From Torpedo marmorata (Eukaryota): a stretch of DNA of 64,000 bases. Positions within the stretch are counted from its first letter, which is position 1, and each line of letters begins with the position of its first letter. Below are positions 1-64,000 of the stretch, piece after piece. The notes beneath the pieces are model-generated. The model ran no database searches. It saw only the letters and a program-made list of their open reading frames with translations, and was not told the DNA's origin. Position numbers and translations under genes: made by a program. The DNA lies in the NCBI GenBank assembly GCA_977017645.1, contig OZ360239.1, forward strand, positions 43,586,001 to 43,650,000, in the 5' to 3' direction.

Positions 1-80
1 ATGCTGGAACTTGTCCAAGGCCTTGCTAAAGTCCACATAGACAATGTCTACCATCCTGCCCTCAGCAATCTCCTTGGTCT
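1..80 (-). mobile_element. CR1-type LINE RT fragment
   Basis: Minus strand reads GRMVDIVYVDFSKALDK, the CR1 RT motif (VDvvYlDFsKAFDkV). Confidence 0.7.
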
Positions 81-258
81 TTCTGTATCAGAATCAGCTG
101 AGTTTTTGAGTTTATAAAAATGAGGGTTGGCATTATTCAAACATCCAAGGGGACATGATAGGGTAGTTGCTGAGATGTTTTCATTAATGCAGAGACATAA
201 ACAAGGGGACAGAGGTGCAAATTAAAAAGTGGGTCATTTAAGTGTGAGGCAAGGAGAA

Positions 259-1045
259 ATTTGTGTTCATTTCTGGTCACTTCATTACAGGAAGGGTGTG
301 GAAGCTATGGAAAGGGTGCAGAGGAGATTCACCGGGAAGTTGCCTGGATTGGAAAATAAGTCTTATGATGGAAGGTTAGTAAAGCTAGGACTTTTCAGAA
401 TCAGAATCAGAATTTATTGTCATGAACAAGTCATGAAATTTGGTGTTTTGCGGCAGCATCATAGTGCAATTAACATTCATATTAACCATCTAACGACATT
501 ACTATAAAAAATTATAAACAATAGTGCACGAAAAGTAAGGCAGTGTCTTTGGTTCATTGATTATTCAGGAATCTGATGGCAGCGGGGAAGAAGCTGTCCT
601 TGTGCCGTTAAGTGCTCGTCTTTAGGCTCCTGTACCTTTTTCCCGATGGAAGCAGAGTGAAGAGGGCTGAGAGGTGATGTAATAGAGATCTTCAAGATTC
701 TGAGGAGTCATAGATAAGGTAGACAGCCAGCGCGTTTTTCCCAGGGTGGGAGAAGCAAACACCAGAGGACATCTGTACAAAGTGAAGGGAGGAAGGTTTA
801 GGGGATACATCCGGGGTAAGTTTTTTTTACACAGAGAGTTGTGGGAGCCTGGAATGCCTTGCCAGGGGTGGTGGTGGACGCTGAAACATTAGGGGAATTT
901 AAGAGATTCTTAGACAGGCACTTGGATGAAAGAAAAATAGAGAGTTATGAGGAAGGAAGGGTTTAGTTTGTTTTGGTAGGAATTTATAGGTCAGCACAGC
1001 ATTGAGGGCCGAAGGGCCTATACTGGGCTGTAGTGTTATAAGTTC
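259..1045 (+). mobile_element. CR1-type LINE 3' end, interrupted by a Rex1 fragment
   Basis: CVHFWSLHYRKGVEAMERVQRRFT...LGLF is the CR1 ORF2 C-terminus; it resumes near 669 (aggctgagaggtga...) and ends in the GGGCCGAAGGGCCT 3' UTR. Confidence 0.8.
397..668 (-). mobile_element. Rex1/Babar-type LINE 3' fragment
   Basis: Reverse complement closely matches 28960-29235 and 38612-38878; (ATTCTG)n tail. Confidence 0.8.
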
Positions 1046-1352
1046 TAAATTTCTTATCTCGGAGGATAGTGAACCTCTAGAATTCTCTGTTCTCTGTCCC
1101 AAGGCTAGTGGAAGACAGATCATTAGATAATTGTAAAGTGCAATGAGATAAATACCTGAAGGTTTGAGGGTTATAGTGAACTGGCGCATGAGGAGTTGAG
1201 GCCAGCAAAGACCAACGATTATCAGATTGAATGGCAGGGCAGGTTTGAGGGGCCTAGTGGCCTCTTGCTCCTAGTTTCTTGTATTCTTGTCAGGGGGTGC
1301 CAGGGGTCCATAGGCTGCAATTGATTCAGGTTCTGACAAGCCAACCATGCTT

Positions 1353-1563
1353 CAAGTCAAGTCAAGATAAGTCAAGTTTATTGTCATCTGATTGTACAAG
1401 TACAACCCGACGAAACAGCGTTCTCTGGTCCTTGGTGCAAAGCATGCAGACACACAACCAGACATAACACACATATAGACAAACAATACATATGAAGGAC
1501 AAGTATTTCATCTATATAAATAAATAGATAAATAAATAAATAAATACATAGATAAATAAATAA

Positions 1564-1599
<36 letters not shown>

Positions 1600-2770
1600 A
1601 TATTGCTTTGTACATATAAGATGATTAGTGTGAGCATTTCCTTTAGTCGTTCAGCATTTCACTGCCCGTGGGAGGAAACTGTTCCCCAGCCTGGTGGTGC
1701 TGTCTCTGATACTCCTATAGAAGGTTGACATAATGATGGCCAGTAGCCTTGCCTGCTGCAGTCTTCTCAGGAAGTGCAGTCGCTGTTGCGCCTTCCTGAC
1801 AAGTGAGGAGATGTTGAGTGTCCATGATAGGTCACTAATTAAGTGAACTCCAAGGAACTTGGTGCTCTCCACTCTCTCTACTACAGAGCTGTTGATGTGC
1901 AGTGGAGGGTGGTCGTTCCTGGTCCTCCTGAAGTCCATGTTCATCTCCTTCACCTTGTCCATGTTAAGACTCAGGTTGTCACACTCGCACCATTTCACAA
2001 GATTTTCCACCTTTTCTCTGTAGTGCTACTCATTGTTGTTGCTGCTGAGACCAACTACTGTTGTGTCATCTGCAAACTTGATGACACTGTTGGAGATGGA
2101 TCTGGCGATGGAGTCGTGGATCAGTAGCGTGAACAGGAGCGGGCTGAGCACACAGCCCTGAGGAGCGCCAGTGCTCAGTGTGATGGTTCTCGACGTCTGC
2201 TATTGACCTGGACAGACTGTGGTCTTTCCATTAGGAAGTCCAGGATCCAGTTACAGAGAGGAGTATTGAGTCCCAGTGAGGACAGCTTCTCCACTAGCCT
2301 CTGGGGAATGATCATATTAAATGCCGAGCTGAAGTCAATGAACAGCAGCCTGGCGTATGAAGCATTGTTCTCCAGTTGGGCCAGGACTGAGTGAAGAGAC
2401 AAGAGTATAGCATCATCTTTGGAATGGTTTCTTCATTGGGTTAATTGAAATGGGTCCAGCGTCTCTGGGAGGTGGGCTTTGATGTGTTTCATCACCAGAC
2501 ACTCGAAGCATTTCATTATGGTGGAGGTCAGTGCCACAGGGCAGTAGTCATTGAGGCCTGTTATTGTCGCCCTCTTGGGATGATGGTGGCTGTCTTGAAC
2601 CCTACGGGAACGATGGACTGCTGCAGTAAGGTGTTGAAGATGACCGTGAAGACCTCCGTCAATTAGTGTGCGCAGTCCTTCAGTACCCGACCAGGTATGT
2701 TGTCTGGTCCCACCGCCATGTGTGGGTTCACCTTGGATAGGGTTCTCCTCACCTTGGCCACGGCTATGCA
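1353..2770 (-). mobile_element. Rex1/Babar-type LINE, 5'-truncated with disrupted RT
   Basis: ORF pieces: [71 protein letters not shown]; (GACTT)n tail. Confidence 0.85.
1515..1600. repeat. (AATA)n/(GATA)n compound microsatellite
   Basis: Seen directly, inside the Rex1 3' UTR. Confidence 0.95.
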
Positions 2771-3619
2771 TTGCATGCAACTGAAGAGACAGTACTCAAA
2801 AATTAATCACAAATTGATGGTTCATGTTAAGCTCCATCTCAGAGGTCATTTGTCAAACTAATCAAAGATCAAGTATAGAGATTATGTGAGAAGGGAGAAT
2901 GGGGATATTAGGTTTGGGAAGTGACTGAAAAGAAAACAATCTGACCAGCCAATTGTCAACACTGGTCACTATATACAGTAATTATTACACACCGATATCT
3001 CCTTTCTTTTCACTGGAAGCTTTTCAATGCAGGAATCAAAAACCAACAAAACAACATCTGTTGTCTGGCAACGCCGTATATTTAGTTGGATGATGAATTG
3101 AAGGCAATTTGCAAACATTGCGACTCATCAGCTGGGACCTTTGGGAATGATACTGTTAATGACCCACCTGAAAATAAATGCATCCAGAGATCTGTAGCAT
3201 GGTCATGGGAAACAGAAAGAGGGTGTCTTCAGGAGAGCTTATTTGATAAAGTGGGCACTTTACGTGAAGGAGTAGACCTTGCAGGTACTTGAAGAGCAGT
3301 TATTTCTTCCAATATCAGAATGAACAACACTATTGTCTTCAAATCTCAATGGTTTAAATTCCCCAGTTATTGTTACTATTCCTCTCCCTTTCTTTTAATG
3401 ATGTTGATAAGGCATAAATTCTATTGGTTAAGATGTTAGAAATGATACGAGGGTAAAAAATGGTGTAATAGTTAAGCTGCCAGAATAGTCCATCAGAGGA
3501 TTAACAGCTCAGAGACACGAGTTTAACCCCACCAGTTGCGTTTAATTTCAGTCAATATTCTGAATATAAAAGAAACAAAAGAAATAGTTTTATTGATGAT
3601 AAACTCAAAACTATATGGT

Positions 3620-4950
3620 TGTCACTAGAAAGTTATCTGGTTGAAATGCCCCACAGAGAAGGAAACAACAGCAATATCTGATCTGGCCTGTAATATAACT
3701 CCAAACCTAAATCAAAATGCTTTCTTAAATGGCAAGCAACCACCCAGTTATATTTTAACACAGAATAAGAATAAAATGGAACAGTCCTTGACATCCAAAG
3801 CAGGCACAGCAAAATCACTTCCAGGCTTGTCAACCCAGATGTCCTCACAAATGCTTGGGCCAGGTTTATAAATTGGGAGAGCTGTCGATCAGGCAGGTCG
3901 AGCCACAGCCTGGTTTAGTCAGATTCAGAGTCATTGCTCAAGAATGTGCCAAAAACCTCTGTCACAATTGCTGGACACTTCCTGTCCCATTTGTAGAATA
4001 GATTCACCAAAGGAGTTGGCACCATAGTGTTCAGGTGGGAGGGAGTAGCCCTGGGATTCTTCCAGATTGAATTCAGACCACATATGTTCCAATGGAATTG
4101 GATCAAACACGAGTAAGGAAACCTTTCTCATGTTTGATCCAATGACGTGCATCAGTGACTTTCCATGTTGGCAAACAGTTGGAAGAAGCAGAGAAAGGGC
4201 AAAGGTCCTCCAGGCAGGGGACTTCAATTACCAAGAGTTTTGGCTGAGTCCCACAGTACATAATTGCCAGATCAGGTTTGCAGCAGGTAGTTGGCATCTA
4301 TCCATGAGAGTATGGAAGAGAATGACCACCGCACAGTCCTTGTGGAGACAAAGTCACACCCTCACACTGTGATTTCTTGATCAGAACTGACCTGGTAGCT
4401 AAAGTGGGCATTCATGAGGCATGTATTAGATCAGTGGCAGCAAAAATATACACTGACATAGTCTGTCATAAAGTGACTTACTATCTCCTCATTCTGCAGT
4501 TAAAGTTACGCCAAGATATCAAACCTAACCGATTGAGGAGTCAGAAGTGATAGGTATATCAAAAAATGAAGCGTGAAGCTGCAACACAGGCTCATTTTCA
4601 GACAAAACATCCAAATTAACGAGGAATAAACAGTGTTAAATGATCCCACAACCAGTGGACAAAATTAAAGCTCTGCAGTGTTGGTGAACAACCAATAGGA
4701 GGTGAGGATCTGGGAATATCCCCATCCTCAAAGAAGCTGGAGACCAGCATGTGAGTGCTGCAACAGTGCTGATTCATTTGAAATTATTTTCACTCATAAG
4801 GGCCAAATCCATCTCACCTTCCTCCCGAGATCCCTACCACTATAGAACCAACCTTCAACTAATTCCACTCACTCTATGATATCAGGAAATAACTGGGGCA
4901 TGAGGCACAGCAATAGTGTTAGAACCGGGCAATATCCCAGCTGCAACCAT
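3620..4950 (+). mobile_element. Highly decayed CR1-like LINE (endonuclease region)
   Basis: VLQAGDFN motif (AP endonuclease GDFN) in the 4067-4372 frame; flanks degenerate. Confidence 0.45.
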
Positions 4951-5079
4951 TTTAAATGGATAAAAGAAATAAGGGAGTAATCTTATTTCTCTACATTCTA
5001 TCACAAGAGGAATCCATGTTGTCAACAACCCCTGTTTTTAGATAATAATATAACAATATGATTGAACTGAGTAACTTGG

Positions 5080-5760
5080 ATGATGTCTGACTAATTTATT
5101 GGACTGTTTGAGGATATATCCAGTGGGGTATATGACGAGGGACCACTGGATATGGTGTCTTTGGATTTTCAGAAGGCTTTCTATCAGTTTAAATAGAAAA
5201 GCTCTGGTATTGGGGGTAATATACAAACTTGGATTGCAACTTGGTTAACAGATGATGGAGACTTGGTTAACAGATTGGCAACAAAGGGTAAAAATAAATG
5301 GGTCCATCTGGAAATGACAGCGAGTGACAAGTGGGGCACCATAGAGATTAGTGTTTGAGCCCCAATTATTCACAAGCCATTTGGCTTATATAAAGTTTCT
5401 AAGTCTGATCATAACTCTTTGTGGAAATGTGAGCGGCAATGATGCAAAGAGGCCTCAAAATATGGACAAGCTGTCTGAGTGGACAAAATGTGGTAGATGC
5501 TGTACAATGTGGAAAATGTGAGCTTATCCACCTTGACAGAAGAAAGTAGCAACGATAATTACTTATGAAGCTGAGAAGTGTTGATGTTCAAAGGCACGTG
5601 GGTGTTCCTGGACGCGACACCGAAAAGTAACATGCAGCTGAAACAGACAAGTTGGAAGACAGATAGTATGTTGGCCATAATTGCAAGAGGATCTGAGTAC
5701 AAGTGTAAAATATCTCACTGCAAATAGAACTGATGAAACTCAACTGGAGTATTGTTTGAT
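5080..5760 (+). mobile_element. Decayed CR1 RT region
   Basis: GATATGGTGTCTTTGGATTTTCAGAAGGCTTT (D-x-V-x-L-D-F-Q-K-A-F); GTGACAAGTGGGGCACCA (VTSGxP); AATGTGGAAAATGTGAG. Confidence 0.6.
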
Positions 5761-5954
5761 CTTACCGAAAACAGAATATAATTGCGACAATGACACCACA
5801 AAAGGATTGTCTGCACTATTGCTAAGTCCCTATTTTTGCACTCCGATAACTGAATATTTATTATCTTTTTTTTGTATTTATTTTCTTTCTTTAAATCAAA
5901 TAAGAATACTATTGTGGATTATGCATTTAAAGAGGTTGAATTTGCTGTATTATA

Positions 5955-6660
5955 ATAATAATGAATTTATTGTTATATATATTGTACAATGTACATATGC
6001 ATCAAAATTCTTACCTGCTGCAGCCAAAAGGTTCTTCATAACAAAAAAAACTATTTCATGTATACTAGTGAAGTTAAGAGATAATAAATACAAAAATAGA
6101 TAGATAATACATATTCACAGTGCAAGGAAAAAATGTGGCATTGCAGACAAGTCTTTTGTGAAGTTGGAACAGTCCATGATTAGTGTAACAAAGGGAGGTT
6201 CAAGAGCCTGATAGCTGTTGGAAAGAAAGAAAATGTTCTTGAACCTAGAGGTGTTGTCCTTTTGGCTTCTGTACCTTCTACCCAAAGATAGCAGTGAGAA
6301 GTTGTGACCAGGGTGATAGGGGTCCCACATGATGTTGGCTGCGTTCTTGAGACATTTCCTCACATAATGTATTCAATATATGGGAGGTCAAAGCCTGTGA
6401 TGGACTTGGCTATGTTTGATACCTTCTGTGTTTCTAATCCAGGTTGTGATGTATCAATTCAGTACATTTTCCACAGTGCACGTGTAGAAATGTTATAGAG
6501 TATTCGACGACATGCCAAGACTCCATAGACTTCTTCAAAAGTATCGGCTTTGGCGTGCCTTCTTCATAGTTGCCTCGATGTGCTGGCTCCAGGAGAGGTC
6601 TTTTGAAATATGGATTCTCCAGAAATTGAAGGTTTTGACCCTATCCACTTCTGTCCCACA
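5955..6660 (-). mobile_element. Rex1-type LINE 3' fragment
   Basis: AANIMWDPYHPGHNFSLLSLGRRYRSQKDNTSRFKNIFF, the Rex1 ORF2 C-terminus. Confidence 0.75.
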
Positions 6661-8004
6661 TGTGTTATCACCTTTGTCATTTTTCTAACAAGGTGCTCAT
6701 CGTCTCATTTCTCTGGACCATCAAGAGAAAAAAACAATCAAAATAAAAAGCATAGTGGAGTTTATTTATTAGAATATTGAATGTAAAACAAAGCTCTTGT
6801 ACATTAATTTAGATCATATTTGAAATATTGCATCCTGTTTTGGCCTATTCGTAATTGTTCAGAGGCTGTGGAAAAGTTCAGAGTAGAGTCACAGCGATGA
6901 TTTTCAACTTACAAAAGGTGGTGTCAGTTGAGGAACACGGTTCCATTCTGAAGGAAAGGTTATTTTCATTTGATGATTGCGAGAAATCCAAGGCTCATGC
7001 AACCATAGGACTATTTCAGATGTTAGGTGGTTGATCTTTTACTGGAGAATAGTGAGTATTGGAAAAGCTTTTGGAATGTAGTGAATGTGAATTTTCTCCA
7101 AGTTTGGCAGTTTTCACATTTTTTTCCAAAGGCAGATCAAATTAAATTAAAATTAAATTACCAAGAAATTGATGCATAATCAGAGAGATCTCCCCAAATT
7201 AGTGTTTGACCACTAAAGAGTATCAGGAAAAAAATTTCCTCAGGATTTTTCATCCCCAAATATCATTGTGGATTTTTTTTTATCCTTCTTTGTGCCTTCC
7301 CAGGAGAAGGAGCAATATGGTTGCAGGTGTGAAGCAGGTGGCAAAGCATGATGCTGGACATATTGGACTGCATTTTGAAGAGAAATGCCAGCAGTACTGT
7401 GTATAGTTGCTGGCGTTTCCCTGTATAGATAATGCCAATGTGGAAGCACTAAAACAATCCTGGCAGCTGTTTATCAGCGATCTCCCAACTCTGTTTCAAA
7501 GTTCTGATACATGGCACGAAGCCACAGCAATTTCTAAGCATGTACCCTTGGTTAACCTATGCCTGGTTACACCCGGAATACCCATTTTCTTCACTGATTT
7601 CAAAGGAGTGAAGTGGGAAGGATTAGATGTTAGTTGCTTTAGTATTTTTTCATTGACTGAGCTTATTTTAGATTTTTATTCATGTTTGCATTTTTGAATA
7701 TTTTTAAATATTTAATTAATAGTTTGATTCATTTTTCAGAGTTTTGCAATATTCTTAAATATTTCTGCATGTCAAGAGATATTCAAAGAATTCATAGGTT
7801 TTTGATAAAGGCCTATTCTATTTAAAAAAAAATGTGTGGGCATCGTTTGTTCTCTCCCTCCTATCTCCACACCTCATGATGGATTTATCCTGCTGTGGTA
7901 TATGGCTTTGATGCTGAAGTAGGAGCCAGCACTTTGCTAATCGAGGGAACTGCATAAAATGAGTGTACTGTTTTTACTTTAGGTCAGAGGCAAGCAGAGA
8001 GGCT

Positions 8005-8250
8005 TGGTGCTGCCAGGCTGGGAAATAGCTTCTTCCCGCAGGCTATGAGATTGATGAACGGTATCCTGCAACCGAGTAAATTATTCCAAAATATTTATAT
8101 ATGTATGTATTTTATATTATATCTTTATGTATATAGGTGATTATTATGTGCTATGGATTGCGTGTGTATATGTGTGCACCATGGTCCGTAGAAATACTGT
8201 TTCGTCTGGATGTATATGTCAGTCAGATGATAATAAACTTGAACTTGATA
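8005..8250 (+). mobile_element. Short Rex1-type 3' end
   Basis: CCAGGCTGGGAAATAGCTTCTTCCCGCAGGC (RLGNSFFPQA) and a GATAATAAACTTGAACTTG tail. Confidence 0.7.
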
Positions 8251-11200
8251 ATGTCTGGTGTTTGATTTTGGACATTCCCTCCGCATCAATTTTATTCCTA
8301 ACATATAAATATTATGATATTTAATGAATAAAAAATGAAATTAATCTTACAAATGGAATTGTAAGCTATTGGTTCTGACTAAATAGAGACCAGAAAATGA
8401 ATGATCCATATTGAATTAAATGTTAATAACTAATAGCACATTTCTTTATGTCTAGACGAAGGCAGCAGGTGCTTATGTCTGCAAGGCCATCATTAATTCC
8501 ATTCCCAATTGTTGTACAGCTTTTAACATATCTGTCACTACCAACCTATGCCAGGTGTTGGATAGAAACAACATATATCAGTAGGAAGAGTGATGGAAAA
8601 TTCAGTCTCATCTTACAATTCAATAGCCATGCTCAATTTGGCAAAGCACACCCATAATCTGAAGAATATAACTAGAAAATGCAATCTTTGCTTGAACTGC
8701 ACAAGAGCTTATTGTATATTATATATCAGAATTATAAATTTGAAAATTTTTCTACTAACCATCAGGTCTGAGATTTTATATGCTTTCAGCGAATGTAATG
8801 TTTGGATTCAATCTTCAATCCATTCTGGTAATGCAAAAGAAGTTTCTCTTTAGCTTATACATCAGATCTACATTTGCCACATGCTATGAAATACAACCAT
8901 TTATACTCCTAAGTAGCAACGAATTTTGTAAAATTGAAGTGCAAAGTTGTCAGAAGACTTTCATCATGTAAGCCAACAAAGGTCTGAACATTATGACATT
9001 TCAAAGGAGTCTAGGATTATGTACGATATAATTCTTTAAAATCAGACATTGTTATTTTTCTTCAAAGTACAAAGTACGCCCTTGCTTTTTAATCAGCTTC
9101 CACTCAGTCCTGTAATACAAGCTGTTTGGGTTCAGTGGAGTTGCAGTAGCATCGCTTATTGGAGAATGCAATTTCTCCAGGGTAAAAGCAAAGCTCTACA
9201 TCAAAGCCTGATTGAGCAGAAAATACGTGCTAATGTTCACAGCAGTACTCTATTATATTATAAGTATGCTTGTAAATATTCACTGCATGTTATCACACCA
9301 TTTGAACTATGAATATTGTAAGGTTAAAGGTCACTCCTAATGCTCTCTCATGAGGCAGTAGTTTTAAATATATCTAAATAGAATAATGGTCAATAATACC
9401 CAAAGGGCAAGGGGAGAGGGGGAGTGGTTCGTGGGGTGGGGGTTGGGGGAGGGGGTTGATAATTGGCACATCATAAAGAACAGCAGTGGTGTTTCAAGTT
9501 TTCAAGACAACAAAAATGCTAAACAGATATCTCATAAGCAATCATTATTAATGGAGTGATCTGGTTCACGTTAAACAAGAGACAGCCATTGCAATAAATC
9601 TTTGAGCTCCATTAGTCCACTTAATTCCTCATGGTAGTGAGGTTATAACCTACTCCTGTAGAATTTTATTGTCATGATCCATAATGTATCTTGCCATGTT
9701 TGAAATTCAGAGCTAACATCAACTTTCTTCATCTGTGTGAAATCTGAACTTGTTCAGTTCTGTGTTAAACAGATCACTCATAAACTGGAAAACTTAGTCA
9801 AATAAAATGCAGCAATTTTTCACACTGACATAGTATGTTTTTGGAAGTCAAATGAGTTATTTGAGACTCTCATTAATTTTGAGCCTATATAGATCACCCT
9901 TGATGTATTACATTTTCTAAAGTCAACATTATTAAAAGGCTTAAATGTGATTAAAATAGTCATGAAAAATTATGAGATTTTCTTCACCAACTCAAACTGA
10001 TGTTATTTATAAAAGCATAGAGGAAACCCAAATTTTCTGCAATACATTTAATATGGTGCCCATATTAACACATTATATCCCAATTTGGTTGAGATCAAGG
10101 TAAACATTCGTATCTTGACATTCATGCTAATACATGTCTTCAGCCACCCCTGTAGAGGAGGTCACATTCTGTCACCCATGTACCATGCACCAGCTCAGAT
10201 GTTTACATCTTGCTAAACCAGATGCTAACTCACACATCACAAGTGAACAAAACCACATTGTGGAGAGAGAGATGGCAGGGTTGTCAAAAGGGGCAGGATG
10301 CTTCAATATCTGCCTAGCTCGAAACAGATGCAGCACTTCAGCGGATCTTGAACAGCAGGGCACTTCTTGAACAGCAACAAAGAAAGCTCAAAAAGCTGAC
10401 AATCTAAGCTGCACTGAAGCCTCTTGGAAAATGTCTGGTGGCATCCTTTGTGAGCATAAGTGAAAATGAATCATAGGCAAAACTGATAATGTCTTGTTAT
10501 TGGAGAGTATGGCTGCAATGGTCACATGAAGACCCTACACATTATAAATGAAATTCTAAAACAGATTGACATTTATTCAGCAGAAAATTTGGAAATACTA
10601 AGCAGATCAAATAGCATCTGTGGGGAGAGGTAACAGAGTTTCAGGTTATTATCAATACTCTAAAATTATTCTGATGAAAACCATCAGCGTGAAACAATAA
10701 CTATTTCTCACCGCAGATGTCAGTTGATCTGCTCTGCATTTCCAGCATTTCTTGGTTTTTTTCCTCAGATTTCCAGCATCTGAAGTGTTTTGCTTTTTGA
10801 CAAATAGCCAGCCTTAGGTGGCTTCGCAGCCCACTGTCCCGCAGTAGAATGCTTGGAAGCTCACTACTAGCGTATGTATGGTGAAACCATAGAGGTTCTT
10901 GGACACAGGAGTTGTAGAAGGAGAAAGAGTAAAAATTGGTAATGGCACAAAGGATCTTGCACAATTTTAGCACTTTGAATTTCAGTTCTTTGGATCCACG
11001 TAAATATTAGTTGTTGTCATCGTTTTGTCCACAATTACTTGACGATTTGAGTGCAATGGTGAAACTGATTGCACATAACTTGTCATCAGACCCCTTGAAG
11101 ATCTGATTCAGTCATGCTGCAGTTTCATGGCCTGCAATTTATTGCTATGCAAGAAGGGTAGAGTGCTTGTCAAAACATCTTGGAAAAGGTGAGTGCATTT

Positions 11201-11649
11201 GAAACAGGAACTAGGACTTCCTCATATTTGAGATCATTGATGAAAAAGAAAGAAAATGTTTCAAAGAACTAGATGAGCACTGTGAAAGGGCAGTTGCCAA
11301 GATATCATGAGAGGATGGAAAGACAGAGCTGTACTCAACTAGGTCAGTCTTGTAAGGTCTGGAAAGTCTTTGAGTGATGTCCCATGCACCCAACTTGTTG
11401 AGCCATTTTACATCAAATTCATTGGTTGTGTGTCATGGAAAATTCTTTCTTTGGTGGGTGGATATAAAGTATATCCTTTCTTAACCTGACCTCACCAAAC
11501 CTGGATGATAAACTATAGTAAATCAAAGTTCTCCACTTATACTTTTTGGGACACATCAGAAAACTTTGGATGGCCCTGCAACTCATTCTGATAGCAGAAT
11601 TTTGCTGAACATTCAATTAAAAGCTCAAAGTAATGAATACACATTCCAT

Positions 11650-12045
11650 TTAACATAGTACATCACAGCACAATACAGGCTCTTCAGATAACAAATATTG
11701 TGCTGGCCTATGCAACCTATACTACAACAATCTAACCCTTCCCTGCCTCACACCCATAACTCTCTATTTTTCTTAGATCCATGTTTCTATCTAAGTGTCT
11801 TTTGAATGTCGGTCTTATACCAGCCTCTACAACCACCCCCGGTAATGCATTCGAGGCACCCACCATTCTCTGTGTAAAAATGTTACATCTGACATCTTCC
11901 TTAAACTTTCCTCACTCACCTTACACATATGCCCTATTGTATTTGCTATTGTCATGCTGGGAAAAAAGTCCACCCTCTCTTTCTCCCTCATAATCTTGTA
12001 TACCTCTGTTAAATCACCTCTCATCCTTCATTGCTCCAGAGAGCC
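11650..12045 (-). mobile_element. CR1 LINE 3' end
   Basis: MRGDLTEVYKIM...VDFFP...TIGHMCKV, CR1 C-terminus and 3' UTR. Confidence 0.75.
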
Positions 12046-12204
12046 CTTGCCTTAAATGGTATTTAAGTGGTACGTTGTGAAATTATGTGGTTCTTGGGAG
12101 GCTGCCGGAAATTGCCATGTCTCGAAACTTATTTCTCAGTGTAACTGAATGGGAAGTTTCTCCAATATATACAAATTAAGTCCCAACATTTAAATCTGGA
12201 AACT

Positions 12205-12450
12205 ATCTTGCCAGGATGGAGATGAGGAATCTATGGAAATCTCTGTCCAGGGAAGCAATAGAGGCTGCTCCATTACATGTATTTAAGACAGAGTTAGATA
12301 CATTTGTGCAAGTAAGGGAATTAAGGATTTTGAAGAAAAGGCAGACGTGGAGCTGAGTCCATGGCCAAATCTTCCCTGATCTTATTGAATGGTGGAACAG
12401 GTTCGACAGGACAGATGGCCAACTCCTGCTCCTATTCCTTATGTTTATTC
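12205..12450 (+). mobile_element. CR1 LINE 3' UTR fragment
   Basis: ...GATCTTATTGAATGGTGGAACAGGTTCG...CTCCTGCTCCTATTCCTTATGTT, a typical CR1 3' terminus. Confidence 0.65.
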
Positions 12451-13833
12451 ATTCTGCTGCCTGTCCATTCAGCACCTATTTCCAATTCATTTATCCAGTT
12501 ATTGTAAAAGAAACCATAATAGCTGAACTTACCATTGCCAACAGCATGCCTCCCTCACCCAATCCCACAATTGTCTTGAAGTGTTTTGACCTGAAAAGCT
12601 GACAATTGTTCCCCCCCCCGCCCCCACTGATGCTGCTTGACCCTCTGATATCCTCCAGCAGATTGTATTTTGCTCCAGATCCCAGCATCTGCAGCCTCTT
12701 GTGTCCAAACAATTATGCTTCCCATTCAGAAGTTGGATGATCAATAACACCTACAAGGATCCCGATATGCTCTTCCTTCCTTAACTCATCACGGGGCCTA
12801 CTTCAGTGATTTTGAGCAAAATAATTATCTGCATAGTTTTTTTTTGTTGCTTCCCTTCTCCTCCTAAATGGCAGGCCAATTCATATTTGTTAAGACATTG
12901 AACATTTCTTATTTCAAAAACAATTGAATATCATTTTGTTTTTTTCCAATCTGATACAAATTAAATAAAGGTCCCTTTCTTCACTGACTAGAGAGCCCAA
13001 CATAAAAGGCTTTCTTTTAGTGGTCTCTATCCAGTTGAACATTAATTGGGAGTTTGCATCATAGACCACAAGCATTTTTCCTCCATTAATACAAAATGGT
13101 CCCTAATGAGGCTAGAATAGAAGCCAGAATATCCTGCCTGTGGTATATCTAATCATGAAGTACTTGATGTGGTTAACATAGGATGGAAATGGATTTTCCA
13201 GCAAACACTATCTATCTTAATATGTGAATATTTGAGCCCTTCCTAATCAAATATAATCAAATACAACAGAGAACAGCATCTTCTGATATTTTCTAATTTT
13301 ATCATTTTAGAGTCAGAGTCAGATGGCACAGATATAGGCTTTTCAACCCATCGAGTCCACACTGATCATCAACCAACCATTTATACTCATCCTACATTGG
13401 TCCCACTTGTTTTATTATTCTCCTTATGTTCTCAATAACTGTCCCCCCAGCCTCCAGATCCTACTGCTCACCTACACATCAGGGGCAATTTATAGTGGTC
13501 AACAAGTTCAGTCCAAAGACTTCTAAAAGCTTTTGAGCTATTTGTGCCCATTTGAAAACCCAAATAGGATGGCACAGTGGCACAGCCAGTAACCGTCTTT
13601 GGGATGTGGAAGGAAATTGCGTGTCTGGCACTGTGAGGCAGCTGTTCTATTCACTGCATCACTGTTCCGCCCAATTTGGATTTTCTAACAGTACAAATAG
13701 GTCAAAAGCTTTGGGATGAACCTGCTGAACTAGGCCATCTCTCAGTCACCAGCCAAGCTCATTTTGGCTAGATTAAACATTACAATTTACACCACTTTGA
13801 TAAAAACAAGTGTTCTGTCGGTGTGTCTATGCT

Positions 13834-14345
13834 AGAACTCCCGGTTGCCAACCATTTTAATTCCCCTCACCATTCCCACACAGGAACATCTGTTCTCGCC
13901 TCTTCCATTGCCAGGGTGAAGCCAAAGGTAAACTTGAGGACCAACACATCATATTCTTCCTGGACAGCCTTAAACCTAATGGAATGAACATTGATTTTTC
14001 CAGTTTTAGGTCAACCCCACCTCTATCTGGTTCCACTGTTTCCATATCTTCTTTACCTCCTCCTGTTCATGTTTCTCTCTAACCTTCCCCCCACCCCTTC
14101 CCCCCACCCCTTCCCCAGTGGTCACTACATCTACCTGTCTCTCCACCTCTCCCACCTTTTGTCCAAAACCTTATCATCTTTTAGCCTGTCCCCAGCTTCT
14201 TCACACCCCCCTCATTTGTTTCCACTTTGATATGTCTGATCTTACCCCTTCCTACTTTATTCTCAATAAAGGGACCCAAACCAAAATGTTGCCTGACCAT
14301 TTTCACCCTTGGATACTGTCTGACCCACTGAGCTCCTCTAACTTC
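13834..14345 (+). mobile_element. Penelope-like element 3' fragment (GIY-YIG C-terminus and 3' UTR)
   Basis: ELPVANHFNSPHHSH...HCQGEAKGKLEDQHIIFFLDSLKPNGMNIDFS matches the Penelope endonuclease C-terminal consensus (LEEQHLIFRLGTLQPxGlNxxF). Confidence 0.75.
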
Positions 14346-14562
14346 TCATTACATTACAATTTACGCATCCAGCTTTTGGCATTTTTAAAAAATCTCACTA
14401 AGGAGTATCAATCAGATTGAAGAATCATTAGCCAGAAATTGTCCCTTGCCTTGAAAGCAGCATAGACCAAAGGTTATCGCATTTATTTGTAACAGCTCCT
14501 GATAGGCATAATCTATTATTGCATGTTAAATTCAGTGTACAAACAAAAATGCATACAAATGA

Positions 14563-15960
14563 GTTCAAGGTCAAGTTCAAGTTCGAGATTTTGGTCATCT
14601 AATTGTACATATACATATACAACCTGATGTAACAGCACATCTCTGGACCATAGTGCACACACACAGACACACAAATGACATATATACATATTCATCCAAA
14701 ATAAATATATCTAAAAATAATTTACAGGTTTCTAGAATTCTTCAACAGTCCCACCGCCTGTGGGAAGAAGCTGTTTCCCAGCCTGGCAGTCCTGGCTTTT
14801 ATGCTCCTGTACCTCTTCCTTGAAGGTAGTGCCTCAATGATACTGCAGGCTGGATGGTAAAGGTCCTCGATAATTCTCTGAGCCCTCTTTAAGCACCACT
14901 CCCTGTAGATGTCATCGATAGAGGAAAGGGAGACCCCAGTGATCTTCTCAGCAGTTTAAATCACCCTCCATACTGACGTCCAATCTGATGCTTTGCAGCA
15001 ACCATACCACACTATGATGCAGCCAGCCAGGACACTCTCTATTGTGCTCCTGTAGAATGTTGTTAGGATTGTGGCCGGTAGCCTTGACCTCCTCAAACTC
15101 CTTAGGAAGTGTAGGCGCTGCTGCACCTTCCTTACTATTGAGGAGGTGTTATGGATCCAGGATAGGTCGTCCTTTAAATGGACGCCAAGGAACTTTGTGC
15201 TCCCCACTCTCTCTATAACGGAGCCATTGATATGTAGTGGGGAGTGGTCCTTCATCCTTTTAAAGTCGACAATCATCTCCTTTGTCTTGTCCACGTTGGG
15301 ACTCATGTTGTTGCTCTTGCACCACTGTACAAGCCTATCAATCCCTGCCAGTAAGCTGACTCATCATTGTTGCCGACTACCGTTGTGTCATCCACAAACA
15401 TGATTCTATTGGAGCTGAACCTGGCACTACAGTCATGAGTTAGCAGTGTGAACAGTAACAGGCTGAGCAAGCAGCCCTGATGTGCACCAATGCTCAGTGT
15501 GAAGGGGCTTGAGGTTTTGCAGTCAACCCGGACAGACTGTGGTCTTTCAAACAAGAAGTCCAGGATCCAGTTGCAGAGAGGGGTGTTGAGTCCCAGCGAA
15601 GACAATTTATCCACAAGACTCTGAGGTATGATTGTATTGAACGTCGAACTGAAGTCAATGTACAACAGCCTGGCATTTGAGGCATCGTTCTTCAGGTGGG
15701 TCAGGACAGAGTGAAGGGTCAGGGCTATTGCATCGTCTGTGGATCGGTTTGGCCGAAAGGCAAACTGGACTGGGTCGATTGTCACTAGTATGTCCACTTT
15801 GATGTGCTCTATTACCAGTCACTCAAAGCATTTCATGATCGTGGAGATCAATGCCACTGGACAGTAGTCATTTAGTCCAGCTACCATCACTCTCTAGGGC
15901 ACCGGGATGATGGTGGCTGCTTTGAAACCTGTGGGGACAATGGACTGCTGGAGTGAGATA
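14563..15960 (-). mobile_element. Rex1/Babar LINE, RT region
   Basis: [50 protein letters not shown]; NVDKTKEMIVDF..KFLGVH. Confidence 0.88.
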
Positions 15961-18737
15961 GTGAATATGTTTGGCACTTTGGTGGTTGGGTCGGTGTGGT
16001 GGTGAAATCATCACTTCTGGGGCCAAGCACGGGAATTGATTGACTAGTCCTCAGGGATGTGACTGATCTGTATTGCTGGTAGAGGCCCATTGGATATCTG
16101 CAGCAAAGTTAAGATGTTGGAAGCATGCAACAAGTAAAATTTTTGGTTCTGGATTCCAAGGCCATAGACCTTTATGTCTTGCAGAGGCTAGTCTCACCCA
16201 AGATCTTTTTCTGCGTGAGTGATCAATGCTGTGCACAGGCCTCATATGTGTGCCTGATGACATGCTTCCATACTCAAGAGCAATGTACTGTATATCTGGA
16301 GGCCCCACAACAAAGTTAGCAAACCACAAGAAACAAGCACTGAATACCCAATCACATTTACCAATAGGGGTTTCAAGTAAATCCCTTCATGTCATGTGAA
16401 AGAAAATCTAATTTCTTGTCCACAGGCATTCTTGGTCCTATTCACCCAAGTCACAGCATCATTTGGTAGCATAACATCACATTGGAAACCTGGTGAAAAG
16501 GCTGTGATTAGCTTATCAGCACAATGCACAGACTCTTTCCCTCCTCACTAACCACATAATGCAAACAAATTGTTTAAGGTTCTTATTTTATGCACAGTGC
16601 ATTTCCAACCAACACCCTATTCATGCAATGATATAATTAGTTTACAAATCTGTACAGCATCCCTGACCTGCACCTTGCTACTTGATATATATTTTATAAA
16701 GGTTGCACAAAACAGAACCACAGTCAGATACTCAACTACTAGCAATATGGAGCAAAAAACAGGTAATGTAATGTCCTTCAGTTTCATTGAGCAAAGAAAA
16801 ACCAATTAGGGTTGAGGAGTTACCATTAGGAAAGTATATTTAATGAGCATTGTGATATTTCTCTAACAGCTATTCTAACAGAGACACTACCCTATTGAAA
16901 ATGAATGGTTAATTTCCAAAATTTTATCAGTTAAGTTCAAATCATGCATATGAAAATGGTCATTTGGCAAATATTGATTGTTATTACAGAGGTCTTATCA
17001 CCAAGACCATATTTTAAGAACCCTGACATTGTGGAGAATTAGAATTTCAAATGATTATTTTTTAATTTAGTTTATTGTTTAAATAGTGCATTTTGATCTC
17101 GTGGTATTATAGACTTAAAATGGATTTGTTGGTTCACACAGTATAATGGAATTGAATTAACATGAACTGGTGATTAATATTGTTCTTCAATATCTATTTA
17201 TGCCACCATACATATACCTGGCCAACTCACATGAGTAACTAGTAATGTTACTTATTCACACTGTCCAGGTCATAGCCGATACTCAATTTGGCTGTGATGT
17301 GAAAGCAAGTATGCAACTCATTATGATATTTGTGCTTGTGGCATGATATTCAAAGCTTGAGAGAATAGATAAATGCTCAGTGATGAATGTAATCTCAGTG
17401 TAGAAAAAATATTTACTGGAAATGCCAAGATCCAAACGGATGATATTTAAACCAGTAAATAACTACAGAATCACTTCAGCATAAATTATAATGAAGATCA
17501 TGACACACGACTGAAATTGAAGCAACATTTATTCAGGAAGGGATGTATAAAATTATGGCAGACAGGGGTGGACAGGATCATCTTAGGTGAACAGGAAGGA
17601 ACCACATATCTGAGAACTATCCAGGGAACACGGATGTAAGATAATTGGCAGAAGGATGTGGGTGGGGGAGGGGTGAATGAAAAAATCTTTTCCCCAAAGA
17701 ATGCAGGAGGTCTGAAACTTGTAACAGGGAAAAAGATGTGGAGACCAAAACCCTCAGCACATTTGTTTGTAAATGAGAAATTCTATGTTGTAACCTTCAG
17801 ATCTGAAAACTGAGTGTTGGGACCTGGAATAACCAGATTAGGTCCATTTTTGCCTGGCATGGACATGAAGGGCTGAATGTCCCCCTTCTGCACCACAATT
17901 CCATGATTGCTCTGTTGCCAGATGGGCTTGCCTGAAGTGGTGCATAGTTTGGGCAAAATTATTACTGAAGTTAAAGTCCTTAGGATGTAAATTGCAGAAT
18001 TGCTGAGGGTGATTTAGTTGAGCACATTCCTCTTGTAGAGTTCCGTAATGCAACCAAGCTGTTTTGCTGAAGACGTGTCAACACTCCAAGCGATGCCAGG
18101 CCTAGTTTGCATAGGGTAAAATTGCATTTTAATGGAATAATGCATGATTTACAGGATTCAGTTACAACTCCACAAGTATGGGATAGTAATTGAGGGTTTA
18201 TTTGGAACTTAGACCTACATTCTTAAGTAATAGTCAGGATAGTGATGAGGAAATTTGGAACTCATCCTCTCTGAAAACACTCTCAGTACCAGTTTACTTG
18301 TAGCTTCCCAGTTTAGAGACAGAAGTGCAAAATTATATGATGTCCTTCTCAGGGTAATAGCTTCATTTAATTACCCACCCATGTTCTAGTTTTATATCAG
18401 TCACAAGCTGAATGAATAATAAAACCTGACAAACATGAATGACTTACAGTAGATCAATGTCATAAGCTGCTGTGTTTTGAAATATCCCCTTTTGCATGAA
18501 TACTTATGCAAAAACCTGGATTTTATGCATCTTAAGCTTTAGAAGAATACATAACCTGAATAAAGAAGATAATAAATAAAATTCTGTCACCAGAATGTTT
18601 CATCATATCAGAAATGAGACCACACTGTGAAGAACGCAAACCCGAGAAAGTGGATTAATACGCAGTCGACATAGGTGCGAATTTGAAGTGGACCTGCACT
18701 GGTCATCTGCTGCTGGAGAAAGTGCACTAATCACAAA

Positions 18738-19125
18738 CTTTTTTTTGATTATTTTATTTTTTAATTTTTCACAAAAAGATTAACAATATAAACATAATCG
18801 TACAATTTCCAATTGTATACAACATTATTTTTAAAGTTCCCTTCCCTCCCCCCCAACTAAAAAAGAAAAAGAAAACCTAAAAAACAAAACATGCAAAGAA
18901 AAGAAAAGAAAACTAAACGTACCGTTTGTGCTTACATTGCTTTTCCCACCTTTTTGGAGACGTCACACCATTAATTTTTTTTACACATTACATTTTTCCG
19001 TACCTTGGAGCTTGAGTTATAACTGGACCCCAATGTACTCCAGGTATGGTTGCCACACCTTAGCAAATGTATCCACCAATCACAAACTTGACCAGAAAAC
19101 CTCAAAGCACCATTCACGTTAGCAT
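18738..19125 (-). mobile_element. L1-type LINE 3' end
   Basis: Poly-T and TTTATT at the left end; minus strand reads FAKVWQPYLEY, like the FLKIWSPY C-terminus of the L1 at 37138. Confidence 0.6.
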
Positions 19126-19354
19126 ACCTGATATTCTTCTGACATCAGTTATTTAGCCAATGATGTCACTATTCTTCCAGTTCCATTTTCTACAATACCA
19201 GCGTAAACAAAAGTAACTCAAAAGGTGCAACCTATAATTTTGCTCTGTCAGTCAGCGAAGAACTAAAAGCACACCACTGTACTTTCCAGCTATGAACACA
19301 ACTTAAGGGATACTCTGATGGCATTGGCTGACCTGACAGCAGCTTCACACCTCA

Positions 19355-19858
19355 CATTAGATTGAGTACAAAGCTGTGAGAGTCCACAACACAGAGACAC
19401 ACACAGAGTCAGACATCCAGAACTGTTGGAAGACCATCAACTCGGTGAAAGACGCAATTTTGGTCTGTCTGAAACCTGCTGATCTTTCAGCACACGGAGA
19501 TGTCGGTGAGGGAATGCTGCCAACTGGCACGTTCCAGGCTGCAGGAGTACATGCTAAGGGATGCACAGAGGCTGGGTGTAGCCAATGTGAGGGCACTGTG
19601 GGAAATGACCACAGTCTAGAGTCCTGCCATTACTGGGCATTGAGGGCTGAAACCGAGGGGAAGTCCCTCAAACAACAGAGGGGGGAGAAGTGACAAGGTG
19701 CCACAGGGGTGGTAATGGTGTATTTAGAGAACAAATGTAACAATTTGCATTGATGGGAATGTATAGATATGATTGACACTGTGGTTGTGAAAAGACTTTG
19801 AACGGTTTTCTTTTATGCAAATAATTTATTGTGAATAAAGTCTATTTTTGGAGAAAAA
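19355..19858 (+). mobile_element. Tx1-clade L1 3' end
   Basis: HTESDIQNCWKTINSVKDA(frameshift)..LARSRLQEY, Tx1-like ORF2 C-terminus, then AATAAA and an A-rich tail. Confidence 0.65.
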
Positions 19859-19880
19859 TGCTTCTCCAAAAATAGACTTT

Positions 19881-20935
19881 TAGCTTCGGAGGTACCCATT
19901 TCAATGACACTGCTGACAACGACTATCCCTCCTCTCCCTGATTGCTGGTGTGCCCTCCCTCCCTTATCCACCTATTACCTCCTGCCTGTGGGACTGTGCT
20001 CCTCTCCCTGCCCCTCCCCGCACCCCCCCATCATTTTGTTTGGGCGCCTGACTACATTTCAAGTCAAGTCAAATCAAGTCACCTTTATTTGTCGTTCATA
20101 CCATATACACAGTAAAGATGAGATAACTTTTCTCCAGGACCATGAGAAGCAAATTTACATAAATAGCATAATACAATAAAAAATCTATGACATGCTAATA
20201 CACATATATATCTAAAAATTGAGGAGCCTGATGCCTTGGGGGGAAAACTGTTGCACAATCTGGACATGTGAGCCCGAATGCTATGGTACCTCCTTCCAGA
20301 TGGCAGAAGGGAGAAATGTTTACAAGAGGGGTGTGAGAAGTCCTTCACAATGTTATTTGCCTTCCGCATGCATCGTGTGTTGTAGATGTCCGTCATGGTA
20401 GGAAGAGAGACCCCAATAATTTTCTCCGCTGACCCCACTATCCTCTGCAGGGTCTTACGGTCTGAGATGGTACAGTTTCGAAACCAAGAGGTGATGCAAT
20501 TGCTCAGAATACTCTCAATACATCCTCTGTAGAATGTAGTAAGGATGGAGGGTGGAAGATAAACTTTCCTCAGCCTTCACAGGAAGTAGAGGCGCTGCTG
20601 GGCTTTCTTGGCTATGGAACTGGTGTTGAGGGACCAGGTGAGATTCTCCACCAAGTGCACACCAAGAAACTTGGTACTCTTGACGACCTCAACGGTAGAG
20701 CCGTCCATGGTCAGTGGAGTGTGATCCCCCCCGGGCCCTCCTGAAGTCGACAACCAACTCTTTTGTTTTATTCACATTCAGATGCAGGTTGTTGGCTCTG
20801 CACCAGTCCATTAGCGACTGCACCTCATACCTTGATGAAGGGCTCAAGCTCGAAATGTTGGTTATGTATCTTCATCTTTGCTATATAAAGTTTGATCTGC
20901 TGAGTTTCTCCAGCATTGTGCTTTTACTTCAATTA
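19881..20935 (+). mobile_element. Penelope-like 3' UTR fragment split by a Rex1 insertion
   Basis: 19930-20055 and 20828-20935 (CCTTGATGAAGGGCTCAAGCTCGAAATGTTGG) together match the reverse complement of 49076-49330. Confidence 0.65.
20058..20826 (-). mobile_element. Rex1-type LINE 3' part
   Basis: SAEKIIGVSLP...KDFSHPSCKHFSLLPSGRRYHSIRA; (GACTT)n tail. Confidence 0.85.
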
Positions 20936-22394
20936 CAGTGTCATTTTACTAAATGTCACTGCTGACTGTACTACATCACCAGAGGTGTTCTATATGGCAA
21001 TTATCATTCATGTCACCCAGCAAAGAGACTATTTCCATCGATTCCTCAAAGACAACGTAGCATCTTTGGACCTCTCTAATGAATAAAATATTTTCTGGTC
21101 AAAATGTTCCAAAATTAAAACAGAAAATTCTGGGAACACTCAGCATTTCAGGCAACATCTGTGAAAGGAGAAACAGTCAACTTTTCAGGTCTGGGATCCT
21201 CTGCCAGAACAGGGGAGGAGAGTACAATAAGTTAGCTGTTAGTAGGGAAGGATGGACAGAACAAAAGCTTCTGCAATCGAAAGGTGGGGAATGAATGGGT
21301 AGAGCAGAGAAAATATCACTGATCGAGTAAGACCAAATAAGTTAATGGGTTTCAGTAGCAGAATAGATGGTAGTGTAAAGGACCATTAAATCATCTGGTC
21401 TCACCCTATTGTTTTTCCTTTTGTTTAACCTATCTGTCCCTCCCTTCTCTACCACTAAAAGCTAACTTGTTTTCTCTCTTTCCCAAATCTGATGATATGT
21501 CCTGGACCTAAATAGTTAACGGTTTCTCTTTCCATGGATACTGCTTGAACTGCTTAGTGTTTCCAGAATTTTCTGTCATTATTTTGGATTTCCAGCATCT
21601 GCAGTTATCTTTTTGTTTTGTTTTCCAAGGTTATCATCACTGAGACATGTGAAATACTTTGGCTTTAAAAACACACAGAAATGCTTGAGGAACTCAGCTG
21701 GTCTCGCAGCACCCATAGGAGGTAAAGATATATTACTGACTTTTAGGGCCTGAGCCCTTCCTCAAGGAAGAGGTATGGATGAGTATAGATGAGTGGATGA
21801 GTAGTGACATCATTAGATGTCAGAAGAATATCAGGTATGCTAATGTGAATGGTGCTTTGAGGTGCCAAGGTCAAGTTTGCGATTGATGCAGTTGCACCAG
21901 GAGCTGATGACCTGTGCAGTCCACTCCAGATTTGCATCAATGTCGACTGTGAATTAATCCATTTTCTAGGGTATGTATTCTTCACAAGGAAGAAGGGCTC
22001 AGGCCCGAAACGTCAGTACTCTTTACCTCCTATGGACCCTGTGAGACCGGCTGAGTTCCTCCAGCATTTCTGTGTGTTTTTACTATAATCACAGCGTCTG
22101 CAGACTTTCGTGTTTCAATACTTTGGCTTTGTACAATTCTGCCGTTTCTGTAGAATTTAAGGTCACAATGACTGAACTCCTTGCTACAGTATCTCTCCAA
22201 GCAGCTGCACCAAAGTTCTGCTCCCTTGCCCAAGTTACTCCTCACTACTGCATCAGAGAGGTCATGTATTCTGTAACAAACAATGGCAAACAATGGCACT
22301 AGGATTTAAGGAACTGCCGGCTATCCAAGAGTACAGACGGTCAATAACTGATCTCACATGTTCAATGAACTGATCTCACATGCTCCAACAGAGT

Positions 22395-23292
22395 CAGCAA
22401 GTTTGCAGATGACACAACAGTAGTTGGCCTCATCAGCCACAACGATGAGTCACACTACAGAGAAGAGGTGGAAAATCTCGTGATATGGTGCGAGAGTAAC
22501 AACCTGAGTCTCAACAAGGACAAGACAAAGGAGATGTTTGTGGACTTCAGGAGCACGAGGATCGACCACCCTCCACTACACATCAATAACTCTGTAGTGG
22601 AGAACACCAAGTGCCTTGGAGTTCATTTAACTAGTGACCTATCGTGGACACTCAACATCTCCTCACTTGTCAGGAAGTCGCAACGGCGACTGCGCTTCCT
22701 GAGAAGACTGAAGCTGTCAAGGCTACTGGCTGCCATCATGTCAACTTTCTACAGTAGCTCTATCGAGAGCGTCCTGGCCATCCACATCACAGTGTGATAT
22801 GGTTGCTGCAGAGAAGTGGATCGGAAGTCAATCTACAGAATCTTAAGAGTGGCAGAGAGGATCACTGGAGTCTCCCTCCCCCCCACCCCTTCGACATGAT
22901 CTACTGGGATCGTTGTCTGAAGAGGGTGTGCAAAATCACTAAGGACCCCTTCCACCCAACACACAGCATCTTTCAGCTGCTCCCGTCGGGAAGGAGATAC
23001 AAGAGGGTCAAGCCAGCACCATCAGGCTGAGGAACAGCTGCTTCCCACGGGTAGTGAGAATGCTGAACGGCCAAAGAAACTGCACGCACTAACCATCCGA
23101 GACTTTCATATTTGCGAAACAATATTTATTTATTTATTTGTATATATGAATATGTGTCCTGCATATGTATTTTTTGTCAGTACGTGTGTTATTTCTGGGT
23201 ATGTGTCTTCGTATTTTGCACCGAGGACCGGAGAATGCTGCTTCATCAGGTTGTACTTGTGCAATCAAATAACAATACCCTTGACTTGTCTT
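22395..23292 (+). mobile_element. Rex1/Babar LINE 3' part
   Basis: [12 protein letters not shown]...WCESNNLSLNKDKTKEM...DPFHPTHSIFQLLPSGRRY; CTTGACTTG tail. Confidence 0.88.
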
Positions 23293-23424
23293 GACCCACT
23301 ACAAATAACCTGGGCCTTTTCATCAATAGTATTGGTGTCCATTCCTTCAGTTCCTGCACATGCCATCTCTTCAGTGGAAGTATGTTTAGCTGATGTGGAG
23401 AATTTGCCTATCATCACAATCGCT

Positions 23425-23794
23425 CCACAGCAGATGCAATATTGCTGGCTCTCCACTCAGCTCTGGATCACCTCGAAAACAGCAATTCATACATAACGCT
23501 GCTCTTCATCAACTACAGGTTGGCCTTCAATACCATTATTCCCTCAGTGCTGGTCAAGAAGCTACAAACTCTAGGCCTCTGTACCCCTCTCTGCAACTGG
23601 ATCCTTGACTTTCTCATCGGAAGACCACAGTCAGTACGAATTGGAAACAACATCTCCTCCTCACTGATTATCAACACAGGTGCTCCCCAAGGATGCGTGC
23701 TTAGCCCACTGCTCTACTCATTATACACCCATGACTGTGTGGCCAGGCACAATTCCAATGCCATCTACAAGTTTGCCGATGACACCACAGTTAT
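23425..23794 (+). mobile_element. Rex1/Babar LINE, left part (host of the Gypsy insertion)
   Basis: [45 protein letters not shown], cut by the LTR. Confidence 0.9.
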
Positions 23795-24047
23795 TGATAG
23801 GCCTATCAATAACAACTCGAAGACTGTGAGAGCGAGTGAATCATAGGCTTTTATTGGCTAAGAATGGAGCTGAGCTTCCTCCTCGATCAGGTCCGGACTG
23901 AAGGGGGATGGCCGAGATACAGTGGCCTTTATTCAGGTGAGGAAAGGGGAGGGATTACCTGGACACCCAAGGGAGGGGAGGGAGTAGCATCAGTCCGGCC
24001 CGCAGTACCTATACGTACCACCAATACAAGCACAGTGGTTTACCACA
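23795..24047 (-). repeat. 3' LTR (253 bp)
   Basis: Minus strand TGTGGTAAACCAC...TGATAGGCCTATCA; identical by eye to 28241-28493. Confidence 0.97.
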
Positions 24048-24063
24048 TTCACCCCTCCTTTTT
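24048..24063 (-). other. Polypurine tract
   Basis: AAAAAGGAGGGGTGAA immediately before the 3' LTR on the element strand. Confidence 0.9.
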
Positions 24064-24142
24064 AAAAAGAGTCCAGCGGGGTGACGTGACCACTCCATGT
24101 ACACAAAAAAAATATATACATATATACATACAGACCCTCCTT

Positions 24143-27100
24143 TCACAGATCGAGGCGATCCGGCGGCCGAATTTTTCGCTGTGACCTGCGTAATGGCGGG
24201 TCGGGCTGTGGTGCTGGGGAAGATATGAGTGACGGGGGAGGTGGTAGGGTCGTCTGTGCCGTCGCCTCCTGCCTGGCCTCTCGGAACGACTGCGATGCCG
24301 TTGAGGGGGCGGGGTCTAGCACATCGGGTGGGGCGTTAGGAAGAGGTTGCTGCGTGTTCTGTGGTACGTGGACTTGCCCGTCGGAATGCCCAACTGGCGC
24401 CCCATCAGGCGCCAGGTCTCTGATGGAGACGGTGTCTTCTCGTCCATCCGGGAAGACCACGTACGCATACTGGGGGTTGGCGTGCGCCAACTGCACCCTC
24501 TGAACCGTCGGTTCATATTTGCTGCTCCGAAGGTGGTTCCGGAGCAGCACTGGTCCCGGGGACATCAGCCAGGCAGGAAGGGAGGTCCCGGTGGTCGACT
24601 TCCTAGGGAAAGAAAGAAATCGCTCATGAGGAGTTGCGTTGGTGGAAGTGCACAAAAGGGACCGGATAGAGTGGAGGGCTTCGGGGAGAACATCCTGCCA
24701 GCGGGAGACCGGCCAGCCCTTTGACTTAAGGGCTAGGAGCGCGGCCTTCCACACCGTGGCGTTCTCCCTTTCCACCTGACCGTTTCCTCGGGGGTTGTAT
24801 GCTGTTGTCCTGCTAGTGGCGATGCCTCGGTCCTGCAGGTACCGGCGCAGCTCCTCACTCATAAAAGCTGCTCCCCGGTCGCTATGTATGTAGTTTGGAA
24901 ACCCAAACAGCGTGAATACCTGGTGGAGAGCTTTTATGGTTGAGGTAACTGAGGTGTCGGGGCAGGGGATGGCAAAAGGGAACCGCGAGTACTCGTCAAC
25001 AATGTTTAGGAAGTACACGTTGCGGTTTGTGGAGGGGAGGGGCCCCTTGAAGTCAATACTAAGACGTTCAAAGGGGCGCGTGGCTTTGATCAGCTGTGCC
25101 CTGTCCGGGCGGTAGAACTGAGGTTTGCACTCTGCGCAAACACGACAGTCTCTGGTCAAAGCCCTGACCTCTTCCAGGGAATATGGCAGGTTCTGTGCCT
25201 TCACAAAGTGAAAGAGCCTGGTAACTCCTGGGTGACAGAGGAGGTCATGCAGGGCGTGTAATCGGTCGACCTGCGCGCTGGCGCATGATCCCCGGGATAG
25301 AGCGTCTGAGGGCTCATTGAGCTTCCCGGGCCGATAGCAGATGTCGTAGTTATAGGTGGAGAGTTCTATTCTCCACCTCATAATTTTATCATTTTTGATC
25401 TTACCCCGCTGCTGGTTGTTGAACATAAATGCTACCGAGCGTTGGTCGGTCAGCAGGGTAAAACGCTTGCCTGCGAGATAGTGCCTCCAGTGCCTGATCG
25501 CTTCCACAATGGCCTGGGCTTCTTTCTCCACAGCAGAGTGTCGAATTTCGGGGCCTTGGAGGGTGCGCGAGAAGAACGCCACCGGCCTTCCCGCCTGGTT
25601 GAGGGTAGCAGCCAGTGCGAAGTCCGACGCGTCACTCTCCACCTGGAAAGGTGTCTCTTCATCCACCGCGTGCATTGTTGCTCGCGCAATGTCCCCCTTT
25701 ATAAGGTCAAAGGCCTTACGTGCCTCCGAGCCAAGGGGGAAAACGGTGGATTTCACCAGGGGTCGGGCCTTATCTGCATAATTCGGTACCCACTGTGCAT
25801 AATATGAAAAGAACCCGAGGCATCGCTTGAGTGCTTTGGGGGTGGAGGGTAGTGGAAGTTCCAGTAGGGGGCGCATGCGATCGGGGTCTGGCCCAATCAC
25901 CCCGTTCTCTACCACGTACCCCAAAATAGCGAGGCGCGTGGTACCGAACACACATTTATCTTTATTGTATGTTAAGTTAAGTGCTTTAGCCGCCTGCAGG
26001 AACTTCCGGAGGTTGGTGTCGTGATCCTGGCGATCCAGCCCACAGATGGTGATATCGTCCAGGTACGGGAAGGTGGCTTTAAGTTTATACACGTCCACAA
26101 TGTTATTCATCTCCCGCTGGAACACAGAAACACCGTTAGTAACCCCGAACGGGACCCGCAGGAAGTGGAACAGTTTCCCGTCAGCCTCAAACGCAGTGTA
26201 CTGGCGGTCCTCCCGGCGGATAGGGAGCTGATGGTACGCGGACTTCAGGTCAATCGTGGAAAAGACCTTGTACTGGGTGATCTGATTAACCATGTCCGCT
26301 ATCCTTGGTAGCGGGTATGCGTCCAACAAGGTGAACCGGTTAATCGTCTGACTGTAGTCCACCACCATCCTCCTCTTGGCCCCTTTTACCACGACCACCT
26401 GGGCCCTCCAGGGACTATTGCTCTTTTCAATAATCCCCTCTTGTAGTAACCTCTGAACCTCCGCCCTGATAAACGCCCTGTCCTCCGAACTGTATCGCCT
26501 GCTCTTGGTTGCAACAGGCTTACAGTCCGGGGTCAGGTTGGCGAATAGCGACGGAGGCGAGATCTTAAGAGTGGAGAGGCCACAGGTAGTCTGGGGCTCA
26601 TTATTAAGGAACTGGGGGTTGACTACAGTGATCGCAGGGTGGGGACCATCATACCGCATCGTGACACTGCGCAAGTGACTCTGAAAATCAAGCCCCAACA
26701 ATACAGGTGCACATAACCGATTCATTATTAACAAAGAAAAATGTTTGTACTTAGTCCCCTGTACCACAATATCAGCCACACAAGCCCCCCGGATGTCTGT
26801 TGTGTGTGCCCCAGACGCCATGGCCACCTTCTGGCTTACCGGTATAATCGTGAGGCCACAGCGCTGGACAGTGTCCGGGTGGATGAAACTCTCCGTACTG
26901 CCCGTATCGAAGAGACAGGTGGTCTTGTGTCCCTCCACCAGAATGTCCATCATGGATCTTGCTAACTGGTGAGGGATGCTCTGGTCAAGGGTGACTGACG
27001 CAAGAGTTGCGATGTATTCATCGTCTTCTTCTTCCACCGCCGACAAGTATGCATCGTCTTCTTCTTCTTCTTCTTCTTCCACCTCCGACAAAGATGGCCG

Positions 27101-28216
27101 CCCCCGCGGCTCGCACGTGTCGCTGCTGTAAAATGGCGGCGGTAGGATCGCTGGAAGTACAGATGCTGGAGGTGCAGGAAGTGCCAGCATCAAAGATGGC
27201 CGCCTCCGCGGCTCACACGAGGCCGGTTCCGGAAGTGCCAGCATCAAAGATGGCCGCCACCGCGGTCTACACGAGGCCGGTTCCGGAAGTGCCAGCGTCA
27301 AAGATGGCCGCCCCCGCGGCTCGCACGAGGTCGGCGCTGGAAGCTGCTGCAGATTCAGGTAGGATGGCTGCCCCCGCAGCTCGCACGCGGCGCTACTCGG
27401 GCCCGGGCGCGACTTGGAGCGGCAGGCCTTCATGTAATGGCCTTTCCTGCCGCATCCGGAACAAGTCGCGTCGCGGGCCGGGCAGCGCTTCCGCGGGTGT
27501 TTTTCAAGCCCGCAGAAGTAACACTTCTCGGGCTCGCGGCTGGCGGCAGCGGCGGTGAGGATCGCGGTCGCGATGGGGTCGGCACAGATGGCGGCGGTCG
27601 CGATCGGGTCGGCACGGATGGCGGCGGCGGCGGTCAGTTCGTTCACCGGGCTAGGGGATGGGGCCGACCACGCTGCGGGCTGGGCCTGCATGGCACCAGC
27701 GTTCTGCTGCGCGGTCTCCAGCGTGTTGACCATCGCTACCGCCCCCGCAAAGTCCAGGTCGGCGTGCTCTAATAGTCTCTGGCGCACGTCTACCGACCTG
27801 AGCCCCATGATGAACGCATCTCGCTCCACCACTCGCAAGTGTTCCTCCGCAGTCTGGGCTTTACAGTCGCACGCCCGTGCAAGTGACTGGATGGCCCTGA
27901 CATATTCCACAGTCGATTCCCCGGTTCGCTGCCTCCGTGAGTAGAGCCGGTATCGCGCGTAGACCGCGTTGACGGGCGCTAGGTAGATTCCTTTCAGGGC
28001 CCCGATGGCTCCCGTGTAGGTTCGGTGTTCTCTTACCGTCGTGTACACCCGATGGCTCACCCTGGAGGTAAGGACTCTCAGTTGTTCCTCTTCACTTTCG
28101 GCTTTCACTGTGAACATGAACGATTCGAGGCAGGCCAGCCAGTGTTCAAAGATGTTACCAGCCTCGGGGGCTAGGTGGTCGAGGTCTAGGATAGCTGGTC
28201 GTAGTGCTCCTTCCAT
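24143..28216 (-). CDS. gag-pol: Gag-Pol polyprotein, 1357 aa from the ATG at 28216
   Basis: Twin Zn knuckles CYFCGLEKHPRKRC and CSGCGRKGHYMKAC; protease LFDTGS; RT IDLKSAYHQ..PFG..YLDD; RNase H ESDAS..EKEAQA..LTDQ..DALSR; integrase H-H-CxxC, IDF, SDRG, GNGQVER. The homologous ATG is at 54638 in the second copy. Confidence 0.96.
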   Translation of the reverse strand: MEGALRPAILDLDHLAPEAGNIFEHWLACLESFMFTVKAESEEEQLRVLTSRVSHRVYTTVREHRTYTGAIGALKGIYLAPVNAVYARYRLYSRRQRTGESTVEYVRAIQSLARACDCKAQTAEEHLRVVERDAFIMGLRSVDVRQRLLEHADLDFAGAVAMVNTLETAQQNAGAMQAQPAAWSAPSPSPVNELTAAAAIRADPIATAAICADPIATAILTAAAASREPEKCYFCGLEKHPRKRCPARDATCSGCGRKGHYMKACRSKSRPGPSSAACELRGQPSYLNLQQLPAPTSCEPRGRPSLTLALPEPASCRPRWRPSLMLALPEPASCEPRRRPSLMLALPAPPASVLPAILPPPFYSSDTCEPRGRPSLSEVEEEEEEEDDAYLSAVEEEDDEYIATLASVTLDQSIPHQLARSMMDILVEGHKTTCLFDTGSTESFIHPDTVQRCGLTIIPVSQKVAMASGAHTTDIRGACVADIVVQGTKYKHFSLLIMNRLCAPVLLGLDFQSHLRSVTMRYDGPHPAITVVNPQFLNNEPQTTCGLSTLKISPPSLFANLTPDCKPVATKSRRYSSEDRAFIRAEVQRLLQEGIIEKSNSPWRAQVVVVKGAKRRMVVDYSQTINRFTLLDAYPLPRIADMVNQITQYKVFSTIDLKSAYHQLPIRREDRQYTAFEADGKLFHFLRVPFGVTNGVSVFQREMNNIVDVYKLKATFPYLDDITICGLDRQDHDTNLRKFLQAAKALNLTYNKDKCVFGTTRLAILGYVVENGVIGPDPDRMRPLLELPLPSTPKALKRCLGFFSYYAQWVPNYADKARPLVKSTVFPLGSEARKAFDLIKGDIARATMHAVDEETPFQVESDASDFALAATLNQAGRPVAFFSRTLQGPEIRHSAVEKEAQAIVEAIRHWRHYLAGKRFTLLTDQRSVAFMFNNQQRGKIKNDKIMRWRIELSTYNYDICYRPGKLNEPSDALSRGSCASAQVDRLHALHDLLCHPGVTRLFHFVKAQNLPYSLEEVRALTRDCRVCAECKPQFYRPDRAQLIKATRPFERLSIDFKGPLPSTNRNVYFLNIVDEYSRFPFAIPCPDTSVTSTIKALHQVFTLFGFPNYIHSDRGAAFMSEELRRYLQDRGIATSRTTAYNPRGNGQVERENATVWKAALLALKSKGWPVSRWQDVLPEALHSIRSLLCTSTNATPHERFLSFPRKSTTGTSLPAWLMSPGPVLLRNHLRSSKYEPTVQRVQLAHANPQYAYVVFPDGREDTVSIRDLAPDGAPVGHSDGQVHVPQNTQQPLPNAPPDVLDPAPSTASQSFREARQEATAQTTLPPPPSLISSPAPQPDPPLRRSQRKIRPPDRLDL
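27085..27390 (-). repeat. 54-bp coding tandem repeat in gag (18 aa, CEPRGRPSLMLALPEPAS)
   Basis: About three near-perfect units from 27177 plus degenerate partial units; followed in the protein by a (GAA)n poly-Glu tract at about 27020-27080. Confidence 0.9.
27555..27632 (-). repeat. 30-bp coding repeat (AIRADPIATA/AICADPIATA)
   Basis: Visible in both the DNA and the protein. Confidence 0.85.
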
Positions 28217-28222
28217 CAGAAG

Positions 28223-28239
28223 TTCTTTAGCCAATAAAA
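28223..28239 (-). other. Non-tRNA primer-binding-site position, complementary to the element's own LTR
   Basis: TTTTATTGGCTAA-A-GAA, 1 nt after the 5' LTR, is the reverse complement of LTR TTC-TTAGCCAATAAAA (28295-28310). Confidence 0.85.
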
Positions 28240-28240
28240 T

Positions 28241-28493
28241 TGATAGGCCTATCAATAACAACTCGAAGACTGTGAGAGCGAGTGAATCATAGGCTTTTAT
28301 TGGCTAAGAATGGAGCTGAGCTTCCTCCTCGATCAGGTCCGGACTGAAGGGGGATGGCCGAGATACAGTGGCCTTTATTCAGGTGAGGAAAGGGGAGGGA
28401 TTACCTGGACACCCAAGGGAGGGGAGGGAGTAGCATCAGTCCGGCCCGCAGTACCTATACGTACCACCAATACAAGCACAGTGGTTTACCACA
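28241..28493 (-). repeat. 5' LTR (253 bp)
   Basis: Identical by eye to the 3' LTR; ends 24 nt before the gag ATG. Confidence 0.97.
28296..28380 (-). promoter_or_regulatory. Putative LTR core promoter and polyA signal
   Basis: TATA-like GAATAAAG (28373-28380), Inr-like TCAGT (28343-28347) and AATAAA (28296-28301). CCTGAATAAAGGCCA, CAGTCCGG and the second AATAAA are kept in all three LTR types; functional roles are inferred. Confidence 0.55.
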
Positions 28494-29235
28494 GTCACCT
28501 TGCGCTCAATGTCAGCAAAAGCAAGGAGATGATTGTGGACTTCAGGAGGAAGTCAGGGGAACACGACCCAGTCTTCATCGAGGGCTCAGTAGTAGAGAGG
28601 GTCAAGAACTTCAAATTCATGGGTGTCAACATCTCCGAGGATCGGTCCTGGAGCCTCCACGTTGATGCAATCACAAAGAAGGCTCACCAGTGGATATACT
28701 TTGTGAAGTGTCTGAGGAGATTCGGTTTGTCACCGAAGACTCTCGTAAACTTTTACAGGTGTACCGTAGAGAGCATTCTGGCTGGTTGCATCACTGCCTG
28801 GTTTGGAGGCACCAACTCTCAGGACAAGAATAAACTCCAGAGGGTTGTTAACTCGGCCTGTGACATCACAGGCACCAGACTTCACTCCATCAAGGACATG
28901 TACATGAAGCACATTAAAAAGGCAGCCTCTGTCCTCAAAGACCCCCACCACCCAGGCCATGCCCTCTTCACTCTGCTACCATCGGGAAAAAGGTACAGGA
29001 GCCTAAAGATGAGCACTCAACGGCACAAGGACAGCTTCTTCCCCGCTGCCATCAGATTCCTGAATAATCAATGAACCAAAGACACTGCCTTACTTTTCGT
29101 GCACTATTATTTATATATATTTTTATAGTAATGTCATAAGATGGTTATAATATGAATGTTTGCACTATGATGCTGCTGCAAAACACTGAATTTCATGACT
29201 TGTTCATGACAATAAATTCTGATAAATTCTGAAAT
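28494..29235 (+). mobile_element. Rex1/Babar LINE, right part
   Basis: HLALNVSKSKEMIVDFRR..KFMGVNI..DPHHPGHALFTLLPSGKRYRS..SFFPAAIRFLN*, then 3' UTR and AATAAATTCTGA tail. Confidence 0.9.
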
Positions 29236-30219
29236 TCGTTTTTGGCTGGCATGCAGCAAAGTGTCAGAGTGATAGTGATCTGAACAGTGTCCTATCAGGA
29301 ACCAAGCAGGACTTCTTTCAGTGTCTTTTTCGGCGAGTAAACCAACTTATTGGTGCTTCTGGTGTTATTTCAACCAATTTCACAATGTTTTGTCGGGAAC
29401 AAATGGTCATTGGCATTAAACACAATGACATTCTTGCACACTAAACAAGTTTGGACTTTATTTTCTGAAATATGTTCTTGTAAGCTCAGGTACCAGATAG
29501 ATAATATGAACGTTTTAAACATATTTGATGTTAGAATAATTAAACATTGACACCCTTATACACAGCCCATGCAGAGGATTGCAGAGTAAGAGTGAAAGGG
29601 AATATCCTCAACCTTAAATAATCATCCAGTTATCATCACCAAAATTAACTTTAACTTAGCAATGATAATTCAGGTTTTATTAATGTATGTCATAATAAAA
29701 TTATACATCATACAGTTAAAGATATGCATTATCTTCCCATAAAATTATAACGCTGAATAACTTTTACGGTCATTATCTAAAGTTCCAGAGTAAAAATCTT
29801 ACAAAATCTTACATAATTTATAACCTTTATAAATGCTTGTCAAGCAGCAGAAGCATTGATTGCAGACAAAATTGGGCAGATCTTGTATTAAGACCTGACC
29901 AATGCAACCCATGCATGCTCAAAAGTGAGGGATCCAATGATGAATTGAAACTGCCTCAAGATTTTAGCTGCTCCCAGTGCGGCTGCTTCTCCACTTGAAA
30001 CCCAGCAATGCAGCGATGTTTCTGTTATCCACCAGACTAACTGGCAGCCCTGATGTGGTCAGTGGAGGGGGCAGCAGGAAGGCGAGCTGGCTACAGCAGA
30101 ATGGGGCAAACACAAGTCCTTGTACAGATTTTTGTCTTATTTGGGAAGCAAACTAGAGAAGGTTCCAAATTGTTTCTGGTATTAAAAAAAAGTTGTCTTA
30201 AAAAATTAAATTGGTTAAT

Positions 30220-30600
30220 TCTTTGATTTCTGGGGTTTCTGGGGTTTCAAATAATGAGGTGACCTTATTAGTGCATTTAGGTTCCTAAAGGTCCTCAAGA
30301 GTGTCAATGCTGAGAGGATTGTTCTCCAGTGAAGAAATCTAAAACTAAGAGGAAGATACTTAGAATAAATGGTCCCCTTTTAAGGCAGAGATAAGAAGGA
30401 CCTTCATGTTTCACGGGGCCATGAATCACTGAAATCCTCTCTGCCAGAGAGCTGTTGCAGCTGTCATCAAGTACATTTAAGGATGGAGTAGACAGATTGT
30501 TACAATTTAGAAGAATTAAGGATTATGGGATCCAGACAAGAAAGAAGAGCTGAGGCTTGAGGGCCTTCTGGCACACTCTTACTCCTATTTTTTTTTAATG
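30220..30600 (+). mobile_element. Decayed CR1 3' end
   Basis: ATGAGGTGACCTTATT..., TTTAAGGCAGAGATAAGAAGG, ...CTCCTATTTT terminus. Confidence 0.55.
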
Positions 30601-30739
30601 TTCTTTAAGAAAGAGAACTCCAACTCAACTGGATGCTTTAATTGTTTTCTTTAAAAACAAAGAAATATTTCTAACTTAACCTGCAAATGAAACAGTTCCG
30701 TGCCTTGTGCCTGCATTGAACTGGTGGGTCAACTTGCAT

Positions 30740-30920
30740 GCTCGAATGATTGCTGGAATCTGTGCTGGCAGGGACTTTTGCATCTCGAGCATGCCAGGTT
30801 AGGTTGACCACGAAGGATGGGCTAGACAAGCAGATTCCCTGGCCGTCCAGGTTGGGGATGAGAAACAGGGCTAACAATCCCTCACTCTGAAAGCAGAATG
30901 TGTTACAGAAACAGCAGCAG
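30740..30920 (+). mobile_element. Possible RTE-like LINE 5' region relic
   Basis: CCCTGGCCGTCCAGGTTGGGGATGAG..GGGCTAACAATCCC..TGTTACAGAAAC resembles RTE 5' UTR motifs; recognised from memory. Confidence 0.35.
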
Positions 30921-32754
30921 CAAAATCAAGCATTACTGAACATGTGAAGTGTTCTGGAATCAATGACTCTTCTGACAATCAGTGACCAAAGCTAAAAGGA
31001 AACTGTTCATACAAAGAAAGAAGCACTCAACTGCAAGGAAAAATCTGGAAGTAGTTTTGTGGAACCCAAGGATCAAAATGTTAGCACAGTTCACATCAGA
31101 AGTGGGGCAGTTAAATCCAACAGCCAAGAAATGAAGAGGTGAACTGAAAGAGAAGCTGTGGAACCATTTTACCACCTCTTATTTTATATGACTCTACAGA
31201 GAAAGGCACAATACAAGATACCGGACTCACACTGATGTCAAACTCAAATTCAAGCACACAAATTAAGAAATGAATTCACAGGGAAGTAATGTTTTACTGC
31301 ATGGATGTATTTCATCTTTGGTTGTACAAAAGAGACTAGTGTCTACTTGTTAGAATCTGAAAAGAAGAGAGTATAGCAGAAAATTACACACGACTGAGAG
31401 TTAATAGATAGGGAGGATTCCATTCCAGGCCAGTGAAGGAGGAGGACAAGTGGGAAGGTGCTGGATCCGATTGAAATCGAATCAGGCAGACAAGCCACAT
31501 CAATGTCATGTTGCATCACAGACTCAGAAGATAGCTAGAGCCTGAGAAAGAGCCGGAATTGGTTTGCAGCTCAGTGTGTGGTCTTCTTGGTCCAGAGAGG
31601 AGATTTGATTTCAGCTGAACAGCAGCTGAGCAAGTGACAGAATCTGGCCACAGAAGAGGGGGAGTTTGCAGAAAATAATCTTAGAAAGGAAACAAAAATA
31701 AATGCATCCCTTCTGCATTCTTGTGAGGAGTTGATTATTCATTGTGATTGATATCTTTTTGAACAAGTTATATTGTAGAGCCAACAATAATACCACTGGC
31801 TCTGTACAATGTTGTAATTTTATAGTACTACGGATTATCAATCATGTCCTGAAGGAACAGAACATCTAATATCATATAGTTTGATTAGTCTAATGTACAA
31901 AGTCAATGAGTAGGCAGGCCAGTTATTAAAAATCTTGTCTGCAGAATGCATTACTTTATTGTTGCATCTACTTTAACATTAGTGGTCTCCTTCCACTAAT
32001 AGGTCTTCTTAAAAAGTCCCACAGATTGAAATGAACAGGGGTTGTTAAATTGGTAATAACGGAAGAGTGGTGCCTTTCCATTGCCACTTGCAATTTGCCT
32101 GACAAAAACAGAAAACAATTGGTGAAAGTGACACAAAGGGAGGTTTATTCCAGGAACCAGACTGTTCTCTTCTGTTGAAGCATTCATGAGGAACTGCTTT
32201 GAAATAAAACATGTTACATTATGCCAGGATTATTACTTTGGCTTTGTGATGTTTTATTATATTTTTCAGTTCAAGAAAGACAATGACCTCGCAGAGTTAT
32301 TGGTCATTCCATGCAGAAACAGACTCTTCAGGCCATCAAGTCCGCAGTGACCATCAAGCACCAATTTATATTAATCCAAAATTAATAATATTTTTCTTCT
32401 CCTCACATTCCAATCAACTTCCACCAGATTCTACCATTTATCTGCACGTTAAGGACAATTTTCAGTGGCCGATTCATCTCCCAACTCTCACGTTTTTGAG
32501 AGTGGAGGCAGCAGTGTTCACTGGTTAAGTGTCAGCTCAACTTGATCCCTGCCCTCCAGCAGTGTGATGTCATCAAGCTGGCCGAATGACCAACTACAGG
32601 AACAATTCCCACAAACTACATTTGAGTACGCTACAGAAAAAAATATTTTAATTATCTGTTTTAAATATGTTAAGCAACATTAGATAAGGACTAGAACATT
32701 TGCAATTTATGCTGAAGGATACTACACAAACAAACAAATATAAATGTGCTTGTA

Positions 32755-32950
32755 CAGTAAAATTCCTGTTATCCAGAATTCAAGCAACTGGCTACTTCAA
32801 GCAACCAGCAAAAAGAAATCACGGAAAATAAATGGGTAAAAAATACAGAAGTTTAAAATTGGTGCGCCTCACCGTTAGTTCTCCATTCACGCAACACGTA
32901 GTCTCAAGCAAACGGAAAATTTACTTATCCGGCATCTACCAATCCCCGTA
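32755..32950. mobile_element. Tigger/pogo-like MITE, one end truncated
   Basis: TA|CAGTAAAATTCCTGTTATCCAG terminus, with an internal repeat of CAAGCAA..GGAAAATT..TTATCCGGCA. Confidence 0.55.
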
Positions 32951-34276
32951 AAATATCCTGCTTTTCAATGCTGGGTAGTTTATTGAACAATTATTATGGA
33001 AATCATGAAGAACTTCCATAGAATCTAAGCAATAAAATGTTATATTTTCAGATTATTTTACATCAGCACCAGTTCGTAAAAACACTTAAATACACTTCCC
33101 TGATTTCCTTTCAAGAAAGCTGCAAACAATAGAATCTGAGAGCTAGTTCAGAATTCCATGTAAACCCCACATGCATGGAAATTGCAAAGTAGCTGTGTGT
33201 TTCAGTATAATGATGGCAAACATTGATGGTCTCACCATTAACTTTACCACAATTTCTGGACTGTGAGAGGCAATATTTATGATCTGTAAATGAAAAACTG
33301 AGACACTTAAATTGTTCACTAGAAATTAGTGATAAAAAATAATGGGCATAACAGTGACAAAAATTGACACACAAAAATATTCTTTAATAGTACAGGTAGA
33401 GCTGGGAAATAAACTTTGTATGTACAACACAAAAACAAATTTAAAGCCAAGAATTTGTCTCTGTGATTATCTCTTACATAAAGTGTCAAGTACATTTCCA
33501 TTCTCATTTCGTACATTGGTATATGTTTGCCTACCCTTAAAGTTGCTTTTGTTCTTTATCACACTGAGCAAGATTGATGCTTTCAAAAGTTTTACAAAGC
33601 TAACTTGAGTTCTGTGACACACCAGGAGCACTATTTTGAATTCTTCTTCAGAACCTTGTCTTTGGATGCTCAATTACATCACCTGCTGTTTGGGGAATAA
33701 CCAATAACAAAAAAAATGCGATGAATTGTTTGGATCTTTAAATGATGTGCTTTTGCTACCGACGCAGAACTGAATACCGTAATTAAAACGTTTAAACAAT
33801 CCGTTGTTATAAAAAGAGGAAATTATGCAAAGGTGCTGGATCTTTAAATGGAGAAAAAAGTGGAAAAAACAGCAACATCTAGTTTTGTGTTAAAAACATC
33901 CCGAGTGAGACTGTTGTACTTTCTGTAACATCTGATTTATGTAACCACAGATTGTGCTCACAAAAGATAAAGGTTATCTCCACCCATCCTCATATCATTA
34001 CCCATGACATGCTAATAATCACTTTGACTTATAATTAAGCAATAATGACTAATTTATACAAATTTTCCCAACCTGATATTCAAATATCTGCCCAGATCAC
34101 TGCTGCCTGCATAAACAATAATTGTAGACTTAAAGGTGAAATATATATTGCCTCATGTCTGTTGCTACCAGCTGATGAAAAAGGAGTTATAGCGAAATGC
34201 ATATTGAACACAACTTCAAAAGAATTCCATGGTTAATAGATTCAGTGCTGTGTGATAATATTACGAAGTATAATGG

Positions 34277-34515
34277 ATGGCACAATTAGCATAGTGGTTA
34301 GCACAACACTATTAAAGTGCCAGCGATCTGGATTTGAATCTGGAAGTATCTGTAAGGAATTTGTGCATTCTCCCTGTGACCTGTGTGTGTTCTCTCTGGG
34401 TGCTCTGGTTTCCTCCCACCCTTCAAAATGTACGGGCTGGTAGGTAGGTTAATTGGGTGTAATTGGGCAGCACGGGTTTCATGGGCCGGAAGGGCTTTCT
34501 ACCGTGCTGCATCAT
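34277..34515 (+). mobile_element. tRNA-derived V-SINE (HE1-like)
   Basis: A-box-like TAGCATAGTGG and B-box-like GATTTGAATC, V-domain GGGTGCTCTGGTTTCCTCCCAC, CR1-like tail GGGCCGGAAGGGC. Confidence 0.75.
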
Positions 34516-35289
34516 TAATTTTTTTTTAAAGTAGTAATTCATTCAATAAGGAGGGGAAAATATGATCATGGCAGGATTTAAACAAACTTAAGTTATGGTG
34601 TCTTGAATAGTGTATTGAACCAGTTCCTGTTGACCAAATCCCCCTGCCTGAAATCACCAGTCATGACCCTTCTCCAACCAGGGTTGGATTTCAGATGGCC
34701 AATCTCACCTGGGACTCCAGCTATCTGGTCCCATTTGTGCTGTGGGAAAGCAATGTCACAATCTGCTCGAACGCTTTGACAGCTGGCAAAACCTCCCTCC
34801 CAGCTTTGCCAGCTGTAAAAGCTGTAAGAAATTACTGGAAGTTTTTAAATGTCTGTGATGTTTGGCTTTCTGAATCTGTCAGTAAATCTGGAAACTCCAT
34901 ACTAGACAGCACATGCAATTCGGAGATCTCCAAGTTACTATTCAGAACTGGCAGCATTAACCAGCAAGCGCCAATCCCTCACGTTTGCCAAGCAATTTAT
35001 TTGGGATAATTTATTACCCAAAATAACATATGGAATAATCTACTATTCGAAGACTGCTTATTTTTAGTGCAGCAAAATTCTAAACATTCAATGAGGTATT
35101 TATATTTTTCCCTTTGTACTTAAAATGAAGCTTGCCTCAAAAATGATTCTCGTAACGTGATCTGGTTGGTATGCTTTTTCAGTTTTGCAACAAAAAGCAA
35201 AAGCATGTGTGACACAATTTGTTTAGTAAATGTTCCGATTCATAAATGCAACTTGGCTCAAAAAGAGCACTTTTGCCTCTAAATCATAG

Positions 35290-35765
35290 CATAAAGTTAA
35301 GAAACAGGACCAGGCCATTCACTCCTTGCCCCCTCCCCCATTCAGTAAGATCATGACTGATCTTGTATAACACAAGAATACAAAAGGGCCACTTGACCCT
35401 TGGAGTCTGCTCCACCATTCATCAAGTTCATAGCTGATCGCCCTCAGCTCCAATTACTTGCTCTATCCCCCATACCCCCAGAAACATTAAATATTGAGAA
35501 ATCTATTCATCTCTGTGTTGAATGAACTTAGTGACTGAATCTCCACAGCCCTCCACTGCCTCCTGTCTGAAAAATTTCTCATTTCATCTATATAACCTAC
35601 TCTCATTTTGAGGCCATGACCCCTTGTTTAGGTTCCTCACTCAAAGAAAATCCTTCCTGCCTTGTCAAGCCTCATCAAAATATTATGTTCCACGAAGGGT
35701 TCTTCTTATTCATAAGAACATGAGAAATAGGAGCAGGAGTAGGCCATTTGGCCCTTTGAACCCTT
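35290..35765 (-). mobile_element. Stacked CR1 3'-end fragments
   Basis: AAGAACATGAGAAATAGGAGCAGGAGTAGGCCATT is the reverse complement of a CR1 terminus; the last piece continues at 40935. Confidence 0.65.
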
Positions 35766-36677
35766 TATACAGTAGATTGTATAAAGGAAGGGGACGAGTC
35801 AGCATACAGGATGGAGATTGAAAACCTGGCTGAATGGTGCAACAACAATAACCTTGCACTCAATGTCACCAAAACTAAGGAGCTGATTGTTGACTTCAGG
35901 AAAGGAAAACAAGAGGTGTACAATCCAGTGATCATTGGGGGATCAGAGGTGGAGAGGGTGAGCAAAGTTAGGTTCTTGGGAGTCACTATCTCGGACGATC
36001 TTTCCTGGACCCAACACACCAATGGCATCGTGAAGAAAGCACATCAGCGCCTCTAATTCCTCAGGAGTTTGCAGAGGTTTGGTATGACACCAGAAACCCT
36101 GGCAAATTTCTACAGATGTGTGGTAGAAAGTGTGCTGACTGGCTGCATCACGGTCTGGTATGGGAACACCAATACCCCTGAGCATAAAGCCCTCCAAAAG
36201 GTAGTGGACACAGCCCAGGATATTACTGGCAAAACCTTCCCCACTATTGAGTACATCTACAGGGAACGCTGCCGTCGGAGGGCAGCAGCAATCATCAAAG
36301 ACCCACACCACCCAGCACACGCTCTGTTCTCGCTGCTGCCATCAGGAAAGAGGTATAGGTGCCACAAGACTTGCACCACCAGGTTTAGGAACAGCTGCTA
36401 CCCCTCTACCATCAGACTCCTCAACGACAAACTCAATCAGAGACTCATTTAAGGACTCTTACTCATGCATTTTGTTGATTCTTCTTTGCTCTCTCTGTAT
36501 TGCACAGTCAGTTTCATTTTCATTTTCAGTTTCATTCGTTACCTGTTAGCAGTTCTTTTGATTGTTTACATGTTTACGCTGTGTACAGTTTACATTTTGC
36601 ACAACCAATTAGTGGTAATTCTGCCGTGCCCGCAGGAAAAAGAATGTCAGGGTTGTATGTGATGTCATGTATGTAAG
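35766..36677 (+). mobile_element. Rex1/Babar LINE 3' part (tail continues at 40901-40934)
   Basis: EIENLAEWCNNNNLALNVTKTKELIVDF..DPHHPAHALFSLLPSGKRYR; the 3' UTR resumes after the LTR as GTACTCTGACTATAAATCTGAAATCTGAAATCTG. Confidence 0.88.
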
Positions 36678-36868
36678 TGTGGTAAACCACTATGTATGGG
36701 TTGTGGGCTGGGTGAGATGTCTGGACATGCCCCTGCTGACTGTCCCGGTGGCTCCTCCCACAAACTCCCTGAATAAAGGCCATTGTGCCACCGCTCCTCC
36801 CCCAGTCCGGAACAGATCACCAGCACGAATGTAGCTCCATTCTTTTGCCAATAAAGGCCTTTCAGTTC

Positions 36869-39800
36869 CTTTTTTTAAAATATTTTATTTAAAATTTTAA
36901 ATCACAAAATACATAAGGTAATATAAAATTATCAAAATACATGTGATAAATTTTCACCCCCCCCTCCCTCCCTCCCCTCCCTAACCCTCCCACCCCTTCT
37001 AATCTACTAAAATAAAAAAGAAAGAAAGAAAGAAAGAAAAAGATAGAATAAGGAGAATGTCAATCTAAAAAATACATCTATAACTAATTTTATTATGGAG
37101 GATAGGTTCGCCAGTCAGATCCAATGTCCAGAGATCTTCAAATCTTTAAACCAACAACCTTCATATATGGGCTCCATATTTTCAAAAAGAAATAATATTT
37201 ATTACGTAGATTATAAGTAATTTTTTCAAGAGGTATACATGAACGAAGTTCTGCATGCCATCTTTCTAACCCTAAATCTACGTCAGATTTCCAAGTAATA
37301 GCAATACATTTCTTAGAAACAGCTAAAGCAATTCGCAACAATTCTATTTGATACATATTTAATTTCATCTTAATACTAACTCTTTTAATATCTCCAAACA
37401 AAAATATCATAGGGTCCATTGGGAATGTAATTTTTAATACTTTATCTAAAAACGTTTTAAATTTCAACCAAAAATCATAAACCTTTGGACAAAACCATGT
37501 AGAATGTACAAAAGAACCTTCCTCTCTATTACATCTAAAACATAAGCCTGGTAATGTCGCGTTAAATTTCTTTAATTTTTTAGGCGTTAAATATAATTGA
37601 TGAAAAAAATTATATTGAACTAATCTATATCTAACATTAATAATCTTCGTCATACTTAGTTTACATAATTCTTTCCAATGATCTTCATCTATTGTTACAT
37701 TCAAATCTGATTCCCATTTTAATCTTGATTTATGAATCTCTGAAACAATCTATACATTTGAGAAATAAATTTATTTACACCTCCGTTAGTAACTAATAAT
37801 TCTAATTCACTCTGTCTTGGTAAAGTCAAACTATAGCCTAATTTCCCAACTAAAAATGCTCTAATTTGATAATAAGCAAAAAGTGTATTATTCAATACAT
37901 TAAACTTATCTTTCATTCTTTGAAAAGTAATAAATTTACCAGCTTCAAAACAATCATTTATTTTCTTAATTCCCTTTTGAAACCAAATTTTAAATAATTG
38001 ATTATCAACAGTAAATGGAATAAGTTTATTTTGATATAAAGGCATTTTTGGAGAAATCAACCCTTTCCCTCCTATCTCCCTATCCACTCTATTCCATATT
38101 TCTAACAAATGTTTAAAAATAGGAGAGTTCTTCCTTCTTGTTAATAATAATTTAGAATTCCATTTATAAATAACTTCTTCTTTCAAATCTTCTCCTATAT
38201 TATTTAGTTCTATTCTAATCCAAGCAGAAGACTTAGTTAAATCAAACAATTCATTAACAAATTTTAATTGAGCTGCTTTATAATAATTTTGAAAATTAGG
38301 AAGTTGTAAACCACCCATTTCATAATTCCAAGTTAATTTCTCCATACCTACTCTAGCCAACTTTCCTTTCCTCAAAAACTTCCTAATAATTAAATTTAAA
38401 TCTTTTTAAAAATTTTGAGGAATTTCATATGGAATTCATTGAAAAAGATATTGAATTCTTGGAAAAACATTCATTTTAATACAATTTACCCTTCCCATCA
38501 AAGTTATAGGTAAATCCTTCCAGCTCTCTAAATCTTTTTTAATTTTCATAAATAATGGTAAATAATTTAATTTATATAAATTAGTTAATTTTGTATCAAT
38601 CTGTCTTTGTATTCACTCTGCTTCCATCGGGAAAAAGGTACAGGAGCCTAAAGATGAGCACTCAACGGCACAAGGACAGCTTCTTCCCTGCTGCCATCAG
38701 ATTCCTGAATAATCAATGAACCAAAGTCACTGCCTTACTTTTTGTGCACTATTGTTTATAATTTTTTATAGTAATGTCGTTAGATGGTTAATATGAATGT
38801 TAATTGCACTATGATGCTGCCGCAAAACACCGAATTTCATGACTTGTTCGACAATAAATTATGATTCTGATTCTGATCTTTATTCCCAAATATTTAATTC
38901 CTTCCTTTGACCATTTAAATTGTGTAATTTCTTTACATTTACTATAATCCCCTTGTGTTAATGCCATAATTTCACTTTTATCAGAATTAATCTTATAACC
39001 AGATATTTCCCCATATTCTCTCAATAAAGAAGTAATAGGTTTTGTCATATAAATCAATACATCATCTGCAAATAAACTAATTCTATGCTCTTCTCTTCCA
39101 ACTTTAATACCTGCAATCTTAATATCTTGTCTAATTAATTCTGCCAAAGGTTCTATTGCTAAAATAAACAATGCTGGTGACAAAGGACATCCTTGTCTAG
39201 TTGACCTAGTCAAAGGAAATTTTGAAGAAATTTGTCCATTTGTGACCACTTTAGCAGATGGTTCTTTATATATCGTTTTAATCCAATTAATAAATGTAGT
39301 TCCAAAATCAAATTTCCCCAATACCTTAAATAAATAATTCCACTCTAACCTATCAAAAGCCTTTTCAGCATCTAACGTTAACTCTAATGCTAAATCATCT
39401 TTATTTTTTTCCACATTAATTAAACTAATTAATCTAGCTATGTTATCCTTTGAATATCTAATCTTAATAAAACCAGCTTGATCTACATGGATTAAATCTG
39501 GTAAATAATTAGCAACTCTATTTGCTAAAATTTTTGCCATTATCTTATAATCCACATTAACAATGAAATTGGTCTATATATTCTGTTTTCAACACATCTC
39601 TATCTTTTTTAGGTATAACTGTAATTATTGCATTCGAAAATGTTTCCGGTAACGAATGAGTTTCCGTTATTTGTTTCAACACATCCATATATGGAGGCAT
39701 CAATAAATCTTTAAACTCCTTATAAAATTCTGATGGGAAACCATCTTCCCCTGGAAATTTACCACTCGTTAAAGAAGTAAGAACCTCATTAACTTCCCTC

Positions 39801-40854
39801 ATTGAAAAAGACAAATCCAAAAATTCTTTACTTTGAGTATTTAATCTAGGTAGCTTAATTTTAGATAAAAATCTATTAATTTTAGAGTCATCTTCATCAA
39901 TCTGAGATTTATATAAATTCGAATAATAATCCTTAAAAGAATAATTTATTTCTCGAGGTTTATATGTTGTTTTCTTAGAATTCTTTTTTATAGCATTTAT
40001 AGTTCTAGAAGTTTGATCTTTCTTTAATTGGCACGCCAACACTTTATGTGCTCTTTCTCCCAATTCATAATATCTTTGTTTAGTTCTTTCAATTAATTTT
40101 TCCATTTTATATGTTTGTAACAAATTATAATGCAATTTTTTCCCAACTAAATTTTTCCTCTTTTCTTCTGATCTCTTTTTTTGTAAATCCTTCTCCCTCT
40201 CCAAATTATCCACCTCCCGAAGATAATCCTTCTTAATTTTTGCTGAATAACTTATTATTTGACCTCTTAAATAAGCCTTTAAAGCTTCCCAAATAATAAA
40301 TTTATTATCAGTCGAATTAGAATTTATTTGTAAAAATTCCTGAATTTCTCTTCTTATATAATCACAAAAATCCATTCTTTTTAATAAAGAAGAATTAAAT
40401 CTCCACCTATATATAGTTTTTTCTTTTTCTGGAATTATGCAAGACATTAATAAAGGCGAATGATCAGAAATTATTCTTGCTTTATAAGATGCTTGTGTTA
40501 CCCTATCTTGGACTTGTGAAGACAATAAAAACATATCTATCCTAGAATATGAATCATGTCTAAAAGAGTAAAAAGAATAATCTTTTTCTCTTGGATTCAA
40601 CTTTCTCCAAATATCTATGAAATTTAAGTCTTTCATCAAACTAAGAACTCTTTTAGCAATTTTAGATTTAACAACTGATCTTGATGTTTTATCCATTATC
40701 GGATCTAAACAACAATTAAAATCCCCACCAATTAAAATATTATCATTAGCTTCTGACAAATGCATAAAATAATCTTGAATAAATTGTTCATCATCCGCAT
40801 TTGGTACATATATATTCATAAGTGTCCACAATTCTGAATATATCTGACAATGAA
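36869..40854 (-). mobile_element. L1 LINE, 5'-truncated within the endonuclease, ORF2 frameshifted
   Basis: EN NIYVPN..GGDFN..SRIDMFL..SDHSPL; RT LDAEKAFD..TRQGCPLSP..LFADD..YLGI; C-terminal CFRC..H...C; polyA; 12-bp TSD GCCTTTCAGTTC at 36857-36868 and 40855-40866. Confidence 0.95.
38603..38878 (+). mobile_element. Rex1 3' fragment inserted in the L1 RT
   Basis: Near-identical to 28967-29220; interrupts L1 YLGIK|IDTKLTNLY, with ATCT at both junctions. Confidence 0.88.
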
Positions 40855-40934
40855 GCCTTTCAGTTCTTGTGTAACTTCTAGTCTTTTGAAGTTATAGTCA
40901 GTACTCTGACTATAAATCTGAAATCTGAAATCTG

Positions 40935-41245
40935 ATCATGGCTAACCTGGCCAAGGACTCAGCTCCACCTTCCTGCCTTTTCAACTTACCCCTACTTTGC
41001 TAAAATCTATCCATCTGCATTTTAAATATATCCAATGAGGTAGCCTCCACTGCTTTCCTCAGCAGAGAACTCCACAGACCTAGGAAAAACAGCTCCTCCT
41101 CATCTCTGTCCTAATCTACTCCCTCAAATCTTGAGCTCTGTCCCCTAGTTCCAGTCTCACCTACCAGTGGAAACAACTTTCCAGCCTCCGTCTCATCTGT
41201 TCCTTTCGCAATTTTAAATGTTTCTACAAGATTTCCTCTCATTCT
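40935..41245 (-). mobile_element. CR1 3' region (continuation of 35714-35765)
   Basis: GATCATGGCTAACC..CTCCTCCTCATCTCTGTCCTAA..CCCCTAGTTCCAGTCTCACC..GGAAAC, reverse complement of a CR1 3' end. Confidence 0.7.
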
Positions 41246-41774
41246 TCAGAAAATTAAAATTCTTCTGAATCTTAAAACTCTTAACACTCAAAGAATGCAG
41301 GCCTAGTCTACTCAATCTCTCCTCATGTGTCTAATGTGACAACACAGTTGTGGTGAATCTCCAGCACTACTTTCCTGCAACTTCCTTAATATCCAAATAT
41401 AATTAGCAAGATATTGTATCAGACCTAACTGCTGGCCTCAAGCACAGAATTCTGGTGAACACTTTAATGCTCAGGGGAACTCCACATCGCTGAGCAGTTG
41501 AACAAGACAAAATGATGCTTAGTCTTAGATTCATTGAAAAGCTTTGGAGACACTGCTCAATGAAAAAGAACAAGTTATTTTGGAATATTGAGCAAATTTT
41601 ACCCACAACCAATTCCACCAACTAATTGGTCATTATTTTTTCTATTGCATGCTGCTTATAATATCTTGCACAATGCAAATTGGCTGTTATAGTTTTCAAT
41701 GTTGACCAAACTCTCCAGGTAATCAGTTGGATATGAACACTTTGAAATATCCTGATTACATAGTCAGGAAGCAT

Positions 41775-42415
41775 GGAGTACCTCCTTGGAGTGTCTAATT
41801 ACATTAACCACAAAGATTGCTGTGGTTGTTGGATGTCAATCGTCTCAGTCCCAGATCATTGTTGCTTCAGGGTGTCCTTGGGCCAACCATCTTCAGCTAC
41901 TTCCTGAATGCTTCATCAGATCACAAGATCAGAAGTGGGCTGATTCATCAACAATTGCAGTGTTCAGTTCCATCTGCTATTCATCAAATAGTGTTTAATC
42001 GATGTCTACATCCAGCAAGATCAGGTCAACATCTCAGGCTGGGTTGATTATTGGCAAGTAACATTTATGTTACACACATTCCAAGCAATGAACATGTCCA
42101 ACAAGTAATGGTAAAACATCTTCCCTTGAGGTTCAATGTCATGATTCTGAATTCCATGCCACTAAAATTATGGGTGCTTAACATTGACCAGCAATATTGA
42201 TAATGATGAGTTTTTTGTCATACACATTGTACAATGCACATATGCTAAAACAGTGGGGGAGATGCTGAGTAGATATTGGGCTCATTTCCTGTATGCCCAA
42301 AATCTTTCCACCACCTACAAGGCACAAATCAGGAGTGTGTTGAATCTTGAATGGATCACTATAGCTTCAACAACACTCAAGAAGCCTTGCACCATTCCAA
42401 ACAGAGCAGCCGATT
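41775..42415 (+). mobile_element. Decayed CR1-like RT fragment
   Basis: Residual QGVLGPTIFSYFLN and LSTTYKAQIRSVL motifs. Confidence 0.55.
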
Positions 42416-43124
42416 AATTTTTTTAAAAAATGAAATTATTTAGTGTATAGATAAAGTTAATTTGCTAAATCACAACAACACCATCCTTCATTGGTTTACT
42501 GACAATGATGGTCTTGACCTCAGTCCAATGAGAACATTCAGAGTCTTGAGCTCCTGAGTGAGTGGAATGTAAATGTTAAGGCACTTGAGTTCACATCAGC
42601 ATTTGGATCAGGAATTCACCAAAGAGAAAGTGCCCACAGGGCAGTGTCAAGTCCCTTGATAAAGAAGTAGACAAGAGAATGAACACAGATGTTAAAGAAC
42701 TCAGCATCATGTTTTCTTTGAGATGTGTTGAGGTGGCTGAGGTTCTAAGGGGTGGGGGTAGTCAATGGGTTTTGTGAAAACATGACAAAGAGGGAAACAC
42801 CAATTATCTGGATATATCTGTCATTATGGATGGAGCAGAACCAGAAAGAGCAGAATTTCAGTTGGAATTCACATGGAGCAAGTTGGAGTTTGAGTCAATC
42901 AATAGGAATTCCAAGGGCACTGATGGCTTAAGTAGAACAATGGTCATATCATTACGGTAATTGTCAAGGTAAAATATCCTGCTGGAAAAAGTCATTTCAT
43001 GGCACTTATTTAGCTCAAATAGAACCTGATAGTTATTGTACTGAAAGCAAATGTTACTGAGGATTTGTTTGCCTGCAGGAGGGGTCAGGTCTGTCTGAGC
43101 TCCTTTCAATGAACTCTCATTTAA

Positions 43125-43610
43125 GGAAGTATGTTAATGCATTGGAAGCAGTGCCAAAATGGTTTATTAAATCAAAACGTGGAATGGATGTTTTGTCTTT
43201 TGGGGAAAGTTTGGACAAGTGGGACTTGTATCCACTGGAGTTTGGAAGAGAGAGAACACTTGATTGAAACATGACCCAGAGGGTGGATGTGGAGACAGTG
43301 TTTCTCTGGGGTCCACTATTTAAATACAAGAGATCATTGATTTAAAACAGATATGTGCTTTTTTTCTCGCCAAGAGAGTCACGAGGCTTTTAAATTCTCT
43401 TCCTCAATTGGCAGTGGAAATATAATTCTTCAGTGAAAGCCAGACGTAGATAGACACCTGAAAAACAACAGGGTGGTGGGGGTGGTGTAAATGATAAGTG
43501 TGGTCAGATGGAAAAGTCAAACTGAGGATATAATCAGATTAGCCATGATTTTTTTCAAGGGTAATCAGGTTTGAGGGGTCGAATGGTTAAATTCTGCTCC
43601 TAATGCATAT
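43125..43610 (+). mobile_element. Decayed CR1 3' end
   Basis: AATGCATTGGAAGCAGTG..TTGGACAAGTGGGACTTGTATCCACTGGAGTTTGGAAGA..CTGCTCCTAAT. Confidence 0.6.
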
Positions 43611-44768
43611 ATTCAGCTAATTTGCACAAGTCACACATAATGACGCAATCACAAACTGCAATCAAAATTCTACCTGATTTGGGATCTATAGGACTGAAAA
43701 TAGTGACAGTATATGATCTAGTTTATTGGCCCACAGTTATGCACACTTGATTCATCTTGGTTTAGTGATGTATGCATTTCTATCAAAGTGATTTCAAATC
43801 CTCTTGATTTTGAACTTAAAAATAAATTTTGCAAAAAAATACATACTGTATGTACACTGAACAAAGTTTTTGGTACATTAGGTCTTTTTCAAGCAGCAAA
43901 ATGCTATTGATTAAGGGATTTAGAATTCCACCATGGGACCTGGGTATTTTTTAAAAATCAAGTAATTTAATAAATTTTAAATAAAAGTTCATTTTGTCAA
44001 TAGTCACCTTAAAATCATCAGTTTATCATAAAAACAACTCAGTTCCTCAAAGAAGAACATTTCCTCTCCTTAATTACACTGACCCATATGTGAACTCAGA
44101 TTCATAGCAATGTAGTTGACTCTTAATTGTCCTGTGAAATAGCCCTGCAATCCACTTAGCTCAGGAGCAATTAGTGGGAATTGGAGTTCAGAAGTCTGAA
44201 AAAAATTCTGCAAAGCAATTTCTACATTACTTAGAAAGTTAATGTGAAGTCACTTGATTTGCAAACAGCAAACCTCTGAATGGCTGGCCTTGCTGTCAAT
44301 CATAAATACTTCCAGGATTAGATGTTAATTTCAATCTAACCCACCTGGCAGGAAACCAACAGGATTCCGCTGGGTGCCTGTTATACTCTTCACCCCATTT
44401 TAATTTTTAGTTTCCCACTGGGGAGGTTAAGTTAAAATTACCCTCTTTAACTCTGAATAAATTATTTACCATCATTAAAAGTCCCAGAGTATTTGTTTTA
44501 GATAAAATAGCTAATAATTAATTATATCCTATGCCACCCTGCTTTACATTTGAAAGCAAATTATTAATGCTTCGCTCAAACACTGCAGTTTATCTGAACA
44601 GAGATGGGCTTCAGAATTACAAATGAAGGAACACGTCAATAACATGTTTAAAATTCATCCTCCAGCATTTCATCAAATAGCTTGGAAAATAACCAAACAA
44701 TTTCATATTGTTTCAAGTCTGAAATGAAACATCACTCCAGTGGACCAACAACAATCTGAATTACGCAC

Positions 44769-44869
44769 CTTGGGAAATTCTGTACACTCTCTCTGCAAGA
44801 TTTTCCGTCAAATAATGGTTCATAGCTTTAGGGAAAGTATCAAATCTAAGGTTAGGCTTTTGCAAGAGG
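44769..44869 (-). other. Candidate exon (101 bp)
   Basis: Acceptor TTTTCTTGTTTTATGCCTTTAG, donor AAG|GTGCGT; one open frame LLQKPNLRFDTFPKAMNHYLTENLAERVYRISQ; no homology recognised. Confidence 0.3.
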
Positions 44870-45213
44870 CTAAAGGCATAAAACAAGAAAACTGCTAGAT
44901 ATGAAAAGAGCACCTACTCCATCCTCTCTGTTCCATATAGCCAAAGGGGTAAAATTGGATAGCACTGGAATCACAATCCAATTTGACGGTCTTTTAACTG
45001 TGAATTAAATTTGCACTGCCTGCTTATTACCAGAATTGCAACATCCATATAACTGCACTGGTATGCTGGATGTGCTAATGGACTTCCCAATATAGCCAAA
45101 GATCTGCATGGGTATTTTGGTTTCCACATTGGTATTATTTTAGTTTAGGTTGTCCTCAACCTTTGGGCAGTACAGAGCCAAATACTGCAGCCAAGATGTT
45201 TCCACCTACTCAC

Positions 45214-45247
45214 CAGGAGGCATGTGGTCTCTTGACAGCAGTATAAA
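45214..45247 (-). other. Candidate exon (34 bp)
   Basis: Acceptor TTTTTTTAAAATCTAG, donor CTG|GTGAGT; phase-compatible with the 44769-44869 candidate. Confidence 0.25.
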
Positions 45248-48200
45248 CTAGATTTTAAAAAAACAGGCAACATTTAAAACCAAAAGCTGGAGATGCGCTC
45301 TCTTTACCCGTCGAATGTGATCAAAGCCAATCGGGGGTTCACACTGACTACAGGTGATATTCTTGACACGTATTCTTACAGGATGCTATCTCTGAGCAGG
45401 TCGTAACCTAGCTTTCTACCAATGGTCTTCAATAAAACAGGTGATTACTTCTGAAGATCAACCATCTACTAGCAAATGAAATGGAGAGCATTTAACCTGG
45501 TTCTCTGTTTATGGAATGACTCACTATAATGGCAATTCTTAGGCAAAACATTTCTCAAGGTAATCAAAATACAGCCTTTTAATTATTTAATCATAAAAGA
45601 AAAAACTGCAGAAACTGGAAAACTGAAATAAATACAAAGGATGTTGAATAGTATTCATTATGTAAGGCAGCATCAATAGAGAAAGGAAAATAGTTAATGT
45701 TTCAACTCAGTGGCCTTTCATCAGTTCTCTCCTCATCGACACTACCTGACCTACTGAGTTTCCAGTATTTCCTATTTTTATTTGAATCAACTCAAACTTA
45801 ATTTTGTACTGCCCGGAAATAATAGTAATGATAACCAAACTTTTAGGTAGCTAAGGTGCTTTTTTTCTTAATAGGAATGTGTCATATACATTTCTCTGAA
45901 TCTTTTTCAGACCTAATATCACTCACCAAACAAAACCTGAAACCATTATTCAAGGCAATAAAAGATCCAAATATAGTTTTATTATTGATTAATTATGTCA
46001 CTGCAAATTATCTTCAGCATTTTATCTAAAACTTTCAATTGTTGACAGTAAAAGATGTTTTTGTTTTCAAAAAGTGAGTTTGAACAGTTTAATAATTTGC
46101 CTTCAGTTCCTTTCCAAAATGTAGAAATAACAACAATTTGTGAACCAAAAATAAAATCGGCACAAAGAAATTTGCATTAAGATTGAATAAATTAGAATTT
46201 AATATCAACTACATAACAAATGCAAGAATTTAATAATGTTAATATAATAAATTTGCATATATTTTGGCAAATTGCAGATTGTTTTTATCTTACTATTTTT
46301 GAAAAATACGTAAAAATCTAATCGTGCATTCCTTTTGGATCTAGAGCAACAGAGCTATTGAAGCCCTCAAAGGGTTTGTCCTGGGTGTGTTTTCATGCAG
46401 TTTATTAATTATTAAACATGGATCAACAAAAAGAAACCTTGAACCTGAAGAAAAATATTCATTTCAAAAAACTTAGAAATCTAACATTTTATTTTGCCTT
46501 CTGAAAAATTCAGCAACTTTCCTCTGCATCAGAAGTCAAGGTCATTGTTTGCAATTGCAGCAATAAGTGCAGCATAATCTTTTCATGATTCTCTTAGCAC
46601 CGTACCAGATAGCACGTGTGATCTTTATTTATATAATATACCGGTACTTAATACGAACTCTTTTTCCGATTCGACTCTGTGATTTTTTTGTGCTTTCAAG
46701 GTCGTCGTTCAGATAAATAAACCAGCACAGTCACTAAAGATGCTGCTAAGGTAGTTTTGGTAGAGGGTGCATGAAGGAAGAAATAACTCTCTCTGGGAGA
46801 AATTACATGCGATGAGGGGCAGCCATATACAGCTTTTGTCTCAAGGAGTCTCCTAGGTAAATGTAGAGATTTGGTAGATTTTGGCCGTGCTTCTGAGACG
46901 GCATATATATACTGAAAGCATTATTCTCTGCAATGTACCCCAGAGGCACTTGAGATCATCTGTATGCTCATGGTTATTCCTTTCTCTCAAATTCATGACA
47001 AGAGTTCCTTTATTCATTTTAAAATATCATCAATAACGTGACAGCTTCTCTTTCAGTAAAAATATTAAGTGCTGGAAATTCGTCTCTGGCAGTGGTGCAA
47101 GGCAGGCCCGAATCGCATCAGTCATCCAGTAGCAAAGTACTTGATATTTAATTGTGTGGATTTAATTATTACATAGCCATTTTGGAGCCCACCCATTTTG
47201 GACCAGAACCTGAGATAATTTTTTTTCCCCCGAAACCTACTATACTCTCTGTGGCATCTGTTACAAGACATAATAACCACTGGCAAAATATTTTGAGACA
47301 ATTGAAGGTAATCACAAGGAGTTGTCAATGTATTCTTTACAATAAGAACAATTACTAGATTTAGTTACAAGGACTACTTTGAACATAAACACTTGAAACT
47401 TCAATCTCATTCTTTTATATAACCACTACTGAATGGGTCATGATGAGAAAAGGTTCTGTTCACTGATTATTTGAGAAACAGATCATTAAAGTGATGAAAA
47501 TAAAAGTGTTAAAATATTCTAATTATGAGTAAAAATATCACTGATTTATTGGTCATCAGAATAGATAGTGAAAATGCTTCCCCCAATTTTCTCAATTATC
47601 ATTGCTTTGAAGATGAACATTGCACCCAGTACTATAATATAGGATAATGGTATTTCAATAGACACATTCATACCCCTGTTCATTATCATAGTTCTCAGCC
47701 TGAAGTGATGCTCATTCGAATTTGAATCACACATTACATGATTCTTCCTTATTTTCCAGTATGGCAGAAATCCTCTGGTGTTCTGTACACAGATGGGAAT
47801 TCAGGTAATCTCCAAAGTGTGCCAGAACCAGACGTGGAAAGAAAACTTCCCTTCAGGATTCAAGAGAATCTCTCCCATTTTGTATCAGAGATGATGACAT
47901 CCATGTATCTTCTTTGTCTTTTTATTCCATCAGATTTTTGTATTTCTCAGTCATTTTTCTCTAAAATGGGGAACAAAATAAATTAGTGAATATCAAAACT
48001 GTTTCACTGTAAAAAGCATTTTGAACATTAATTGTAATTATTACTCTGAAAAACACATCTTTACAGTCTTACTATGAATCAACATCTTAGTGTAAGCATT
48101 CCTTTCAGTCCTATTAATTCAAGCAGCTCTGAGATAACTACTGAAACCCTTCCTTTTTAAACCTAGCATGGATTACATCCAGTTTCATAATAAATATTTG

Positions 48201-48703
48201 TATCTTCAACAATCATGTCTGACCTGTTTATCATTGCTATTAAACAAAACCTATTGTCAGCAATAGCTATGATAATATTATCATTTAAATGGTAATGACA
48301 ACAAAAATAATCTATAATTCAAAGCTGATTTTCTTATTTTAAACTTTATGGAATCCCACACAAACAATCCTCACTAACCATACAGGCAACGCTCATATAA
48401 TTCTTAGTAATTATATCTAAAGGAAAGGCTGCAATTTGGAACCTGGAGTGCAAACATCAAGTATCAAAACAGCACATACTTTCATAGTGAAATTTGAAAT
48501 CTATTAACCCCAATTTTAACCCAACAAGTCTCTAATGGAATAGTTGTTTGGAGATGGACACCTATCAAACACTCCACTCTGCTTTAGACTATCTTTACTT
48601 CAAAGGAACCTAAACTGGGATGAGTCTTAGACCTGGTTTTATCTGGGTGGCTTCTTTATAATCAGGATGCTAGTTTTCCAGAAACCAATAAAAAATAGTA
48701 ATA

Positions 48704-49074
48704 CAGGTTGAACCTCTATTATCCTGCACTCTGTGGTCCGGCAACTCCCGTGGTCTGGCACGTTTTGAATCTGCTGCCGTTAGTACAAACTCCTTACAGA
48801 CAGCGCGGGACTCAAACCCCGGTCCCGATCGCGGCAGATTCAACCTTTAAGGAGGTTGTACTAACGTCCCTATCGCTGGCGCTGTAAAGGCATTGCACTA
48901 ACCACTATGCTAACCGTGCCGCCCCACAGTATTATTTTCTGTTTTAAGCTTTGTTCTATCTTTGATATGTTTACATAGGGGGTTCCCTTAGGGGTCAATT
49001 TCTGTTTTACGGCATTTTCTGTGGTCCGGCAATGGCCAGGTCCCAACGTCGCCGGATTAAAGAGGTTCAACCTG
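48704..49074. mobile_element. Tigger/pogo-like MITE
   Basis: TIRs CAGGTTGAACCTCTATTATCC / GGATTAAAGAGGTTCAACCTG flanked by a TA duplication. Confidence 0.85.
48783..48926 (-). mobile_element. V-SINE (HE1-like) 5' head inside the MITE
   Basis: Minus strand GGGGCGGCACGGTTAGCATAGTGGTTAGTGCAATGCCTTTACAGCGCCAGCGA..GGGTTTGAGTCCCGCGCTGTCTGTAAGGAGTTTGTA, homologous to 34277. Confidence 0.75.
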
Positions 49075-49076
49075 TA

Positions 49077-49410
49077 GTAAAAACACAATGCTGGAGAAAC
49101 TCATCAGGTCAAACAGTGTACTTTATATCATAAAGATAAAGATACATAACCAACGCTTCGAGCTGGAGTCCTTCATCAAGGGGTAGACAAAATGTGGGCA
49201 GGTGACCGAAAAAAATGATGTGGGGGAGGGGGAGGAGCACAGTCCCACAGGCAGTAGGTAATAGGTGGATAAGGAAGGGAGGGCACACCAGGAAACAGGG
49301 GGAGGGTGGGGGTGGTTGTCCTGTGAATGGAGAGGGAAGGAGGTGGAGAACTGGAGGAAAGACGACAGAGGACTGGAGAGGAAGAACAAGGAGTGGGCTA
49401 GAAGAAACTG
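49077..49410 (-). mobile_element. Penelope-like 3' UTR fragment
   Basis: Reverse complement of the 19930-20055 / 20828-20935 sequence. Confidence 0.65.
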
Positions 49411-50185
49411 AAGAAGTGGTAATAACGAAAAATGGTAATAGTTATAATTTCCACAAGAGTATCTGCCTTCACTTTCATTGGTACATCCCAACTCTTTAGC
49501 TAGGTCACCACCCTCCAGAGGCAGTAGAGGAACATCATTAACCTTCTACCAATGTCTTTAAACTGATGTTCGTAACTGTAAATTAAAGGAGGTGCATTAA
49601 TTGCCCTGCATCAGGGACTTGTTGCAACTGTACAGAATCTTTGTGTGAGCAAGTTAATTCTCCTCAGCTGTTTTTCTGCAGTGAATATTTAAATAGCACA
49701 GCAAATTTCTAACTGGAGAACAGTTCCTTTTTTGTGTTCAGATTATAACATAGACTCAGTGAAGGATAGTTGGGGAAGATATGTACCCACGATATAAGAT
49801 GACATTTTCATGGAGATCAAGGTTCTAAAGTCTATCTTTTATAATTGTTCGAGCAGATACAGCGGAAACAGATAGCAAGTATCTAATAATCCAAAACTGC
49901 ATGAATGGGAAGCAAAACTGCAGATTAAATTGCTGCTAGTTTCTGAATTACCGGTACTTATAATTCCATCGACCAATCCTGCTGGATGGATCATGTGATC
50001 CATCTTGGCGAGCCAGGAATCATGTTTTCACAGGGACGTCACAAGTATTTGGCACAGTCCAGGCCAGCATACCCCTCGGTTGAACATGTAACCAACCCAT
50101 AGAGGCCGAGAAGATTCCCTGTGTGCAATAAACCAAGATTGGACATAGAATAGTACAAGTGGTCTTCAAGTTAAAGATCAAGAAG

Positions 50186-50250
50186 GTGGGGGGGGGGTGG
50201 GGGGTGGGGGGTGGGGTGGTGGGTGGGGGCGGGGGGTGGGGGGTGGGGAG
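50186..50250 (+). repeat. G-rich low-complexity tract (potential G-quadruplex)
   Basis: Many G3-G11 runs separated by single nucleotides. Confidence 0.85.
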
Positions 50251-52680
50251 TCATGACCCACTGCTAGCTGTGACTTGGTTTTGAAAGTGAATGTTCAAGA
50301 ATTATGCCAGGACAGGATTGGGATCAACTGTGAAATACTTGATGGCCAAAGAACTCATTGGCAAGCATCTGAAAGCTCAAACATGAAGAGTGACCACTTT
50401 GCTGAGTCACTGGAGGAGAAGAATCCACAGAATTGTGCAACAGCCTTTAGGACAGTTGTCCATAAAGCGACTGGAAGGGGAAAAAAAACTTGTGCATTTC
50501 TCTAATTATCCAGGATCCTTCTCATGTAAATATGATGAAAATATTATGCTGATGATCTGTTTGCTGAGGGTTCATATCAGTATGCTCAGAGATCACCAGC
50601 TGATTGATGTTGAATTCATGACATTTTTGTGTAAAGGGAGACATTTAAACCAAAACAAATATTTCCAGATTAAATAGATGAAAGAAATAATGAAGTAAAC
50701 TTATTAAGTACTTTGAGTTTATTTTACGAGATTCTGGATGGATCTAAACACAAAGCTCTCTGGCAACATTCTTGTGTATCTAACATATGAACAGCTTCCA
50801 TTTTACATTAAATAAAAAATTAGTATAATTAGGTAGCAGTTCCAGGTAATGCATTTCCTTCCAGCAGAGAAGGAAAAGGCAGATAACAGTAGCGTTAGCC
50901 ATCCAACTCCAATTAAATGTATTTCAGAAGAATTATTTTGACACATACTGAGAAAAAGATGTCACGTAAAATGATATTGGAGGTTAAAAAATAAAATATT
51001 TTTGAACTGGTGAGAGATTATTTTCTATAATCCTTCAATATTTCTTGCAGAAGTATCTATACTGTGGATTATAAAACATATGGCTTGCCACTCATGGTAG
51101 CTGCATTCTTTGCTGTCTTACATCAAGTATCACTTGTCTGCAGCATTTTGCTGTGCTGCAATTCTGGCAGATTGTCCAAGAGACTCTCTCATCTGACGCA
51201 TCAGGTCGACAATCAAACAAGGGGTGGTGGTAAATTCTGTTTCACAGTTAAGCAAACTGAATGATATTACCTAGGTATTTGTCACAACCTCACAGAATTC
51301 ACTTTCTAATCTGCCATCTGGATGGATGTAGCAAAATTGAGAAGCAGGGGACAGACATTTCTCAGTAACAACCTGCTGTCATTCGATATTTCAGCTCCCC
51401 ATGATTTTCCTTTAGTTTGACTGGAAAATCAAGGGAAACTTGTACATTTTTGAAGTCTTTAGCAGAATCACGATTTTTTTGGTAGAATTTGCCTTATCAG
51501 GAGGTGCATTTTGTCAAGCAATGAGCAATGTTCTTTTGGAGGAGGTATGTATTTCGAGATCTCAGTTTTAAAAAAACGGCTTTGAATTATTTCCTCTTGA
51601 TAAAAAATATAATTCAAGTACTTTCATCTCCCAATTCAGGTAACCTAACAGTAGGTTCATGACAATGTACATATCTAACTAGCCACTAGGAGGCGCTTGA
51701 GGTTAGCTAAGGTTGACATATCCACCAATTTTCCATCCATTCTCAGGGGGAAGTATCCAATCTCTGTACAAAACTGTTTTTTTTTAAAAACCAATCTGAA
51801 TCTTGGCACAAATGAGTTTAGAAACATGAACAAATCCTTATATCCATGGTGTAATACATTGGTGTAACCCAAATATGACAAATTAAATCTGCTTCAAATA
51901 AATATTAAACCCTCAACAATTTATTAGATCTAGCATTCATTTTCCAAAGCCATGCACGTTTCAACTCATATTACTTCATTAATCATTTACACAAAATAAA
52001 TTTGCAAAGACTAAATCAAATAGAATACTCTATGGCTGAAACTGAATTTTGATACTCAAAGGGTTAACTAACCAAATAACATACACATTTCTAGAACATG
52101 TTTACCCATTTGTGACTAATGTACAGTACAATTAACAGTAAAAATATTATAGCCTTCAGCTTGTATTAGGAGATTGGTTATTAAAATACAAAATCTGATT
52201 GCTGAGCAAGTGGATACTAATTGGCAATTTCAATAAATTAAATTTTATAAGGATATGGTGCAAGTTCTTAAAGGGACAATGTTGAAATCATGGGTTAATT
52301 TCCAGAATGTAGACTATACATTAATTGATCCACACAGCAATGTGGTTTTAATAAGTTCTTTGCCCTCATGTCACAGCATTGAAATTTGCACTTTATGTTT
52401 GAAATGTCTGAGTCATCCAGCATGAAATACTGGTAATAATTTTATATCCTGCCCACAATATGTTTAAGTTTTTCGGAGAATGTAGAGAGAAGTCTATTTT
52501 CCTCTGTTGCACTCCTGCTAACATCACTCCCATTTTCAGTGCATGGAACACTACATCAATTTTGAAGGGTGCAAGCAAAAAACAAAAGCTAAATGGCAGT
52601 TACATTTTAACAATAGTAAAAAAACAGATAAGAATTCAGATCAAGCTCAGATGAGGCACAAGCTGGATAACAATATAGAC

Positions 52681-52841
52681 CAGTGGTTCTCAACCTTTTT
52701 TTTCCCACTCACATACCACCTTAAGTAATCCCTTACTAACCACAGAGCACCTATGGCATCCTATGCCATAGGTGCTCTGTGGTTAGTAAGGGATTACTTC
52801 TGGTGGTATGTGAGTGGAAATAAAAAGGTTGAGAACCACTG
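52681..52841. mobile_element. hAT (Charlie-like) palindromic MITE, 161 bp
   Basis: CAGTGGTTCTCAACC...GGTTGAGAACCACTG termini, near-perfect fold-back, 8-bp TSD ATATAGAC on both sides. Confidence 0.93.
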
Positions 52842-54637
52842 ATATAGACAGTTCAGTGGCAAAAGTTAATATTGTAGGGCTGCATGTAATGTCCTGTCAA
52901 ATATTTGAGTTGGCTCAGTTGGAAGGTAATGTTTTTTCCTCTCATTATGGCAACGGAATCAAAAGCCTAACCTCTTGGATTACTGTATATTGAAACCCCG
53001 CACTCAATACACTACAGATACATCACTGACAAACTGCTCCAAAACTAGCCTGATAAATCCTGTTACATGTTATTGACAAGGTGATTCTAGCAAGAAAGCT
53101 GTTTAGAATAAAGATATACTGAACAAACTTATGAAGCATAAAAATATAAGATGTCTTCTGAAGTAGCCCTAAAAAAATTATCACGCTGATGTTATTTCCT
53201 GAGCAAAAACAAAAACATAACTCAGCATTTGAACACACATTGCATGCTTTCAATTTAATATGTGTGCCCCATCCTGTTACCTTGACTTTAGGTCTTCTTG
53301 AAAATTTGCCATAGCTTACATACTGTACCACATTATATACCTGTTCCTGGGCAGATATTTGAATCTTGCTTTCTTATAATGCTTCTGGTAGCTAATTTCA
53401 TACAAAGTTATCAGAATTATCAAAACAACATTTGGAAAATGCATAATGTCATTCAGCACAATTTTCTTCCAATTATTTCTCTTTAATGTTTAATTTTCTT
53501 GATCAATTTTCATTTATAAAGAAAAGTTATTTGTAAAGCCTCTTAAAAATATGCTGACAACTTTATTGAATTAGAGCTCCATTGTGTTAATGCATTACTG
53601 ATGTACTAGTTTGATGATCTAAAATGTCACCAACCCTTCATGGCACATGCTTCTTAAAGTCTTGTGGAGCCATATTCAAAAACAAACACCATAAGCACAT
53701 AATCAGTGGTCAATATCAAAGAGACCAATTTCAGTACGAGCAGGCCTGTAGCTCAAAGAATGGATGCAGCATTGAGGGAGCAGGTTTTGGCAGTGAATTT
53801 GCAAGTTATTGCTGGGTCTAAATTCTGAGACACCTTTCCCAATATCACTGTGACTGTATCCCCTCGTTATCAATAGCATCTGTACAAGAACATTACACAT
53901 GCCAGGCCAGTCAGATATTGGCTGTAATCATTGGTCTTGTCAACAAAGTACCATATAAACAAATTAATCTTATCCAATTTTCTAACGGAAGCACTCAAGT
54001 CCAGAGATATCGCACTCAATGCACCACTATTCTGTGATATTTTATGATATCAATTCATCAGTTCACTATTACTGTCCTTCAAACAATCCCAAAGTATCTT
54101 GTAATGTTTATTGCAGATATAATTTATATAATGTTCTCACTCTTAATACTGCCAAAAGCATGAAACCCATATTCCATAGCACGGGGTGCCAGCTATTCCA
54201 CCATGCCCATCACATCAACTGAAGAGGTTGGACAGCTCTTACTGACAAATTCCTCTCTCGTGCAAGTCAAGATGGTGCACAACCACAGACTATTGGAGTT
54301 AACCCGAAGGAGGAGATGATGAAGAAAGATATTATCGGAATGGCATTTCAGGGACCACTTGTGGTAAACCACTGTTTAGGTATATTGTGTAGTATGAGTA
54401 TGTCCTACAGTCTGTCCCAGTGTCTCCTCCCCCTCCCCTGGGTGTCCCGATAATCCCTCCCCCTTCCTCACCTGAATAAAGGCCATTGTGCCACCGTCCC
54501 ACCCACAGTCCGGGATCAGATCTGCAGGTCGACTGTAGCTGTGTTTAATGTTAATAAAAGCCTATGGTTCGTTCCCACTCATAGTCTTTTGAGTGCTTAT
54601 TGATAGGCCTATCAATTTTATTAACATTTAAAATCTG

Positions 54638-55030
54638 ATGGAGAGCGCTCTAAGACTGGACCGACTGGACATCGATCACCTAGCTCCTGATGCCGGTAAC
54701 TCTTTTGAACACTGGCTACGCTGTCTCGAGTCCTTTATGATGACGATCAAAGCGGAAAGCGAGGAGCAAAAACTGAGGGTCCTCGTGTCCAGGGTAAGCC
54801 CTCGGTTATTCTCAACAGTTCGGGACTGTAAAACCTATACGGAGGCGATGGATGCGCTGAAGAGGATCTACGTGACGCCTGTTAACGCGGTCTACGCGAG
54901 GTACCGACTTTCTACGCGAAAACAGCGGGCCGGGGAGTCGATCGTGGAGTATGTCAGGGACATACAGTCGCTGGTACGAGCGTGCGACTGTAAAGCGCTG
55001 ACTGCAGAGGAACACGTCGAATTGCTGGAA
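54638..55030 (+). pseudogene. gag: gag N-terminal fragment (131 codons)
   Basis: MESALRLDRLDIDHLAPDAGNSFEHWL.. aligns without gaps to MEGALRPAILDLDHLAPEAGNIFEHWL.. Confidence 0.9.
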
Positions 55031-55339
55031 GGGGGATTGGGGAGGGGTTGCAGTAAGTGGTCTTGCCCGTCGAAGGTTTCTTCCGGTGCTCCCGCGGGCG
55101 CCAGGTCACGAATTGACACCGTGTCCTCTCGCCCATCAGGGAAGACCACGTAGGCATACTGCGGGTTAGCGTGCGCTAACTGCACCCTCTGGACCGTCGG
55201 CTCATATTTGCTGCTCCGAAGGTGGTTGCGGAGCAGCACAGGTCCCGGGGATGTCAGCCAGGCAGGTAGGGTGGTTCCGGTGTTCGACTTCCTGGGGAAG
55301 GAGAAAAGTCGTTCGTGAGGGGTTGCGTTCGTGGACGTG
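55031..55339 (-). pseudogene. pol: Inverted pol (integrase C-terminal) fragment
   Basis: LLRNHLRSSKYEPTVQRVQLAHANPQYAYVVFPDGREDTVSIRDLAP is identical in protein to the intact element. Confidence 0.92.
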
Positions 55340-58300
55340 TTTCTGCTCTGTACGCTTCTGCTGGATATTGAGTGTGCACATAATCGTCCCCAAGCTGAGT
55401 TTTACTCAACAAATGTGTACAGACTTTGTCACCCTATTTGACCTTTATGCTGATGATTTTGTTAAAATTAAGGTGATTAACATAGTTTTAAAAACCCCTT
55501 TGACACTGACCCTCAGTGGAGATTATTAATACCAAAACATCCATTTCATGTTCAATAATGTCATTCTATATGGACTCCAATGAAGAATAGAGTTCATATC
55601 TGACTCCCTAGCAGTCTAATTAGTTTATTTATTAAACTCCCAAAGTCTTCATGAATATTTTATGTGACATATTGAATTTAAATTCTTTAACCAAAATACT
55701 TGTACAGTACACAGGAATTTAACCTGTCGTCATGGTATTATCAATATAGATTATCTATGTTTTATCTCTGAGATGTTTGGCATGTTAAGATACCAACGGC
55801 AAACTGTCATTATTGTCCACCTAAGATATTTTATTTCTTAAAAGGTGATTCCATATATATGCATTCTGTCTCACTTGTATGACAAACATCTTATTATGCA
55901 CGTCAGTTGAGTTTTTAATTTTTACAGCAGTATTACATCTGCTACAAACAATAGTAAACAGTGCAGTGTCTCACAGGACACTTGAAGTGATTGCAGAATA
56001 GTTTTATTGAAGATAAACAGTGAGGAATACTTGGGTGAAAAATAAGCATTTACGAGGAAAACAGGTGGCAAGAAGTTAGAGGAAAGTATCTATTAACTGA
56101 GAGAAGAAACCATGAAATAGAGAAGTCAAGGGTAAAAAATGTAATGTAGTCATTTGGTAAAGTTACACAAAATGTGTTCATGCTTCTAATGCTATTATTT
56201 CACACATGCAATTAACACACACATCAAATTAAATCAGTGGAATTTTTAGCAATGAAATAATCACTTCCAGTGTACATAAAACAAAAATATCTGCATTGAA
56301 ATGAATATAATAGATTAAAAAACTAATCAGCAAGGCCTAAATGCTGCCTTAAGAAACAAAGGATTCATATTTAAAATGAAGAGGCAATGCTTTTCCTTGC
56401 ATCATAATGCAATTTTTTTTCTTTATGGTTTGTGGGGGGAAAATAATTAGCTAGCAGCAAACAATTTTGTTCTTTTAATTTTATCCATTATCTCAGGACT
56501 CTCACATTATTCCAATAGCCCTTAGACTTGCGCAAAATAAATAAGGATCAATTCCAATGCATTTAAAATGGAGATGATATTGTCCACTCAGTCTCCAAAT
56601 TGTGTTCTGTAAAGTGGATAAAAATGTTTAAATTAAATTTTAGAGATCAGATAAAATATGAAGATTTTTCTTTTATTTTCAAAGGCTTCTCTTTCAAATT
56701 GAGAGGTGATCTGATTTCTGTTTTAATAGGACAGAAATCTTATGTTTATTTAAACTTAATAATACTGTTAATTTATCCATCCTCTTCCAGAAATAAAACT
56801 AGCCTTTGTCATCTGTCAGAAATCTGACCTACTTCCTTTAACTAAATAACATCTCATAGATCATCGTAAAGCTCATCTTCCTCATTGTTAGTGGAGAATT
56901 AGCAAAAGCAAAATGGCAGAAAAATATTGCTATGAAAATCCAATATCAATTGACTGGCATTGAACTCTGAAACATTCAACTTTCTACTAAAGCAAGTCTC
57001 TAACATTTAAGGATGATAATCTGAAATGATTAACTTTTGGCAGCAATTTAGAAAATAGATCACAATGTGAAACTTCAAAATTATCCGTTAGATTCCACGA
57101 TTGAGCATGTTTTCAATTATTTTCTCTGGAAAAAGAGAAATACAAAATATAGTTTTTCCCGTAATTGTAAGAAGCTAATAATTAAAATCTTAACTACCTG
57201 TCCATGTAATAATCAAACTTTAGAATGCAAGGGCAGGATGTTAAGTTTAATTTCTGTGCCAGTGGTAAATTGTGTATTAGATTTCATATGCTTGGGAAAT
57301 GATAAGCTCTATCCCATTCAAATAGTCAGATATGGTGCAGATTGGTTTGACAAGAATCAGCTGTTTTATGTTGCTCAAATTTACAGTAGAATGTGTTCAT
57401 TTTATGGAACAGTTGGGACTTACACCTTTTTTCATTTTAGCAGCATCTTTACTCTCCCATATCCATTTTCTTCATATCATTGGAACTATTGACTTACAGA
57501 CCATGGGAATGTTTAAAACAATTGGCTGAATTTGGCCAGATATTGTCTTGTGTAATGTAATATTAAACATATGCTTTTCTTAAAAAATGAAATTTGTCAT
57601 GCTATTTTCAAATTCCATTTTATGAGTTCTCTAATTCATTCTTAATAACGTTGTGGGCCTCTATGGGAGCATGCATCAAAGTCCACTCTATCATTTATAT
57701 AATGACATTTATTTGGATACTGATTAGCTTCCATATCAGTGTTACACCCCAAGAAACCAGCCTCATATTGGTCTTACATTTCATCTGAAGTCATACTGAA
57801 TATAAGCACGAAATCAGACCACGGGTTTTAAGTTTCACACCTATGGTACTGGGGCTCTGTGCATGCCAACTCAGAAAGCTATCACATCCATGCCTGTTAG
57901 TACAATCATTCAATATCTTCCAACTCAACACCAAAAATTTAAATTATCTGTGTCTAACTATGATTACATTCAGAAATTATTCAACTTTAGAGAGCAAAGT
58001 GCAAACACCAAAGCAAATGTTCCAAAGAATGTGGTTTGTTGACAGCCATGTGACTCTGAAGCTGCCAAAACTAGGCAATGAAGCAAGTTGTTTCATGGAA
58101 CTTGAAATTGCAAGGTTCAGAAAAATTAAGAAACAGAATTTCATGTATTAAAAAACTAGAGGGCACTCCGTTAAAGCTTCATAAACTAATGCAGATAATT
58201 ATTAGTGCTTTGTGTGTGGTACAGCAATCTTAGGAAATAAGTAGTAGTGTAGGGCTTTGGAACAAAATGAAATCCTTTCATAAAATTAATTGCAATAGTC

Positions 58301-59601
58301 ACTGAAAATGTCCATGTTACCCAGCATTTGTAGTATTTTGTTGAGCCTTGCTCTACTTACTGCACACTCTACACTTTAGTTTTATAAAAAACAGCAAGTC
58401 ACTTAGATATGGTTAAAACAAATGCTGCATTATGGCATGAAACTAATTTCATTGATCACTGATTAGAAAAACTAAAGGCACAGAATATTCTCAGTGTGAA
58501 ATATCTACATTGATCAGAGCTGTTAGAATGAAAAGTGGACTTTTATGTGCCAAGTATTTTTTCAAAAGCTTTAATCATTAAGACAATGCCTTGCTATTTC
58601 TTTTTTACTTAAATGATGAATGTTGTGAATAAAATTCATACAAACTACCTTGCCTTCCAAATGTTACTCGAGATAGAGATAGATTATAGCAACTCATGCT
58701 TTCAATGGCTCAGCTAATTTGAATTTGATGATGAACAAAATTTAAAATTAAGTTAATTAACATCTTAATATCCTCTTTTACATCCACACAATGAAAATGT
58801 ATGTTCTGTTTCAATAAATTTAGTATTTTTTAATCAGAACCACTCCAAATTAAAACTCATGAACAGCCATTCCAGAATATATTGCTCCTTTTATGAAAGA
58901 TTTTTTTCATTTTTCATTCAAGTACACAAAATAAAGGCACAACTCTCTAATTACTCATCATAAAGCATTCAAAAATGTAAGCAGCAGACTATGCCATAAT
59001 TCAACTTGTTGTATCTGTGAAGAATTGCCAGGGTACCTCATGAGGGAGGATCAAGTTCAACAAATACTTTGGCAAACAGATAAAATTGAGGTTGTTGGTA
59101 TGATCAAGGGAACAACTTGGGTAGTTTAATCTTAGTGGATGAATTTACAAGAAAGTGTTGATTTTTTTGGTTAGTAAGCTAAATTGATTGCATTCAAAAT
59201 TATTCGGCATTGGAAAGAAAAATGTGGTTACCAAGGAAATAACACCCAATTGATAGATATCTAACTTCGATGCCACCATAATTGTATTTTAAACAATTTA
59301 ATTAGCTTTTTTTTCTGGTGAGGGTTAGAATGATAAAAGCTATGGACATTTTCAAAACAGATATAAAAAATTTGATTGAGCCCTTGTTTTGGAAGTTGGT
59401 GATTGCTTCTATAAGCAAAGTTTTGAGCTTACCCCAATTCCAACTTGTTAATTGTTGCTCAGCACTCTCTGCAGCTGCTCAGTTGTGATTTCTGGTAGGA
59501 TGCCTACCTCAGAATATAGCTGCTCAATTTGTAAACAAGAATTGGAGGTTTGATTGAAGATGAGAGTGAGATGTCAGAACTGCCTTCCAAACAAAGAATT
59601 A

Positions 59602-60156
59602 CACTGGACAACAATTTTTTTCAAAAGGTTTGCTTCCTGAAAAAAAATGGGGATTATGATAAACAACTTCAAGCTGAACACAAATTTCAGATTTGCTGTA
59701 TCATGTAGGAAGTTGGAGAAACATTAAATTAACTTTTATTCAATTTAACATTAAGCTACATGCGCACTACAAATGTAACAGAATGAATTGCAGCTGTTGC
59801 GACATTGATGAGACATTTCTGCTGTATTGAATCTTCCTGAAGACAATCAATGCTGTTGTTAAGTACAATCACGATGCTATTGCCTGAAGAACATGTCCAT
59901 CAACATGCATTTAATCTATAATCAATGTAATGCACAGCTTCTGTATATGTGAGCTGCTTTTATAGCCTGTCTACATCTATCCTGACTAAGTATGCCCAAG
60001 CCTAAGACAACATTTGCATAGCACCTGCACAAAATAGGTTATATCTTAAAAACGTTACGTGATAGGAAATTTTAAGGTGATTTTCGTAATCAGCAGCCCA
60101 AAATCCATAAACTACACCTAAAAGTGTTCAGTAAGCAAAATCTTCATTGTCCAGTG
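59602..60156. mobile_element. Non-autonomous DNA transposon, probably Chapaev3-like (CMC superfamily), 555 bp
   Basis: TIRs CACTGGACAA..TTTGCTTCCTGAA / TTCAGTAAGCAAA..TTGTCCAGTG with a 3-bp TTA TSD on both sides; CAC..GTG termini with a TWA TSD are Chapaev3 hallmarks. Confidence 0.75.
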
Positions 60157-60909
60157 TTATTGACATCAGTAGACTTCCTCAGTCACCTCAAATGTAATTG
60201 GAGCAATATTCACACATTTGCCTGATTAGTAAAAAAAAGTCGTCTGTGCCCTCTTCTGAAGCAAATCCATCTTTATGGGTATTAATTTCATCCAATGCTA
60301 AATCCTGGACCTCAACTGCATGCCTTTTAGTCAGTTGCATTTTCGAAACAGTGGGTCTTTCTGTTTGGCTGGCATCTGGAAGTGTCCATTGGGCAGGAAG
60401 AAGCCAAATGTCAGCACAGATAAATTGAGAGAACACTGATATCAGTGTATTACAAAAAAGTATAAAAGGATTGGATGCATGAAAAGGGGAGGCCTCAGTT
60501 TTCCTTGTCAACTCTTAAGTGACCTTTTGCTCCTCTGGGCCCACATAAGGTTAATAAAAAAATACTTCTAATGATGGTGCTCTAGATCTGGACATTTTAA
60601 TGAGAATGAAAGCCACAAGAAGGTCTGCTTCAGGCCGAAGTTAAGTCAAAATTAGCGTTCAACAGCAACTTTATCTGCAGGCTTATAGTAGGCATCTTAC
60701 AGCTTTAAATGTCCTGGACTGTAGCCAGGAAAGGGTTAAATTTACTATTTGTAACAATGCAAAGTCTTTTAAACCCACAGCAAATTTACAGTTTCTGAAT
60801 GTTACTTTTATCATGATAAGTTTCATTGTAATTGTTCATAAATTCTGAATGAAAATTGCTTCAGCAGATCACATTGTAAACACTACACTTGCTTGAGAGC
60901 AAGGAAAAA

Positions 60910-61079
60910 AAAGGTAAAGGTTCTATTATTGTCACGTAATACTACATTTAGAATGTAACATACATGAAATTCTTTAATTTTTGTCTACCGTAAGGCAGAC
61001 AGAGAGTCGCTACTTTGTCCAGCGCCCCCCACAGAAACCTACAGCACCTGGTGTTCCTAGGCAGTCTCCCCTCCAAGTA
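60910..61079 (-). mobile_element. 5S rRNA-derived SINE3-like fragment
   Basis: 61035-61079 on the minus strand is TACTTGGAGGGGAGACTGCCTAGGAACACCAGGTGCTGTAGGTTT (3' 45 nt of 5S rRNA), followed by a body ending GACAATAATAGAACCTTTACCTTT like a LINE tail. Confidence 0.75.
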
Positions 61080-62579
61080 AAGAGCGTGTTAGTTGCAAAA
61101 CTCCAAAATTAGTCTATCAAAAAACACTAAAAACTCTGAACCAAGTCAACAATTAAGTTCTATTGTTTTTTTTTGGAAAATAAATCCACCTATCTAAAAT
61201 TGTAAAAATAATTTCTTTGGTAATAGCTCTTCCTTCGATTGTCAGTGGACTTATTGACAAGGTGCGGTCCGGTGTCTGTTTTGGCATTTACACTTGTATC
61301 TTTTCTTTGTTTAATAAGTTAAACTGTTGCCTTTCCTGTGCAGCCTTCCTCAACATTTTGTGTTATTGTGATACAATGCGATGACAAAGTTAATGGGTGT
61401 GTTTCCTTTTCTGTGTACAGTAGCATGTTTAGGGGAAGAGATATTTATACAAAAAAAAAATGCAGGCTTGCCTTCAGAGCCTCCAAAACAATTAAAAAAA
61501 ACCATTTGGAAATATTTCAAACCAACCGAAGATCCTTCCGAACTTTCCTGCTTTAATTGAATATTATCAGATGAATTAACTCAGACATGAGATGTTTGTT
61601 AAGGAATTGGAATAATGACCCAGTTTTATTGCAAAGATTGCAGTATAAAAGAGGAGTATCCTCGACCAAGAAATACGTGTTAACAAATATAGAAGGCAAC
61701 TTTGAAGAATAATTTTCAAATCATATTAGCTAACATGTAGGTACAGCTTGTGCTGGGTGAACTTACTTTGCTGACACCAAAGGAAATTTGATAATTTAAA
61801 AAAAGCCCTAACTAGCATTTGTTAGCTCTGCGTAAATTGTTAAAAATGTTGAGATTCATTTGACTAACCAATCCAGTGTTGAGGGTATTACTCAGCACCA
61901 CCAGATTCATAGCATAATAAATTAGTGCTCATTTCAAATTCATGCTCTAAAAATGTGTCATCACAGAGAAATAGTTGAAATTTAATTTAATTATTTGAAT
62001 TAATGTTCATTACATCATTTGAATTGATGCATGGATTTTTAAAACGTTGTGACAAGATTTTTGAATCAAATAGTTATAATGGAAATCAATAAGTAATCAT
62101 TTAACTCATGGAGAAAATGTAGCACTGAACACAGAGCATGTATTGCTCTCAAAAGAGCAATGTATTTAGGGGTGTATTTAAATATTTACATATTCTTCAC
62201 GTATCCCTTTAAAGTATTTTTTAATTGAGTAAAGTTAATCAATGGAAAATTAAAAATGCTTTCCATGATTCAAAAGCATTACCCACTAATTTAAATTATT
62301 TATAGATTTCTTATTAGAGCAGCCATATTTTGCAGCGAAAGCACTTCCTGGTCTATAGATGTGTCCAATCGAAATTTGAAAAATGTCCAAATTCGTTCTC
62401 CTTATGAATCATTAGTAACATCAGAGAGGAGAACATGAACTTAAGAACAAGAAGCAGGAAAAGGTCATTTGGAGCAACGCACAAAATGCTGGAGGAACTC
62501 ATCAGTTCAGCCAGCATCAAAGGAAGGCAATAGACAATGTTTTGGGCCATAAATGTTCATCAGTAGTGCTCTATTTGGC

Positions 62580-62970
62580 CCACCATATCATTATGATGTC
62601 CAAAATAAAAGATTATAGCTGATATTTTACCTCTCTGCCATATCTATTAATCTATCCTCCTCAGTCTTGAATATATTTAGTGATTGAGGCTCCACAGCCC
62701 CTTTGGGTGGTGATTTCCAAAGATTAACCTCCATCTGGGTGAAATAAATATCTTCTCAACTCTATCCTGAGTTGACGACTCCTTTTTTATTGGAGCCTGT
62801 GGCCACTGATTCTGGCCAGCTCTTCCAGGAAAAAATCATCTCTGTATCTAGCCAGACAATTCCTGGAGGAATTTGGGGTATTTCAAAGAGATCCCCATCA
62901 TTCTTCTAAGACAGGACCAGTTGGCCGAATCTCACTTCGTTCACCAAACCCACATCCCAGAAATTAATCT
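62580..62970 (-). mobile_element. Decayed CR1 3' region
   Basis: CTCCACAGCCCCTTTGGGTGGTGATTTCCAAAGATTAAC..TGGGTGAAATAAA is the reverse complement of the CR1 FFTQRVVxxWNxLP region. Confidence 0.6.
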
Positions 62971-63071
62971 GGTAAGTCTTGGCTACTCTTCATGCAGAAC
63001 AAAGAACAATGCAGCACAGGAACAGGCCAGTTGGCCCATAATATTTACTTTGAACATGATGCCCAAATTAT

Positions 63072-63925
63072 ATAAACCTGCTGCTTGCATATCAAAGGTT
63101 CAATGGTTCCTTTTTTGTCAGGTAATAATATATTAAAAATGTAATATACATAATATACTTCAACTTATGTCTGCCATAAGGCAAGCAAAGAGTCACCATG
63201 AGCATTGCTCGGTGCCCCAAACAATGGTAGAAAGAGAAGCAAAAGAGACAAAAGAGAGTCCGTTCAGTCACACTAAGTGTCCATGGATTCGCGTTCAGCA
63301 CTCCCACAGTCTCTGCAGCTGCGCAGACTCCTGTTCAAACCATCAACAAGCTGAGATCCAGATCCAAACCTCCGATACGATCAGGAAGCCTTCAGCATCC
63401 AAGGCCCTTCGGGAGCCCTTCTTGTCCTCAGCACCCTCTCAAATCCCAGTTCCAATTCCTGGTTCCCTAAGCCAATCTCCAGCAGCTCGCAGCCTGTGTG
63501 GATCCTTCGCAAGTTGCCAGCAGCCCACAGCTTATGTGAGTCGTTTGATGGCAAGTCGCCTGTGGCCCACAGCCTGTGTGGGTCCTTCAGCCATTGAGCT
63601 CCTTGCTGGTACGCTACCATGTTCACCATCCTGTAGGGTCATCTCCAATGCTTCTCCATCTCAGCGGGGGTGTACTCCATATTTCTGGTGTCCAGTGTCA
63701 GTCCTCTGCTCCCCGGGGTATGCAACCCCTTGTTGTACACTGCCCAGCATAGGCACCGCCATCTTGGGCACAGACCTCCATGGTTGCAGGATTTAAAAAA
63801 AATACCATCAGCTCCTTTAACAGGCCATTTAAAGCCTGTATATCAGGACCAGGCATGAGGACGCTGCAGAGCAGCGCTGTGTCTCTGCTCCCCGCTTTCT
63901 CGGATCCGCACCTGCGGCAGCGCTG
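63072..63925 (-). mobile_element. Unclassified retroposon-like repeat
   Basis: TCAAAGGTTCAATGGTTCCTTTTTTGTCA tail-like end and internally repeated CAGCCTGTGTGG units; family not recognised. Confidence 0.35.
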
Positions 63926-64000
63926 CCATTTTTTTTTCCATATGATCCACATCCCTCTATCACCTGTATATTCATTGTCTATCTAGAAGCCTTTGAAACA

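Follow-up and report, generated by a model that had tools for sequence, protein, structure and literature searches.

How does an LTR retrotransposon begin reverse transcription when its PBS opens with TTT? Every mature tRNA end requires TGG in the PBS, and the window analysed here, a stretch of 64,000 nt of the Torpedo marmorata genome, holds two gypsy elements in which this site is the complement of a tract of the element's own LTR (Table 1). From sequence comparison we consider that the PBS of this Ty3/gypsy element pairs with its own LTR and that the primer is probably the first 52 nt or so of the element's own RNA, released by a cut after the poly(A) hexamer, and not the first 11 nt as in Tf1; that the element primes itself in one form or another we regard as highly probable.

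Table 1. Position of LTRs, candidate priming signals and coding regions in the window
Feature	Position	Strand	Remark
5' LTR of element 1, TG...CA	28241..28493	-	253 bp; identical to 3' LTR
3' LTR of element 1	23795..24047	-	253 bp
TATA-like AATAAAGG, putative promoter	28372..28379	-	34 nt upstream of predicted start
Initiator-like TCAGTCC	28341..28347	-	A at 28345 = putative transcription start and primer RNA 5' end
Self-primer arm, 13 nt, ends AATAAAA	28295..28307	-	poly(A) hexamer within; putative primer 3' end
Candidate cleavage site AAA/A/GCC (within 1 nt)	28291..28296	-	fold-back LTRs return here
U5-end palindrome	28239..28256	-	hairpin predicted, stacking on primer helix
Spacer A of element 1, between terminal CA and PBS	28240	-	
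PBS of element 1	28227..28239	-	exact arm complement; without TGG start
gag-pol, single frame, ATG at 28216	24143..28216	-	twin CCHC knuckles, PR, RT, RNase H, IN
Polypurine tract (PPT), then AA before 3' LTR	24048..24063	-	
5' LTR of element 2 (subfamily 2)	54360..54614	+	arm at 54547-54559
PBS of element 2	54616..54628	+	complement of own arm; spacer 54615; ATG 54638
Remainder of element 2, rearranged	54638..55339	+	gag start, then inverted integrase-end piece
Truncated LTR, third subfamily, own arm variant	36678..36869	+	without PBS downstream

A Ty3/gypsy element without a chromodomain

The domain order of element 1 (PR-RT-RNase H-IN in a Pfam scan) is that of Ty3/gypsy, its best solved relative is Ty3 Gag-Pol (E 2.6e-64), and the Pfam domain scan found neither a chromodomain nor env in its protein. 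The first-pass annotation had described a twin-knuckle Gag and no evident chromodomain, and this description holds: the two CCHC knuckles are adjacent and recur in 82 of the 90 homologues with a full N-terminus, chromodomain scans were negative (Chromo and SH3_Tf2-1 matched none of eight proteins at E 0.5, and the precomputed domains of the 120 homologues listed include no chromodomain), and the GPY/GPF motif occurs in none of 121 C-termini. A twin-knuckle Gag is the signature of the Mag lineage, whose elements are primed by tRNA, unlike the present element, which has no tRNA-type PBS. The likeness to Mag is one of Gag and layout; with Mag and SURL, as portrayed in the accessible portions of two reports (PMC3601003, PMC11117352), the element shares LTRs of 200-300 bp, a clear AATAAA within them and one gag-pol frame that encodes about 1,350 aa.

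A search of the same genome for chromovirus outgroups turned up Gmr1-like elements and host chromodomain genes only, and chromoviruses may be rare or absent there; chromodomain matches numbered 15 among 95 genome candidates, and the two that were translated look like host genes. The Gmr1-like gypsy family is abundant (L131-L140, L158-L160) and carries its integrase before RT; most of the RT core is missing from the open frame of two fetched copies.

Element 2 has the same layout as element 1 in different letters. Its inverted piece is 83% identical to 24364-24650, with gag broken before it, and the rearrangement resembles reverse-transcription accidents found genome-wide. All six other subfamily-1 copies examined have perfect 5-bp target duplications and 0-1 LTR differences, and the family must therefore be very young. 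The flanks of element 1 itself, GTGAC (23790-23794) and ATAAC (28494-28498), form no matching duplication, unlike those of its six siblings, possibly because copies recombined or the site suffered a deletion; they resemble a LINE remnant, and the 3' LTR end together with its flank makes a perfect 24-bp palindrome. Elsewhere in the window, three 54-bp tandem repeats lie within gag (27171-27343), where a proline-rich peptide is repeated between the knuckles and the protease, and the minus strand at 37138-40891 carries a LINE whose endonuclease and RT domains are spread over several broken frames.

Pairing and joint change of the LTR arm and the PBS

The sequences quoted in the first-pass annotation for both elements are correct, as is its count of six differing pairs among the nine outside the AATAAAA core, five of which fall in the 13-bp helix, the sixth in the 3-bp extension. 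To place this helix in the family, four Gag queries were used (each with 150 scored copies from about 50,000 candidates, the first 30 loci per query being fetched), so that 120 copies were picked by Gag similarity alone with the helix disregarded; four were dropped for a missing LTR end or cut motif, leaving 116. Complementarity is kept in these other copies, each of positions 1-13 being Watson-Crick in 112-116 of the 116, and positions 14, 15, 16 and 17 pair in 54, 42, 60 and 2 copies. Thus, of the structure originally described as 13 bp, a 1-nt bulge and 3 further bp, the 13 bp stand, and the bulge with its three pairs is not conserved, positions 15-17 behaving independently. The paired length is 13 nt in subfamilies 1 and 2 and 14 nt in subfamilies 3 and 4, the helix starts 1 nt past the terminal CA in every family, and 13 different 13-mers are perfectly paired among the copies. 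When the LTR was block-shuffled 20,000 times, a 13-nt complement starting from PBS position 1 never arose, the best reaching 11 nt. The exact subfamily-1 junction occurs 907 times in the genome, and two copies of GCT-type subfamilies (L088 and L119) share the same T-to-C change at PBS position 7.

For 17 natural copies RNAalifold predicted a 12-bp helix, in which six of the 12 pairs show two-sided changes and none is broken, and stacked this primer helix on a 7-bp U5 hairpin; the consensus of these 17 copies contains no third conserved duplex, and in single-sequence folds GCCUAU pairs with AUAGGC instead. Around the arm, 108 of the 116 copies have a conserved GTCTT(T/C) 22-25 nt past the cut, which is how a poly(A) site is laid out. 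The initiator follows the conserved AATAAAGG by 32-34 nt, and in subfamilies 2-4 most of the scored copies have the TATA-like element 85 nt ahead of the cut motif.

A tree was built from 600 nt of gag in 86 copies, leaving out 27 identical subfamily-1 copies and three with an A-run indel. On this tree positions 8-13 require 22 changes in the LTR, 24 in the PBS and 25 when both are taken jointly, against 46 expected if the two were independent; for positions 15-17 the counts are 4, 13 and 16, against 17 expected. Variable sites of the arm change 3.7 times per site, compared with 2.0 and 2.5 in the flanking LTR. Double changes of arm and PBS are no rarer than single ones, in contrast to selection alone, which would make them rare. 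Plus-strand strong-stop synthesis copies the primer, the one step at which the PBS is templated by another molecule, and the changes of LTR and PBS on the same branches therefore suggest that the arm is the primer. Two copies carry mismatched alleles: the over-copied PBS of L299 (1500-1570) matches another allele and not its own 5' LTR arm, and the PBS of L149 matches its 3' LTR and not its own 5' LTR arm, which hints at mixed RNA pairs in one particle.

Related proteins number 1,376, with named matches in sharks, rays, cnidarians, nematodes, insects and tunicates, the closest being those of rays and sharks. An alignment of 54 homologues includes eight contigs with distant relatives (L063-L070), which lie in bacterial genome bins and are evidently animal-derived contaminants; two are circularly permuted, element-length assemblies. 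Their RT/RNase H identity to the window element is 50-65%, with only short fragments available for L069 and L070. The LTR-gag junction is present in six of the eight, representing five families (two of the six are one family), and the helix was found in all six, with 14, 13, 14, 14 and 17 bp and, where the 5' arm has decayed, 10 bp, always beginning 1 nt past CA. AAAGYC (GCC or GTC) directly follows the arm in five of the six; a U5-end hairpin was not evident in these relatives, nor was a common promoter spacing by eye. A metagenome scan with one RT gave two loci, neither with a usable LTR junction, and a scan of viral contigs gave none. Since L070 carries GGGTAAA in its arm within a 17-bp helix that lacks the hexamer, the poly(A) hexamer would be usual and not required, and the idea that priming needs it is not supported.

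Could the helix serve only to mask the poly(A) signal of the 5' LTR, with a host RNA as primer and the junction fossils described below arising from DNA-level switches between the inverted arms? The first-pass annotation had noted no shared TGG-initiated tRNA complement, and our comparison concurs: in 33 host tRNA genes of nine anticodons (30 loci, from 63 candidates scored in an Rfam search) the match to a tRNA 3' end is at most 1 nt, and all 116 PBS begin TTT. For an internal tRNA fragment, the kind of primer used by half-tRNA-primed elements (copia, Bianca type), the best match is 8 nt in this small set, outside which lie tRNA-Ile and iMet, and the GCT-type arm, we presume, resembles the tRNA-Ile anticodon loop, again of a tRNA outside the set compared. 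The arm does hold AATAAA or ATTAAA in the copies of the host genome and at five of the six distant loci, as masking would have it. Replication of host DNA, too, can switch templates at inverted arms; this may explain some junctions, and counts against the self-primer reading that we favour as well. However, a host primer gives no account of the invariable start of the helix 1 nt after CA or of double changes that match single ones in frequency, each of 13 or more PBS words would call for a separate host RNA, and L070 keeps its long helix with no hexamer to hide. We therefore find priming by a host RNA very improbable.

Junction fossils and the putative ends of the primer

Where PBS copying overruns its normal end, the PBS should continue into antisense LTR. 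The corresponding pattern (LTR end, PBS and further antisense LTR) has 112 matches genome-wide for subfamily 1 and 20 for subfamily 2, none being found with the reversed control of either, which makes a total of 132 junctions. Of the 100 subfamily-1 places listed, 99 were fetched, one being a chance match. The antisense copy stops in 28 of the 99 and rejoins elsewhere, mostly inside gag-pol via short homologies; 64 reach the LTR start, 59 then passing into host DNA and five into PPT, and six more run on with the LTR-start motif missed in them. Relative to the initiator A, 13 of the 28 stops fall in the 31 nt before it, nine at -1 to +2, and six in the 123 nt after it. This clustering has a Poisson p of 6e-5 against the upstream rate, or 4e-4 if two events sharing a target count once. 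Two pairs of stops (L211/L251 and L299/L304) share a target with 6-9 nt of microhomology, so that their break points are ranges, and the stop of L289 was set by hand. In subfamily 2 all three stops lie at -1 to +1 and 17 of the 20 junctions run on; over both subfamilies, 12 of 31 stops are within 2 nt of the predicted initiator. Microhomology was not supported as the cause of the cluster, interior homology being no richer there (three of four references computed), and a primer made by splicing was rejected, the over-copied tracts being colinear with the unspliced LTR.

The simplest reading of stops piling up at the initiator is that the RNA template of the primer ends there. The arm had been placed about 40 nt downstream of the predicted initiator; the stops favour that initiator as the RNA start, which would put +1 at 38-40 nt upstream of the arm; from the initiator A of CAGTCC to the cut the distance is 51 nt in subfamily 1 and 53 nt in the others. 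A Tf1-like primer of only 13-14 nt, produced if transcription starts at the arm or if a second cut trims the 52-nt leader, would leave the over-copies to minor longer transcripts or untrimmed primers. It would explain the abrupt end of the paired, co-changing tract after 13-14 nt (distant relatives have 13-17 nt), a limit of the normal PBS copy for which the long-primer model gives no reason, and why normal junctions far outnumber over-copies (907 against about 16 per 100 listed, in subfamily 1); an initiator-like CCATTC also stands just before the arm in subfamilies 1, 3 and 4. Against this, no TATA-like element is found 30 nt upstream of the arm, subfamily 2 is without CCATTC, and the stops accumulate at +1 of the upstream initiator; so short a primer seems to us unlikely, although a second, trimming cut may occur.

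The other end of the primer would be marked by single LTRs. Of the 99 fetched places, 17 are single LTRs in which the arm is followed by a copy of 6-27 nt of the first minus-strand bases, after which (A)GCC resumes, in a set chosen for an inverted U5 reaching GGC and with CTTT homology shared by most switch points; in none of the 17 does the fold-back copy extend past the A-run. A script recognized 5-bp target duplications in 11 and inspection by eye added three; of the others, two show a single mismatch and one is not evaluable. The matching duplications indicate that the fold-back LTRs are solitary insertions in host DNA. Fold-backs with 5-bp duplications of their own (L200, L205, L207, L216, L224, L235, L238, L241, L246, L262, L288 and others) include members of even the youngest subfamily, and they may have integrated directly as LTR-length DNA and not via LTR-LTR recombination. 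As far as their sequence goes, the fold-backs fit a strong-stop cDNA with its 3' end at the cut site, folded back on itself. Six of them share one junction with a single extra T; this T, the AA that separates PPT from LTR and the U5 hairpin with its use of PBS position 1 would fit a primer ending AAUAAA plus two extra bases beyond CA. The return of the fold-backs at GCC, the helix in 112-116 of 116 copies and the lack of TGG all agree with the original proposal of tRNA-free self-priming from an RNA 3' end at ...AAUAAA(A).

That proposal had left two sources for the primer, a cleaved 5' R or the 3' R end of the transcript, and the clustering of stops at the initiator favours the former and disfavours the latter. 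If the 3' end of genomic RNA, probably of a co-packaged second copy, were trimmed to ...AAUAAAA and used as primer, the junctions that continue through U3, some into PPT and with no visible seam (64/99 and 17/20), would need no further step, and the other-allele PBS of L299 would be natural. The same run-through junctions count against the 5'-end primer that we favour, which needs an extra jump to produce them. Priming from the 3' end nevertheless offers no reason for stops at +1 with only six in the next 123 nt, or for fold-backs returning at GCC; the hexamer-to-GT-rich spacing predicts an RNA 3' end about 20 nt past the arm; and run-through products would be enriched in any case, because integration needs two LTR ends. 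We judge a 3'-end primer to be decidedly improbable.

A candidate priming cycle and what it would mean

We postulate the following cycle for the cleaved 5' leader. Transcription would start at the initiator A (28345), and nt +39 to +51, ending AAUAAAA, would pair with the PBS adjoining the LTR end, a step for which the conserved complementarity is observed. The RNA would then be cut at AAA/A/GCC, RNase H being a possible cutter by analogy with Tf1, and leave a capped primer of about 52 nt with 13-14 nt of it paired. From the 3' end of this fragment RT would extend across the LTR end to the cut site, as the junction fossils suggest, and the strong-stop DNA would jump to the RNA 3' end via the approximately 20 nt that separate the hexamer from the predicted poly(A) site, that is, a short R left by polyadenylation about 20 nt past the hexamer. 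Plus-strand synthesis would finally copy the last 13-14 nt of the primer and so rewrite the PBS, a step suggested by the concerted change, and over-run at this point would leave antisense LTR copies that end at the RNA 5' end or jump into U3. In such a model the same helix would hide the poly(A) signal in the 5' LTR.

To our knowledge, Tf1 is the sole element in which self-primed reverse transcription has been demonstrated; the trait counts as a hallmark of Tf1/sushi and has been predicted for a few plant lineages. Repbase reportedly labels some animal Gypsy families "self-primed" and uses the clade name "Smaug", of which our literature search gave no confirmation. We found no description of self-priming in an animal non-chromovirus gypsy clade in the literature searched, Repbase Reports, GyDB and most subscription journals being outside its reach; the family peptides had no match in the published supplements searched, and the accessible parts of PMC6238403, PMC8556966, PMC12801592, PMC12471100 and PMC2864245 do not describe the priming of this clade.

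As far as the accessible text of the respective reports goes, the Tf1 primer of S. pombe is the RNA's first 11 bases, cut by RNase H (PMC7175516), Tj1 is proposed to self-prime in the same manner (PMC4600332), the Tf2 self-primer is located in R (PMC5341516), and Tf1/sushi is delimited as those chromoviruses whose self-primer is 5'-terminal and sits in a three-duplex "pretzel" (PMC10085805). Like Tf1/Tf2, Tj1, Tosmo1-3, Tcry1 and Tf1/sushi in these sources (PMC7175516, PMC4600332, PMC5341516, PMC10085805), the present element is a Ty3/gypsy element with a PBS complementary to its own 5' LTR, and like Tf1/sushi it would make its primer by cutting its own RNA and has a U5 hairpin predicted beside the PBS. 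It differs from Tf1, with its primer of the first 11 nt, in an arm that would lie at +39 to +53, at the end of a longer fragment and overlapping the poly(A) hexamer, and from Tf1/sushi in having no chromodomain; on these sequence grounds its self-primer probably does not lie at the very 5' end of the RNA as it does in that group. The parts of PMC6317226 available to us predict self-primers, with a PBS at least 10 bp complementary to the 5' LTR, for plant Tcn1 chromoviruses and for TAR/Houba/Osr-1 of Ty1/copia. These share with our element the complementarity of PBS and 5' LTR and differ from it in their plant hosts and copia or chromovirus proteins, primer length and RNA start being unmapped there (PMC6317226, same parts). 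Given that plant TAR elements have predicted self-primers, self-priming would exist outside Tf1/sushi too.

Self-priming itself is thus already known (Tf1/sushi, Tcn1, TAR), and what is added here is a tree test of templated PBS change and a genome-wide census that places both primer ends. More tentatively, and with slightly less than even confidence, we suggest that self-priming arose independently of Tf1/sushi in a Ty3/gypsy clade that lacks chromodomains, is large and spans the animals. Its long capped leader would be cut right after the hexamer, a single helix would provide the primer as well as shut off the 5' poly(A) site, the PBS would be rewritten every cycle, and cycles that fail would be inserted as single LTRs in which the start of the RNA, the site of the cut and the earliest cDNA bases are preserved. 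If this were true, a priming reaction could be mapped from genome sequence alone, and exact positions open to testing are supplied by the over-copies and fold-backs: the RNA start at 28345, the cut at 28294-28296 and the first cDNA bases. Self-priming would here belong to a very successful clade without chromodomains, with at least 907 young copies of one subfamily in one genome, and with a primer geometry different from that of Tf1. Such elements would be missed by annotation pipelines that require a tRNA PBS, and would escape control by tRNA supply and tRNA fragments.
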